A stretch of DNA of 64,000 nt from Lytechinus pictus. Lineage: Eukaryota. This document shows positions 1-64,000 of this stretch, in pieces; position 1 is the stretch's first letter, and each line of letters begins with the position of its first letter. Where the stretch lies: NCBI RefSeq assembly GCF_037042905.1, contig NC_087256.1, forward strand, positions 5,022,001-5,086,000, in the 5' to 3' direction. A program made the position numbers and the translations under genes. The notes beneath the pieces are model-generated. The model was not told where the DNA came from, did not search any database, and saw only the letters and a list, made by a program, of their open reading frames with translations.

Positions 1-1322
1 AAATGACCCTTTTAGGTGAGGATACATGTATATATTTATAAAATCAGCTCGCGCTTCGCGATCGCATTTCGCCGAGGAGATACGTATCTTTTTCGTGAAT
101 TCTTACAAATAGCCCTTATTTTTCTCCATTTCAGGTAATAACAATTTCAGCCCATCCTTCTTGCTTACATTAATTGCTTGGTTAGATACACATCGTGGGA
201 TTACTTCTCCCTATTATGTCCCGATTTCAGCTCGCGCTTCGCGCTTGCATTAATTGTTTTGACATGAATCATTACAAAAAGTGCTTAGAATATTCAGTCA
301 TAGAATCCTAATGTTAAAAAAGAATAGGCTCGCGCTTCGCCCTCGTATTAGGGCGATTTATTCAATGATATACCTATCATGTCTATAAATTCAGGTCTGA
401 ATATCAATAATTTTCAGCTCGAATCATGTTTATGATGATACGTATCTTTTTAAGTGTTAATATATTTATTTTTAATCTTATATCTTGTGCAGCGTATTTT
501 GTTGTGATTTTTATACGGTAAATAAAACCAAACCAAACCAAACCAAACCGAAACAATGAAGACGGATATGATGACGATGATAATAAAAAATGATAATAAT
601 GATAATAATAATAATCATCACCATCATCATGTTTACAATAACACTATTAAGGTTTCATTGGGGTCTACGAAATGTTTCAATTGACACTCGTCCGATGAAC
701 TTTTAATGTTTATTGGTTTGCTTATCTGGACGGTTAATCCATTGGTTAAACAGTTTAACACTAATCAGTACAATCCATCAGTTGGTTAAACCTTAGATCA
801 ACATCTCCCACGAATCACTGTCAACTATCATATCTCTTCCAGGGGTGATGACCTAATTAACTATTGAATAGATGTCAGAAGAAATGTTTCCAATACTGTG
901 TTGGTCGCAAAGGCCACAATTTGTTTTATCTATTAATATAATACTATAAAAACTAAAGTACAAAGCGTTTTACAATGCACTTAGTTTCAGTATTTATTGA
1001 CATTTTTGGTCTATATAGTATTGCAATGTTTAGTGAGTGATGGGAATTATAATTATTATCATTATTGTTGTATTTATTTTGATTGTGATCATTGTTAATA
1101 TCATTATCTTTAAAGTGTTGTTTGTATTAAAATCATCATGGAATGGAATTGAATTAAAGACTTGATACGTACGTATTCATGCACAATTCAAATCAAAATC
1201 AGAATAAAATAAAGCAAACAAAAACAGTAAAACAGCACTACCGTCTTAAAAGAGATTTTTAATACGATACCCCTTTGACAATTAGCAATGCACTCCCCTG
1301 AAAATTACACATTGACAATTAA

Positions 1323-1801
1323 AGGGGTGGTTCGGGCTGAAAGTATTTATCACTTAATAAATAGAGTAGAATTCACTGAGCAAAATGCCGAAAATTTCAT
1401 CAAAATCGGATAACAAATAACAAAGTTATTGAATTTTAAAGTTTAGCAATATTTTGTGAAAACAGTCGTCATGAATATTCATTAGGTGGGCTGATGATGT
1501 CACATCCCCACTTGTTCTTTTGTATTTTATTATATGAAATTAGATTTATTCAATGTTTGTCCTCCAACTAGAAAAATTGGATTGACAACTGGTTAAGTGA
1601 ATTAGATATTTATTGCTGCAACTTATTTCATTATAAGGAGACATATTATTCACACAAGTATGAAATAATGAAAAAAATATGATTTTATGTAATAACATAA
1701 GAAAACTGTAAGTGGAATTGTGACATCATCAGCCCAACTAATGAATATTCATGACGACTGTTTTCACAAAATATTGCTAAACTTTAAACTTCAATGACTT
1801 T
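1323..1801 (+). mobile_element. Kolobok-like non-autonomous element, right end truncated
   Basis: TTAA|AGGGGTGG terminus, internal palindromic arms; reverse-complement copy at 6828-7293. Confidence 0.7.
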
Positions 1802-3624
1802 AAACACCATGATCATCACTTTCCCCAAATCATAATAATACTGAATAGAGCAATTGCCTTTTTTTTTTTTTGGGGGGGGGACGGTAAAATTTGACAAAAA
1901 ATAACCAAAGTGGTTTACAGTTAATATTTACCACATCAACCAGGGAAAAAATAACATAATGAACGATCACAGAAACAGAATGAAATTCATTTTCTTAAAG
2001 TTCAGAGTGAGACTTTGGCACATGTATTCTCCGAATTTCCGAGTAAGTCAGTTTATATAATGATTGTAAAATAAGGGTAATATTTAATTAAATCCACATT
2101 CTTTTTACAGGATATAAATTACATAAAGATAAATTGAGGAAGAGGAGTTTTAACATATACCCGGCGGCACCAAGCAGGATCGTTGCCCCCCCCCCCAGAA
2201 AATTTGAAAACTGAAAAAAAATGTATATTAAATGCTTCCAGCATAAGAGCACCTAATCAAGCTGTAAAGTGCTTTAAAAAACGACATTTTCACGCTTAAA
2301 ATTTTTAAGAAAAATAATCTCACTTAGTCAGTGTTAGCTCCAAACAATATTAGTTGCTTACACAAAAGCCTGTCAGGTCATTATATAAATTCAAATTTTC
2401 GCGCTCGTAGAAGCTGATTGTAGAGATGAATAAGTAATATGTTCATAATGATGACAAAGGATGTAAAACACATTGTTCAAGTCAATAATAAATATGCACT
2501 AATTATTTCTCCCGTGATTCCAGTTTCCATTATTTGTTTTAGCGAGATACACATCATGCAGTTTGATAATTACAAAATAGTGATGAAAATTAAAAATTTC
2601 CATCGCATCAAATGTTCAGTTAGATATCCATCCTGTTGAAGGTTTAAAAAAGGGTTATAACGCCGAGATATCATCTCAGGGTATTGAAAATTTTCAGCTC
2701 GCGCTTCGCGCTCGCATCTTATTTGGTGAGATATCATCTTCAAGAGTCACTACAAACAGTCCTTAACAGGTCCCCTTTCAAGTCAAGAGGGCCTATGATA
2801 AAAAATAATAACTTGCGCTTCGCGCTCGAATTAGTGAAACAAGAAAAAATCATGCCCGCTTTTGCCCCTAGTAAACGAACGATCCAATGAGATCATGATA
2901 CATGCACACCCGAGATATAGAGATAATCTACCTATTTGTAGATGTAAGTCATCATATGGACTTACAAGAAACCAACAAATGCTTTGAAATCTTGACTGAA
3001 AATACATCAACTGAGCTAATGTTTCTATTCTTAACCAAAAAACTTAATAATGCATATAGAGTATAAGCATGACATTTCATTTCTTGCAACGGACTTTTAA
3101 TTAGGAGAGGGAGGTCTCAATGGACCATGGAAGAAATGAAATCTAAATCATACAAGCCAGGTATACACTGATTCTATAGGTGTAGCTAGAGAAGCCACAA
3201 ATTTGATAGGAAATAGACCTATAACTGCGCTACACTGATTCTATCTGTTTAGTTTATCTATAGAGAAGCCACAAAATTTAATAGGAAATAGACCAATAAC
3301 TGAGCTACATGAAAATATAGATAATTGATTATATTTGTTTAGGCATACGTTTAAGCTTAGACGAGAAATCGATAAGTTATTGGTAAAGCTCTCAATGTGA
3401 TTAAAGTTTGGTTGTTTTAGTATATACTTGAAATATAAGTTGATTCGTGATAATCTTCATTGTGCAAGATTTAGTAAAAATCCAAAGATCCACCGAAACA
3501 AAAACAAAACAAAAAACTATCAAATAAAACCCAGAAATAAAATATGTTAAACACCAGAAAGACAAATGAATATATAGATAAATAAGAACACAATTAAGCT
3601 AGATATAGTTCTAGATCAACTTAC

Positions 3625-3706
3625 TGGTTAATACGAGAAACACAAGAAGCCTTCGAAGTGTTCCTTGACCACTACCGGGACGGCAGCCCGCTGCTAGGGA
3701 CGCCAT
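3625..3706 (-). CDS. Probable first coding exon (signal peptide) of an unidentified gene that runs off the left of the window
   Basis: ATAATGGCG start context; MASLAAGCRPGSGQGTLRRLLVFLVLT; consensus donor GTAAGT in phase 1; locally GC-rich in AT-rich DNA. Confidence 0.6.
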
Positions 3707-5098
3707 TATTGTACTTTCAGAGCAGAAACTTTCCCACTCCTATCTATCCTCAGATAACCATCAACTTCTCGATTGGCTCAAAGTCTATTCTCAACGCAGC
3801 AAGTCAAACGAAATATCAGGAAAATCAAAGAAAAAAAAGAGGCATCACAGATTGATGTAAAAAGTAGTAACGATCAACGTCAAACTTCTTCCTCGGCAAG
3901 TCCAGCTCGCTTAGAAGAGGTGTAGATTTAAGAGATTCTCTTAATCACGCCAACATGTTAGCTTTAGGTTTTGTTAAGTGTGTGACCAAGTGCGTGGTAT
4001 TGGGCTTGCATATAGCATGTATAGATTAACCCACAATGCACCACATCCGTGCCTCTTACATAAAGCGTGATATTAAGGATCAATCTTGAGCCAATCGCTA
4101 TGAGGATCTCAACAAAAGCTGGTCTCTGAAAGTAAAGTATTGAATAGGCGATTAAATTACGGTCTGCTTACGCTGGCCACCTTTTTATTTGCGAGGAGGC
4201 TTTGTTCAGCTTTTTTGTTCATCTTCTTGATATTATCGATCGGCCAAATAGTAGACCTGCATTAACAGTGGGAGAGAGAGATAGAGAGAGAGAGGGAGAA
4301 AGAGAAAGGAGGCAAGGAAACTGGTAAGCAGGATATAGTTCTTTTAAATTTTTAGAAAAATGTAAAAGTTGACAATGGCAATTGAACTATTATCCCACAT
4401 TGTAAATGTACTTCTTCGAAACAACATGACTACGTCATAGCTTTTATGAAGGTTGTTATTGTACAGTTGCCATGCATGTATTCATTCCGCTGATCAAAGA
4501 TGGGTGCATGATTATTTTTTTCTTGTACGATCTAGCTGCTGAATTATATAGATTTTCAGGGTCAATGGTTTAACAAGCAAGATTTTTTCATATTTAATGC
4601 AATAATTGGCTATAATAACAAGGCTAATAGAATGCATTCCCAACATACTTAATCATGATAATTCCCGTGGCTAAATGACATTGATTAGAATTTAGAAATA
4701 CCTTTATTCATCTCACCTTTTTTATGGTAACTTATAAAAATGTTATGGGGAAAAAATAAGTGGTTTCACCCGCGAGGTTCCCATTTTTTTTAATGCAATG
4801 ACACTATGAAACTATTCTGACGTTTTAAGGAAAAAAAATAATCGAACAATTTCAATCCATTATGTGCGCCAAATTTAATGGATATTGCCTGAAAAATATA
4901 TTTTCATTCATTTATCTATTTATTTATTCATCTATTTATTTCTGATATTTATAAAGGGTAGCACATGTCACCAACTTGGTGATCTTCCATGTTAAAATAC
5001 GACGAAATTTGATTGACTTTTTTACTTAATTGTCATATTATTTGAATAGGAGCGCCTTGGGCATGGACTTGAGAACCCAAACAAGCTGGAAATGTGAG

Positions 5099-5105
<7 letters not shown>

Positions 5106-5178
<73 letters not shown>
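5106..5178. repeat. (TA)n microsatellite
   Basis: ~36 TA units. Confidence 0.98.
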
Positions 5179-5182
<4 letters not shown>

Positions 5183-5587
5183 GCTTAACAATGTCGAACC
5201 ATTCTACCTCACATTTTATGATCGGCAATTTTTGTCTAAAAAAATGCTTGTATCTTGCATCCTGACAATTTATAAAGTGTAGTAAAATTATCATCTAATT
5301 ATCAATTTCATTATAAGCCACATTGTTGAAAATCGTGTTGAAAATAACAATTCAATACTTTATTTGCTTATGATTTTCTGTAATATTTTCAAATGCTTGT
5401 CTCTCCCGTGACTGAAAAGCAACGGTCATTCATGCACTTTAATCTAAAGAATTTATAAAGGATTTAATAGGTCATGTGTGTATTCGGGGGGGGGGCAAAA
5501 AGGGGGCGCCAAAAAGAGGAAGAAAAAAGAGGGAAAGAAAAGGGGGAAGGAGGAAAGAAGAAAAGAAAGAGAGAAGGAAAAAAGGAA

Positions 5588-5930
5588 AGGGGGCGCCGAA
5601 TTAATGTTCGACATCGGGGACGCCGAATTGAGATCCGACATAGGGATGCCGAATTGATGCTCGTCATAGGGGTGCCGAATTGATGTTCGACCTGGGGGTG
5701 TCGAATTTATGTTTTACCAAGGGGTGCCCAATTTATGTTCGACATAGGGGGCGCCGAATAGATGTTTGACCTTGGGCGCCCGATTGATGTTTGTCCTGGG
5801 GCGCCAAAATCATGTTCAACATAGGGAGGGGCGCCAAATTCTTATTCGACCATTGGAGCTCTAATTTGATGTTTGGCCGGCGGTGCCAAATTCATGTTTC
5901 ACATGGGGAGGGGGCGCCAAACTCATGTTT
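5588..5930 (+). repeat. ~29-bp GC-rich minisatellite
   Basis: About 12 units of GGGGCGCCGAATTGATGTTCGACATA. Confidence 0.85.
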
Positions 5931-6750
5931 GCTCGCATCAAACGCTTCGCGCTCGCATGAAATATTTTGTTAGATTCTCATCCCGTTCAGGATTAACAAA
6001 AATGCTTACTCGAAATTCCAAATTTTAAATCAGAATTAAAAAAAATCAGCTTGCATCAATTGTTTAGATAAATACCCATCCTATTCATGGTCACAAAAAA
6101 TGTGCTTATGAGTTTTCTGTTGGACTATTAAAAAAATCAGTTCGCGCTTAATTCGTGCTCGCATCGATTAATGAGATGACCATCCTGTTCATGATTACCA
6201 AAAGTGCTTAGAATGTCAAAATTTTAGGTCAGAATATCAATTTTTTCAGCTCGCGCTATGCGCTCGCAGAATTGTTTATATAGATACCCATCATGTTCAT
6301 GGTTATTTAAAATGTTTAGAATATCGAGTTTTGGGTCGGAAATTCGAAAATTGTCAGCTCGCACTTCGCGCTCGCATAAAATGTTGAGATAGATAAGGTG
6401 ACGATCCTGTTCATGTTTAGATAAAGTGCTTAGAATGTCCATCTTTGGGTCGTAATATAAAAAATTTAAGGATCGCGTTTCGCGCTCGCATAAATCTATT
6501 TGTTAGATACCCATCATGTTCATGATTACCAATAGTGCTTAGAATGTCAAAATTTCAGAACAACATTTTTCTTCAGCTCGCGCTTCGCGCTCGTATAGAG
6601 TATTTAGATAAATACCCATCCTGTTCATAAATACAAAAAGTGTTTAGAATGTCCAGTTTTTGGGTCGGAAATTCAAAATTGTCCAATAAAACTTCCCACT
6701 CGCATAAAATGTCGAAATAGATACCCATCCTATTGTTGATTACCAAAAGT
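5930..6750 (+). repeat. ~110-bp tandem array with CAGCTCGCGCTTCGCGCTCGCA core (also at 40-430, 2390-2830, 41335-41785)
   Basis: Core recurs at ~6248, 6357, 6470, 6576 with GATACCCATC.TGTTCATG...GTGCTTAGAATGTC spacers. Confidence 0.85.
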
Positions 6751-6827
6751 GATTATGAAATAAGATAATTCAACACAAGGGCAGAAATCTCAACCCAAAT
6801 GCAGGGGGAGGGGAACCAATATTTAAA

Positions 6828-7293
6828 ACATTTTGTGAAATCAGTCGTCATGAATATTCATTAGTTGGGCTGATGATGTCACAATTCCACTTACCGTTTT
6901 CTTACTTTATTACATATTAAAATCATATTTTTTTTTCATTATTTCATACTTGTGTGAATAATATGTTTTCCTTATAATGAAATAAGTTGGAGCAATGAAT
7001 ATCTAATGCACTAAATCAGTTCTCAATCCAATTTTTCTAGTTCTTGGAGGAAAAAAATTGAATAAACCTAATTTCATATAATAAAATACAAAAGAACAAG
7101 TGGGGATGTCACATCATCAGCCCACCTAATGAATATTCATGACGAATGTCATCACAAAATATTGCTAAACTTTAAAATTCAATAACTTTGTTATTTGTTA
7201 TCCGATTTTGATGAAATTTTCGGCATGTACGGTTGCTCAGTGAATTCTACTCTATTTATTAAGTTATATATACTTTCAGCCCGGACCATCCCT
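6828..7293 (-). mobile_element. Kolobok-like non-autonomous element, inverted copy of 1323-1801
   Basis: Ends CCATCCCT|TTAA; ~470 bp of reverse-complement similarity to 1323-1801. Confidence 0.7.
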
Positions 7294-8710
7294 TTAACAG
7301 ATCCCTTTTCAAGTCAGTATAGGATCTATATTAAAATTTTTAGCTCGCACTTCGCACTCGATTTTGGAAAACGGTGTAAAACAAATCATGTCCGCCTTTG
7401 CCCCTCTCCCTAAATGTAATCCCCTATTTGCCCCCCTAGTTTTAAAATCCTGGTGCTACCACTACTGACACCCAATACATGCTCTGACTCCCCTCTCTCT
7501 CTTTCTCTTTCTCCCTACCTCCCTCACCCCTTTTTGTCCAAATATATAACAATTACATAAAACATATCACTTATACACGGTTTAAACCATGATCATAATG
7601 ACGGTTTCAGCAAACAATATGAAATCAACGATTTATGTACGAAATATTATCAAAGACAGCACAGCCGTAGATGAACCAATGTTATTTTATTTATCGAATT
7701 TCTCACAAAAATATTTTATACACAGTCAAAACGGCAAAAACATTTCTACCGATAATTACTTTATCATTATCATTAAGACATTAAAAAACAATGAAAGGAT
7801 GGAAAGGGGTAAATTCGTCCTTTAAAAGTGCCGAGAAGTGATGGCATATTTTATTAAAACGGAAATAACTGTCTTTTCTCCGTCCTTTTCTACTCATTTC
7901 ACCTTTTGTTTAGTACAACATCATCATTATCATGATTATCATGATCATCATCCTCACTATTAACATCATTATCACCATTATTGTTGATATCATAACTTCT
8001 GAAATTTTAGTCATCGTAGAACACTCTGCACTTAATTTCAGGTTATCATTGACATTCAACTGTTCAAAACATTTATAAATGTTTTTTGTTTCCTGGACAT
8101 TCATCGTTCTTTCTGCATGGTGCAGTATTTATAAACCACAAACTGCATTTTAAGTATTAAGAGCAGATTTGTTTTTCTGGATTGACCAGCATAGAGCAGG
8201 GGAAAAGGGGGCACTTTTTAAAACAATTTCTGACCAGAAAAAAAAAGGATCATAACTTTTTTTTACCTCTGTGGAGAGAAGGGGGAAATGTCTAATTTGG
8301 ATGATTTCTTAAATACAACCATTTTAGAAATAACATATAAAATAGAGATTGCTTCTGAAAGCTTTTGTTGACCCAGGGGAATCACTTCCTTTTAAAAAAT
8401 GTCTTATAATATTCCCAGTGTTATTTTATTCAATGTAAAAAGATTATATACATCTAGTCATTATGAATAAGATTACCACTGATTTTAAACGCCTGTAAAG
8501 AAATGCATGCTAAGTTTATATCACAATTACTGACACATTTGCCCTTATCCCTTTAAAATACCCCCTTCCCATAATAAATTCTTTAAAAAAATGATGGAAA
8601 AGGGTTTGAACCTTTCCAGATTTTAAGTTTTAACAATCACATGACTTTTCAATAACGTAATCATGGCCACCTAATTTCTAATGCACTTTCAATAATTTCA
8701 CCCCGGCTTA

Positions 8711-8992
8711 TTAATAGCAGAAGGGAGATCTGCTTCTAGTGTCGAGGTCGAATGCCCCTTGTCCCTTACTCTTGGATGCGCCATAGCCCATCACAGGACA
8801 AGTGCCACAGTTGGAGCAACTGGATTGATTCTCCCAGCTTGTGCACTTCTTGCTGCATGAGAAGCAGTTCGATCCGATACTCTCAGTGAAGAGATAGACA
8901 GCCCTCATGTGATCACAAGCCTGGATCACATTGGTTGCCTCGCAGCCCGGTTGGACTTCTCCTCCGTTCGGATAAAAATCCTGGTGACCTAG
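8711..8992 (-). CDS. Lipase A last exon with lid and catalytic His
   Basis: LGHQDFYPNGGEVQPGCEATNVIQACDHMRAV...CPVMGY...SPFCY*. Confidence 0.93.
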   Translation of the reverse strand, partial: LGHQDFYPNGGEVQPGCEATNVIQACDHMRAVYLFTESIGSNCFSCSKKCTSWENQSSCSNCGTCPVMGYGASKSKGQGAFDLDTRSRSPFCY

Positions 8993-11900
8993 CTGTAAAT
9001 AGTTTTTAAAAAAAATATCATATTAAGCGATTTCATTAAGATTTCTCTTTTTTTATTAGACTTTCCTACTGGAAAGATCTCAGTTTCCCACAGTGTGTTC
9101 TCTGTGTGGAACACAATGTGAAACCACCTTCACACTCTGACCCACCTATTCGACCACGTGAACACGCTGCTGTGAACAGTCACACTGTCCACAGTGTGAA
9201 AATACCTGTAAACTGTCGACTTTGAGCCTGTTAATAGTGTGAATAATGTTTTCACATACTGTGTGTACACACTGTGTGATACTGTGTTCCTTCTACTTGT
9301 ATTGACAATATCTTTAAAAATGTTTTGGATAAGCCGATGCTACCTGGTATTTTGTATTCAGATCTATATGACCATTTCCCATCTTTCAATTAACGAACGC
9401 TTTTTCACCAAGTTACCACACCCATGTGAATAACAAAACTCACGTTAAACACCAAATAGACTTTAAGTCATTGTGTGAAGATCTAGCAGTTAACGATTGG
9501 TCCTCTGTGACAAACTTATCCAATGTCAACGTAGCTTACGATACTTTTATTAAGGGTTTAAAAGAGACTATTTCCAAGCATTCAATGATATCATCCGGTA
9601 GAGAAAGAAGTAGAGCACCCCAAAACCCCTGGATTACAAGAGGCATTCTTAAATCCATTAATAGGAAGGAACACTTATATAAGCGATATTTAAAACTGAA
9701 AACCCATAACATGAAGAAAAAATACTCATCCTATAAAAACAAACTTATTCATATTGTACGTGTCTCTAAACAAAACTATTTTGCTGCAAAACTCAAATCG
9801 AATTGTTGTGACTTAAAGAAAACTTGGAATATTCTGAACAGCCTGCTCGGTAAAGAAAGATCGTTAAAATTGCCTTCATTCATTCGTAAAGATGGCGTGA
9901 AACTTACTGAACAGAAATTAATTGCAAGTGCTTTTAACTCTTTTTTTTTGTTAATGCTGGTTGTTTTGATGATCCGAGGCCCATTGGATGTTTTCGTGAT
10001 TATTTAAAAAAAAGTGTAACCCATTCTTTTTTTCTTTCGCCTACAGACAGAAACGAAATTTTGAAGTTATATTGCTCTTAAAGAATAAACATTCATGTGG
10101 GGTTGATGATATGTCACCATATCTTGTAAAGAAAATAATTAATTATATTGTTGAACCTTTAACCCACGTGTTTAATTTATCTTTTCAATCTGGATTATTT
10201 CCGAATTCAATGAGCGTTTCAAAAGTTATACCCCTATTCAAAAAGGGTGACAAAAACGATTTGTCAACTATCGTCCAATTTCATTGCTGTCGACCTTTTC
10301 CAAGATTCTAGAAAAATTAATGTACAATCGATTATTTACTTTCCTCAATAAACATTCAATTATTTTTTCTGAGCAATTTGGATTTCGAAAATGTTATTTT
10401 ACAGAGTCAGCTTTACTTTTTGCTTCTGAACTTCTGTATAGATTTTACGAAAAAAAAAGAGATAGCTTTGGGGGTCTACGTAGACCTTAGCAATGCATTC
10501 GATTGTCTGGATCACCAAATCTTATTACAAAAACTAAATTTTTATGGAATCAGAGGTATTCCCTTGGAATGGTTTAAAAGTTATTTATCAAAAAGAACGC
10601 AATTTGTAAAATATAATGAAACTCATTCTGAACTGCTTTTTATACGACAAGGTGTGCCTCAAGGTAGTATCCTGGGCCCGTTATTAATTTTGTTGTTTAT
10701 AAATGACATTATTGAATCTTCAAAGAAATTACATTATATATTATATGCTGACGACACGAACATATTTTATTCAGGTAAAAATTTGAAAGACTTGATTTCT
10801 AAAGCAAATTTTGCTAATTGGTTTTCTGCAAATAAATTGAAATTAATGAAACAAAAACCAAATATATGATTTTTAATTTTGGCAGAACAAATGATACTGT
10901 TATTGAAAATATAACTTTGAAATTGGACGGTGAATGTATCGACCAAGTTCAATTTGGAAATTTTTTAGGTATAACTATTGACAACAATCTTTCATGGGAA
11001 AAACATATTGAAATAATTTCCAAGAATGTTCGATGTAATGTTGGCGTTATGTGTAAACTAAGACGTTTTTTTACCATCTTCTGCCATGCTTTCTTTATAT
11101 TATACACTTGTATATCCGTACTTAATGTATTGTAATCTTGTATGGGCAAGAACATTTGATAAATTTTTAAAACCCCTTTTCATACTTCAAAAACGGGCTG
11201 TTCGTTTATGCTGCAACGCCACCTTCTGGGCACACACATCTCCATTGTTTAAATCTTTGAAATTACTTAAATTTGCAGATATTCTTTCCTAAGGTACATC
11301 TTTATTTATGTATAAATTGAAATATTTTATGTTACCAGATACTTTTTATGACAGTTTTCATTTGAACTCCGATTTTTACTCAATTAATACAAGAAAAAAG
11401 GGTGACTTTCGTCTTCCAAAATTTACAAACTCTTTTTTACAAAATAGATCAATTAGATTTCAGGGATCAAAAAATGGAATTCTCTAAACAGTGATTTAAA
11501 GGGTACATCGAATTACATTTCATTCAAAAATAAATCAAAGAGCACAATACTTGTCACTTATTGATATATTCAAATTTTGCTGAATGATTCTGATTATTTC
11601 TTTAATGTTAATTAATTTTTAAGTTTTCGTATGACTTTATTGTTATATTTCTATCGTTATTCATTTTATATATATTTTTGTATCTATACTCTCATTGTAT
11701 ATTTCATTATTTTGTATGTCGAGGGTTACTTGTTTACAAGTTTTTAACTTTTTTAGCAATCCTGGTATTTTATGTACTACGTTGTTTATATATTGTTTAT
11801 ATATATACTTTTTATAATACTTTCCTAGAATACTTTGCAGATGTCATGATTGCTTTGTTATTTTATGTCATTCTATATCATCCACCTATAAATTTGTAAG

Positions 11901-14900
11901 TTAAATCATTTTGAGAGGGAAAGCTCCAATTGGATCAACACAGTTGACTATAAACTTTTATCCATTTCTATTTTGGTCACCATGAAGAATTCAGAATTTT
12001 ACCAAAGAGGAGCCCACTTTTTAGCAAACAAGTTGACAGACAAAAATTAAAGAATAAACAAAAATAGACATTAGGACAAAGGCCGCTCGCCCCGGTATAG
12101 GAAATGATATTATGTCGTAAAAGTAGCCGAAGTTTCGACATTTTTTGAAGTACCTGATCAAGAAGTCCACAGCCATGTATAGGATATTCAATCTGAGGAT
12201 TTAACGTTCCATCGGTGTGTATGATATCAACAAAGACTGCATCCGATTTATCGATAAGACACTCGTTTCCACATCTAGTGAATTCAGGTCCGGCTGGATC
12301 CAATCCTGGAGGAAAAAGAAAAAGTAATGGTGCGTTTTGATGTAACCATCAATAATACACAGAATGAATTAATCCATAATCTTATACAAAGGAAATAGAG
12401 TGTTTTTGAGAGGAAAATACTTGTTTTGTCACTTGGTAACATAATAAGTGAGACGAGTGTAAACAGCACAGGTCTGAAATCTGCATTGTGCTGACCAGGA
12501 CCCTGTTGCACAAGTTTTATCATTATGGTAACTTTACCATCCAATGGTAACTTAACTGCATGGGATCTTGGATTTTGATTGGCTGTTGGTCAGCCCAACC
12601 AAGTTACTTACCATTGGATGGCCCAAAGTTACCATAAATTAACAGTAAGTTTTCTGCAACCGGCCCTGGAGAGCGTATCATGAAAGGACTTGTCGGACGT
12701 TTTATCCGACGGTTACCATAGTAACAATGCTTCACAGCCAAACTAAATCAAGGAAAGTTGTCAGATCTGACAACTTGTCACATGAAAATGTTTATGAAAC
12801 CCAGACTCCCCGATGTGAGTAGTTGTGGACTTGAGGTGGCGCTATTTAGGCTGCTATTTTTCTGCTTTAAGACATTTCCACTTACACTGCATGCTATTCT
12901 ATCTGTGTTATTTCAGATGAATGATGACAGGCATCTCCTCCCCCCTCCCCGGGGGAGGTGGCGTGTCCATCTCGAATTTTGTGTGGCAGGCTATGGGGGG
13001 GGGGGGTCGTCTGGACCCACCAGAGCGACCAACGATCTCAATAACAGAATTATAACTACCAAAACATCACTACTTATTCATTTCGACTTAATTATTATTT
13101 TGCTTGTTTGTTTGTATGAGTTAGTTAGGTAATTCTTTCCTTTTTTCTGCTTTGATTTTTATTAAATACTACGTTACTTAATTTGGGTCGGCCATAGATA
13201 AGGTTAATTTCTTCTTGGCTGCTATGTACGCTTTCTGTATAATAATGTATTTATGTGTTTGATTTATGCAGTGCTTGTGCTATTTACATTGTTGTTTTTA
13301 TACTGAGAAAAATTAATTGAATTGAATTAAATCCTTTAGAATGAGACCCAATTGGAATGATGGGTCATTATTATAAGCTGACCAATGTGTTTGAGGTATA
13401 TCGCATAACACTGGTCAGAAAATAATTACAGTCGATTTTCGACTGAATTTATTAATGCAGCGCTAACGACATTCGTATTAACGGGCAAGTCTACCCCCCC
13501 CCCAAAAAAAAGGGGGGGGAATGATTTGAATAGAAAGAGAAGAATATAACAACTAAAATTTCATAAAAATCGTATGTAAGAGAAAAAAATTATTACCGAG
13601 GTTTTTTTTTTTTTTTTTACCTGACTGCTAAGAAAGCACGAATGCCTGTGAGCAAGCAACCAGGGGACCAACAGCTTAAGGTCCTCTCCGAGGGACCTGG
13701 TAACGAGGATAAATGCCTTACCAAAAGGCACTAGCGCACCACTTGGGAATCGAACCCGGGTCACCGGAATCCGAAACCCCCGCCCTACCGACTGAGCTAT
13801 CGCGCCTCCTTTAAAGCTTCGTGTTTTTTATACAAAATACGATTATACACAACACAGTGATATGCAAATGAGAGAGTCGACATTATCTCACACTTTCTGT
13901 TTCTTTTCTTTCTTAGCATGGAAATGTATAAAATATTTTATTTTTGCAGATATGACAATAAAGCAGCATCTTCAATCAATTACGTATAAGGTCGTAACCA
14001 TGGTTATCCCACATATTCAATGAAAAATAAACCTTGTTTCATATTAGAATGAGAAAGATATTAAGATATTTCAAATTCTATATTATTTACAATAAAATAC
14101 AAAACTGCATGTAAACTGAAATCATACAGCTATATTTAAGTAAAAGCTAGAAAGTTCTATCTTTCCTGCATCCATGGACGCCGGAAGCGAGGCAGTCGAT
14201 CGCCCCCAAAGTGGGGGAAACACACCCCCACGACAAAAAGGGATAGATAAATAAAAAAGAACAAGAAGTATTGTCATTAATTTTGAGAGAGAAAACAAGT
14301 GTGACACTGCACCGATGAGACATGCAAGGGGGTTTATCAGAATTTAAAAGGGCACTATTCACTAGCAGATCCAGGGGGGGGGGGCAAAGCCGGCCCGTAA
14401 TCCCCCCCTTTGGAAAATCCTGGATCCGCCCCTGGCACTATTTTTACGGGATTCAAAGAAACACTTCGAAAGATCTAGTTAATCAATTTTTTTACAAACC
14501 TTCACTAGTATCACTAAAAATCATTTACAAGACCTAATCACTTGATCCATCAGACTCACCGGTCAGTCGTCCAACTTGTCCACTCAAGGCCTCACCAGCA
14601 TACCCCGCGGTATGTGCCCCCAAACTATGGCCGATGATATGCATGCTCCCATACGAGGCACCGGAAACAGCCTTCAATCTATCGATGAGTTTGCCAATAT
14701 CGCGACCAACAACCCGGGTATTAGCTCTGCTCTGTGCGTAATTGATTCGCCCTGCCCCTTCTTGCCAGTCCACCATTATAACATTCATATTCTAGAACAA
14801 GGGCGGGGGAGAAGAAGCAAATAAAAAATAGGTCATTGTAATATATAGGCCCATGTATAACTTTTATCAGTACAGAATTACAAATGAAAAAAAAAGAGAC

Positions 14901-17900
14901 ATAACTTCATTTCGTTTGTTTGTTACCATGCATTACCACTGATGACTAATCAGATCAAAATAAAATAACCAAAATCTGACAATTGAAAAAAAAATCACAA
15001 TGGTATGATTCTTTCAAAAAAATTCGATACTAATTCAACAATGTATATATCTGTCAACTGTTTCATGTAGAGATATGTATTTGGTGTTGTTGTATGCATG
15101 ATTTTAAATAACAAAAACATGTATCATCCAGTATGGTAGACTGATAATTGGCACACGAAATATTGATTATTATAACAACTGTTCTTAAGTTTAATCTTAT
15201 CATCACTATTAGTATTATTAGTATTATCATTATCATTCGTCTCCCCTCGTCATTTATATCCCAACCATCACTAGTAACCTTTAAATCAGCGCCCTAAAAG
15301 TAAAACCTGAGCCTTAACGCACACGACACACCTCCAGTTTAAACACCTTTATGGAGTCTTTTGGAGGAATCCTACCAAGTAATCCTACCAAGTACCAGAA
15401 TCATCATCATCATTATTATTCCTCTAAACAGGATCAAGTCCGTATTTTTTCTTGAACAACTTTGCTCTAACAAAAAGCACCAAGTAATTTCAAGTGCAAC
15501 TAGGAACTTTGCACTACTAATGTCCGAGAGTCTTTCTTATCAATCTGGTTGTACCCAAGATAGCTGCCTTCTGAATGTCCTACATCCGAAGGTGAGGAGA
15601 GATCTTGGTTATGCAGGCTTCCATTCCCTTCTTCACCATGTTCACCATTCCTGAGTGACCAATGATGACTGGTGTGACCTCTGCCTTCACGTTCCACATC
15701 CTCACGATCTCAATCCTTAGGTCTTGATACTTGAGCCGTTTGTCTCTTTCCTTTACAGCAATGTTGATATCATGGGGAACAGAGACCTCAATGATATTTA
15801 CTACTTTGTTGTCTCTGACGATGATGTCCGGCTTGTTGCAGTTGCTGGTTCTATCCGTTAGTATGCCACAGTTCCGATATATGGTGCTGTTATTGATCGT
15901 GGTGATCGTTTGTGGCTGATGTTCCCAAGCGTGATCACAAGTCATTTTACCGCGATCCTTCAGTAGTTATTATTATTATTATTATTATCATCATCATCAT
16001 CATCATTATTATTATTATTATTATTATTTCCATTGTCCACAACTTGATGTTATTATGTTGGTATATTAAACAGCAACCGGACTTCTTCCAGAAATCTAGG
16101 GTTATTGTTCTATATTCNNNNNNNNNNNNNNNNNNNNNNNNNNNNNNNNNNNNNNNNNNNNNNNNNNNNNNNNNNNNNNNNNNNNNNNNNNNNNNNNNNN
16201 NNNNNNNNNNNNNNNNNNNNNNNNNNNNNNNNNNNNNNNNNNNNNNNNNNNNNNNNNNNNCATACATGTAATTGAAAAAAATAGTATCACCTTATAGAAA
16301 ATATAAGCATATAAAGAGGTAGGGAATCATTAAGATTTTTCTATGGGGCGTGGATTACAAACTTTACTCGTTTTGGGGTCAGATAAACCTGTATGTATAC
16401 ATTTTAAAAACTATTTGCATCATCTTATTATGTGTTTGGTTAGAATTTGGATCTTTCTTGCTTTGCTCGCTTGCTATACCTTTACCCCAAATCCGTGACT
16501 TAGTCTGCTGCCACAGACCCTGACCAACAAATAGGTCTTACTACCTCAGATACAACTTGTCAGCGAGAGGGGGGGGGGGGGGCTCTGTACCCAAGTCATT
16601 GTAGGCTGAACATTCAGACCTCTTAATTCGGGTGAAGGGTTTGCTCAGCCGACTCTCCTTGACCTACCTCATCTACGAGTGCCTTCTTCATATCTTGAGC
16701 CCAACCTGATGTGTATACGTCTGTGTAGCCGTGAATTATGAATTTTGTGCCTCGATTACCCTTGAAGATGGACAAAAAAGAGTATTATTAATTTTGGCCA
16801 ACCACCCACGTTTTGGACTGGACGGGACTTGACAAAACTTAAAATACAACAAGAAGAAGAAAGAGAAGAACGAAAGAAGGAGAAGGAAGAGAAGGATTTT
16901 TATGTACATGTATATTGTATACATTAATCAAATAGATATAATGATAACATTGATAATAATCATATATAAATATGAAAGTGATGATGAAAATAATTTTCAA
17001 AAGCTGAACAGTTTTGTTCTTAAAGCAATTTTCTTTTTTTTTTAATGAAAGGAGTAACTCAGTAAAAAGAGCGACTTCTATAGCACAAAAATGATGATGA
17101 TGAAAAATGGGAGACATTTGAAACACACAAAATGATCCTTTATGACTTGTGCAGAATTTTGTGTGATTATTTCAGTTGGCAAACGGGGACTGAGTTGCCC
17201 CAAAAAAATCATCTCGAACGACAAGCCATGTTAAAAATGGTAAAGGTTGATAATGCGAATTTACAAGGGTACAAAAAAGGTATTCACTTTTTTTAATATT
17301 ACCCCCAAAGACTTAAAGAAATTATTTTAATAAAGTATTAAGAAATGATAAAAAATTACCTCGAATTTTGAATTTCGGATGGTGCTGTCATCATACCGGT
17401 CGAGTAGCTCTTTAGAGTAACCGCTATTTTTCTCTGGAGTATAGAGCCAATACTTTATCACGATTGCTTCGGGACTCTCTGGACAAGCATGGTGGCAACC
17501 ACTGCCGTAGCTGAAATAGCCCAGATCGCCATATTTGACACTAGCAGCTTCACACCCTAGAAACAAACAATAAATTGTCATTTAAAGCAAATACGAACCA
17601 GGGACCTTAATAGCGCCACCTCAGGTTCTAAACCACTTAAATCTGCATGGCCAGGTTCCTATTCCGTATTGCAACATTCTGAGTAGTGTTGTTTTGTAAT
17701 ATAGGCCCACTTGAATGACAACATACTGATTCACTATTTAAATCATTAATATCGAAATTTGTTACCTAGTAGCAAGATGTAATTTTTCCTCTCAAGAAAA
17801 TTTCAGCTTCTTCTTACAAATGAAATTTAAGGCTATTTTATTTTCTGTATTATTGGTAGTAATCTCAACGGGTATTTAGTTATTTAGAACGCACAGTCAA

Positions 17901-20900
17901 TTAGAGACCCTATACAATGTTGGTCAGTTTGGTCATGTTATCAAAAAAATATTCCATGTCTTGTAAAATAATCTAGAAATGATATTGTCGAAAAATCATG
18001 ACCACGTGCATTTCAAAGAGATATATCTTTGTATTACTTTATTTCATAGAAGTTTATTTACCTATTCATTTGTTGCAATGCTAATGAGCTAATGTTTTTA
18101 TTCAAATCAATTCAATTTAAAGTCGTATTAATTCAATTCCAAAAACAGAAAATTAATACAAACTTATTGCACCATGCGTCTACATTCAAGAGCATAGCTT
18201 AGAATTAATAGTATAATCATAATTATATACCACTGTCAACTTTGTGATTGTCACATGAATTGATATCACCATTTATTTCCAATCATTGTTCACAATGTGC
18301 AGGGGCCGCGGAACAGTTTTCAAAGGGGGGGGGGGCTGAGCCAAAAGTGGGGGCTGACCATGCAAAATCACAATCATATGGTCATTTTTATGTATTGGTA
18401 CACCAAATACAACAAATAAGCACGAAAAGGAATGATAATAATGATAATGACTAAACAGGGCAACCTAGAAATCGTCATCCCACACTGTTTCGAAATCTAG
18501 CAACGTTATCAAATCTAAGAACCAGACTTGTGGAAACAGTTTAAAGATGATTTTTGATGTCATTGGATAATGCTTTCCTGTTTGGACCCATACAACGAAG
18601 ATCATATATTGAGAATAATGTCCTGTGTCTTGGTAAATGAAGAAGATGAGCTTGTATTGTGTTTATTCAGCCGCCCTTCCGTTCAGCTTTGTGGTCACAC
18701 GGGCCTAATTACAACTGGCAGGCAAAAAATATTCATTCGACCCAACCCGTTCTCGATTTTTAAATTTGATTTTGCTGACTGACAAAAATGAATGAATATG
18801 ACTGACAATCTAACACTGATTCTATAGGGAGGGTACCCACTGAACTTCCTTTTTCCAAATTTGAAAGATATGAATTTTTTTACTGGCGGAAAAATTAGGG
18901 CCATTTTACTCTCTCAAGTGTGCGTGTGTGTGTATTTGAGTTTTGTCAGACGTGTGTCAATCAGATATGATTATTTAACGTCACCATCCGAAAGACGTGA
19001 CCAGGGCTCGAACCTCGAACCTCTGCATCAATGTGTAACTTCCCCACAGCTTGGATTACAGGCGCACGCCACAACGCCCAGTGATGAATTTGATTGTAGT
19101 CTTCATAAATGCCGATTTATTTTTAAAATGAGCTTGTCGAGGTACCTTTTCTGGTCAGATATGGAATGTCAGACATATATCCTGTCCACTGGTATATAGT
19201 AAACATTCAACCCTCGAATTTCCTCCTTATTTTTTATGAATTTTTTTAAAGTACCACTTTAACACAAGAGCCTATGGGAAATGAATTAGGCCTGTGATAC
19301 CTTGTTAGGCGTAAAAATCCCAGTCTTTCCCGGGTTAAATCACGAAATGTACACTTCTATCAGAGCGATTATTCGTTCTTCTGGTTTCAAAAAGCGAACA
19401 AATTCTGTGAGTGAAGTGAACGATTCTTTTAATGGATGCAAGCGAGGTGATTAAATATAAATTGTATTTGACATGTTTGATAACAATATTTTGTTGACAA
19501 AATTACATTTCTTGATGAGGCTTTTTATCTACGCTTTTCCGTTCGCTCGCACTCGATTGGATACTCTCGCTCGGAGTTTTCGATTCAACGACGCACATCG
19601 GATTCAAGAATACATTAAATGTATTGAAAATGCCCGTCAAATGACAATGAATAGCTGGGAAGTCTTTGTCGAAAATTGTTAAACTCGAACAAAAGTTTCG
19701 TATAAAGTTTCGGAGCTGACGGAATCATTTGCAAATATAATTTATGTCGTTTGTCCAGCGTCCAGGACGAAACAGCTATTTTGATTCACAAATTTTCGAA
19801 AAAAATACATCGTGATTTGAAAGGCATTTGACCATACATTTTCTATGTTCTTGAATGCGTCATGTGACGTAGAAGCTGAAAGTACCTGTAGGGGAAAGGA
19901 ACGAACACAGTGAGACCAGTGTTTGTGTTTGGCTACTTTGAAGCAACCGTGTGATTGTATGATGTGGTAATTTCTTCGTCAGCCGTGGCATACAATTTTT
20001 GAGGGGGGCTAGATATGGCGTATCGGGCAAAATTCATAAAAAGTCGCAAGGGAGCGAAGCGAGCGAGCAAAAATATTGACATTTTTATTACAAAAATGTT
20101 ATGATATATTTGACTTAATATTCTTTCTTCTATTAAAAAAAAAATATTAACAAAAGAAGTTATTTGTTTGTTTGATATAACGTATTAAATGTGGGAAATG
20201 AGTTAGAACGATTCAAATGAGATATCACTTCTTTTCATATTAGTTTACTTCACAAGTGGAAAAGGGGTTGTTATCTGCAATGCAGCTTAATTGTCGCAAT
20301 GAAAATCGAAAATATTTTGTCTTTAAATTATGGTCATTATCAAAATGTCCTATATAGAGATGTCTTTTCACTACCGGTATTCCCCTCCGTTTAAGCGCTT
20401 TAGTTTTCATGATTTTCAGCATTTAAGAATCTATTTAATTTTCAGCAAACTACAGCAATTCACACAATCATTTTGATGATTATGACATGTAAAGACGTCC
20501 CCCCCCCCTAAAAAAAGAAATAAATATGAGCAAATAATTATTTGAAGATAAACCTGTTCTGTATATTTAAATACATAGGCCTATTTCATTGTGTACAGCT
20601 AAATAAATAGGTTTAATATTCGGTTCAACCTGGAAATCATATGAATAAAAACATATGAATGGATTCGGTTTGAATGATTAAATTAATTATTTTCATTTTA
20701 GAGCAAACAGGTTAATAAAGTAGGTACAAAGCAGAATATAAATGACAGAAATGAAACAAGGGAACTCACTGAATAGCATCGCTTGATTTGTGAGTACCTG
20801 CAATACATGACTGATTAAAATATGTGAAATTCAAATTGTAATTATAAAGCTTCAATATAAAAAAATATTATCGAATTCTAATGTGGTCAAGCTTTTAAGC

Positions 20901-21662
20901 TTTTAGGACTATACACATACAAAACAATAATACAATCATGACAATATTTCATACCCCTTTATTGTACACAAAATAATAAACATACTTAAGATTTCAGAAA
21001 GTGCATTTAGAAATCAATTAGACAAGGCAGGACGAAAAATTATAAAACAAAAACATTAAACAAAATCAAATACAGTGTACAAAATAGGATAAGACATGAC
21101 AAGGCAGGACAGAAACAAGAGATAAAAAAGCATCATAAATCAAGGAGACAAGAACAAGCAACAACAACAAAGAAAAACTGCGCATAAGGAAAAAAGATAA
21201 GGATGAGAGAAGAGGGAAAGTGTATTCCGTTTCCAATGCATTAACAACGGTAAATTGCGTGAAATCGAAGGCTGCAATCGGAAAAATATACTCTACTATC
21301 GTTGAAATTTATCATGTTATACTTATTCAGTCCCTCAATATTTGTATCTTGTTTTGAATAGAACCATACCATATCGTTAAGCTCTCGTAATTTTCTCAAT
21401 GTCTCATCTTTCTCTATATAGAATTGTGTGATTTGTATTTGATTTTTCAAAATTATAAACTGATTATAAAAAATAATCAACTGCAATGAAAAGAAATAAG
21501 ACATTTCTTAAGTTATATCTACATTCATGAATAAAATAACCTTGATATCAACAACAAACTTATAAATATAATGAAACCTCCATCTATACCTTATATACGC
21601 GACTTACCTCTTGCTATGACAAAAGCCAAGAAAACGACAGCGACTGAAGAAATGCTCTCCAT
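8711..21662 (-). CDS. Pancreatic lipase-related protein, paralogue A (spliced; exons 21662-21608, 17556-17360, candidate 16837-16760, 14791-14560, 12305-12154, 8992-8711; ~331 aa)
   Basis: Signal peptide MESISSVAVVFLAFVIARG; VIMVDW, GHSLG nucleophile, LDPAGP, VDIIHTD, GHQDFYPNGG..QPGC and CDH motifs. All junctions are GT-AG with compatible phases (1,0,0,1,0). The third exon is uncertain. Confidence 0.9.
9310..11900 (+). mobile_element. 5'-truncated, frameshifted CR1/L2-type LINE (end of APE, RT, 3' UTR) in the last intron of lipase A, antisense
   Basis: DLYDHFP (APE end), PWIT, KVIPLFKKGD, SKILEKLM, DLSNAFD, GVPQGSILGP, YADD (10744-10755), FLGITID, LQKRAVR split over several frames; ends approximate. 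Confidence 0.92.
12154..12305 (-). CDS. Lipase A exon with catalytic Asp (LDPAGP)
   Basis: GLDPAGPEF...DKSDAVFVDIIHTDG; CAG acceptor, CAG|GT donor. Confidence 0.93.
12496..12668. mobile_element. Palindromic MITE, related copy at ~52947-53075
   Basis: CC.GTTGCA / TGCAACCGGCCC ends; shared TTATCATTATGGTA.CTTT.CCAT core. Confidence 0.6.
13602..13809 (-). mobile_element. tRNA-derived SINE with poly-A tail
   Basis: A box TAGCTCAGTCGG, B box GGTTCGATTCC, central CTCGGAGAGGACCTTAAGCTGTTGGTCCC (resembles the Meta-type domain from memory), A17 tail. Confidence 0.85.
14360..14434. mobile_element. 75-bp hAT-like mini-MITE
   Basis: ...GATCCAGG / CCTGGATCCGCCCCTG termini, perfect 8-bp TSD GCACTATT; relatives at ~37481-37679 and ~49232. 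Confidence 0.8.
14560..14791 (-). CDS. Lipase A exon with catalytic Ser (GHSLG)
   Basis: NMNVIMVDW...MHIIGHSLGAHTAGYAG...GRLT; 232 bp, same length as the equivalent exon in B and C. Confidence 0.95.
15400..15960 (-). mobile_element. 3' fragment of an R4/Dong-like non-LTR retrotransposon (restriction-like endonuclease domain)
   Basis: TDR..NKPDIIV...IIEVSVPHD..KE.DK.LKYQDL..E..RMW.V...PVIIG and, past a stop, IQKAAILGTTRLIRKTL; flanked on both sides by (TAA)/(TGA) repeats. Confidence 0.88.
15968..16028. repeat. (TTA)n(TCA)n(TTA)n compound microsatellite
   Basis: Directly visible. Confidence 0.95.
16118..16260. other. Assembly gap (other gaps: 22633-22774, 30966-31177)
   Basis: Runs of N. Confidence 1.
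16760..16837 (-). CDS. Lipase A candidate exon 3 (FCQVPSSPKRGWLAKINNTLFCPSSR)
   Basis: Long polypyrimidine tract + TAAG acceptor, AGG|GTAATC donor, phase 0-0 fits both neighbours; weak similarity to paralogues. Confidence 0.4.
17360..17556 (-). CDS. Lipase A exon 2
   Basis: GCEAASVKYGDLGYFSY..CPESPE..YWLYT..DSTIRNSKFE matches the lipase N-terminus; CTAG acceptor, GAG|GTAATT donor. Confidence 0.85.
18918..19082 (-). mobile_element. SINE with a 7SL-RNA (Alu-domain)-like head and (CA)n tail
   Basis: ACTGGGCGTTGTGGCGTGCGCCTGTAATCCAAGCT head, B box GGTTCGAGCCC (19004-19014), body GTCTTTCGGATGGTGACGTTAAA, (CA)n tail. Confidence 0.7.
21608..21662 (-). CDS. Lipase A exon 1 (signal peptide)
   Basis: ATG at 21662, hydrophobic 18 aa, donor AG|GTAAGT, phase 1, TATAAATA ~80 bp upstream. 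Confidence 0.8.
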
Positions 21663-21743
21663 ATTTCTATAGCAGCTGAATCAAATCACAACCGAGCTGG
21701 TCTTTGTCGCAGTAATATGATTTTAATCGAACCAAATCACTCG

Positions 21744-21751
21744 TATTTATA
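21744..21751 (-). promoter_or_regulatory. TATA box of lipase A
   Basis: TATAAATA on - strand, 82 bp upstream of ATG. Confidence 0.6.
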
Positions 21752-24443
21752 CAATTAAAAACGTATCATATCGTTTGGGCAATCGAGTAATATCAGCACT
21801 TCACATTGACTGCCTGATAGCTTGTTGGAATATGGGTGATTAATTGACGATTATAAGCACGTAAAGCACTTGATAATTACAAGGATCTGTTTAAAGCTCC
21901 GTGATAATGAGATGGATTTGATTATAATATGTTATTTTCGAACACACGCTACACTATACATAAACATATATTGTAGACAATCTCTTTTCTTGCATGAAAG
22001 ACTTAAGATTCAAGATACATTTTTCCATTAAAAGTGATTGACCCTTGTACATTTTTTCACCTGTGATAATTGACAATAATTTTCATTAAAAATTTACGAT
22101 CATATCACATAATTACTGGGAATGCTTAAACCTGTGACAATGGCTTTAAATACTTCAAGTTTGCTATCGTGCGTATTCCAAAAGTAGCAGGAGAGGAAGT
22201 TTCCCCGACTTTTTTAAAATTATGTTTTATAGGTCTGTAATGATGCTTAGAAAATAGAAATGTTCAGAAAATGCAATATCAGAGATAACGTGCAATTGAA
22301 GAATGAAAAGGAGAAAAAAGAAACGGGAGAAGAAGAAGAGTGCTAAGGTAAAAAAAGAGAGGAGGTGGAGGAGAGGGAGGAATAATATTCCATCAAGAGT
22401 AAATAATCTAGGCAAACTGAATATATGAGGGCGCTGCGTAAATATTTCTCATATCCAAGTCTTGCTCCCAGACTTGCTTTCTTCAAAAAACTTTTTTTGA
22501 TTCCCTGCATGAAAACATGCTTTTAAGGAATAGCCTGAAATTATCACAATCATATTTATATTATAATCATTATCACCTTTATTATTTATCATTATTATTA
22601 TATTTATTTGATTTTTCATACAATGTAAATGTNNNNNNNNNNNNNNNNNNNNNNNNNNNNNNNNNNNNNNNNNNNNNNNNNNNNNNNNNNNNNNNNNNNN
22701 NNNNNNNNNNNNNNNNNNNNNNNNNNNNNNNNNNNNNNNNNNNNNNNNNNNNNNNNNNNNNNNNNNNNNNNNNNNTCTTCGTCTTTTTTCTTCGTTCCCT
22801 CCCATGCCCGTACGCAAAGAGTTTTGGGGGAGATCGGCAGTTGCCCCCAGACATTTTGTAAAAACCTACTTTTCTACAAAAAATTGTCACAAAATTCACC
22901 ATAGGTGTAAACGTAATCCTTCAATTTCAATTGAGAAAATGCAAAAGCGATCCCATGACTAGCTCGATCGCTTCGCTCCCTCAGTTGGAGTGCAGTGTAA
23001 TGATCAAGTTATACCAACGGCCGACTCCAAACCAAGTGATGGTATACTATGTCATTAGAGATAACGTAAAAGTTTTTGTTGGTTTGCAGTTTATTTCGTC
23101 TGTGTGACCGAGTATAACCTCAACTTCACCTTGCTCATTATCATGAGGCTTCAGACGTCATACTCTGTGGAGAGAAGCATATGGCCTTGACAATGATAGA
23201 TGGGTTTACATATCGAAGTTAATCATAATAATTATATCTCATTTAAGTAGATATCACGTTTGTTATCCATGCAATACACTAATTAGATTGAAGCTTTGTT
23301 CAGGGATTGAAAAATACACATTTACACCTTATGACACCACACGTACCTGGTTTTGTTGAAAACATAACTTTCAAGACCAAGATCACAATTGCCTTGGAAA
23401 CTCTTAACAGATAATACTTTACCTCCATGGTCCAATCATGCCTATGCCTGTATAAGCTTCTAATCCGAAATAAACACCATCAAAGATTCTTTACCATTTT
23501 ACCGTTCTATTCTTATTCTCTGAATGCCACTCACCTCCTCCCCTATACCTCCTCTGTCTGTCTCTGTTCTCATAGAATTCGCTTAGTTGTTCGTAACCCC
23601 TTTTCTTTCGACACACCCCTTACACTCCCATCGCCCCTTTCTCTCATTGTCTCCCCTCCCCCTCTCCCTTTCGTTCTCTTCCCTGTGCTTGTCAAAAAGT
23701 TTTTTTTCGCAAGTATATAATCAATTATTGCACAACCCCCTCTCTCTCTCTCTCTCTTATCGTGATTATAAGATTCGTTTCCAAATGGTAAATACAATGT
23801 CACGCCTTAATCATGATAATCATTTTGATAAACAAGCCCCTTTGCAGTTAATTGGGATTCGACACCTGTTAACTTCTCATACATTTGAATGAAAAGTCCA
23901 GCAATGAACTCGGGAAAGTGAGATAAGCTTAAGGGTCTATATGGACTTCACAAACATAACGTTATTATATTATAGTTCTTTTATAACAATTTTGAAACAT
24001 AAAAAACAACTACGTGAACCTTTCATGGCTGCAGTGAGCTTCATCCTTTGATTTCATTATATTTGTATAAAGTGAAAAAAAAAACAGTTTACACTATTTT
24101 AGAATAATAGAAGCATATTAGCACAAAAAAATCTTTGGAGATGGAAACAAATTCAAAGGGAACATGAACTGTTAAATTTATTCAGGCAGTTTCAAACGCT
24201 TATAATAATGACATTACATTGATCAGATTTATAACTATCTTTCGATCCGACTGTACTTACGACGTTCTGTAAATAGCTTTCTATAGCCACGTATTTTCAA
24301 CTCGCCATCCTAAAAAAGTGTTTTTTCATGCTTTTCCAACCTCTCAGATCCGGAGAGGTATGGCGATGTAACTGGTGTTATGTTAGAGCTGAATGACTAC
24401 TTTATCTGTAATCATGCCTGTAAAATAAAAACATGATATCACG

Positions 24444-24740
24444 CAGTGGATTACAGATGGAGGCTTGGTGGCCCTTGCCCCCCTCCCCATGAAATGAAAT
24501 AAATAAATAAAAATATAAAAAAATCACGACCAAGAAAAAAAGAGAAAAAGAAAGAGAAAAAAAGGCAGAAGGGTGAAAGGTGATATTAGTTTTTAATATT
24601 TGGCCAAAATCTATCACAAATTTTGATTTTTGTAATATAAAGTGTTAAAATTTTTGCTCGCTCGCTCGCAGCTTTTTATTAATTTTGCGCGATGCGCCAT
24701 ATCTGGCCCCGTCAAAAACTTCGGGCTCATTACACCACTG
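24444..24740. mobile_element. hAT-like MITE
   Basis: CAGTGG...CCACTG termini, perfect 8-bp TSD ATATCACG. Confidence 0.85.
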
Positions 24741-25019
24741 ATATCACGTAAAATCACCACGAGATTGAATGGACATGACGGAGGTGGCTGTGACGAGGGG
24801 GGTAGGGGGAACTATATAGAATTAAGATGTTATATTGCGTTAAACATGTTCGACGTGAACTGGCTAATGTATATACACCAAGAAGTGCAAGAAAGGTGCA
24901 ACTTTGCGGGAAAAGTTGCAGAGCTAATAATCGAGCATAGTTGCACCTTTCACTCGCCACCGCGCCTGCGCAGGCCTGCAGCGAGTGGTGGGGATGCAAA
25001 TTTGAACCTCGCGTATAGT

Positions 25020-25445
25020 CTGGTGCCTGTCTTACAAAGAGTTGCGATTGATCCGATCAATCATAACTATGGACGGCCTGCAAAGTCAACATCTAAAATG
25101 CATGAATATTCTAAATGTTTTCTAGATATGACGTAAATTACATAAATTCATTGTTTTCTTGGCAATGTGGTGTGTTCGCCTTTGTTTACTAAGGACATTT
25201 TGAAAATTTTATGTAGAAAAAATTATGACACTGATGGATTTCCATAGAGTTACAATTGATTGGATCAATCATAACTCTTTGTAAGACGGGGCCCATGGGG
25301 TCCCGTAACACAACGCTTAGCAATGTAATAGCTCCATGGTAGAACATTTTTCTGCGATTGATTGCATTGACTACAAGGTAAAATCAATCGTGAAAATCAA
25401 GTGTGTGATTAATCTCTAACCTTTGTGTTTTAATACGGGACCCAG
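25020..25445. mobile_element. Two adjacent palindromic MITEs
   Basis: GTCTTACAAAGAGTT / AACTCTTTGTAAGAC arms (25020-25273), then GGGTCCCGTA / TACGGGACCC arms (25277-25445). Confidence 0.65.
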
Positions 25446-26246
25446 GTCGCTGTACAAATCAAAATACTCGTGAAGTTCAACCTGCTCGGCAACGAAAAAC
25501 AATACTTTTTCTTGTTTGGATGTGGGTAAGGGTGTTCGTCTTGTATACGTGTAATGAAACTAAAATTATACTTTTAATTGCGAAATTGCACCTAAATGAT
25601 GTAGAGAGCTTCTAGGGTTTGTGAACATAAGGCTACATAGAAATCGTATGTGTTGAGGGGTATGTGAATTCATTTTTTTTAATGCATAATTCGCATATTT
25701 TATGAACATGATACAATTGTCATAATTGTTTTGGGGTAAACATTGTAAGAAAAGTTGTCAGATCATGGTCATTTATTTTTATTTGGGGAATCAGCTCGTT
25801 TGGCAAATATATTGTTTAGGAGCTGTTTTATTTAACTTTTGGTAATTGACGATGCAATTAGGTGGGTTTTTTTAGGTTTTGCCCCATTCCACACGATCCG
25901 CCATTTCATATTTTGTGCCTATTGATCATTGCGGAAGAAAAGGTAGAGTTACGAGAAATAATGAATTCGGATTATGTACATCTCTGAAGAATTCCGTTTT
26001 GGTCGAGCGGACGGTCAGGCATGGACGTGGCATCGGTGTCCGTACTAACAGGATAAATTTTGCACATTATTTTAAAGGTGCATAGTCACACTGCATGGGA
26101 GCACCTTCAAGATGCAACTTTGTACCTTTTTAGAAAGGCGCAACTTTGAACGTCTCTAATTATGACACGTATTATAATCAAACTCTCTACTCAGTATTGA
26201 GGTCTTTCATACTATGTTATTATCTCTGTTACTTTGTGGTGTAGTG

Positions 26247-26442
26247 CACTCTTAAAAACGTTGGGCAACATACGGTCCACACAACAATTGGTTAAAACAT
26301 TATCCAACTCTGGGTAGTTTTCAACCAATACTGTGTAGTTTTCACCAAAAGCACACATTATTGGTTTAAAGCTACTCAGAATTTGATAAAGTTTTAACCA
26401 ATTGTTGTGTGGACCGTATGTTGCCCAACGTTTTTAAGAGTG
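26247..26442. mobile_element. EnSpm/CACTA-like MITE
   Basis: ~51-bp perfect TIR beginning CACTCTTAAAAACGTTGGGCAAC, 2-bp TSD TG; disrupted copy begins ~35999. Confidence 0.85.
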
Positions 26443-28084
26443 TGTTTGCTTCTATTTATTCCATAAGACGTCGACGACGCCTGGGTGAAAGAATAGGGGA
26501 AACTTTTCGACGTTTTCATTGGACACGGATGCGCTGCGCAGTGGGGGGCGTCGGCCCTTCCAGCATAAACATACCACTCTCTGTCCAATCGAACTCTTTT
26601 CACCTCCCCCTTCTCCCTCTCACATCTCGTTCTTTCTTTCCCATTCCTCTTTCCACTCTTTGCCTATTTTTTCATGTACATGTATAATATTATATCTTCC
26701 GAAAATTATGTTCTCTCTCGTGTCATCCAATCTCATATTCCTTACTATCCCTTCTTCTCTCACCTATGTGCTCTATCCTCACCTGTTCCAAATCCCCCTC
26801 ACCTTTCCTCTTCCTCAATTGGTCTACATTTTGTTCCTCCAATCACCAATTCTCTGCATAATATTTCTTCTTCTTTTTTTTTTCTTGTTGATGTACAGTG
26901 TAAAGAGAAGACGAAGAGAGATACGGGTTTTCTTTTTTTACTTGAGCCCTTTAATATCATCATAATATCTCTGTTCAATTTCACTTACAGATCAATAAAT
27001 CTCTCCTTAATTCCAAGTATAATGAAACATTTCACGTTTCGACAAAACATATTCAGGCATTAGCTAAGAAAATGTTATGATTTAACATTGAACCATCTTC
27101 AACTATGGAAAGTGGGGCCCGTCATAATTGACAGTCAGACAATAGGTATGATTTTTTTTAATAATCATGTCGAAAATATTAAGTAGTACCGTAGTTTGTG
27201 TATTAACTTGTGACTTAATCACTCTAATAATGAAATGTTAAATTAACATTTTAAAAGGTTGGAGGAATGACAATTTTTTTTCTAAATGTTGCATTTACCA
27301 CATGAAATGTCGATTTAGCATTTCATTTTTTTACAGTGATCCAGCAAAATTTATATCACTGTTGACGCTGGCGTACCAAGCACATGTAAAACCAGTATAC
27401 TTCTGGAGGTGTTTATGGCGAAGCGTGAGTCAGTATGCCTCACTGTACACTGTATTTTTTTCGGGGGAGGGGGTGGCATGTGTTTGATCCTGAAAAAACA
27501 ACAACCAAGAACATATATATATCGAAGCGTCGAGTTTGGGTAAACACACATACATGCCCATAAAAAATAAATGGTGTAATAATGAGACTCTCTACTGAGA
27601 ATGACACTGTGTATTTTCTAAAATTCGTTTCAAAATATCGACTAGCTCGTTTATAGCAAACAGTCCACGGCAAACTAGAGAACTATTCACTTTTCTATAT
27701 GTCATCCTAGGTCGATGTCACTTAAAAACAACATACCATCTATCTGTCGATATCACGCAATATCGGTCTTTAAATGTAAATCACTATGGGTCAAATTTTA
27801 CATAAAATAATCCACAGATTAACCACCATACGTGACTGTAAATCATAAGGGAATTTCCCCAGAAATTTATAAATTAAATTTATGTATTATAATAATATTG
27901 TAGTAGAATTTTGGCTCTTTGTTTATCTACATGAATTTGACATGAAAGCTCCTTCACTACACTTTTTATGTGTTTGAATATATTTTCTGGATGAAAGAAT
28001 AAATGGAATTAAAATAAGGAAAACCAACCAGAGCGAATGTCCGTGTTGTTTTTTCTAAAGATTTATGTAACCATGACAACGGTC

Positions 28085-28375
28085 TTACATACAGTAAGGA
28101 CTCTCATCGTTGGTTTCAAGATAATACAAGCCTTCATTACAGCTGGGATCCGCCTTGTACCCCATCTCTGGGCAAATAACACTAGAACACCACCACCAAA
28201 TTCCCTCGTCTAGGGTGTCAGAGTTGGAGGTCATCTTCACGGAAGAGAATGGGCGCGTAGACGAGATGCTCTCGATGTAATACTCGACGGCTCGGCTGTG
28301 ATCACAGCTGACGGAGACTTTAGAACATCCGGGCATTTCCTGACCGTTGTTGGGGTAGAAGTCTTGATGACCAAG
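28085..28375 (-). CDS. Lipase B exon 5 (lid, catalytic His, stop)
   Basis: LGHQDFYPNNGQEMPGCSKVSVSCDHSRAV...SPYCM*. Confidence 0.95.
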   Translation of the reverse strand, partial: LGHQDFYPNNGQEMPGCSKVSVSCDHSRAVEYYIESISSTRPFSSVKMTSNSDTLDEGIWWWCSSVICPEMGYKADPSCNEGLYYLETNDESPYCM

Positions 28376-31300
28376 CTGTGACAATCGAGGTAGATAAACG
28401 CAGATGTGATTTTTTTTTGCTATAAACATGTACATTCACATGCTAAAATGTACACAATTAAAGTTATCATAAAAAAATTCAATCCAATTTATATGTTTTA
28501 ATCCCGGGGTTATCATCATCATCATCATCATCCGTTTTAAGTACAGTCCACCAGGTTGGTGTTCATACAACTCTTAATATCATTACCATACTGCGATTTT
28601 CTTCCTCTCTATCATTAAACTTTTGGCATTATCAACTCTCCATGTTATTGAACATCTTTTAAAATGTCGAATGTTTAATTAAAACAAAAATAATTACACA
28701 CAATAAGTTAAACCAGGACAGGGATTCTCAAATAGCGGCGCGCGCGCCTCTTGTGGCGCACCGAGCCTTACGGAGTGGCGCGTGGGAGCCGGTATGAAAA
28801 AATTGGGAAAATATGTGTGTAGAATTGATGTTTGATGATAATTTTACACAAAGGAAAAAACAAGTCAGTTATATTTTAAACTTAAGTCTTTGTTGATTTT
28901 ATTTTTATTTATTCTAACGTTATGGTTTTTATATACTTGGTGTATGGATTCATGTGCGAGTGTTAATAATATGTGCATCACGATAGAGGTATACAAATTA
29001 TCTCTATATGATCACAAGTGATCTGATAGCCCCGTTCGTCGGATATCTATCACGTTTTCAACTATTTCTACGGCTAATAATTTCGCATTTCCAGATTATA
29101 CATTGAAAATTGATGGAATTGCTCAGATGCAGCATTTGAAATGATGACAATAAATCCATGATTTAACACTCTTATACTTGACAATTCTTGCTTTTAATCA
29201 ACAACTGACTCCTGGCAAAGCACATCATATCGGAAAATATGGTGACATATTATACAGATATAAAATGAAGCTCTTAATTTGCATATTAGTGTGGCATCAC
29301 GAAAAGTAAGTCGGGTAAGTTTTAACCATCAAACAATTTTCACAGAAGTAAGGAGATTTAGACACATTGAAAATCAGGAACTTTGTTTCCGAAGCCGATT
29401 ATTTAAAATCCAAGTTTGTGAAAGAGAAATACTGCAAGGTATTGCCTGTTGTGCATGTGTGCAAGCCCTCGTGAAAAACTAGCGGTATCACTGGTATGTT
29501 GTGAAAAGTCACTTATCATTTGAAAAATAATAAATTGTGTAGTTTGTTTGCATTCGTGTTTCTTGTATTGATATTAATTATATCCCCTCTTGGCCATTTA
29601 AAAAGCCTCATATTCCAAAGCTTCAAGGGGCTCCGCCCCCTCGAGCCCACCAGGGGCCCCTCAGCAATATTTCGCTCTTTAGCCTATATCTCTAATCACA
29701 CGGCCAAACACCAATTACCCACCATCCCGCACGAAGGGCCTAATATATTCTCAAACTTATTTTTAAAAGTTAAATTTCAGGATCTATAGCCCTTTGTTTG
29801 CATTTCTTACTCTCTCAACAACAACAACACCAAAACGCTAGTGATGGTAATTTTTTTATACAGTATACAGTGCGTCCCAGAAAAAACGAAACCGAGATTT
29901 AGCGATGATTTATCATAACTAAATCATGAATAAAATAGACAAATGACATACCAATGTAAAGCTTAGAATCTCCTCTTTCATCTGGTATTATTTAGATTAT
30001 TCCTTATTCACGCATGATTGAGCAAAAACAATTCGAAGAAAGGATGCCAAAAACTCATTTTGCGGGGGGTATCTGAATTTCAAAAAGAAAATCACATGAC
30101 TAAAAAGTTCAATATCTTCTCTTTTCTTTGATACCTAAATCACAGAAAATGGTCAAGTAGTAAAAAAGTTATGATCCCTCGAAACAATGCTTGTATTTCC
30201 ATAATTTCATGAAATAAACGTGTTTTCACGGGTTTCCCACAGAAACTATCGCACGATAACAAAAGACTTAATGCATGGCTGATCGTCAACAAAACGGAGT
30301 GTCGAGTGAGTTTGAACGCTAGCCTGTAAAACCTCTTCATTTTATGAAATTATTGAAATTCAAGCCTTATTTCAAATAACCAGAACTTTGTTAGTTCTTG
30401 ACCATTTTCTGTAATTGAGGTATCAAATTAAAGAGCAGATATTGAACTTTTTAAAAATGTGGTTTTCTTTTTAAAACTCAGATACGGCCCGCCAAGTGAC
30501 TTTTTGGTATCCCCTTTTCAAATTGTTTTTGCTCACTCATGCGTGAATGAGAAATAATCTAAGTAATTTCAGATGAAAGAGGAGATTCTAAGCTTTAAAA
30601 TGGTAGGTCATTTGTCTATTGTATTTGCGATTAAGTTATGATAAATCATCGATAAATCTCGGTTTCGTTTTTTGTGGGACGCACTGTATATACCTGGTCC
30701 ATTAGTCCAAGTCCACCACCCCAAAAGGTTTCTCCATCTGTATGCATGACATCGACGAAGAGGGCGTCTGTTTTATCCAGTCGACAGGTATTATCAAGAT
30801 CACCACTGAAGTCTGGGCCTGCAGGATCCAAGCCTATGGGAGAGAGCGAGAGAGAGAGGGGGGGGGGGCGAAAGTAAGGAGGGGGTAAAATAACTACAAA
30901 CAGACAGAGAGAAGTATAATTTTGATAACAAACATTAGAAGGATAATGATGATGATTATGACGACNNNNNNNNNNNNNNNNNNNNNNNNNNNNNNNNNNN
31001 NNNNNNNNNNNNNNNNNNNNNNNNNNNNNNNNNNNNNNNNNNNNNNNNNNNNNNNNNNNNNNNNNNNNNNNNNNNNNNNNNNNNNNNNNNNNNNNNNNNN
31101 NNNNNNNNNNNNNNNNNNNNNNNNNNNNNNNNNNNNNNNNNNNNNNNNNNNNNNNNNNNNNNNNNNNNNNNNNNNNNATAATTATGATGATGATGATGAC
31201 GACGATGAAGGTGATGATTTTGAGAATCGACAAATCTGGTGTTTTCAAATTTCTCTCTGTTAGCTTTAGAGTACAAGTAAAATAAAAACATGATTATGTT

Positions 31301-33612
31301 GAAAAAAAATATACCCCACTATAGTGGGAAATTACTTGCCCGATGTTTTATGAGTAATTTCTACTTTTTTTTCCGAGGGGGGGATATTGCTAGTCCAACC
31401 TAGGAGTAATTCCCGCTATCATTTACAACAAAAACATCTGGCCTATATTTCTTTTATATCCCTCTTGAAATGAAATCGAATGATAAATCTTTTGAATAAC
31501 AAATGTAATGGACACATTTTCCGTCAACATGAGCCTTGGAAATGAATTGCGTTGAACATTCCTGTTAGAACGAAATCTGACCACCCCCTCCTCCATTTGG
31601 TATATGATCCTTTACCTGATACTCTGCCGATGGTTCCTGAGCAGGCCTCCCCGGCGTAACCCCCGATATGGGCCCCCAGGCTGTGTCCGATGATGTGCAT
31701 GGAGTCGAAGGTAGCCCCAGCAGCAGCTTGGAAAGCTTCAATCAGCTTAGCGATCTCCCTGCCGACGACCCGAGTATTAGCTCTGCTCTTGTAATATCCC
31801 TTACTGGCTCCTGACGACCAGTCAACCATCACCACGTTCACGTCGTACTTTGAATGATAAACCGAAACGATTTAGGATTTACCACCAAGTTTCACAATTT
31901 TAAATGTTATTATGTTTGTTGGTAATTAAGTGCTTCCGAATTTTTTTTCACTGTAGACCTACAATGTGTTGAATTCATTTATTTCGGGGGGGGGGGGATA
32001 TTTTTTTTTTCGATTTCAGAATTATGAGGATTATATCAATGAGCCTATTATCAACTGTGAAATCTCATTCATCAGATTTCATCAAAAATAGAATTTCGTT
32101 CATGCCTGAGCAATCATCCGAATTATTTGTCTAAGGATTTACAGTGGCTTGCGCCAAAAATTTAAGGAATTCGTAAAGAAATTGTCTAAATTGAGTAAGT
32201 AGATTACTCTTATTTCGATTATGCTTCATTTATGTGTGTTTTCTCTGATGAATGGTCATGTGTAATAAATTAATTTTTATCTATCAAGTGTGAACTTTAG
32301 GAAAAATGTTGAAAAACCCCCCACATAGGCCCTACTTGTACATACAGATAATGCAAAACATTTTGGATTGCTTAGTGGGAACAGACATCTGAAATTGAAG
32401 TTGTACCTGAATCAAGTCCATGGTAAAATATAGCATTGAAAATGCTACAGTTTCATCCTCAAAACCAACTCTAAACCGAAAAAAAGTTATTACGTTATTA
32501 TGAATACCTATGTTAGAGACAATCGCTCGGATTGCAGCCATGCAGATTGCATTGGTATGATTGTACCAAGATCAGTAGACTTTGAAGACAGTGATGAAGA
32601 GCCACACCAATGAAACCGACGCCAAATCGTCCTCATGGCCCTGAGAAGTGATCGGGCATGCTGGAGGTGTTGAACCACCTCCAAGAATTTCCAGGGGTGC
32701 TACGTGTATTATTATCCATAGGCAGCACCCCCTGGAATTCTGGTAGGTGTCGAAAATTTGAGAAATGTAAGGAAATAGACAAATTTCTTTTGGTTGAGAA
32801 CCTTTTTTTTTTGGCTTGTCAAATTTATCAGGACCAAACCGACCCGCATTTGGTAGGAAAACCCTTTTTTTTTTTGCTTGTCAAATTTACTTCAGCCAGC
32901 ACCCCAGCCAAAAAATCGTTCCCAGGGCCCTGATCGTCCGATGGTATATGTGATTACAAATAACATGGAAAATTGATCGGTTTGGATGCGGTTTCATTTG
33001 TGGGACGGTAGCATCTTAGAATTGGACAATATTGTATCAAATGCTCTCAAAAATAAATTGACCGCTTATCAAAACCTTAACATTAAAAAGGGCAGTATAT
33101 CGAAACAATTCTTACTGAATGAAGGAACGTGTTCTTCATCGTTATCCAGCTTTCCCCAGACATACTATCAGTCCATCCATGAACGATAAGCTTGGTTTCT
33201 CGGTTTGGATCAAAGCTAGATGCCTGGATGGTTAGAGGGTTCTGACGGTCTAGGATCTCACCATGATCTGGGTTCTGACGGGTATAAAGCTCGAAAGTGG
33301 TACCGATGTCGTCTGGGTTGTTTGGGTTCCGATTGTGGCATCTTAATTGCGTTTCAAAGCAACCTAGATCATGTGGATCGTCGAAACAGATATCGCATGA
33401 AACTGAAAGAAACGGGAAAGTCATGTAATAAGAATCAGAACTCTGAATTTCTAAATATGCAGTTGCATTGCATATTTTTTATACAACGATTAAGGTAATA
33501 GTGCATTATAAAAATGTATTTTTAACGAAAAAACTTTCTTCACTATTTCAGTTGGTATTGATCCACCTGCTACGAGAAGACCAGCAAAGACCAGAAGCTG
33601 AAAAGAAGTCAT
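28085..33612 (-). CDS. Pancreatic lipase-related protein, paralogue B (spliced; exons 33612-33567, 33402-33116, 31847-31616, 30833-30694, 28375-28085; 331 aa)
   Basis: Signal peptide MTSFQLLVFAGLLVAVSC; TKLIVHGW, GHSLG, LDPAGP, HTDG, GHQDFYPN and CDH motifs; continuous 996-nt frame across GT-AG junctions. Confidence 0.94.
29868..30686. mobile_element. Tc1/mariner-type MITE with ~350-bp TIRs in lipase B intron 4
   Basis: CAGTGCGTCCCA..AAAAAACGAAACCGAGATTT termini, TA duplication. Confidence 0.9.
30694..30833 (-). CDS. Lipase B exon 4 (LDPAGP)
   Basis: GLDPAGPDF...LDKTDALFVDVMHTDG. Confidence 0.95.
31616..31847 (-). CDS. Lipase B exon 3 (GHSLG)
   Basis: YDVNVVMVDW...GHSLGAHIGGYAG...GRVS. Confidence 0.95.
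33116..33402 (-). CDS. Lipase B exon 2
   Basis: VSCDICFDDPHDLGCF...FELYTRQN...TKLIVHGWTDS...TFLHS|GTAAG. Confidence 0.93.
33567..33612 (-). CDS. Lipase B exon 1 (signal peptide)
   Basis: MTSFQLLVFAGLLVA, phase 1; the donor GTGGAT is weak, so the boundary is less sure. Confidence 0.7.
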
Positions 33613-33700
33613 GGTTATTGAAGGCGTCAGTTCCAGTTTCAAATGATCTGCATCCAAACTAAAATCGGATCGAAGTAATCGTCCAGCAGTCGTATTCCAA

Positions 33701-33708
33701 TTTTTATA
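33701..33708 (-). promoter_or_regulatory. TATA box of lipase B
   Basis: TATAAAAA on - strand, ~89 bp upstream of ATG. Confidence 0.55.
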
Positions 33709-34779
33709 AAGAATTTTCAAAGTAATTAGCCTGCTGCTAGCGATCCATAATTTCCTTCGGAGGTAGGCATATAGCAGTAATGGTCTTTAAGCAAACTATT
33801 AGCTGATTAAGATAATTTTTACGACCTAATTAAACTATTTCTGAAATAAAAGCCGAGAGAAAATACTTTTAATTAGTTTTTCTTGAGATCTCTTGATTAT
33901 TGATTGTTTAATTGTTTGAAATAAAGGGGCTGTGTATATACAAAGAGGGCTTATAACAAAATGGTGGAATTTTGGTTTGAATTTACATTATACTCAGGAT
34001 CATTATCAGTACTGGGTCCTACACCAGCTGACTATAGTTGACAAAGTTATTGATGACGTGTGATTTTATCAACTTTGTCACTCTGTTTCTTTTTTCCTTT
34101 TTCTCTGATACTCCTTTTTTCCCTCTTCATCCCTTTCCCAACTCTTCCACTCCTTTTGTTCTCTGTTCATATCTTATGTCCCTTGAGTTTTCTCATTTAA
34201 TGTCCCCATACTGCCCTCTAGGATTCATGTCCTTTACCTCCTCACCCCTCCCCTCCTCCTTTCCTAATTTCATTGGTTTCATTCACTCTTTCCCCAGTTT
34301 TCCTTTTTTTTATCTATTTCTTTTTCTGTTTTATTTCTGTCGCTCTCAATACTTGCATTCATTTTTTTTCACCCCCACTCCACTATTTCTTTCCATCTCT
34401 GTTTCTCTGCAACCTTAATTTTTATTATATTTATAATAGTCTCTCTCATCTATCCTTCCTTGACAAATCACTTATCTCTTTTTTTATTTTCTCTTTCCCC
34501 CAGCTTTCATCCCTTTCGCGTATCGAATATTAATTTAGCGCAGTGTGCATGGCTACGTTGGAATAAAAAAACACACACACAAATTTCCACTTCTACATCG
34601 CCCCTCGCTTGTACAATCTATCTATCTATCTCTCTCCCTCTCTCTCTCTATCTCCATTAATTTTTTTTTTCTGTCTATCTTTCTATTTCGTTCTTGATCT
34701 ATATATTTATTGTGTACTCTATCTCTTTCTATGTCACCCCCTGTCTTCTTCTTTGCTCCGTCTCTCCCTCTCTTTATTA

Positions 34780-34811
<32 letters not shown>

Positions 34812-34944
34812 CCTCTCTCTCGCACACACACACACCCTCTTGATCGCATCCACTCGACCTTCAAAGTCTGACTATGAATTTGAAATCATACTCCACCATG
34901 ACCATTGCATTAAGTCGGGTTAAGTGATATAAATGTACTTTAGC

Positions 34945-35240
34945 CTACCGGGTTGTGGGGTCGGGTCGGGCACTCTCGAAACCAGAAAACCGGCCATTTG
35001 AGAAAATAGCCCCCTCAATTTTCGAAACGTTGGGTCCAATCATGTAATTTACCCGACCAGTCGAGAAACGGGCACCCTAACTTTCCCGACTGGTCGGGTC
35101 CAGTTTACCCGATAATTGATGCAAATTATACCACAATTATCGAATGGTCGGGTAAACGGGACCCGACGTTTCGGGAATGCAGGGGCTCTATTCCCGAATG
35201 GTCGGGTATAGTTGCCCGACCCGACGCGACAAACCGATGT
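34945..35240. repeat. Palindromic repeat rich in GGTCGGG/CCCGAC motifs (MITE-like)
   Basis: GTCGGGTCGGGCA and TGCCCGACCCGAC arms with repeated internal motifs. Confidence 0.55.
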
Positions 35241-35499
35241 GATAACACAAGCCGCCTAAAAATGACTTGTGTACATAATGCTCCTCTCGCCACAGCGAGT
35301 CAAGTTGTAATTGTGATGGTCTCATGTGAATTTATTTATTTTATTTATTTTATTGTAACATATTTATTCAGGATAAAGATAAAACATGGTCAGCCGAGGC
35401 TGTTTTACATCATGGTCCTGACACACACAACATATATACAATGAACAAAATTATTTTAAAAAGGAGTAACGACTACAATGGCTCACAATATACAAGTTC

Positions 35500-35678
35500 C
35501 AGTGGCGTACCTAGGATTTTCCACAGGGGGGGGGGCAAATTCGTCCGCCAAAAAATTTGACAAGCAAAAAAAAAAAAGGTCTTCAAGGGGGCAGGGATAT
35601 GTCCCTTGCATGGGTTGTGACTCGTCAGGGGGGGGGGCAGTCTGCCCCCTCTGCCCCCCCCCCGTATGTACGCTAGTG
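35500..35678. mobile_element. hAT-like MITE
   Basis: CAGTGGCGTAC / GTACGCTAGTG termini, perfect 8-bp TSD ACAAGTTC. Confidence 0.85.
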
Positions 35679-36073
35679 ACAAGTTCATAAACTGTCTGAC
35701 CTATAGAAGGAGAACAGGATAAAGAAGAAAGAAGAGAGAGGAAGGTAAGAGAAAGAGGGGGGGGGGGAGAGAGGAGGGAGAGAGAAATAAAAGAAGGTCG
35801 GTCAATTCGAAGGTCGGTCAATGTGAAGACAAACCGTTCTCATTATACTTTCTAAAACTAAACTTATTTCCAGTAAACTCGTTTAAGACGGTCGTGAGAA
35901 CGGTGTCAAAGTGACTCCCAATGATCTATATACATTATGAGGAGCATTTTAAGACTTTGTTTAATTATATGCTATATTTATATCTTAATGTACATGTACA
36001 CTCTTAAAATGTTGGGCAAGATACTGTCCACACAACAATTGGCTAAAAACCTTATCCAACTCTGTGTAGTTTT

Positions 36074-36636
36074 CCCGGGGGGCCACTTACATTGACGAGT
36101 GGATACCATGCGCGACCAAAAAAACACGTAAAAAGGATGTCTTTTTCATGATAGGACACGTTACGTACGTAACGTGATAAGGGTGTCAAAAACACAAAAA
36201 TAATGAAAAAAGGGTATCTATTTTGCTAGGAAAGCTACGTGTTTAGGGTCAAATTTGCAGGGATGATAAAACAAAATTAAAATGTTTTATAAAGGATGTC
36301 CTTTTTGCCCCAACACTACGTGTTTAGAGTCCGATTTGCGCGAGGTGTGGAAGGTGGGGCCGTACTAAACCAAATGGTGTGTAAAGGTAAAACCGACGAC
36401 CGACGGACCCGTGACATAACAATAAAATATCGCTGTACTTGTTAAGGGGTTCAATTTCAGGGAATACTTGCCAAGAGTATCGTTTTGTTTCCAATACTTG
36501 TTAAGGGTAGGGTTTCACACGCCAATACTTGTTAAGGGGTGCATTTTCAGAATATGGAAAATACGTGTTTAGGGTGCTTTTCGAGACCCCACGGTCGCGC
36601 ATGGTATCCACTCGTCAATGGAAGTGGCCCCCCGGG
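36074..36636. mobile_element. Non-autonomous DNA transposon with CCCGGG termini, nested in an EnSpm-like MITE
   Basis: ~43-bp near-perfect TIR CCCGGGGGGCCACTT.CATTGACGAGTGGATACCATGCGCGACC; 8-bp TSD GTAGTTTT. Confidence 0.9.
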
Positions 36637-37039
36637 GTAGTTTTCTTCCAAAGCACACATTATTGGTTTGAAAAAAAAATAGAATAACACAAAGTTATGA
36701 TAACTGTTAATTGTGGCTCATTGATTTTCTATTAGACCAGTCTTTTTTTAAATCAGGCATGAACCTCGGACAATTTGCAACTGAAAATCAGATCACTATT
36801 CGTTAATTTAAATTTTCCTCTTGTACATTAAATCACTTTAACAAGTTATCTATGAATAAAAAGGAGCATGTTTAAACTGTTGCCACTGAGTATTTAGAGT
36901 CCCTTCAAGACCTAGGCTTATTTTTGTTTTACGTAATTGTAGACACAATACACTTTTATTACCTTTATTCGAATACAAACCTTATTGGGATACAATAATT
37001 TAATAAGTCCAGGTTGCTTGCTATTTGTAAATCAATGCA

Positions 37040-37311
37040 TAGTCCACCTCCTGGACTGTTGTTATTTGGTACGATACCAAACACATAACACACTACATCC
37101 CCTGAACACGCATACACACACCCCCTGAATAGTCACATGAAACATTTTTCGGGGAAAGTGAATCAGTGGGTTAGGTGAATCACTGGGTTAGGCGAATCAC
37201 TGGGGGTGTGTGTGTGTTGGTTATGTGTGCGCGCGGGGGCATCGGTACGGTCCGATAGGGTTTGCCCCTTTGGTTTGCCCAATCAATAAAAATCGTCCAG
37301 GACGTGGACTA
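37040..37311. mobile_element. MITE with TAG termini and 9-bp TSD (Academ-like)
   Basis: TAGTCCAC.TCCTGGAC / GTCCAGGA.GTGGACTA, TSD ATCAATGCA. Confidence 0.8.
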
Positions 37312-38172
37312 ATCAATGCACAGAACCAAGTTATGAAAACATGAATTTAGAAGAATGATATGCCAATATACATGTACATCTCAATAAACATTATATCACG
37401 ATTGACAAATATGACATATTATTCCAGTTGCAATAATTAGACAATTTATCGCCATCATTCTTTCTGTAGTATGATGAAACCTGTGGCGGATCCAGGGGAA
37501 GGGGCACATGGCCCGTGCAACCCTCCCCCTATTTGTAGTGAGAAATGTTGATCGTCAGACATTTCGTCACATAAATCACCTTCATCGGGAGTGAAGATCT
37601 TCTTTTATTCTTTTTTTTTTTGCACTTGTCAGATTTTCTCATCAAAATGCCCCCTTTGGAAAATCCTGGATCCGCCTGCGTATGAAATTCTTCTAATTGC
37701 ACAAAATTAAAGTCAAAAAGAGTTTGTCGTGTCTTTGTTACGATCAATGAGGCACTCCCTCCCATTATTCTGGAACTCCTGTCCGTCATCTGTTCTTATC
37801 CTACGCTTTTCTATTTTTCGCAAATCTATTGTCAGTTATCAACACTAAACTCATATCTCTTATCCTATTCCTTATTTTTTTGTAATTCTCTTTATCGTAA
37901 TCCCTTTTTGTGGTTGAAATGTGTTTGACCTTATTTGTATCTACAGTCCCCCGCTTGTTATCTACTCATCATGCCATTAGTTGGGTTCAAGTCTCACTAA
38001 AGTTTTAATGATTATGTAAAACATGTTTTGTTTGATTCGATGAAACATCCTATGAAGGGCTGACATTTTGAAAAAAGGGGGATAAAAGAATCTCACAGAG
38101 ATCTATTTGCCATCTCTTAGGCATGTTTGATTATATCATCATCATCATATCTTCTTCACATTATTTGACTAC

Positions 38173-38414
38173 CTAGTTCATATTTCTAATTTCCATGATA
38201 GAGAAATTCATATGCAAAAAGATTCCATCGTCTCTACACCATGCCATGCCTGTGTAATCAGGAACCGCCCAGCGTCCGTTCAAGTTGGAACGGTGACACG
38301 CCTTGTACCACCACCCTCCTTGATATGCCACGGCACAGTTTCCATTATACGCATCATTATCACGGTCTCGGGTGGAGAATGGTAAACCATTGTGAAAATT
38401 TTCCAATGCATCAT
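38173..38414 (-). CDS. FReD last exon
   Basis: [40 protein letters not shown]...MEIR. Confidence 0.95.
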
Positions 38415-41400
38415 CTGTGATGAAGAGAAAAACAGACAAATAATCATAAACATGCGACTTTGAGGATTAGAAAAGGGACTCTGGCAAGATGTCCATTGTC
38501 TCCGTGCACTTTGGGTTACTCCAGGACCCAGTAACAAAAGCTATGCGTGGTTAGCGAATGATCGCGAAATGAAATGGCCTATATCAAGACCATTGTTGTG
38601 TGCGCATTTTGCTCAGTGACAGTAGACTTGCTGTGAACCGATCAGAATTGCTTTTCAAATGAGCGATCAATTGCTAACTATTGTGTTTAATACGACCGAG
38701 GACTTGCAAGCACCAAAGGGTAATACACGTTAAGAAATGAAACTTTTAAGTTTGCACTTTTCAGTGTCAGCACCTCTTAGGTGTGCAGTTTCGTACCATA
38801 AGTGAAACCAAACTTGTACTTTTGTGGTAGTACTGTTTGTATTCTCGTTTGCTCATTGAAAGGAAACATTAAATCCTGAATTCGACTGGTAACTATAATC
38901 CATAACCGATGTGCAATTGTTTCAAATTCATCAAAATGTAGAGTGCATTTATACAAATCAAATTCCAATGTTTTGGAAACATACTTGAAACTTTCAGGGA
39001 TCCAAAAGTGCATATGGATATTGGACAGACCAATTTAGGTACTATAGCACCGGGGGGGGGGGCACTCAGTATATAATGCATAGTGGGTATGTGCCGCGGA
39101 GGGGACCCCCATTTTTACACTCAAATTTCCGTTCCGAGGCATAGCATTTTTGTCTTGTTGAGAAAAAGAACAAAGAAAGCCGCTCCAGAGCATAGCATTT
39201 TCTTCTTCTCGAGAAAAAAGAAGGAAAAAAATCCGCTCCAGGGCTTCGCATATTTTCCGTTACGCCGTTCCGGTCGCAATTTTGGTGAAAAGCGGCCGCA
39301 GCTCGCTGTCCGACCATCGCCTCTGCGCTAGCGCGCCCGTCAGTCGTGCCGCCGGGCTAGCTGCAATAGGGATGCATACGCACTCGCACGCAGGCGACCC
39401 GTTCCAAGGACCCCCGTTTTCACAAACATTTGTAGTTCCGAAGCCTGTTCCGAGGACCCTCCTTTTTACAATGAGCCCGCTCCAAGGCCCCCGTTTTTTG
39501 TCTCGCCCGCGGCACACCCCTACCACTTTTTTGGTCGAGTGCCCCCCCCCCCCCGGGCTATAGCATAGCCATTGGCTCTCTAATATTCATGTTTTCGAAA
39601 TATCGCGAATGAATACCCATTGGTAGACAATGACTAGGTTGAACATCCTATAATTAATGAAAACTACAAACCTATAGTGCCGAATATGTATTCTACGTTC
39701 AGGCGGTATGCGTCACTCTCATCGGCCAAACGAAAGTTGTCATATATAGCTTTCCACAAATTCCCTTCCAAGTCGGTCATCTGTATACGAAGTCTATACA
39801 ATCCCTGGTATGTTATGCGATGGATGATATCATTACCAAGCCAGAATTCGTTCTTCAAATCACCAAAGCCATTCTTGTAATCAGCCCAGTCTCGATAGAA
39901 GTTTACGCTACCATCCTGACGTCGTTGAATTACCTTATGGAGAATACAAGGGTACGGATTAGGAAAAAATATTTTATATATATATATAACATTGGCTGCC
40001 ATTAAGCGGTATAATGGAGGTATTACATTAATATTGCCAAAAAATGCACGAGTCAACGATGAGTGCAGCAACTTAATTTCTATCCCATCTCTATTCGTTT
40101 TGACAAGTTGCTCCATAGAGCAAAAAGTTTGATACGATTAACATGATTAATATGACCATTTTATAGTAGATTTATCTCCAAACTCTGGAATCCTTCAAAT
40201 CTCTTTAAGGCATAATAAAAACTTCCTGCTTCCCAATTATGTACGTTTAAACAATATTTTGAATTACAACTCGCCTATATCGGGGATGAATAGGAAAATG
40301 CGTGTCGGTTAAGTTGCATTAATAATATGTCTCATATCAATGCCGTAAACTATATGTTTTATGGGTGTCATAACATACCTTGGCGTAAAATTTTCGAAAC
40401 TTTCGGTATTCTTTGAACCACCAACCTTTCATGTTCCATTCTTACCATGCTTACCCAGTCTCATTGTAGATTGTATATCAGTTGACCACACTTCTTACAT
40501 GTGTGAAGAAGTTTAAGTTTTCTTACCACCCACCCATCACCACTGTAAAATTTGCAATAGACATCAATAGGTTCTTCCTGTACAGTGCCAGCATCAAGGC
40601 AAATTCTGTATATTCCATCCGTACTCCCGCCTGCATCGTTGATTTCTGAGCAGTCCTTTGGCAACTTGTCTGAATAATTAAAACGATAATTATCATTATT
40701 CTTTTTAAATAAAGGTCGAAACAGTTACTTAATTTGTAACGTATATCTTAATTGGAGTGTATAATCTTGACACATGATCAAGATGATCTATGATCATCTA
40801 TACAGCTTAACTGGAGTGTATACTCTTTCTTCCCCTTGTACTTTTGCCATCAGTGCCAGCTAATCTCGGCTCCACACATACTTCTATACTTCATTCGTAA
40901 AACTTCATTCGTAAAACCTACCAAAACCACCTCAGCACCATTTTTAACCTTTTAACAACCACTAGAATGTGTCTTCATTTACCTCAGCTATCGACGATCC
41001 CCAACCTTAACAGAGGAAGAATACAAGAGAGAGAGAGATTGGCCAACCTTTGTGTTACGTAGCCCGAGTGTTGTTGGTCTAGTTAATCAACCTCTTGGGC
41101 AGAGGCGTCGATCCTGGGGGGGGGGGGGGGCAGGGGGGGGGGCGATCGCCCCACCAATGAAAATATTGGGGGGGCAAACATATCGTTTTGCCCCCCAATA
41201 ATTCCGCATGTGTAAAAAATAAAATAAGATTGTAATGTTACACAGAAATCAGCAAGCGAGATCGAAATACACAACTCGTTCTTTATTTGAAATCATGCTC
41301 AAAATGTCCGCTTTTCAGATTGGAATATAAAAATTTTCAGCTCGCGCTTCGCGCTCGCATCATTTCTGTAGCAAAACCCCATACTTTTCATGATTAATAG

Positions 41401-41833
41401 GTGAATAGAATGTCCCGTTTTCAGTTCTAAGCCTCAAAATAACTCGCGGTTCGATTAGCAATAATCTTTTGTTGGATATATATCTTGTTCTTAATTAAAA
41501 ACGTCCATTAAACTCAATTTTTTTCTGATCAAAATATCAAAATTTTCAGCACGCGCTTCGCGCTCGCATCTATTGTTTTTTAGATACCCATCTTAATCAT
41601 TGGTACCAAAAATGCATAGAATATCAAGCTTACAGGTCAGAATATAAAGAAATTTCACCTCCGGCTCTCGGCACTCGCATTATCTGTGTAGTGAGATATG
41701 TATCCTCATGACTAAACAGGCACCTTTTTCCTGTTATCAGATCAGTATACAAAAAAATTTCAGCTCGCGCTTCGCGCTCGCATTAATTTGTTGGTGAGAT
41801 ATGTGTCTCTTTCTCATGAGTCATATACATATT

Positions 41834-41866
<33 letters not shown>

Positions 41867-42204
41867 ATAGATATATATATAGGCATATAAGGGTGTGTGT
41901 GTGTGTGTGTGGGTGAGTTTGTTTGTTTTGTGTGATCGAGTGCCTTTGGAAAGTTGATTCATGATTCTGCCCCCCAATCTGAAAAATGGATCGACGCCCC
42001 TGCTCCTGGGGTATATAGTACAAAACTGATGTGATTTAAATTAACTATGGCAAGAATGACGATGTACATGTAACAATAAAACATGAGTGTAGAGTTATTT
42101 ACCTTGGCATTGAATACCGGTGTTGCAATGTAAGCAATGACATTCATATCCATCATAGGTTTCCATACAGGTTCCTCCGTGAAGACAGGGGTTGGTCAAA
42201 CAGT
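38173..42204 (-). CDS. EGF-like + fibrinogen C-terminal (FReD, ficolin/FIBCD1-like) protein (exons 42204-42103, 40669-40527, 39933-39672, 38414-38173; first exon upstream, uncertain)
   Basis: [15 protein letters not shown]...YECHC...TGIQC; FBG motifs [57 protein letters not shown]; phases 1,1,0,1 are consistent. Confidence 0.92.
39050..39557. mobile_element. Non-autonomous DNA transposon with CCGGG termini in a FReD intron
   Basis: CCGGGGG..GCACTC / GAGTGC..CCCCGGG termini, 8-bp TSD CTATAGCA. Confidence 0.85.
39672..39933 (-). CDS. FReD exon
   Basis: [35 protein letters not shown]... Confidence 0.95.
40527..40669 (-). CDS. FReD exon (start of fibrinogen domain)
   Basis: KLPKDCSEI...DGIYRI...DVYC...DGWV|GTAAG. 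Confidence 0.9.
41100..42002. mobile_element. hAT-like non-autonomous element with internal tandem repeats
   Basis: TIR CAGAGGCGTCGATCC / GGATCGACGCCCCTG; 8-bp TSD CTCTTGGG/CTCCTGGG. Confidence 0.85.
42103..42204 (-). CDS. EGF-like domain exon (phase 1-1) of the FReD gene
   Basis: [34 protein letters not shown], not in the ORF track; CTAG acceptor, AAG|GTAAAT donor. Confidence 0.88.
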
Positions 42205-44491
42205 CTAGGATAAAATAGCATTTCAAAATTCAAACTGGAACTTAATATTCAAAATGCAAAAACCACCCTCTGACACGTGTAAACTATATTGTTTTCGAAT
42301 GGAAATATACAATGAAATCTGAGTGAACATTCTACTGCAAGGATTTAATTAAACCACACGAAAAGTTACGCCTCTGATTCAGAAACATGAAATTCATCAA
42401 TAATTAAGATTCAGATCCAAGGAAGAGACGATGTATTTTGAGAGTGAAGCCAAGGAAACTATTTTACATCGTGGTGTAGCAACAAACCTTGAATTGCGAG
42501 GTGAGAGCTTTTGGCTGAAAGACTATAAACTGAAATGTTGAGATATTTCTATATATTTGGATCAAAATTTGACTTTCAGTTACGAACTGACAGCATGTCT
42601 AAGTAGCCCTGCCAGAGACCCCTTGACCTGTTTTCTAATACTGTCTGTCATTTTTCTCCACTCCCGGGGAATCCTGGAGGTGGGTTCAGCTCAGAAGTCT
42701 GAGCAAATGATAAAGATGTATATAGGTAAGAAGAAACATGAACTAGAAGTCTACCAACAAATCGAACATACTAGTTTTCGATTCACCTCGGCGACTCCTC
42801 GTAGGCGTATTGGATTCAGCCAAGTTGAGCCAATTTAACTTTTCCACTCAGGGACTACACTGAGATGGGATTTCAATTTAGCCGTGACATGTTGCCACGT
42901 AGGAAATAAAGCTATAAATTATTCGCACTAGGAAAGTTACCTGGTTCAGAGCATATCAGATTCAGATCAATTCCTTTCATCTCGGGACGATCTGCCAACT
43001 GATGATCACGTGGTAGTCGTTTAGGCACCATTTGGATGACGTCATCAGAATCTGGCGCTCGCATTGAAGGACAGGAGATTTGCGTTAGCATGGGACAAGT
43101 ACCGTCATCGACTGTTAATGCTGCATTAAATGAAATTTAGTAGACCACACATTGTAACTTTTTCATTGATTAAGGGTTAACGAGAAGAATCGGGAAATTC
43201 ACCATTATAATTGGTATTTCTATGGTGACAAAATGAGAGCGTCGACAACTAATAACGTTTAACCAAATGGTAAATATTTAAATAATCGGCCGTAAGAGAT
43301 TCAATATACACTTTATGCATCTCTTAAGAATCCATAATTTTTATGCACAGCATTTTGGTAGAAAAAAAACGTATGAACACATCGTTTTTGCCAGGGAAAT
43401 TTCCAAACTCTCTGAACAGCTGTAGTCCAATGTCTGAATGAGGGATCAGAATTAAAAAAAATGCCTATTGTGTTCCATAAAAGCTACACCAAAATATTTG
43501 TCTTGCATTCTTGAATCCCCCAATTAGAAATTATCATAAAAAGAGCATCCAAACCGAATTGGTCTACGAGCCAGCAAGTATGACGTGTGTACTATTAACA
43601 ATTCTTGTACAGCACTTCTTATTAAAAATGAAAAGTGTTCGATTCTTACCACCATTAAATATCATCAATCTGGGCAGAACCAAGAGAAATACGATGAAGA
43701 AAATCTGAAAATAAAGAGAAAATAAAATTCTGCTTGTATGGTCAAACCAAGGGGGAAAATATGATATGGTATGTTCATGAACATCATAGACCTAAATACA
43801 AGAGAACTATGATCATTTTACATAAAAACACAGACAGAATAATCGCAAGGTAATACGATCTAAGCTTCAAACTACAGAGTTTGCCAACCTGACCACCTTA
43901 CATTGTATTATGAAAATGTCATAAAATGTGAAACAGAAAAGACTTGATGAAATGAAACATTGACTGAGTTAAAGATTGAAAGTATTCATTATTTAATCAT
44001 AAGTAATATTTCACAACTTTTCATCTGAAAGAACAATTTGAAATGACAAGATGAGAGGGTCGATAGCTTATTGCAAATATATTAATTTTGTCATATCTGA
44101 ATACTTTCTATTCAACTTTTACAGGAACACAGCCCTTTCTGAATCAGAATAGGAAAACGGAAACAAATGTGATTAGATTAGATATATCAACTGACTAATA
44201 ATCTAGTTGCTATCACTATTTTTTTTTAGATTATTAAACAAAGATAAAAATGTGGGGGTAAAAAGGGCCACTACGCATGTGAATTTTTCATATCGCATTT
44301 GCGGTTTATCATTTCCCAAATATTTGGTACGATTATGAAAAAAGGGACTGTCAACGGTTTACTTTTTCGTGAAAGAATTAATTAAAAAATAAAAAACGTG
44401 GAAATGCGTTAATTTGGTATGCATGACCAATTAAAAGGGATCATGTGTTTAGGATGGTTTTAAAACCGCTAATCTTGCGTTTTCTAGTATA

Positions 44492-45482
44492 CAGTGCGTA
44501 TCAAAAAAAAGTTTACACTTAGAAAAAATCCTGTAAAATGATACATTTGTAATATCCTAAAGATTTTTCCACATTTTAACATTGGTACAGATCCATTTAA
44601 GCAAATGACGATATAACTGTCGAAAAATATTTCCGCTTGAGTGAGCACCACTTACTTTTGAAAAGTTAGTGAAAAATGATTTGCGCAGAACTTTGAAATA
44701 GTTATGCATATAAAAGTAGACCTTAATCATGAAGAACACATGGAATTTAGCTAGTAAAATTGATTTGAAGATATCTTTTACCTTTTTAAAGTTGTTTCCT
44801 TGCCCAAAACACTTAGGAGGGTGCATTGCGCCCCACCCCACTCCCCCACACACCGAGGCCATCGTGACGATATTTGTTTTACAATGAGCTGTAATTTACA
44901 TGAAATGGCTTAGGCTTGATTTTCATTTTGTTAATCATTGTCAAGCTTGGGGAAAGTGTGGAGAAACAAGTATTAAATGAAAAATGAAATGTAAACCCAC
45001 TTTAGATAATAAAAACTTAGTGAAAAAAATTATAGAGATGTATGATATAAACTTTTTGTTCAGATTCAGTTATGTCCTCAGATCCAGCTGGCACAAAAAG
45101 GGTAAATGTTGTGCTTACTAAGTGTTGAAATTTCAATTTGGGTGGCAAAATTGTTTTAAAAATCCTTGAATGTATCCGTTTTATTTCAATTGACTAAAAG
45201 TGCAAGGGAAATGTATGAGAAATGTTTCGCAGGGTAAGTTTTATTTCGCCCTTTCCTCTTGACACAGCGTGAAAACGAGCATTTCTGCGCAAACAGATTT
45301 CTGCGAGCTTTACGAAAATGGACAGTGCTCACTCAAGTGTAACATTCTGTCAAAACTTTTACTTTCATTGGATAGATGAGACCCAAACCCAAGAATATAT
45401 GTGAAAAAATTACCAACATGTTGTACTGTATATTAATTCCCAGTGCTTTTTCAAAGTGTAAACTTTATTTTTATACGCACTG
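44492..45482. mobile_element. Tc1/mariner-type non-autonomous element
   Basis: CAGTGCGTAT..AAAAAGTTTACACTT TIRs, TA duplication; partial copy at ~47115-47350. Confidence 0.88.
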
Positions 45483-45624
45483 TAGTTTAGAGTCCCCCTC
45501 CCCTCTTTTTCTATTCTCTCTTTCTCTTTGTCATGATGACACTTCAGTGTTTTGTAATATTGTGTCAATTTTGTAACAGGTAAACAATTAAATTATTATC
45601 AATCAAGAAATGAAAATTACTTAC

Positions 45625-45713
45625 CATTTTGTTGGTCGTTTAAACGCTGATCTGTTGATGAGATCAGATGAATATGGAAATATATCGATCGAAATCACTA
45701 CAAAGCAACTCAT
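45625..45713 (-). other. Candidate first (signal-peptide) exon of the EGF-FReD gene, out of phase by a 4-bp duplication
   Basis: Strong donor ATG|GTAAGT at 45625, ATG at 45713, TATA-like TTATATA at ~45803-45809; removing one TCGA from TCGATCGA (45685-45692) restores phase 1. Confidence 0.4.
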
Positions 45714-48600
45714 CCAACAAACAAATCTCAGATAGTTCTAAATAACAGGTTTTGCAGTCGAACGTACAAGAGGATTTAGATTGCATTTGCATTGTTGATG
45801 ACTATATAAGGTTTATGCTACAGTCGCATCAACGAAATAGACTCCTAACCGATGAATGAAGCGCCAGTGGTAATAACTTTGATCGGTATATAATCAATTT
45901 CATTACTGTGACTTGGTATAATGGGCATAGCGGTGCGGGGTACATATTCGAAAAGTGAGTGTCTCTTACATAAATTCTCCAAAGCTGATCATTTATTGAT
46001 TTCATTATCATATTTTATGCTATAACCTTAACCGTTTTGTTGTGCCTATTCCTACCCGTTTCCATACATGACGTTATTTTGAATACCTTGCTTTATATAC
46101 CATGGCTTGGTTGGGCACGTCTATTCTTTCAACTTCTCATTATCTATTCATTATATGCGTATCGTTAACATTAACGATTCAGATAAATTTAGATAGAGAG
46201 ATAGATAGATAGATAGATAGATAGAAAGCCTTCATACAAAATATCATGAACATCGAAGCCTTGTTTAATTTTTTTTTTCAGTTTTGTGCATGGATTTAAT
46301 GTTAATGAGAATATGATTAGTGAGGTTTATTTCAATTTTGGATTGCTTGTGTTATTTTTTCGTTTGATTCGATATCCAATTTAATTGTCAATATTGTTAT
46401 TACCATATCAATTTTTATGATTGTAAACAAATATGTTGTTTTCCATATTTTATCTTAAATTTGCCATGCATCTACTGCTTCCCATTCCCTATTAACGTAT
46501 CTCCTTCACCCATACCCTACTGTTTTTCACTTTTTTATTTCGACAAAAAGTAATCAAAATTGAAATCAATATGTTGGCCTTGAAAATTGAATAAGCCATC
46601 AATTTCCCATAATCCTATAGCAGTTGATGTCACTTTCCTAGTCATCGTCCAGCTCATGTATATCAATATTCATAGATGCACTTAACAGGCCCAATACAAT
46701 GTATTCGAACTCTTTGATAAGGGTCGATCGACTAATATTATCAACGATACAATTTAGTAATTGATAGGCATAGCCTATGGGTTTTCGAGAAAAAAAAATG
46801 TTTAGAAAAGCAGACTTACACCAAATCTCTCCTATTTGTCATATTTGAGTATTGTAAAAAAGGCCCAGAGCAATATGTAGTTCAAGTATTTTTCTTCGCA
46901 ATCAGTGAAAGTGATTATGGTAATGTACGTCCACGTCAATGTCCCACTCCCTAAAAAATGAATAAATGATAATATAGATAAATTAATAACGAAATAAAAA
47001 ATAATGTCAACGGAGCAAAATTGATTTGTTCATGCTTTGATCCTATTCCGTATTCCAAGGGCAAGGAAACATTGCCTCTCAATCCCATGTACTCCATAAC
47101 ACACTACATACACGGTTATTTTGCAAAAAAAGTTATTTTTTATACATCATGACAAAGAGAAATTGATAATTATTCGCATAACTATTTCAAAGTTCTGCGC
47201 AAATCATTTTTCACTAACTTTTCAAAAGTACGTGATGCTCACTCAAGCGGAAATATTTTTCGACAGTTATATCGTCATTTGCTTAAATGGAAAAATCTTC
47301 AGGATTTTACAGGATTTTTCTAAGTGTAAACTTATTTTTGATACGCACTGTATATATAACGAATTCCTCTCGAAAATGTTCTTGTTAATACCTTAGATGT
47401 TCCAAATAAGCCATAGCTAGGGTAAAACGATCATGAAATTAAGCAGAGCATTTGTATATTATTTTAGAATATAATTTCCTACTCTTGACCGGAAGTAGTA
47501 AAGGATCTAATAAGGATTCTTCTCTATTTTGATCACCGTAATACCACCACAAAAGCAAATATTTGTTCGTAAATCTATCTTTACTTTGGCTGATGCTCTT
47601 GTGTAGCTCGAAATAAATCACCAAGAGCTATTTTGGGGAAAACGAATTCCGGTAATATGGACTTATCTAAAAAAAAATATACGTAGACGCTCCATATAGA
47701 ATTCTGAGCAGCAGCCTTTTGTTATCTTATTTCGAGGAATCGGTATGATGAGCTAGTAGATAAAGATGGAAAAAAAATAAAAACAGAACCTTTTTTATGA
47801 TCTCATAGGGTGGAATTGTAAAGGAAAACCTATCCGATCATGCAAATTGTAAGACCTTTTATGATTTTGCATGAGTTTACATCCTATCTGAAGACACTAC
47901 ATCAAGTCTTACACTTCTAATATGAACTATATAATTTCTGCCTCCTTTTTATCGACGATAATTTTATCAAAAATAAGATTGATTTTAGTTTATTTATACC
48001 TTGGCTACACTTATTATGTTTCAGGGGTTGCGTCTGGATTTGATAATTCAAATAAAAAATACAGAATGCTAAAGATTTCATGAAAATAGGATTATCAAAA
48101 AACATGGTTATGGTATGCATGAAGTTATTTCCTTGCCATTATTACCATGCTTGGTGGGGGAACTTCTGTTTGACTGAGAAGAAAAGTACGACCTGAATAT
48201 TTATTTAAAAACACATAGTAAAATTAAACATGCGAAATGCTGAAGATTTCGTCGAAACCAGTTGAAAAACTAAGATATTGTATTATAAAGTTAAGCATAA
48301 GCACTTTGGTGAAACATTATTTCGTATGCATAGGATAAATAATGTGATTATGAATAACTGTAGCATATTTGGAAAATGATCATGAAAATACTCATTAAGT
48401 GGATCACCTCTTCCAAAAGCGTTTCGACTTGTGCACTTCCGACTGCGGTCTTCAAAGTAACACGCATGATGAAAATAGGTTTTGATAAGTAATCTCTTTA
48501 AATGCTTAATAACCTTATCTTACACCGTCATAACTAACGTCATTGGTGGCCTTTTCTTGAATAAATATGAATAACTGATTATTGACATCTTTGGTATTCA

Positions 48601-48608
48601 TATAAATA
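48601..48608 (+). promoter_or_regulatory. TATA box of lipase C
   Basis: TATAAATA 88 bp upstream of ATG; WGATAR sites at ~48483 and ~48515. Confidence 0.6.
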
Positions 48609-48688
48609 GGGATAGAATTCGAGTATAATAGTATTTTTACTGGAGTACAAACAACGAAGCAATATCTTTTCAATTTGGATTATCAATC

Positions 48689-48749
48689 ATGGATTTCCCC
48701 ACTCATATCCTACTTGTTTTCTCATCTTTACTGTTCATGCTGTTAGGAG
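48689..48749 (+). CDS. Lipase C exon 1 (signal peptide)
   Basis: ATCATGG start context, hydrophobic 20 aa, GAG|GTAACC donor, phase 1. Confidence 0.85.
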
Positions 48750-51700
48750 GTAACCCTTTCGTTCTTAGTTTATCCTGTTCGTTAGATATATGTGCGACCA
48801 AAGTACATGTGTGTAATCGTTTTTATGATTTTAATTTTGTAATTGTGGGTTTGGCATTGAGTGTATAAAAATGTAGTAAAGCTTTGGCATTTCTTTAATT
48901 TAAAAGAAAAAATCACACAACTCGATTGTCTCGTTCTGAAGTTTTAGCCAAAATCGTCTGGTTATTGAACAACACCAAGACAGTTCACCGCTCATTCTTG
49001 TCCTGATAGTTATGTAAAAAAGGGTAAGGAGGTATTAATTTCATCCGTAAAAATACATTGTCTATTGTCAAAAACTATATAAGATCCATCAGTTCCATTT
49101 TTGGAGGCAGTACCTGACTCTGCACGAGATCTTGATGTCTGTATAGGCCCATTAAGGACGCTCGTCTCTTTATCGGTGCTAGAACGTATTCTTTAGACTG
49201 AGGTTCAGTAGGCATTGGTAGGGTGAGCCATGCAGGGGTGGATCCAGGATTTCCCAAGGGGGCCATTTTAACTCAGAATTTTTTTACGAGCAAAAAAAAG
49301 ATCTTCACTCCCGAATGAAGAGGATTTATATCCCAAAGAATTTGACAAGCACAAAAGGGCCCTTAATTGTGACATTTTCCAATATAATCATTCTTAAAAA
49401 GAGGAGCACATACACTTTTTTGCTTGTCAAATTCTTCCCCGCCAATGATTGTGTCAACATTGGTTCGGCAGTATGGTATGAACTTCCAAACCGTTGTCTG
49501 CCCAGAAAGTTCCAGCGCCATTACCTCTATAATCTCTACCGATTTCCTCCATTAATTTCAACATAAAAATGCTTTCTATTTTCTCTCAGAGGTCCTTTTT
49601 GATTTACGATTTAATTATTGTTCTGATCTTACTTCAGTATCCTGTCGAGTTTGTTACGATGATCTTGGATGCTTTGGTACATCATTGGCCTGTCACTGGA
49701 GAAACCCGGATTCTCCGGCCTCGATCGGGACCACATTCACGCTTTACACCAGGCAGAATAGATACACGGGAGATTCCTTGGATCGTACGAACTATGCCAC
49801 GATCTCCTCGTCGTCCTTCAGGGCGAGTCGTGACACCAAACTCATCGTTCACGGCTGGACTGATAGCATGACCGGTAGCTGGATAACCATGCGAGACGCC
49901 CTCCTTGATAACGTAAGAAATGTTTGAAATAATTAGAACTTTACTTCAAATCGAAAGAATAGGTCTGATGTTTTGCTGCTGTTCTAGTAAAAATTCGACA
50001 CAAAATAGGTCAAAAGGCAAAAATTGTAGAAAAGTTGTACTGTTTAAGATAACGCGAGACAGAAAACTACTCCATACTAATCGTAATCGTATAAGCGACT
50101 AATCAATACTCTATTATGACCAAGGAAATGGAATTGCTTCATCAAACGGGATCGCCGCGTTTTTTCTGTTAAATTGAAACTTTTTAAATTGAAATTATCA
50201 TTATTTTAGTAAAATGTAAAAAAAAAGAGGGTGCACAATTTTATCAAAATGACACAATCATGAGCCAGGGAGAAAAAAATATATCCTAGAATCCTGCTCA
50301 ATAAGAGTAATTTTGTTTGAATAGTCAACTGAATAGTCAAAAAGTCAACTTGCAGAATTTCAGTTTATTAAGATCTAACTTAGATCATCTTCAGTCGTGG
50401 AAGTGAGAATTCGCTCCATCAATTTTAAAAGAGAACATGGTGGATTTCTTTCTTTCTTTTTTTTATTAGATATTGTTTGCGTTAATTGAAAAATGAAAGC
50501 TCTGCACATTTTCTCAAAGATAATTATGGAGATTTCTTAGCAAGAATATACATTAAAGGGAGTACCTTCAAGGCTAACCAGTTGATTGTTTTAGCCTTTA
50601 TGGGTTTTTTTTTGTAAGGCATATTAGCATGTCTAGTGTCACATTGAAATGTCTAAATATGGCGAAAGAAATTGATAGTCACGATTGTTTATTTTGTTCT
50701 AATTGTTAAGTTCGATAACTTAAACTCTCAATGGATTTTTGCTGTAACTGCCCTCCAAATAAAAGGTTTTGAAATTTTAGAAGAAAAAAAATCATCGCTT
50801 GCTCCCTATTCAACTTATACAACCCTTTGACCATTGTTCTACTATCAAGGCTGTTGCTGCCAAGCTTTACCTCGAAGCAACAATTGATCTGCTTTTTATT
50901 TTAAATGAACAAGGGATGTACGCTTTCACGTTCATATTTCGATTTAATTTTTCAGTACGATGTCAACGTTGTGATGGTTGATTGGTCGGACGGTGCATTA
51001 AAGGGATACACTCAATCTAGAGCTAATACTCGGGTCGTCGGCAGGGAGATCGCTAAGCTGATTGAAGCTTTCCAAGCTGTTTCTGGGGCTACCTTCGACT
51101 CCATGCACATCATCGGACACAGCCTGGGCGCCCATATCGGGGGTTACGCCGGGGAGGCATGCTCTGGAACCATCGGCAGAGTATCAGGTACATTAGTAAA
51201 GTATAGATGGGATTTCGGGGAACTTGCCCCCAGAAAAAGTTCCATGACCGAGAAGAAAAAAAGTGTCATTATTTTTTGCTCGCTTCCCTCGCTTGCTAGA
51301 AATTCACCCACGTACGCCCCTCAAATTGTTGGCATATTGCGCCATCTATTTAAAAAGAAATGTAGAATTTCTGCTCGGCCACATTAGAGGTTTAGTTTAG
51401 TTTAGGCCCTTCTTAAAACAGCTGAAAGAAAAATGATTTGGGCATGGTTGATACAATCAACAAAAAGAAGATATCAAAATGAATGTTTTCTGTTTAGGGT
51501 TCCTGTGTAGAAATGGTGTTCTAATAATGCTTTAACGTACAGTATGTCATTTGAGCATGATCATGATGACTGTCAAAAAGGTTTAGCGATTAATCGCTAA
51601 ATGAACTGACATATCAAGACCTTCGTTGCATGCGCAATTTGCTCAGTTGACTAACTAGGAACCAATCATAATCGTTCTTTCAAATTAGCGATTAATCGCA

Positions 51701-52868
51701 AATTTTCGTGTTACGGTGCCCTGGTCTCACAACGTTTGTCAACAGACTGAAGAGCAATCGGTAGCTTTAAAACCATTAAATAAAAACGCAGTGCTTCGAA
51801 TATATTGTTTTATATTTCCTTCAGGAATGGATCCCGCGGGTCCAGAGTTTGGTGGTGATCTCGACAACGCCTGTCGACTAGATCGATCAGACGCCCTCTT
51901 CGTCGATGCTATGCACACTGACGGTGAAATCCTTCTTGGAGGTGGAGCAGGGCTCATGGATGAGGTATACAGCAAGTTAAAGACGTTTAGAAGATAGATT
52001 GTGAGATATAATTTGACTAAAAAATTGACACAGCGATTTAGAGGCTTGATTGTTTTTGTTCAATTGAATTGGAGGTATTTGCGGTAGAAAATCCAGTGAT
52101 TAGACATTGAAGTCTTCGTTATGATTTGGTCTCATATCTTTATTTGTACACTAATTAAAAAGTATTGCATATTACATACATCAAGGATAAATCCAAATTA
52201 TATTGAAAATTACCTTTTCTTTTCAGACGCTCAAAATTGCCCAGAATAATCCATAGTAAAATTATTCATATTTTAACATTTTATTGATAAGTCTCTCTAT
52301 CCATCCACTTCGTTTGGTTCAGGATAATATAGGTGGATGGTTAAATTGATTAGTGTTATTTTTTAGCTTGCTTTCATACTTTTCATAAAAAACAGGTTCC
52401 AAAACCATCAATAATTTGTCATTGGTTATAATGTAATAGTTCTTGTCGGTATGGAGTCGGCTTTTCGGTGTAACTGCAGTTTAATAAAGTTGAACATGAT
52501 AACATAATACCTTTAGAATGTTGACTTCAGTTTTAAATGAAATTTGTGGTCTACGTCGATTGACTCCTTCACAGCTTGGACACCAAGACTTCTACCCAAA
52601 CGGTGGGATGGACATGCCCGGTTGCCCTGTTCTTTCTGCCTCCTGCGATCACAGCCGAGCCGTCGAATACTACATCGAGAGCATCTGGTCATCGTGTTCG
52701 TTCAGCTCTTCGAGGACCGCGTCGACGTGGGACGACATCGACGATGGGAGATGGACACCATGCAGTAGCTGGAGCTGCCCCCAGATGGGGTACCACGCTG
52801 ACCTCAACAAAGGAACAGGGGCTTACTACCTCGAGACCAACGGGGACAGTCCTTACTGCCAGGGGTAA
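48689..52868 (+). CDS. Pancreatic lipase-related protein, paralogue C (spliced; exons 48689-48749, 49638-49912, 50956-51187, 51825-51964, 52575-52868; 333 aa)
   Basis: Signal peptide MDFPTHILLVFSSLLFMLLGVSC; same motifs and intron positions as B; continuous 1002-nt frame. Confidence 0.95.
49638..49912 (+). CDS. Lipase C exon 2
   Basis: VSCRVCYDDLGCF...FTLYTRQN...TKLIVHGWTDS...ALLDN|GTAAG. Confidence 0.94.
50956..51187 (+). CDS. Lipase C exon 3 (GHSLG)
   Basis: YDVNVVMVDW...GHSLGAHIGGYAG; TTTTCAG acceptor. Confidence 0.95.
51825..51964 (+). CDS. Lipase C exon 4 (MDPAGP)
   Basis: GMDPAGPEF...LDRSDALFVDAMHTDG. Confidence 0.95.
52575..52868 (+). CDS. Lipase C exon 5 (lid, catalytic His, stop)
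   Basis: LGHQDFYPNGGMDMPGCPVLSASCDHSRAV...SPYCQG*. Confidence 0.95.
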   Translation, partial: LGHQDFYPNGGMDMPGCPVLSASCDHSRAVEYYIESIWSSCSFSSSRTASTWDDIDDGRWTPCSSWSCPQMGYHADLNKGTGAYYLETNGDSPYCQG

Positions 52869-54988
52869 AGGGATCGACGACAAGAAAGAGGGTACACTAT
52901 TATTGCAAGGAATTAAAACAAATTCACATCGGCTGTGAATAGTGACCAGGGCCCGTTGCATAAAAGTTATCATTATGGTACCTTTGCCATGCAGTGGTAT
53001 CTTGCGTGGAATCCTTGGTTTTAACTGGCTGTAGATCATCGTTACCATGGTATTTACCATTTGATGGCAAAGATACCATAACATTAATTTATTTAATTCG
53101 ACGATTGTTGCCCAGGAGACCAGCCGAAGTTTGGATTTCTTTTTAATCCTAAGGATTAACATTGAAAAATGTTGTTTAGCTTTAATTTCAAATCCTAAAG
53201 GATTAAATTGATTTTAAAGGTCTGATCTCGAGTGTATACTCGTGATATAGGCTGCTCTCACAATATCGGCTGCGAGTCAAATCAACAAAGGAACAGGGGC
53301 AAAATGGGAAGTGCATTGGTTATACACGTTTTAAGGGAGGTAAGAGGATTGATAGGGGAAGGGAGTGGGCCGCCCTCAAAATGGGCTGGTAAAATAGGGA
53401 AGCAAAGGGTTAAAAAAGGGGCCTATATAGGTACAATATTTAAATGGTATGTAACAAGGGAGCACTTCATTACCATTCATCGTCCGATAACTCGTCAGAT
53501 CTTATAAATTTCCTTGATTTTGGCTGAGAAGCACTGTTTCTATATTATGCTAAGTGTCGGATAAGACAGGACTTGACGGATGTCTACAAGTCCTTTTATG
53601 AAATTAACAAGCCCCTCCCCCAAAAAACAAACAAACAAACAAGGGGGCCTCACTCCCAATTAATGGTGATTTATGTTGGGAAAATTTTAACAAAAAAACA
53701 TGTACTTGCGTATGCCATGCAGGATATTCCCTTAACAAATATTTGTTTGTGGCTGTCAAGGGGGGGGGCATGGGTCGGATGTGCCCCTGCTTGGATCCCG
53801 GGGTACAGTTCGAATCTTAAAAGTAGATGTAATATGAAGTGTATATAGTTATAAATAGTTATAATGAGAATATGATACGGTGTAGCGATTACACAGTTGC
53901 GTGAACTGTATGATTATATTTCATGGTTAAACAGAACTCATCTCTATATTTTCGGTGTGAATTTGAATGGGTTGAATCTGATGATGCTATAATGCTTCAT
54001 TGTAACTCAAAAAAGTTGGAACAATGAGTTGGTTGAAAAATTCGATATCACGCGTATTTTTTTTCCTTCATTCTTTCTTTTTAAACTTTCATTTTTGTCT
54101 GGGATTATACTCTTGAATATTATTTGCGATTTTATGCAATCATTAGGTGACATCTGATTCCAGTTTTACATTTATCTACTGTATATCAGAAGGATAATGA
54201 ATTGTTATTTCTAAAGGAAATTTTCCAGACACAATAATACAATTAAATTTCTTTATTGTTGAACACAAAGCAGTTAACAGAAAACCAGGCTCATAAATTC
54301 AAATTAAAATTCAATTAGGTTTTATTAAACAATACTCCTCAAAAAGTCCGAAGACTAACAATGTGAGTTTACATTTTTTTTTTATACATAACAGAGAAAT
54401 AAATAAATACATAACATGATGTATATAGTATAGCGAAGCAAAACAAAATATGATTTGATATTTTCATTTCTATGATTTTGTGTAGCGACCTGTCTTCCTT
54501 CAAAATCAAAATGATAATGTGGATTAGGCATACAATTGGACGCTGGCGTTTGATGTAATAGGAATGCAAAATTGGATGACAGAAAAATATTACATTTTAT
54601 CATGATGTTACAATATTTTATTTCGTTGATATTATTTTTTTGCTAAGTGCAAGAGAAGAGAGAAAGAGAGTCAAAAGATGTCTCAGAGGAGAATAGAGAT
54701 CAGGAGTGTTGATTTTGAGTCGATTTTAAGATAAAAGAAACAGAGGAAATGAGGACAGTGGAGACAAGGCTCTTGCCTGTGAAAAAAAGGTAAACAAAAT
54801 TATGTGAGGTATAAAGATAGAGAGGAAAGGAAAAATTTTCACTGATATTTTTAGTTCTCAAAACATTACCCCACCAAATGATGTATCCTCGCCCACACAC
54901 ATTTCAAACACCTAAGCTGACTACCTCTTCGACAACTGCATCCCCACAAACAAACAAACACACACTTCTTAGATGAAGCATAGAGCTA

Positions 54989-56884
54989 CACTACTCAAAA
55001 AAAGTTAAGGACCACTTTTTAAAACGTACATAAAGATTTTATACAAGGTGTTTTATTTCTGGAAATACCTCAGTACAACTGTCCTAAATGTCCTTAAACA
55101 CGCTGTAATCAATTTCACGCATGGGTGGTTTCAGTTGTTGCACAATGTCTCTCGCATCACTGCACATCCTGAAAAGTGGGCCCCGAGGGGTATCAGCTAC
55201 CGACATGAAGTGGTAAAAACGAATGTCTGAGTGTCTTTCAGGCAGTTCAGTAACGAGTGTGACCACCTCCTGCAGCAATAACGGCTTCACAGCGCTGTCT
55301 CATGGAGCTGATGAGGCGATTGATGTCTCTGACGTCCAGTGCATCCCATGCAGCCTCCAGAGCCACACCCAGCTGCTGCAGTCAAAGTGGATGGGCTTCG
55401 AGCTGCTCGAGACTCCTCCCCATCATGTCCCAGACGTGCTCTATCGGGTTTAAGTCCGGGGACCTCGCTGGCCACTCCATACGCTCAATCCCCTGGCCCT
55501 CAAGGAACTCGGTCACCACCCTAGCTCGGTGGGCACGGGCATTGTCATCCATGAAAATGATGTTTTGTCCCACATTTTCTGCAAATGGCACCACTATAGG
55601 TTCAAGGACCTCATCCCTGTACCTCACTCCTGTCATTGCTCCCCCTGGGACCACGTAGAGACGAGTACGGTTGGCGTAGGTGATGCCTCCCCACACCATG
55701 ACGCTGCCTCCCCCATAACGGTCATGTTCTGCAATACAGGGGTCTGCAAATCTCTCTCCTGGTCGCCTCCAGACTCTCGAACGTCCATCATTGTGGTCAA
55801 GGGAAAATCTGCTCTCATCTGTGAACAGAACTCTACGCCATTGCTGTCTGGTCCATCTGACATGCTCCCGGGCCCAGTTGAGACGAATTCTTCTGTGAGC
55901 AGGGGTGAGTGGGACACACTGAGCTGGCCGTCTGGCATGCATATTGGCTCTGTGAAGTCGGTTACGGATTGTTTGAGTGGAAACAATCACTCCAGTTGCT
56001 GCAGCGAAGTCATTGTTGAGGCGGCGTGCACTGTGAAAGCGGTTGCGGAGGCTGAGATTCGTCAAGTAGCGATCATCTCTAGGGGTTGTCGAAACTGGTC
56101 GGCCACTGCGGGGTCTCTCGGAGTATAGCCCTGTCTCTCGGTGTCTTTGATTTGCTCTGCTAATGACACTGTGTGACACGCCCATCATTCTGGCTACTCT
56201 TCGCTGACTGAGGCCAGCTTCCAGCATCCCTAGGGCTCTGGCTACATCTGTTTCACTTAGGTGGTGTCTTGGCATTGCTGTTGTAGGCAAGTTGTTGATT
56301 GTACAGACTAAAGACGGAAAATGCTTTGGAAGACACTTGTCTTATGGCCCACTGCAATGATGCCAGAGACATCATGAAAGAACTGCATGTGTGAAATTGA
56401 TGTCATTGTGTTTGATGGCATTCTGGACAGCTGTATCTTGGCATTGCTATTGTCAGCAAGTTGTTGATTGTAGAGACTAAAGACAGAAAATGCTTTGGAA
56501 GCCACTTTTGTACGGGCACATTGCAATGATGCAAGAGACATGAAAGAACTGCATGTGTGAAATTGATTTCATTGTGTTTGATGGCATCCTGGACAGCTGT
56601 ATCTTGGCATTGCTGTTGTCAGCAATTTGTTGATTGTAGAGACTAAAGACAGAAAATGCATTTGAATCCACATTTGTACCACTTCACAATGGGCCCACTT
56701 TTCAGGATATGCAATAATGCGAGAGACATCATGCAACAACTGAAACCACCCATGTGTGAAATTGTTACAGGGTGTTTGAGGAGATTCAAGACAGCCATAT
56801 TCGGGTATTTCTAGAAATACAACACCCGGTTTGAAAATTGTATACACACATTAAAAAGTGGTCCTTAACTTTTTTTGAGTAGTG
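54989..56884 (-). mobile_element. Full-length Tc1-family DNA transposon (DD34E)
   Basis: Perfect 34-bp terminal IR CACTACTCAAAAAAAGTTAAGGACCACTTTTTAA within ~200-bp imperfect TIRs; TA duplication at 54987-88 and 56885-86; internal transposase. Confidence 0.97.
55247..56275 (-). pseudogene. Tc1 transposase with one in-frame TGA at 55382-55384
   Basis: HTH, RSGRP, FTDES, VMVWG and DDNA-...-SPDLNPIE (34-aa D-to-E spacing); after the stop the frame continues LQQLGVALEAAW...LISSMRQRCEAVIAAGGGHTRY*. Confidence 0.93.
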
Positions 56885-57936
56885 TATTACAGATAATAGC
56901 TCTATGGATGAAGTACCCATACCATGGAGCTACTAGCATCGGCCAGTACATAAAAGTTATTATTATAGTATCTTTGTCATCCCGGTTTGTAATTCAATGG
57001 CATCCGCTATAATAGCATCCTTGAATTTGACTAGCTATTGAGCTGAGCATTAATGTTATCACGAATGTTACCATTGGATGGCAGAGTTACTAGACCCGGC
57101 TGAATATTATCCCCGACACATCTATCTACAGCACTCATTCCGCCTGCTGTTCATACAGGATTCACATGAATACATTGAACTCCGTACTTAAAATATTTTG
57201 TTTACTCAAAACATGTAAGCGGATTAAAACAAATTCTTTAAAGACTGGAAAGATATTGTCATTCTCTGGGTGCGGTTTCCATTTAATGAGCTTATGAAAA
57301 TTGCTTATGAATGACGTCATGCGTTTATGGGTTTTACACACTCTACAATTCACTCATATTGGATTGCGCATTCAAGCAAAAAAGTTTCTTTCATAGTTAT
57401 TTTTTCACAACAATACGTAGTTACATCGTTTTGCTGTGAACATCGAGAAAAGAGGCGCAGGGACGAAGAGAGACTGAAAGACATATAGAAATGGGAAAAA
57501 GAGGAGGGGAAAGGGATATAGAGAAAGAAATGAGGAAAGAGGGAGGGGGAGTTTGAGAGAGAGATGTAGACGAGGAAAGGGTCGAGTATGAAGACGCTGT
57601 AGTGTAAACAATGCGATTGGGGTTATGCTAATTGTAGTTTGCGGGTAGTTTGATCTTCTCTCTTATATTCCCGTTGACACCCTTTTGTTTAAAGCATATT
57701 TAAACGAGATTGAATATTCAAGAAACAATTTACCCCCCCCTCTCTCTCTCCCCCTCGTCCTTCTTTCTTTCCCGCATATATCAATCATGCCCATTTCCTC
57801 TCGTTCTGCGTCTTACCACGTACCTCTTTGAGAATCAAGTTTTTTCAACAGTCATTGAAATTACTTTCTAATCTTCTTTATTATTTTAATGATAGCAGTA
57901 ACACCGTGCAATGTCTTAATTGCCAATATTATCAAC

Positions 57937-58235
57937 AGGGCATTTTTGTAATCACTACATAGGCGCTTTCTATAACGCAGAAAATTTTTTGTCAAAAGCC
58001 CTTCAATGAAAAAAAACAGCCTTTGTCGAAAAATTGTTGAATCAAAACAGTAGTGTCGTTCTGGACTCTAGACACAAGAAATAATTTGACATTTTTTCGT
58101 CCAATCTGAATCTGCTGTCCCAGTGCACCATCTTTTGACAAAAACCTCTCAGCTGTCCATTGTGATCTGACTTGCATTTTCAAAGGAATTGGTGCGTTGT
58201 AGAAAGCGTCTGCGTATTGATTGCAAAAACTCCCG
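57937..58235. mobile_element. Palindromic MITE
   Basis: TTTTTGTAATCA..GCGCTTTCTATAACGCA inverted against TGCGTTGTAGAAAGCG..TGATTGCAAAAA. Confidence 0.6.
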
Positions 58236-60186
58236 TATATACGGATACAACACTGTAAAGAAAAAATTATTTTTGCTTAATCAAATTGTGTTCCTTAACA
58301 GTTTCTCTCGACTGAATTTGATTCAACTGAGTGAATGATCACATGGAACGAAAAGGGAAGGTGCATTCAACATACATGCAAATGTTTATGTAATTAGCAT
58401 GGTTTCTTAATGTGATTTTAATTTGCTTAAAATGCAGGCTCTGCATGAAATTGTTAAATGGAACATTGAAACATTTATTAAGGCAATCATTCATTCGGGG
58501 CGAGGAAAAGAACAAATAAGTATGAAAAAAAAACTTTCTTAGGGCCTATGTAGATTAAGAACGCTTTTTAGACAGTATTTAACTATGCGACGAAACATAG
58601 AATGTACAAACATAGTTCAACCAAAGAATATCAACTTACAAAAAGAAAAATAGACAAAAGTACACATGCATTAATGCTCAAGAACTACCCAAATGAATAT
58701 TATGAATATGACACGAACACAGAACGCTAAATTATTAACAGAACTCCCTGCATCAGGAGTGAAGAAAACATGCATTTGGGAATCTGTAAAACTAACAAAA
58801 CGAATGTGCACAATGTACTTCATCAATATTAAATCCATAATGATAATTGGAATGCATGCGTGTACGTCATAAAATTACCTAAAAACCAAAAATATCCACA
58901 AACATCATTTACTCTTCGCATACGTGCAAAAATTAGGAAGCGGAGAAAACGATCCTTAAAAAAAGCCGGCGGTATTGACGAATGGCGTATAGCCTGTGCA
59001 GACTAATTAAGCATAAACCTCATTACACATTTAACGTACAAAATTGTGCATGTATAGCACATATCATCATATCGAATTGAATAAATATCCTTTCTTTTGA
59101 CCAGCTATAGACTCAGTTAAGATGAAATGGCTGAACTAAATATCATTCTATACCACACAATAATTTTATTTCTTTCCCCCTTATCTTTGGCTCTTCCAAT
59201 GTAGTCTGATTTGTGTGTGTGTCCCATATCCTTGTTTTTTTCTTAATATTTTGAAAGAACCTGCAGACTTACAAGCTCTGCTTATTATGCAAGTTCCTCC
59301 ATTTTTACCACTTATTTTATTAATATCACTATGTGCTATCACTAAATTATTTTGCCACACTGCATTCTGAATTATTATAATCAAATGTATTGTCTTGTAT
59401 TGTGTTGATATTTTGTTACTTACTTTGTGAAATATGAAAATAAATTCAATCAATCAATCAATATTATATCAAAAGGGAGCAAGCGAGTTGAATGTCCGTA
59501 TAGTGCCCATTAACCGTGGATTGACACGACATTTGCTCTTGCGACATTTACTCCTGTGAGTCCTGTCTTAATATCTCAGAGGACAAATGGTTAGACATTT
59601 TAGAGGTAGGGTCGTAATAGGGTTTTAGGTTCAGATTAATGTTAACATAAGGATTACGGCTTATTTAGTTTTGGAGGTTCGAATTTCATCGGAGCAATTG
59701 TCGAAGGAGCAAATGCCATGGAATCAACCGAGGAAATAAGGGATTGTTGGTTTGCTAGTAGGTCCATGTTCAAACATTCAGTTAAGATGGCAATATGATC
59801 ATCAAGAAAACTCCAACAAAACTTTGAAAAAAATCTTATGTTTTGATATTTGCATATAATATACCAAACGAGAAAAATACAAGGGAAAATGTTTTCTTAT
59901 TTTATCTGTGGATTATGATAATATTCATCCATAATTGTACCAAAAAATATGTCACCATGTATAAGTAAATGTAATACTATTATCTGAATAAAGGCGAAAA
60001 AGCAACCAAAAAAATACTTGACAAATCAACAGACGGGGATTTGTAGTAGTCTGCTCTGCAAACTCTTCGTTCGAGTTAAGGGTCTGAAAGTGCAGCCTAT
60101 TCATGTCTTTTGTACTGAAGGCACTCTCGCTCAGCAAGATTCGTACGTGCTAGTCTTTGCGTGGAGACCCACTCTGTGCCTGCAGA

Positions 60187-63050
60187 CTAGAATGATAGTG
60201 ATCTATCGATGGAAGACAAGACTGTCGTGAGTGGTGTCTTCTTGTAGACTCGGATGTCGCAGCCGTTGCGGATCGCGAGTAGGTTGCCTTTGGTCACAAT
60301 TGGTTCGGAAAACATTCCTAAATGAAGAAAGATACAGGAATAAATCAGGACAAGGGGAGAGCTTACGGGACTTTCAAGAAAATTGTTAAAAGTCAAGTCC
60401 ACCTAAGAAAATGTTGATGGGAAAAAATAAAGAAAAATCAAACTAGCATAACGCTGAAAATTTCATCAAAATCGGATGTAAATTAAGAAAGTTAAGACAT
60501 TTTAAAGTTTCGCTTATATTCACAAAACAGTGATATGCACAGCTCAGTGACAAGCAAATGAGACAGTCGATGATGTCCCTCATTCACTATTTCTTTCGTT
60601 TCTTATTGTTTGAATTATACAATATTTCATTTTTTACAGATTTGAAAATAAGGACCAACTTGACTGAACTATATAGTATTAAACAATGCTAATTCCACAT
60701 GTTCAGGGAGGAATTAATCGTTGTTTCACTTGACAATGAGGAGAAAATTTAAATATTTTATATGTCGTATAATAAAATACAAAAGTAATGGTGAGTGGAT
60801 GACGTCATCAGTCTCCTCATTTGCATACTGACCGAAATGTGTATATCACTGTTTTGTGAAATTAAGTCAACGTTTAAAATGTCATAACTTTCTTATTTTA
60901 TATCCGATTTTGATGAAATTTTCAGCGTTATGCTCGTTGGATTTTTCTCTTTTTATTCAAATTTTTGTTGGGGTGGACTTGTCCTTTGACTATTGTTCAT
61001 GATTATTACACTATCATCTTCTGTCTATACTATAGGTTGGTAGGTTGATAAACCGTTGATTGTAAATCCAGCCAATCAATCATGATTGTAAAACTTTCTC
61101 TGGGACAATTGCCACCACGTTTTAACCCTACTTTCCCTCTGTTTTCACGCATATCATGTTTAAGAATGATACTATGAATACTTTTCTTAACTTTCTAAGT
61201 CATAAGTTTTATATTTATTTCATCTAAGTAATTTTTAACGTATAAAATTTTCCATTGATCTGAATACAACTGATTCCATCGAAAGCGATGTTCTGTTACA
61301 AATCAAAAGAAAAAAATTATACTCAAAAGTAACGAAGTAGGTCAAAACTGTAAAAAATAATTAAAAAAAAGAATTATTTACATTACAGCTTACCGTTTGC
61401 TTTGTATTCCACAACACCTCTCCTTCTGATGGTCCCATTCAGCGTAACCTCATCGATTCTTACGAACTCGCTTCCTTCTGACTGGTAGCTCACATACAGG
61501 ATGTCTTCAAGTGGGTCGGTTCCACAAAGAGCAAAGCCCCATTCCTTGTCGCAGATTGTAGCATCTACTGTACCGTATTCGTTGATTACACTGAATTCTG
61601 CTTGGCCAGTGGCAACGACGAACTTCTCGCCAGATGTTGCGTGTAGCATACCTCTAATCTTCTTACCCTTTATTTCGATCGTCTTTCCTTTTAATCCTTG
61701 CCTTAGGTCAGTCCCAGATGGGTCTAAAAAGTCTTTGACTTTGACGATACTGTTGGAACCATCAAAAGCAACCATAATGACGCCTTTCTTATTCACTGCT
61801 GCGTAGACTGCATTAGGATGATCTGTCTTGTGATCCAACACTAAGGTTGTCTTGGTTGATGATTCCCCTTGTAGATTAAGTTGTGAGAGGTGTGTCTCAT
61901 ATTGCAACCCTACCTTTACGTTTTCACATGCTAATACAAGTTTCTCAGTCGAGACACAATCCCTGTAGTTACGCGCTCCTTGGGATATGGGTCGTGATTG
62001 GCCATTGTTCAGATCCAACGTATGGACGCACTCCGTTGTCACATCGATGTAAATTACTGTATCACTTCCAAAGGAGGAGCATAGTAACGTGTCGTGGTTC
62101 AGGGTGTGTTCCTGACTCAATGTCCAAATGTCAGAAACGAGATTACTCTCACCCAGCTTCTCTCTTCTGTTGTATACCCATACTATTTGATTTGCATAAG
62201 AGCTGAGCAGTTCGAATGCATCCTTCATCACGGTCGGAGATGGGATGCTCTGAGCAGATGCCAAATCCTTTGTTTTACTTTCAGCGACCGATGCAGATGC
62301 TGCCTTACCCTTGGCCACTGAGTGATCATGCAGAGCAGCATGAATCAAAGAAGTCTTTTCACTAATCTCACCAGTCATCCTTGACATATTTTTCTCACTG
62401 ATCTGTCGCAAATTTGACACTTTGTTGAAGATAGTGATTCTGGCGTCTTGAATACGTTTCATGTTATTACTTGCATCGATATTGTTGCAATTAATTTTCG
62501 ATTCCATCATCCTCTCAATTTCTTGTATTCTTTCTCGTGCATCATTCCTTATTCTTTGTTCCTCAAGCTGACGGGCATTGTCTACTTCGTTCTCACACTC
62601 TTCTGCTGAGTTTTCAACCAGTCGCTCGACGGTATGTAAATGTTGTTCAATTCCCCCACAACGCTGATCAAAGAACGTTTGGAATTGCAGCCATTCTTTT
62701 TCTCTGATCTTGATAGCTTTCATCTGTTCCTCGACTTCTTGTTGGCGTCTTTTCCTGACTTTCTCGAGCTCCTCTTTCTCGTGTGATGAATGTGATGTTA
62801 ATCCACACATCATACATATCTCTCGCTTGCATGTGTTGCAGAAGAGCATTACCCTTTCACTGTGATCGTCGCAATATCGGTCCTTTTGATCAGAAGAACA
62901 AGGAAAATCTGCAACTTTAACACCCTTGGTACATGAGTTACAGAGGTACATCCTTGTGTTGACTTTATATGAAAAATGGGCGCCATCATCTAGATAGTCG
63001 CCACATTTTTCGCAACTAAGCACATCAGGTTTATCAAAACCGAGCGACAT
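60187..63050 (-). CDS. RING-less TRIM-like protein: two B-box-type zinc fingers, coiled coil, C-terminal beta-propeller-like region (exons 63050-61394, 60317-60187; ~595 aa)
   Basis: CEKC...LCNSC and CDDH..R..LFCNTC..EICMMC..TSHSSH (B-box 2), then an E/Q/R/K-rich helical region and beta-rich repeats. Donor AACG|GTAAGC and acceptor TTTAG|GA join in phase 1. Confidence 0.85.
60390..60985. mobile_element. Kolobok-like MITE in the TRIM-like gene intron
   Basis: Long imperfect TIRs (CAAGTCCACC...GAAAATTTCATCAAAATCGGAT), TTAA/TTGA flanks; related decayed copy at ~13482-14100 hosts the tRNA SINE. Confidence 0.75.
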
Positions 63051-64000
63051 TTTGAATGTTAGTACTATGTGATCTACCTGATTCTGTGCCCTCCGGCGTT
63101 TCTAATTGCATTGATCATGTTGATTCAATCATTTTGAATTTAAAAAAATGTATTGTTCCCTGTCTAGTTTCGAATTCCATCGATGAAGAATCAAGAAAAG
63201 GGAAATTCCCATGACATAATAATTTTTTAGAAAAAAGAACCACCACTCCTGTTCAAAGTTCATTTTCACTGTCTACCCAGACATACAGAAGTGTTGTTCT
63301 CACGACATAATCAATCTATCTCTTGTATTCAAACTTCAAAATAGTTTGAACCACAGAAATTCATTTCGTTGGTTTGATTTTTTACTGTCTGTTCCAGGAG
63401 CGCTTTGTTTGATTGTCAGTGGTGGCTCCACACTACTTCATACCTGTTAAAAACCAATTGGATCATTATTATTGTAAATTACTGTGTCTGGTATTTCTTG
63501 ACTTGCTGATCTGCGCAAGAAGTTTTAAAATGTTTTCATATTATTTAGGGTTATTATTCAATCCCGTATCATTAATTCTATTTGACAACAATCATTCAAT
63601 TCAATTAAATTCAATTCAATTTATTTTCATTCTTCAACATAATACAAATAATTACATGATAAATCAATTCAATTCAAATAAAAGCATGAACAAAATTCAA
63701 CATTGAATAAATAATATACATATTCAATAAGTGATTCAAATATATTTAAATCAATATAATCAATATAATTAAATATAATTAAAGGGGAATCCAACCCAAA
63801 TGAAAACTTGTTTTTACAAGGAAAAGAAAAATCAGTCAAGTTGATTGGTGAAAGTTTGAACAATATTGGACAAACAACAAGAAAGTTATGAATTTTTAAA
63901 AGTATTAAATATTGGTAATCACTATACCCATGGAGACTTCAAATTGGCCGCATATGGGATGTCATAGTGATGTAAGGCAAGGACTACTCTTCCATGTACT

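What the first reader, a model, noticed from the sequence alone, without database searches (positions are those of the whole stretch)
18918..19082. SINE with a 7SL RNA (Alu-domain) head in an invertebrate genome
Seen: the - strand reads ACTGGGCGTTGTGGCGTGCGCCTGTAATCCAAGCTGTGGGGAAG..., then a doubled GGTTCGA/B box (GGTTCGAGCCC), a body GTCTTTCGGATGGTGACGTTAAA and a (CA)n tail. By my hand alignment the first 35 nt match the human 7SL 5' end as I recall it (GCCGGGCGCGGTGGCGCGTGCCTGTAGTCCCAGCT) at 27 positions. The GGGCG/CGCCT stem and the UGUNR U-turn bound by SRP9/14 are kept. Established: 7SL-derived SINEs are rare (Alu/B1 lineage, hagfish), and most invertebrate SINEs are tRNA-derived, like the one at 13602-13809. 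Inference: an independently evolved Alu-like chimera (7SL head + acquired B box + Deu/Meta-like core fragment) that could use SRP9/14 to reach ribosomes and capture LINE RT.
Basis: partly seen in the sequence, partly recalled or inferred. Interest (0 to 1): 0.78.

Follow-up and report, generated by a model that had tools for sequence, protein, structure and literature searches.

The report
SINE copy with 7SL-derived head
This 165-base stretch is one worn copy of a short jumping element whose first 46 bases look copied from the 5' end of 7SL (signal-recognition-particle) RNA, as in human Alu, joined to the rear of an ordinary tRNA-type element; published work reports such heads only from a few vertebrates.

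Summary
On the minus strand, 19082-19037 aligns to positions 1-45 of Rfam Metazoa_SRP (31.8 bits, E 8.4e-7 for the 301 bases searched; 35/45 identical to the consensus; 13 of 14 pairs of helices 2-4 acceptable). No tRNA is called there.

New here: from the B box onward the element is homologous to SINE-like repeats in marine metagenome contigs (L002-L004). These carry different, tRNA-like front halves. So this is a head swap onto a shared B-box + body + tail module.

This copy lacks 19 bases that the relatives keep, including one arm of a 7-bp tail stem, so it is probably dead.

Only the 5' 46 nt of 7SL are present. There is no convincing 3' Alu-domain part and no 7SL B box, so it differs from Alu, B1 and the hagfish SINE1.

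The scan has already noted this family many times on other DNA of the same genome (reported as a sea urchin, about 1,500 copies). Those notes are leads that I could not re-test. SRP9/14 use is inference.

The parts
19037..19082 (-). Head: 46 nt matching the 5' domain of 7SL RNA (helices 2, 3 and 4, the UGGC loop and the UGUAA U-turn). It includes an A-box-like GGCGTTGTGG at 19078-19069.
   Evidence: Metazoa_SRP 31.8 bits, E 8.4e-7, model positions 1-45; no tRNA call. The A-box comparison uses the human GGCGCGGTGG at 7SL 6-15 as quoted in PMC7245038.
19022..19036 (-). Linker of unknown origin (element positions 47-61).
   Evidence: The strong 7SL alignment ends at position 45-46. Detectable homology to L003 starts at about position 69.
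18997..19021 (-). tRNA-like T-arm region. GGTTCGA is duplicated in tandem (19021-19015 and 19014-19008). The B box GGTTCGAGCCC lies at 19014-19004, followed by TGGTCAC.
   Evidence: for the sequence; homologous to the B-box region of L003 and L004.
18974..18996 (-). Conserved body motif, identical in L003 and L004 and one base different in L002. The junction of the 19-nt deletion lies at its 3' edge (18978-18974).
   Evidence: unique in the window. (metagenome matches). (alignment A1 shows the 19-nt gap).
18936..18973 (-). Tail: inner hairpin AATCA...TGATT, the 3' arm ACGTCTG of a 7-bp stem whose 5' arm is deleted in this copy, then AAAACTCAA.
   Evidence: alignment. L003 and L004 fold CAGACGU/ACGUCUG around the inner hairpin, and the window copy cannot.
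18918..18935 (-). Simple-repeat end, mostly (CA)n. This is the 3' boundary of the element.
   Evidence: the relatives end in (CA)n or (CAAC)n and share nothing beyond it.
18890..18894 (-). TTTTT in the flank, 24 nt past the tail. It would serve as the first Pol III terminator for this copy. The element itself holds no run of four T.
   Evidence: for the sequence. The terminator role is inferred from general knowledge of Pol III.

Best explanation
This is a decayed copy of a composite, Pol III-type SINE built by a head swap. The front half of a tRNA-like SINE (acceptor and D-arm with the A box) was replaced by the first 46 nt of 7SL RNA. The parent's B-box/T-arm region, conserved body and hairpin-plus-microsatellite tail were kept.

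Shown:
- The 7SL-like head, with its structure kept.
- Homology of everything from the B box onward to SINE-like repeats that carry other heads.
- A 19-nt deletion in this copy.

Inferred:
- Transcription uses the 7SL A box (positions 5-14) and the tRNA-type B box (positions 69-79). This spacing is close to that of 7SL and Alu.
- The 46-nt head folds as the Alu 5' domain and binds SRP9/14, bringing the RNA to ribosomes.
- The tail hairpin and repeat are recognised by a stringent-type LINE reverse transcriptase.
- The chimera arose by template switching from a SINE RNA to 7SL RNA, or by recombination.
- This copy is inactive, because the deletion removes one arm of the tail stem.
For: -: Metazoa_SRP alignment from element position 1, 35/45 identity, helices 2-4 kept. 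The mir-1268 hit also fits an Alu-domain likeness; I recall that miRNA as Alu-derived, which is knowledge and not a tool result.
- no tRNA call for the head or the body.
- L002-L004 share the B box, body and tail at about 88-100% over matched pieces. L003 and L004 have unrelated front halves bearing A boxes.
- the relatives fold the tail stem.
- runs of two organisms from 10 studies hold about 0.1-0.2 of the sampled words of the 801-base stretch. That is about the size of the element, while none holds the flanks.
- Literature: a 46-nt 5' Alu domain binds SRP9/14 and is needed for Alu retrotransposition (PMC11760393). The hagfish SINE1 also arose as a chimera of 7SL with an older tRNA SINE (PMC7245038).
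- Untested leads: earlier notes of this scan describe many other copies in the same genome.
Against: - Only one copy lies in the window, and I could not count copies anywhere else.
- The host's own 7SL gene was not seen, so 'copied from the host 7SL' is untested here.
- The hit is sub-threshold for Rfam (31.8 against 70 bits). Scaled to a genome of about 1 Gb, the E-value would be near 3.
- No TSD was found at the tail. The only 8-nt direct repeat lies 40 nt beyond it.
- No partner LINE was found.
- The tail folds are not better than shuffles (z about -0.7 to -0.95).
- There is no evidence of transcription or of SRP9/14 binding.
Confidence: 0.72

Rival explanations
1. A one-off chimeric retrocopy. 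During reverse transcription of a tRNA-type SINE RNA, the enzyme switched template to 7SL RNA and copied its first 46 nt. That would give a single dead insertion and not a propagating family.
For: The layout (5' end of a small RNA joined to the 3' part of a retroposon) is what template switching gives. Kojima names template switching as a route to chimeric SINEs. There is one copy in the window. Copy number is untested here.
Against: Earlier notes of this scan describe the same head-plus-body layout at many other places of the genome (untested leads). Runs from 10 studies and two organisms hold an element-sized share of the words. The A-box to B-box spacing looks functional.
Confidence: 0.12
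2. The head is a diverged tRNA-derived or other G+C-rich head that resembles 7SL by chance or convergence.
For: The overlap is only 46 nt and the score is below Rfam's gathering score. It fails SINEBase's 60-nt overlap rule. The rest of the element is of tRNA-SINE type.
Against: E 8.4e-7 with model position 1 on element position 1, a conserved U-turn and loop, and helix 2 kept through changes on both sides. Neither ARAGORN nor Rfam gives any tRNA match.
Confidence: 0.08
3. A 7SL pseudogene fragment that happens to abut a 5'-truncated SINE insertion (two unrelated events), or an assembly or contamination artefact with human Alu-like DNA.
For: A filter of the reads tool tripped on 19046-19082. 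The tool itself says this is no evidence of anything.
Against: No 7SL-like sequence resumes after the tail. The head differs from the metazoan consensus at 10 of 45 positions. The join is seamless, in one orientation, and gives a Pol III-like box spacing.
Confidence: 0.04

Closest known systems
SINE1-1_EBu of the hagfish Eptatretus burgeri (Kojima 2020, PMC7245038)
   Same: 7SL-derived head outside the Alu/B1 lineage. Born as a chimera of 7SL with an older tRNA-derived SINE. The tail ends in a microsatellite and not in poly(A), implying a stringent LINE partner.
   Different: The hagfish element keeps 96 nt of the 5' part and 44 nt of the 3' part of 7SL (a whole Alu domain with both 7SL promoter boxes) and has RTE-derived parts. 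Here only 46 nt of the 5' part are present, the B box is tRNA-like, and the partner is unknown.
Alu / B1 / FLAM and Urop (7SL-derived SINEs of supraprimates and a shrew mole; PMC13023118)
   Same: The 5' end is the 7SL Alu 5' domain with an A box at about +5 to +15 and a B box about 65-70 nt downstream. The head equals the 46-nt minimal domain that binds SRP9/14 (PMC11760393).
   Different: Those consist solely of 7SL sequence with a central deletion, end in poly(A) and use L1. This one has no convincing 3' Alu-domain part, a foreign body and a hairpin-plus-(CA)n tail.
Tu-type SINEs of tree shrews and GarnAlu of bushbaby (7SL/tRNA chimeras, as summarised in PMC7245038)
   Same: Hybrids of 7SL-derived and tRNA-derived SINE modules.
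   Different: They descend from the existing Euarchontoglires SINE1 lineage and join whole monomers. Here a 46-nt 7SL piece replaces half of a tRNA-like head.
Sea urchin tRNA-derived SINEs SINE2-1_SP to SINE2-6_SP (Meta, Deu and CORE superfamilies; PMC4824008, PMC4758252)
   Same: Same general build: Pol III head, conserved body and LINE-type tail. The relatives L003 and L004 of the body look like this class.
   Different: All the published ones have tRNA heads.

Membership tests
SINE (SINEBase formal definition, PMC3531059) | Short (<1 kb) interspersed, non-tandem repeat | tested here: met
   165 nt, single and non-tandem in the window.
SINE (SINEBase formal definition, PMC3531059) | [quoted passage not shown] | not testable with these tools
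One search is only suggestive. Earlier notes say about 1,500 copies, which I did not test.
SINE (SINEBase formal definition, PMC3531059) | At least 60% identity to tRNA, 5S or 7SL RNA over at least 60 nt | tested here: not met
   78% identity to the Rfam consensus, but over 45-46 nt only.
SINE1 (7SL-derived: Alu, B1, SINE1-1_EBu) | 5' end derived from the 5' end of 7SL RNA | tested here: met
   model positions 1-45, 31.8 bits, E 8.4e-7. No tRNA alternative.
SINE1 (7SL-derived: Alu, B1, SINE1-1_EBu) | Whole Alu domain: 5' and 3' parts of 7SL joined by a central deletion (helix 5 kept) | tested here: not met
   In one search the stretch aligned to the 3' end of the model has low posterior probabilities and several non-standard pairs. 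That stretch is instead homologous to the relatives' T-arm and body.
SINE1 (7SL-derived: Alu, B1, SINE1-1_EBu) | Both promoter boxes come from 7SL | tested here: not met
   The A box lies in the 7SL part. The B box GGTTCGAGCCC lies in the part shared with L003 and L004.
SINE1 (7SL-derived: Alu, B1, SINE1-1_EBu) | Head closest to the host's own 7SL gene | not testable with these tools
   No 7SL gene in the window. Head letters may not be searched.
SINE2 (tRNA-derived SINE) | Head recognisable as tRNA | tested here: not met
   ARAGORN finds only the tRNA-Arg at 13734-13805. No tRNA family at E <= 10.
SINE2 (tRNA-derived SINE) | B-box/T-arm and body shared with tRNA-like-headed SINEs | tested here: met
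   Alignment A1 and blastn. The relatives' heads are tRNA-like by eye only; tools do not call them.
Deu or Meta core superfamily | Body matches the superfamily's central domain | not tested
   No consensus available in the tools. The motif is absent from the searchable papers, and no supplements are held for PMC4824008.
Stringent-type LINE-dependent SINE | 3' tail shared with a partner LINE | tested here: inconclusive
   The LINE next to the L002 copy ends earlier in (CATTGT)n, as does its relative L006, so it is not the partner. The window's LINE fragment at 9426-11135 shows no likeness to the tail.

The most novel reading that the evidence does not exclude
An echinoderm-type genome evolved its own Alu-like SINE independently, using only the minimal 46-nt SRP9/14-binding 5' domain of 7SL, grafted onto a tRNA-SINE chassis that depends on a stringent, non-L1 LINE. 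If so, nature has repeated the deletion experiment of Moldovan et al. It would also show that ribosome docking through SRP9/14 helps SINEs hijack LINEs other than L1, outside the vertebrates.
Probability: 0.4. Interest if true: 0.8.

Novelty: new variant of a known kind. Interest (0 to 1): 0.6.

Why it matters
In the papers I could search, 7SL-derived SINEs are reported only from supraprimates, a shrew mole and hagfish (PMC13023118, PMC7245038). All of those keep both halves of the Alu domain.

An invertebrate family that keeps just the 46-nt 5' domain would be a further independent origin. It would also be a natural test of which part of 7SL matters for SINE spread, and of whether that advantage holds with LINE partners that recognise a specific 3' tail.

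It also shows head swapping on a fixed B-box, body and tail module. Three different front halves are now seen on one module.

Tried and rejected
So I have no depth profile, no RNA 5' ends and no copy count.
2. I translated the open antisense frame of the body to fish for spurious ORFs on other copies. No candidate was found.
3. I took the LINE in L002 for the partner, because the SINE-like stretch lies after its ORF. I rejected this. The LINE and its 62%-identical relative L006 both end in ...CATGAGAA(A)ATAAAA plus (CATTGT)n, about 180 nt before the SINE-like stretch.
4. The TSD candidate AAATTCAT (19091-19084 and 18877-18870) lies 40 nt past the tail. The relatives end at the simple repeat, so it is probably chance.
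5. The body motif is absent from viral contigs and genome contigs.
6. Motif strings found no relevant paper in the library.
8. There is no paralogous empty site in the window.
9. L001 is a bare 22-nt motif match, taken as chance.
10. The heads of L003 and L004 are not scored as tRNA.
11. I did not fold or search the head again. The structure statements rest on the alignment.

Full report
**What is there**

Read on the minus strand, the element runs from 19082 to 18918 (165 nt). I number element positions as p = 19083 - coordinate.
- Positions 1-46 (19082-19037) are the head.
- Positions 47-61 are a linker of unknown origin.
- GGTTCGA occurs twice in tandem at positions 62-68 and 69-75. The second copy continues as the B box GGTTCGAGCCC (positions 69-79).
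It occurs once in the window, with none expected by chance.
- A hairpin-bearing tail follows and ends in AAAACTCAA plus a CA-rich run (18935-18918).
- The element holds no run of four T. The first TTTTT is in the flank at 18894-18890.
- The window holds no second copy.

**Is the head 7SL-like beyond chance?**

A cmscan of 18850-19150 against all 4227 Rfam families puts Metazoa_SRP first, at 31.8 bits and E 8.4e-7.
- Model position 1 falls on element position 1, and posterior probabilities are near 1 up to model position 45.
- From that alignment I count 35 of 45 identities to the consensus, with one inserted base.
- Helix 2 has three standard pairs, two of them changed on both sides relative to the consensus.
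- Helix 3 has one flagged mismatch. Helix 4 has three standard pairs.
- The UGGC loop and the CCUGUAAUCC U-turn are unchanged.

The score is far below the gathering score of 70, which is why the gathering scan shows nothing. That is expected for 46 of 299 positions. Scaled to the whole window, E stays near 2e-4. At genome scale a lone hit of this size would not be significant. The argument therefore also rests on its position, exactly at the 5' end of a SINE-shaped unit.

The tRNA rival fails. ARAGORN calls only the tRNA-Arg head of the other SINE, at 13734-13805. No tRNA family appears at E <= 10 for the whole element or the body.

The part of the alignment that maps the model's 3' end onto positions 80-94 is weak. 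That stretch is better explained below.

That spent the only call. As a result, copy number, RNA ends and the junction's presence in reads could not be tested. The head was neither folded nor searched again.

**What the rest of the element is**

A scan of metagenome contigs with the body motif gave four loci. L001 is a bare 22-nt match, taken as chance.

L002, L003 and L004 carry the same B-box region, body and tail (alignment A1, blastn).
- Detectable homology of the window copy to L003 starts at about position 69 and runs to the simple-repeat end.
- Beyond that end the sequences share nothing.
- L003 and L004 have front halves that are unrelated to each other and to the window's head. Each has an A-box-like motif, TAGTGGTTAG in L003 and GTCGAGCGGTAA in L004.
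- By eye they are tRNA-like. ARAGORN and Rfam do not call them, and the best hit is a weak tRNA-like mascRNA match.

So one module (B box/T arm + body + tail) is seen with three different front halves. In the window the front half is the 7SL 5' domain. This is a head swap onto a tRNA-SINE chassis, the same kind of event Kojima inferred for the hagfish SINE1.

**State of this copy**

Against all three relatives, the window copy lacks 19 nt (GGTCGGTCCCAGACGTAAA in the relatives) between GACGT and TAAATAATCAT. Short GT(T)AAA repeats lie at both edges of the gap.

In L003 and L004 the deleted piece supplies the 5' arm (CAGACGU) of a 7-bp stem. Its 3' arm (ACGUCUG) and an inner hairpin (AAUCA...UGAUU) precede the terminal repeat. 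The window copy keeps only the 3' arm and the inner hairpin.

The folds are not better than shuffles (z -0.7 to -0.95), so the stem is a reading and not a result. If the stem is the LINE recognition site, this copy is dead.

Whether the gap is private or marks a subfamily I cannot tell. Other copies noted by the scan are listed at 172-189 letters, and 165 + 19 = 184, which hints at a private deletion (an untested lead).

**Partner LINE and TSD**

L002 carries an 835-aa reverse-transcriptase ORF. Its relatives are about 1150-1200 aa long and also carry an endonuclease domain. The SINE-like stretch lies after this ORF, so I tested whether it is the LINE's own end.

It is not. L002 and a 62%-identical relative (L006) both end in a similar motif followed by (CATTGT)n, about 180 nt before the SINE-like stretch. 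The partner stays unknown. The window's own LINE fragment (RVT_1 at 10378-10869) shows no likeness to the tail.

I found no target-site duplication at the tail. The only direct repeat of 8 nt (AAATTCAT) lies 40 nt past it and is probably chance.

**How it most likely works**

Shown: the anatomy described above. The rest is inferred.
- The A box GGCGTTGTGG lies at positions 5-14. The human 7SL A box is GGCGCGGTGG at 6-15.
- The B box lies at positions 69-79, against 76-86 in human 7SL. The Pol III geometry is therefore Alu-like, although the B box is borrowed from the tRNA-like parent.
- The head is the same length as the 46-nt 5' Alu domain that Moldovan et al. found necessary for Alu retrotransposition and able to associate with SRP9/14.
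- The likely mechanism is a Pol III transcript whose head binds SRP9/14 and reaches ribosomes, and whose hairpin-plus-repeat tail is taken by a stringent LINE reverse transcriptase.
- From my own recollection of the human numbering, one of the two loop-loop pairs (G14-C34) would be kept and the other (G13-C37) would become G.U. This is memory-based and not a tool result.

**Rivals**

A one-off template-switch chimera has exactly this layout, and my own data cannot exclude it. What speaks against it is limited:
- Earlier scan notes describe the same layout at many places of the genome. These are untested leads.
- Runs of two organisms from ten studies hold about 0.1-0.2 of the sampled words of the 801-base stretch. 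That is roughly the size of the element, and none of those runs holds the flanks.

Chance or convergent likeness, an interrupted 7SL pseudogene, and an artefact are each unlikely for the reasons given under the rival explanations.

**Comparison with what is known**

Papers up to 2026 state that 7SL-derived SINEs occur only in supraprimates, hagfish and now a shrew mole. Searches combining 7SL, SINE, SINE1 or Alu with sea urchin, echinoderm, Lytechinus or invertebrate found no report of an invertebrate case. Published sea urchin SINEs are all tRNA-headed. Repbase and Dfam could not be consulted.

By formal tests the element is not a classical SINE1.
- The 3' Alu-domain part and the 7SL B box are absent.
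- The 46-nt overlap fails SINEBase's 60-nt rule.

It works like a SINE1 at its 5' end and like a tRNA-type, stringent-LINE SINE elsewhere. I therefore file it as a new variant of a known kind.

**Earlier notes and organism**

The scan has noted this family many times on other DNA of the same genome, calling it a sea urchin (Lytechinus-type) SINE of about 1,500 copies whose head equals the host 7SL. I could test none of those three points here. The organism itself was not identified by my own tools. What I can add is the window's G+C content of 36% and the relatives of the body in marine metagenome contigs.

**Verdict**

- Observation: confirmed.
- Interpretation: partly supported.
- This copy is a worn member, or possibly a one-off.
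- The family-level claim is interesting but rests here on leads.

Noticed in passing
window 13602-13809 (-): A second, unrelated SINE with a head that ARAGORN calls tRNA-Arg(TCG) at 13734-13805 and an A17 tail. It shows no likeness to the element studied. PMC4758252 says the sea urchin SINE2-1/2_SP heads are tRNA-Arg-like, so it may belong there.
   Followed up: partly
window 9426-11135 (+): A string of broken ORFs. One of them (10378-10869) matches reverse transcriptase RVT_1 at E 1.9e-20. This is a decayed LINE, and its sequence shows no likeness to the SINE tail.
   Followed up: partly
window 28085-28435 (-): An exon-sized ORF matching the C-terminal part of the Pfam Lipase domain (E 3.5e-19). 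It is the nearest recognisable coding piece found among the ten ORFs scanned, about 9 kb from the SINE.
   Followed up: no
window 16118-16260, 22633-22775, 30966-31177: Three runs of N. Two are exactly 143 bases long and the third is 212.
   Followed up: no
window 19996-20097 and 24626-24718: An inverted pair of about 100 bases at 81% identity. It is some other short repeat near the SINE.
   Followed up: no
L002 215-3190; L006 1764-5464: Marine metagenome contigs carry a LINE family (RT ORF; relatives about 1150-1200 aa with an endonuclease domain). Its 3' end is a shared motif plus (CATTGT)n. An old copy of the SINE-like body lies about 180 nt downstream in L002.
   Followed up: yes
window 18861-19199 (+): A 112-aa open frame on the antisense strand runs through the whole SINE. 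It is a by-product of the element's sequence. No protein in the big collection shares words with its body-encoded part.
   Followed up: yes
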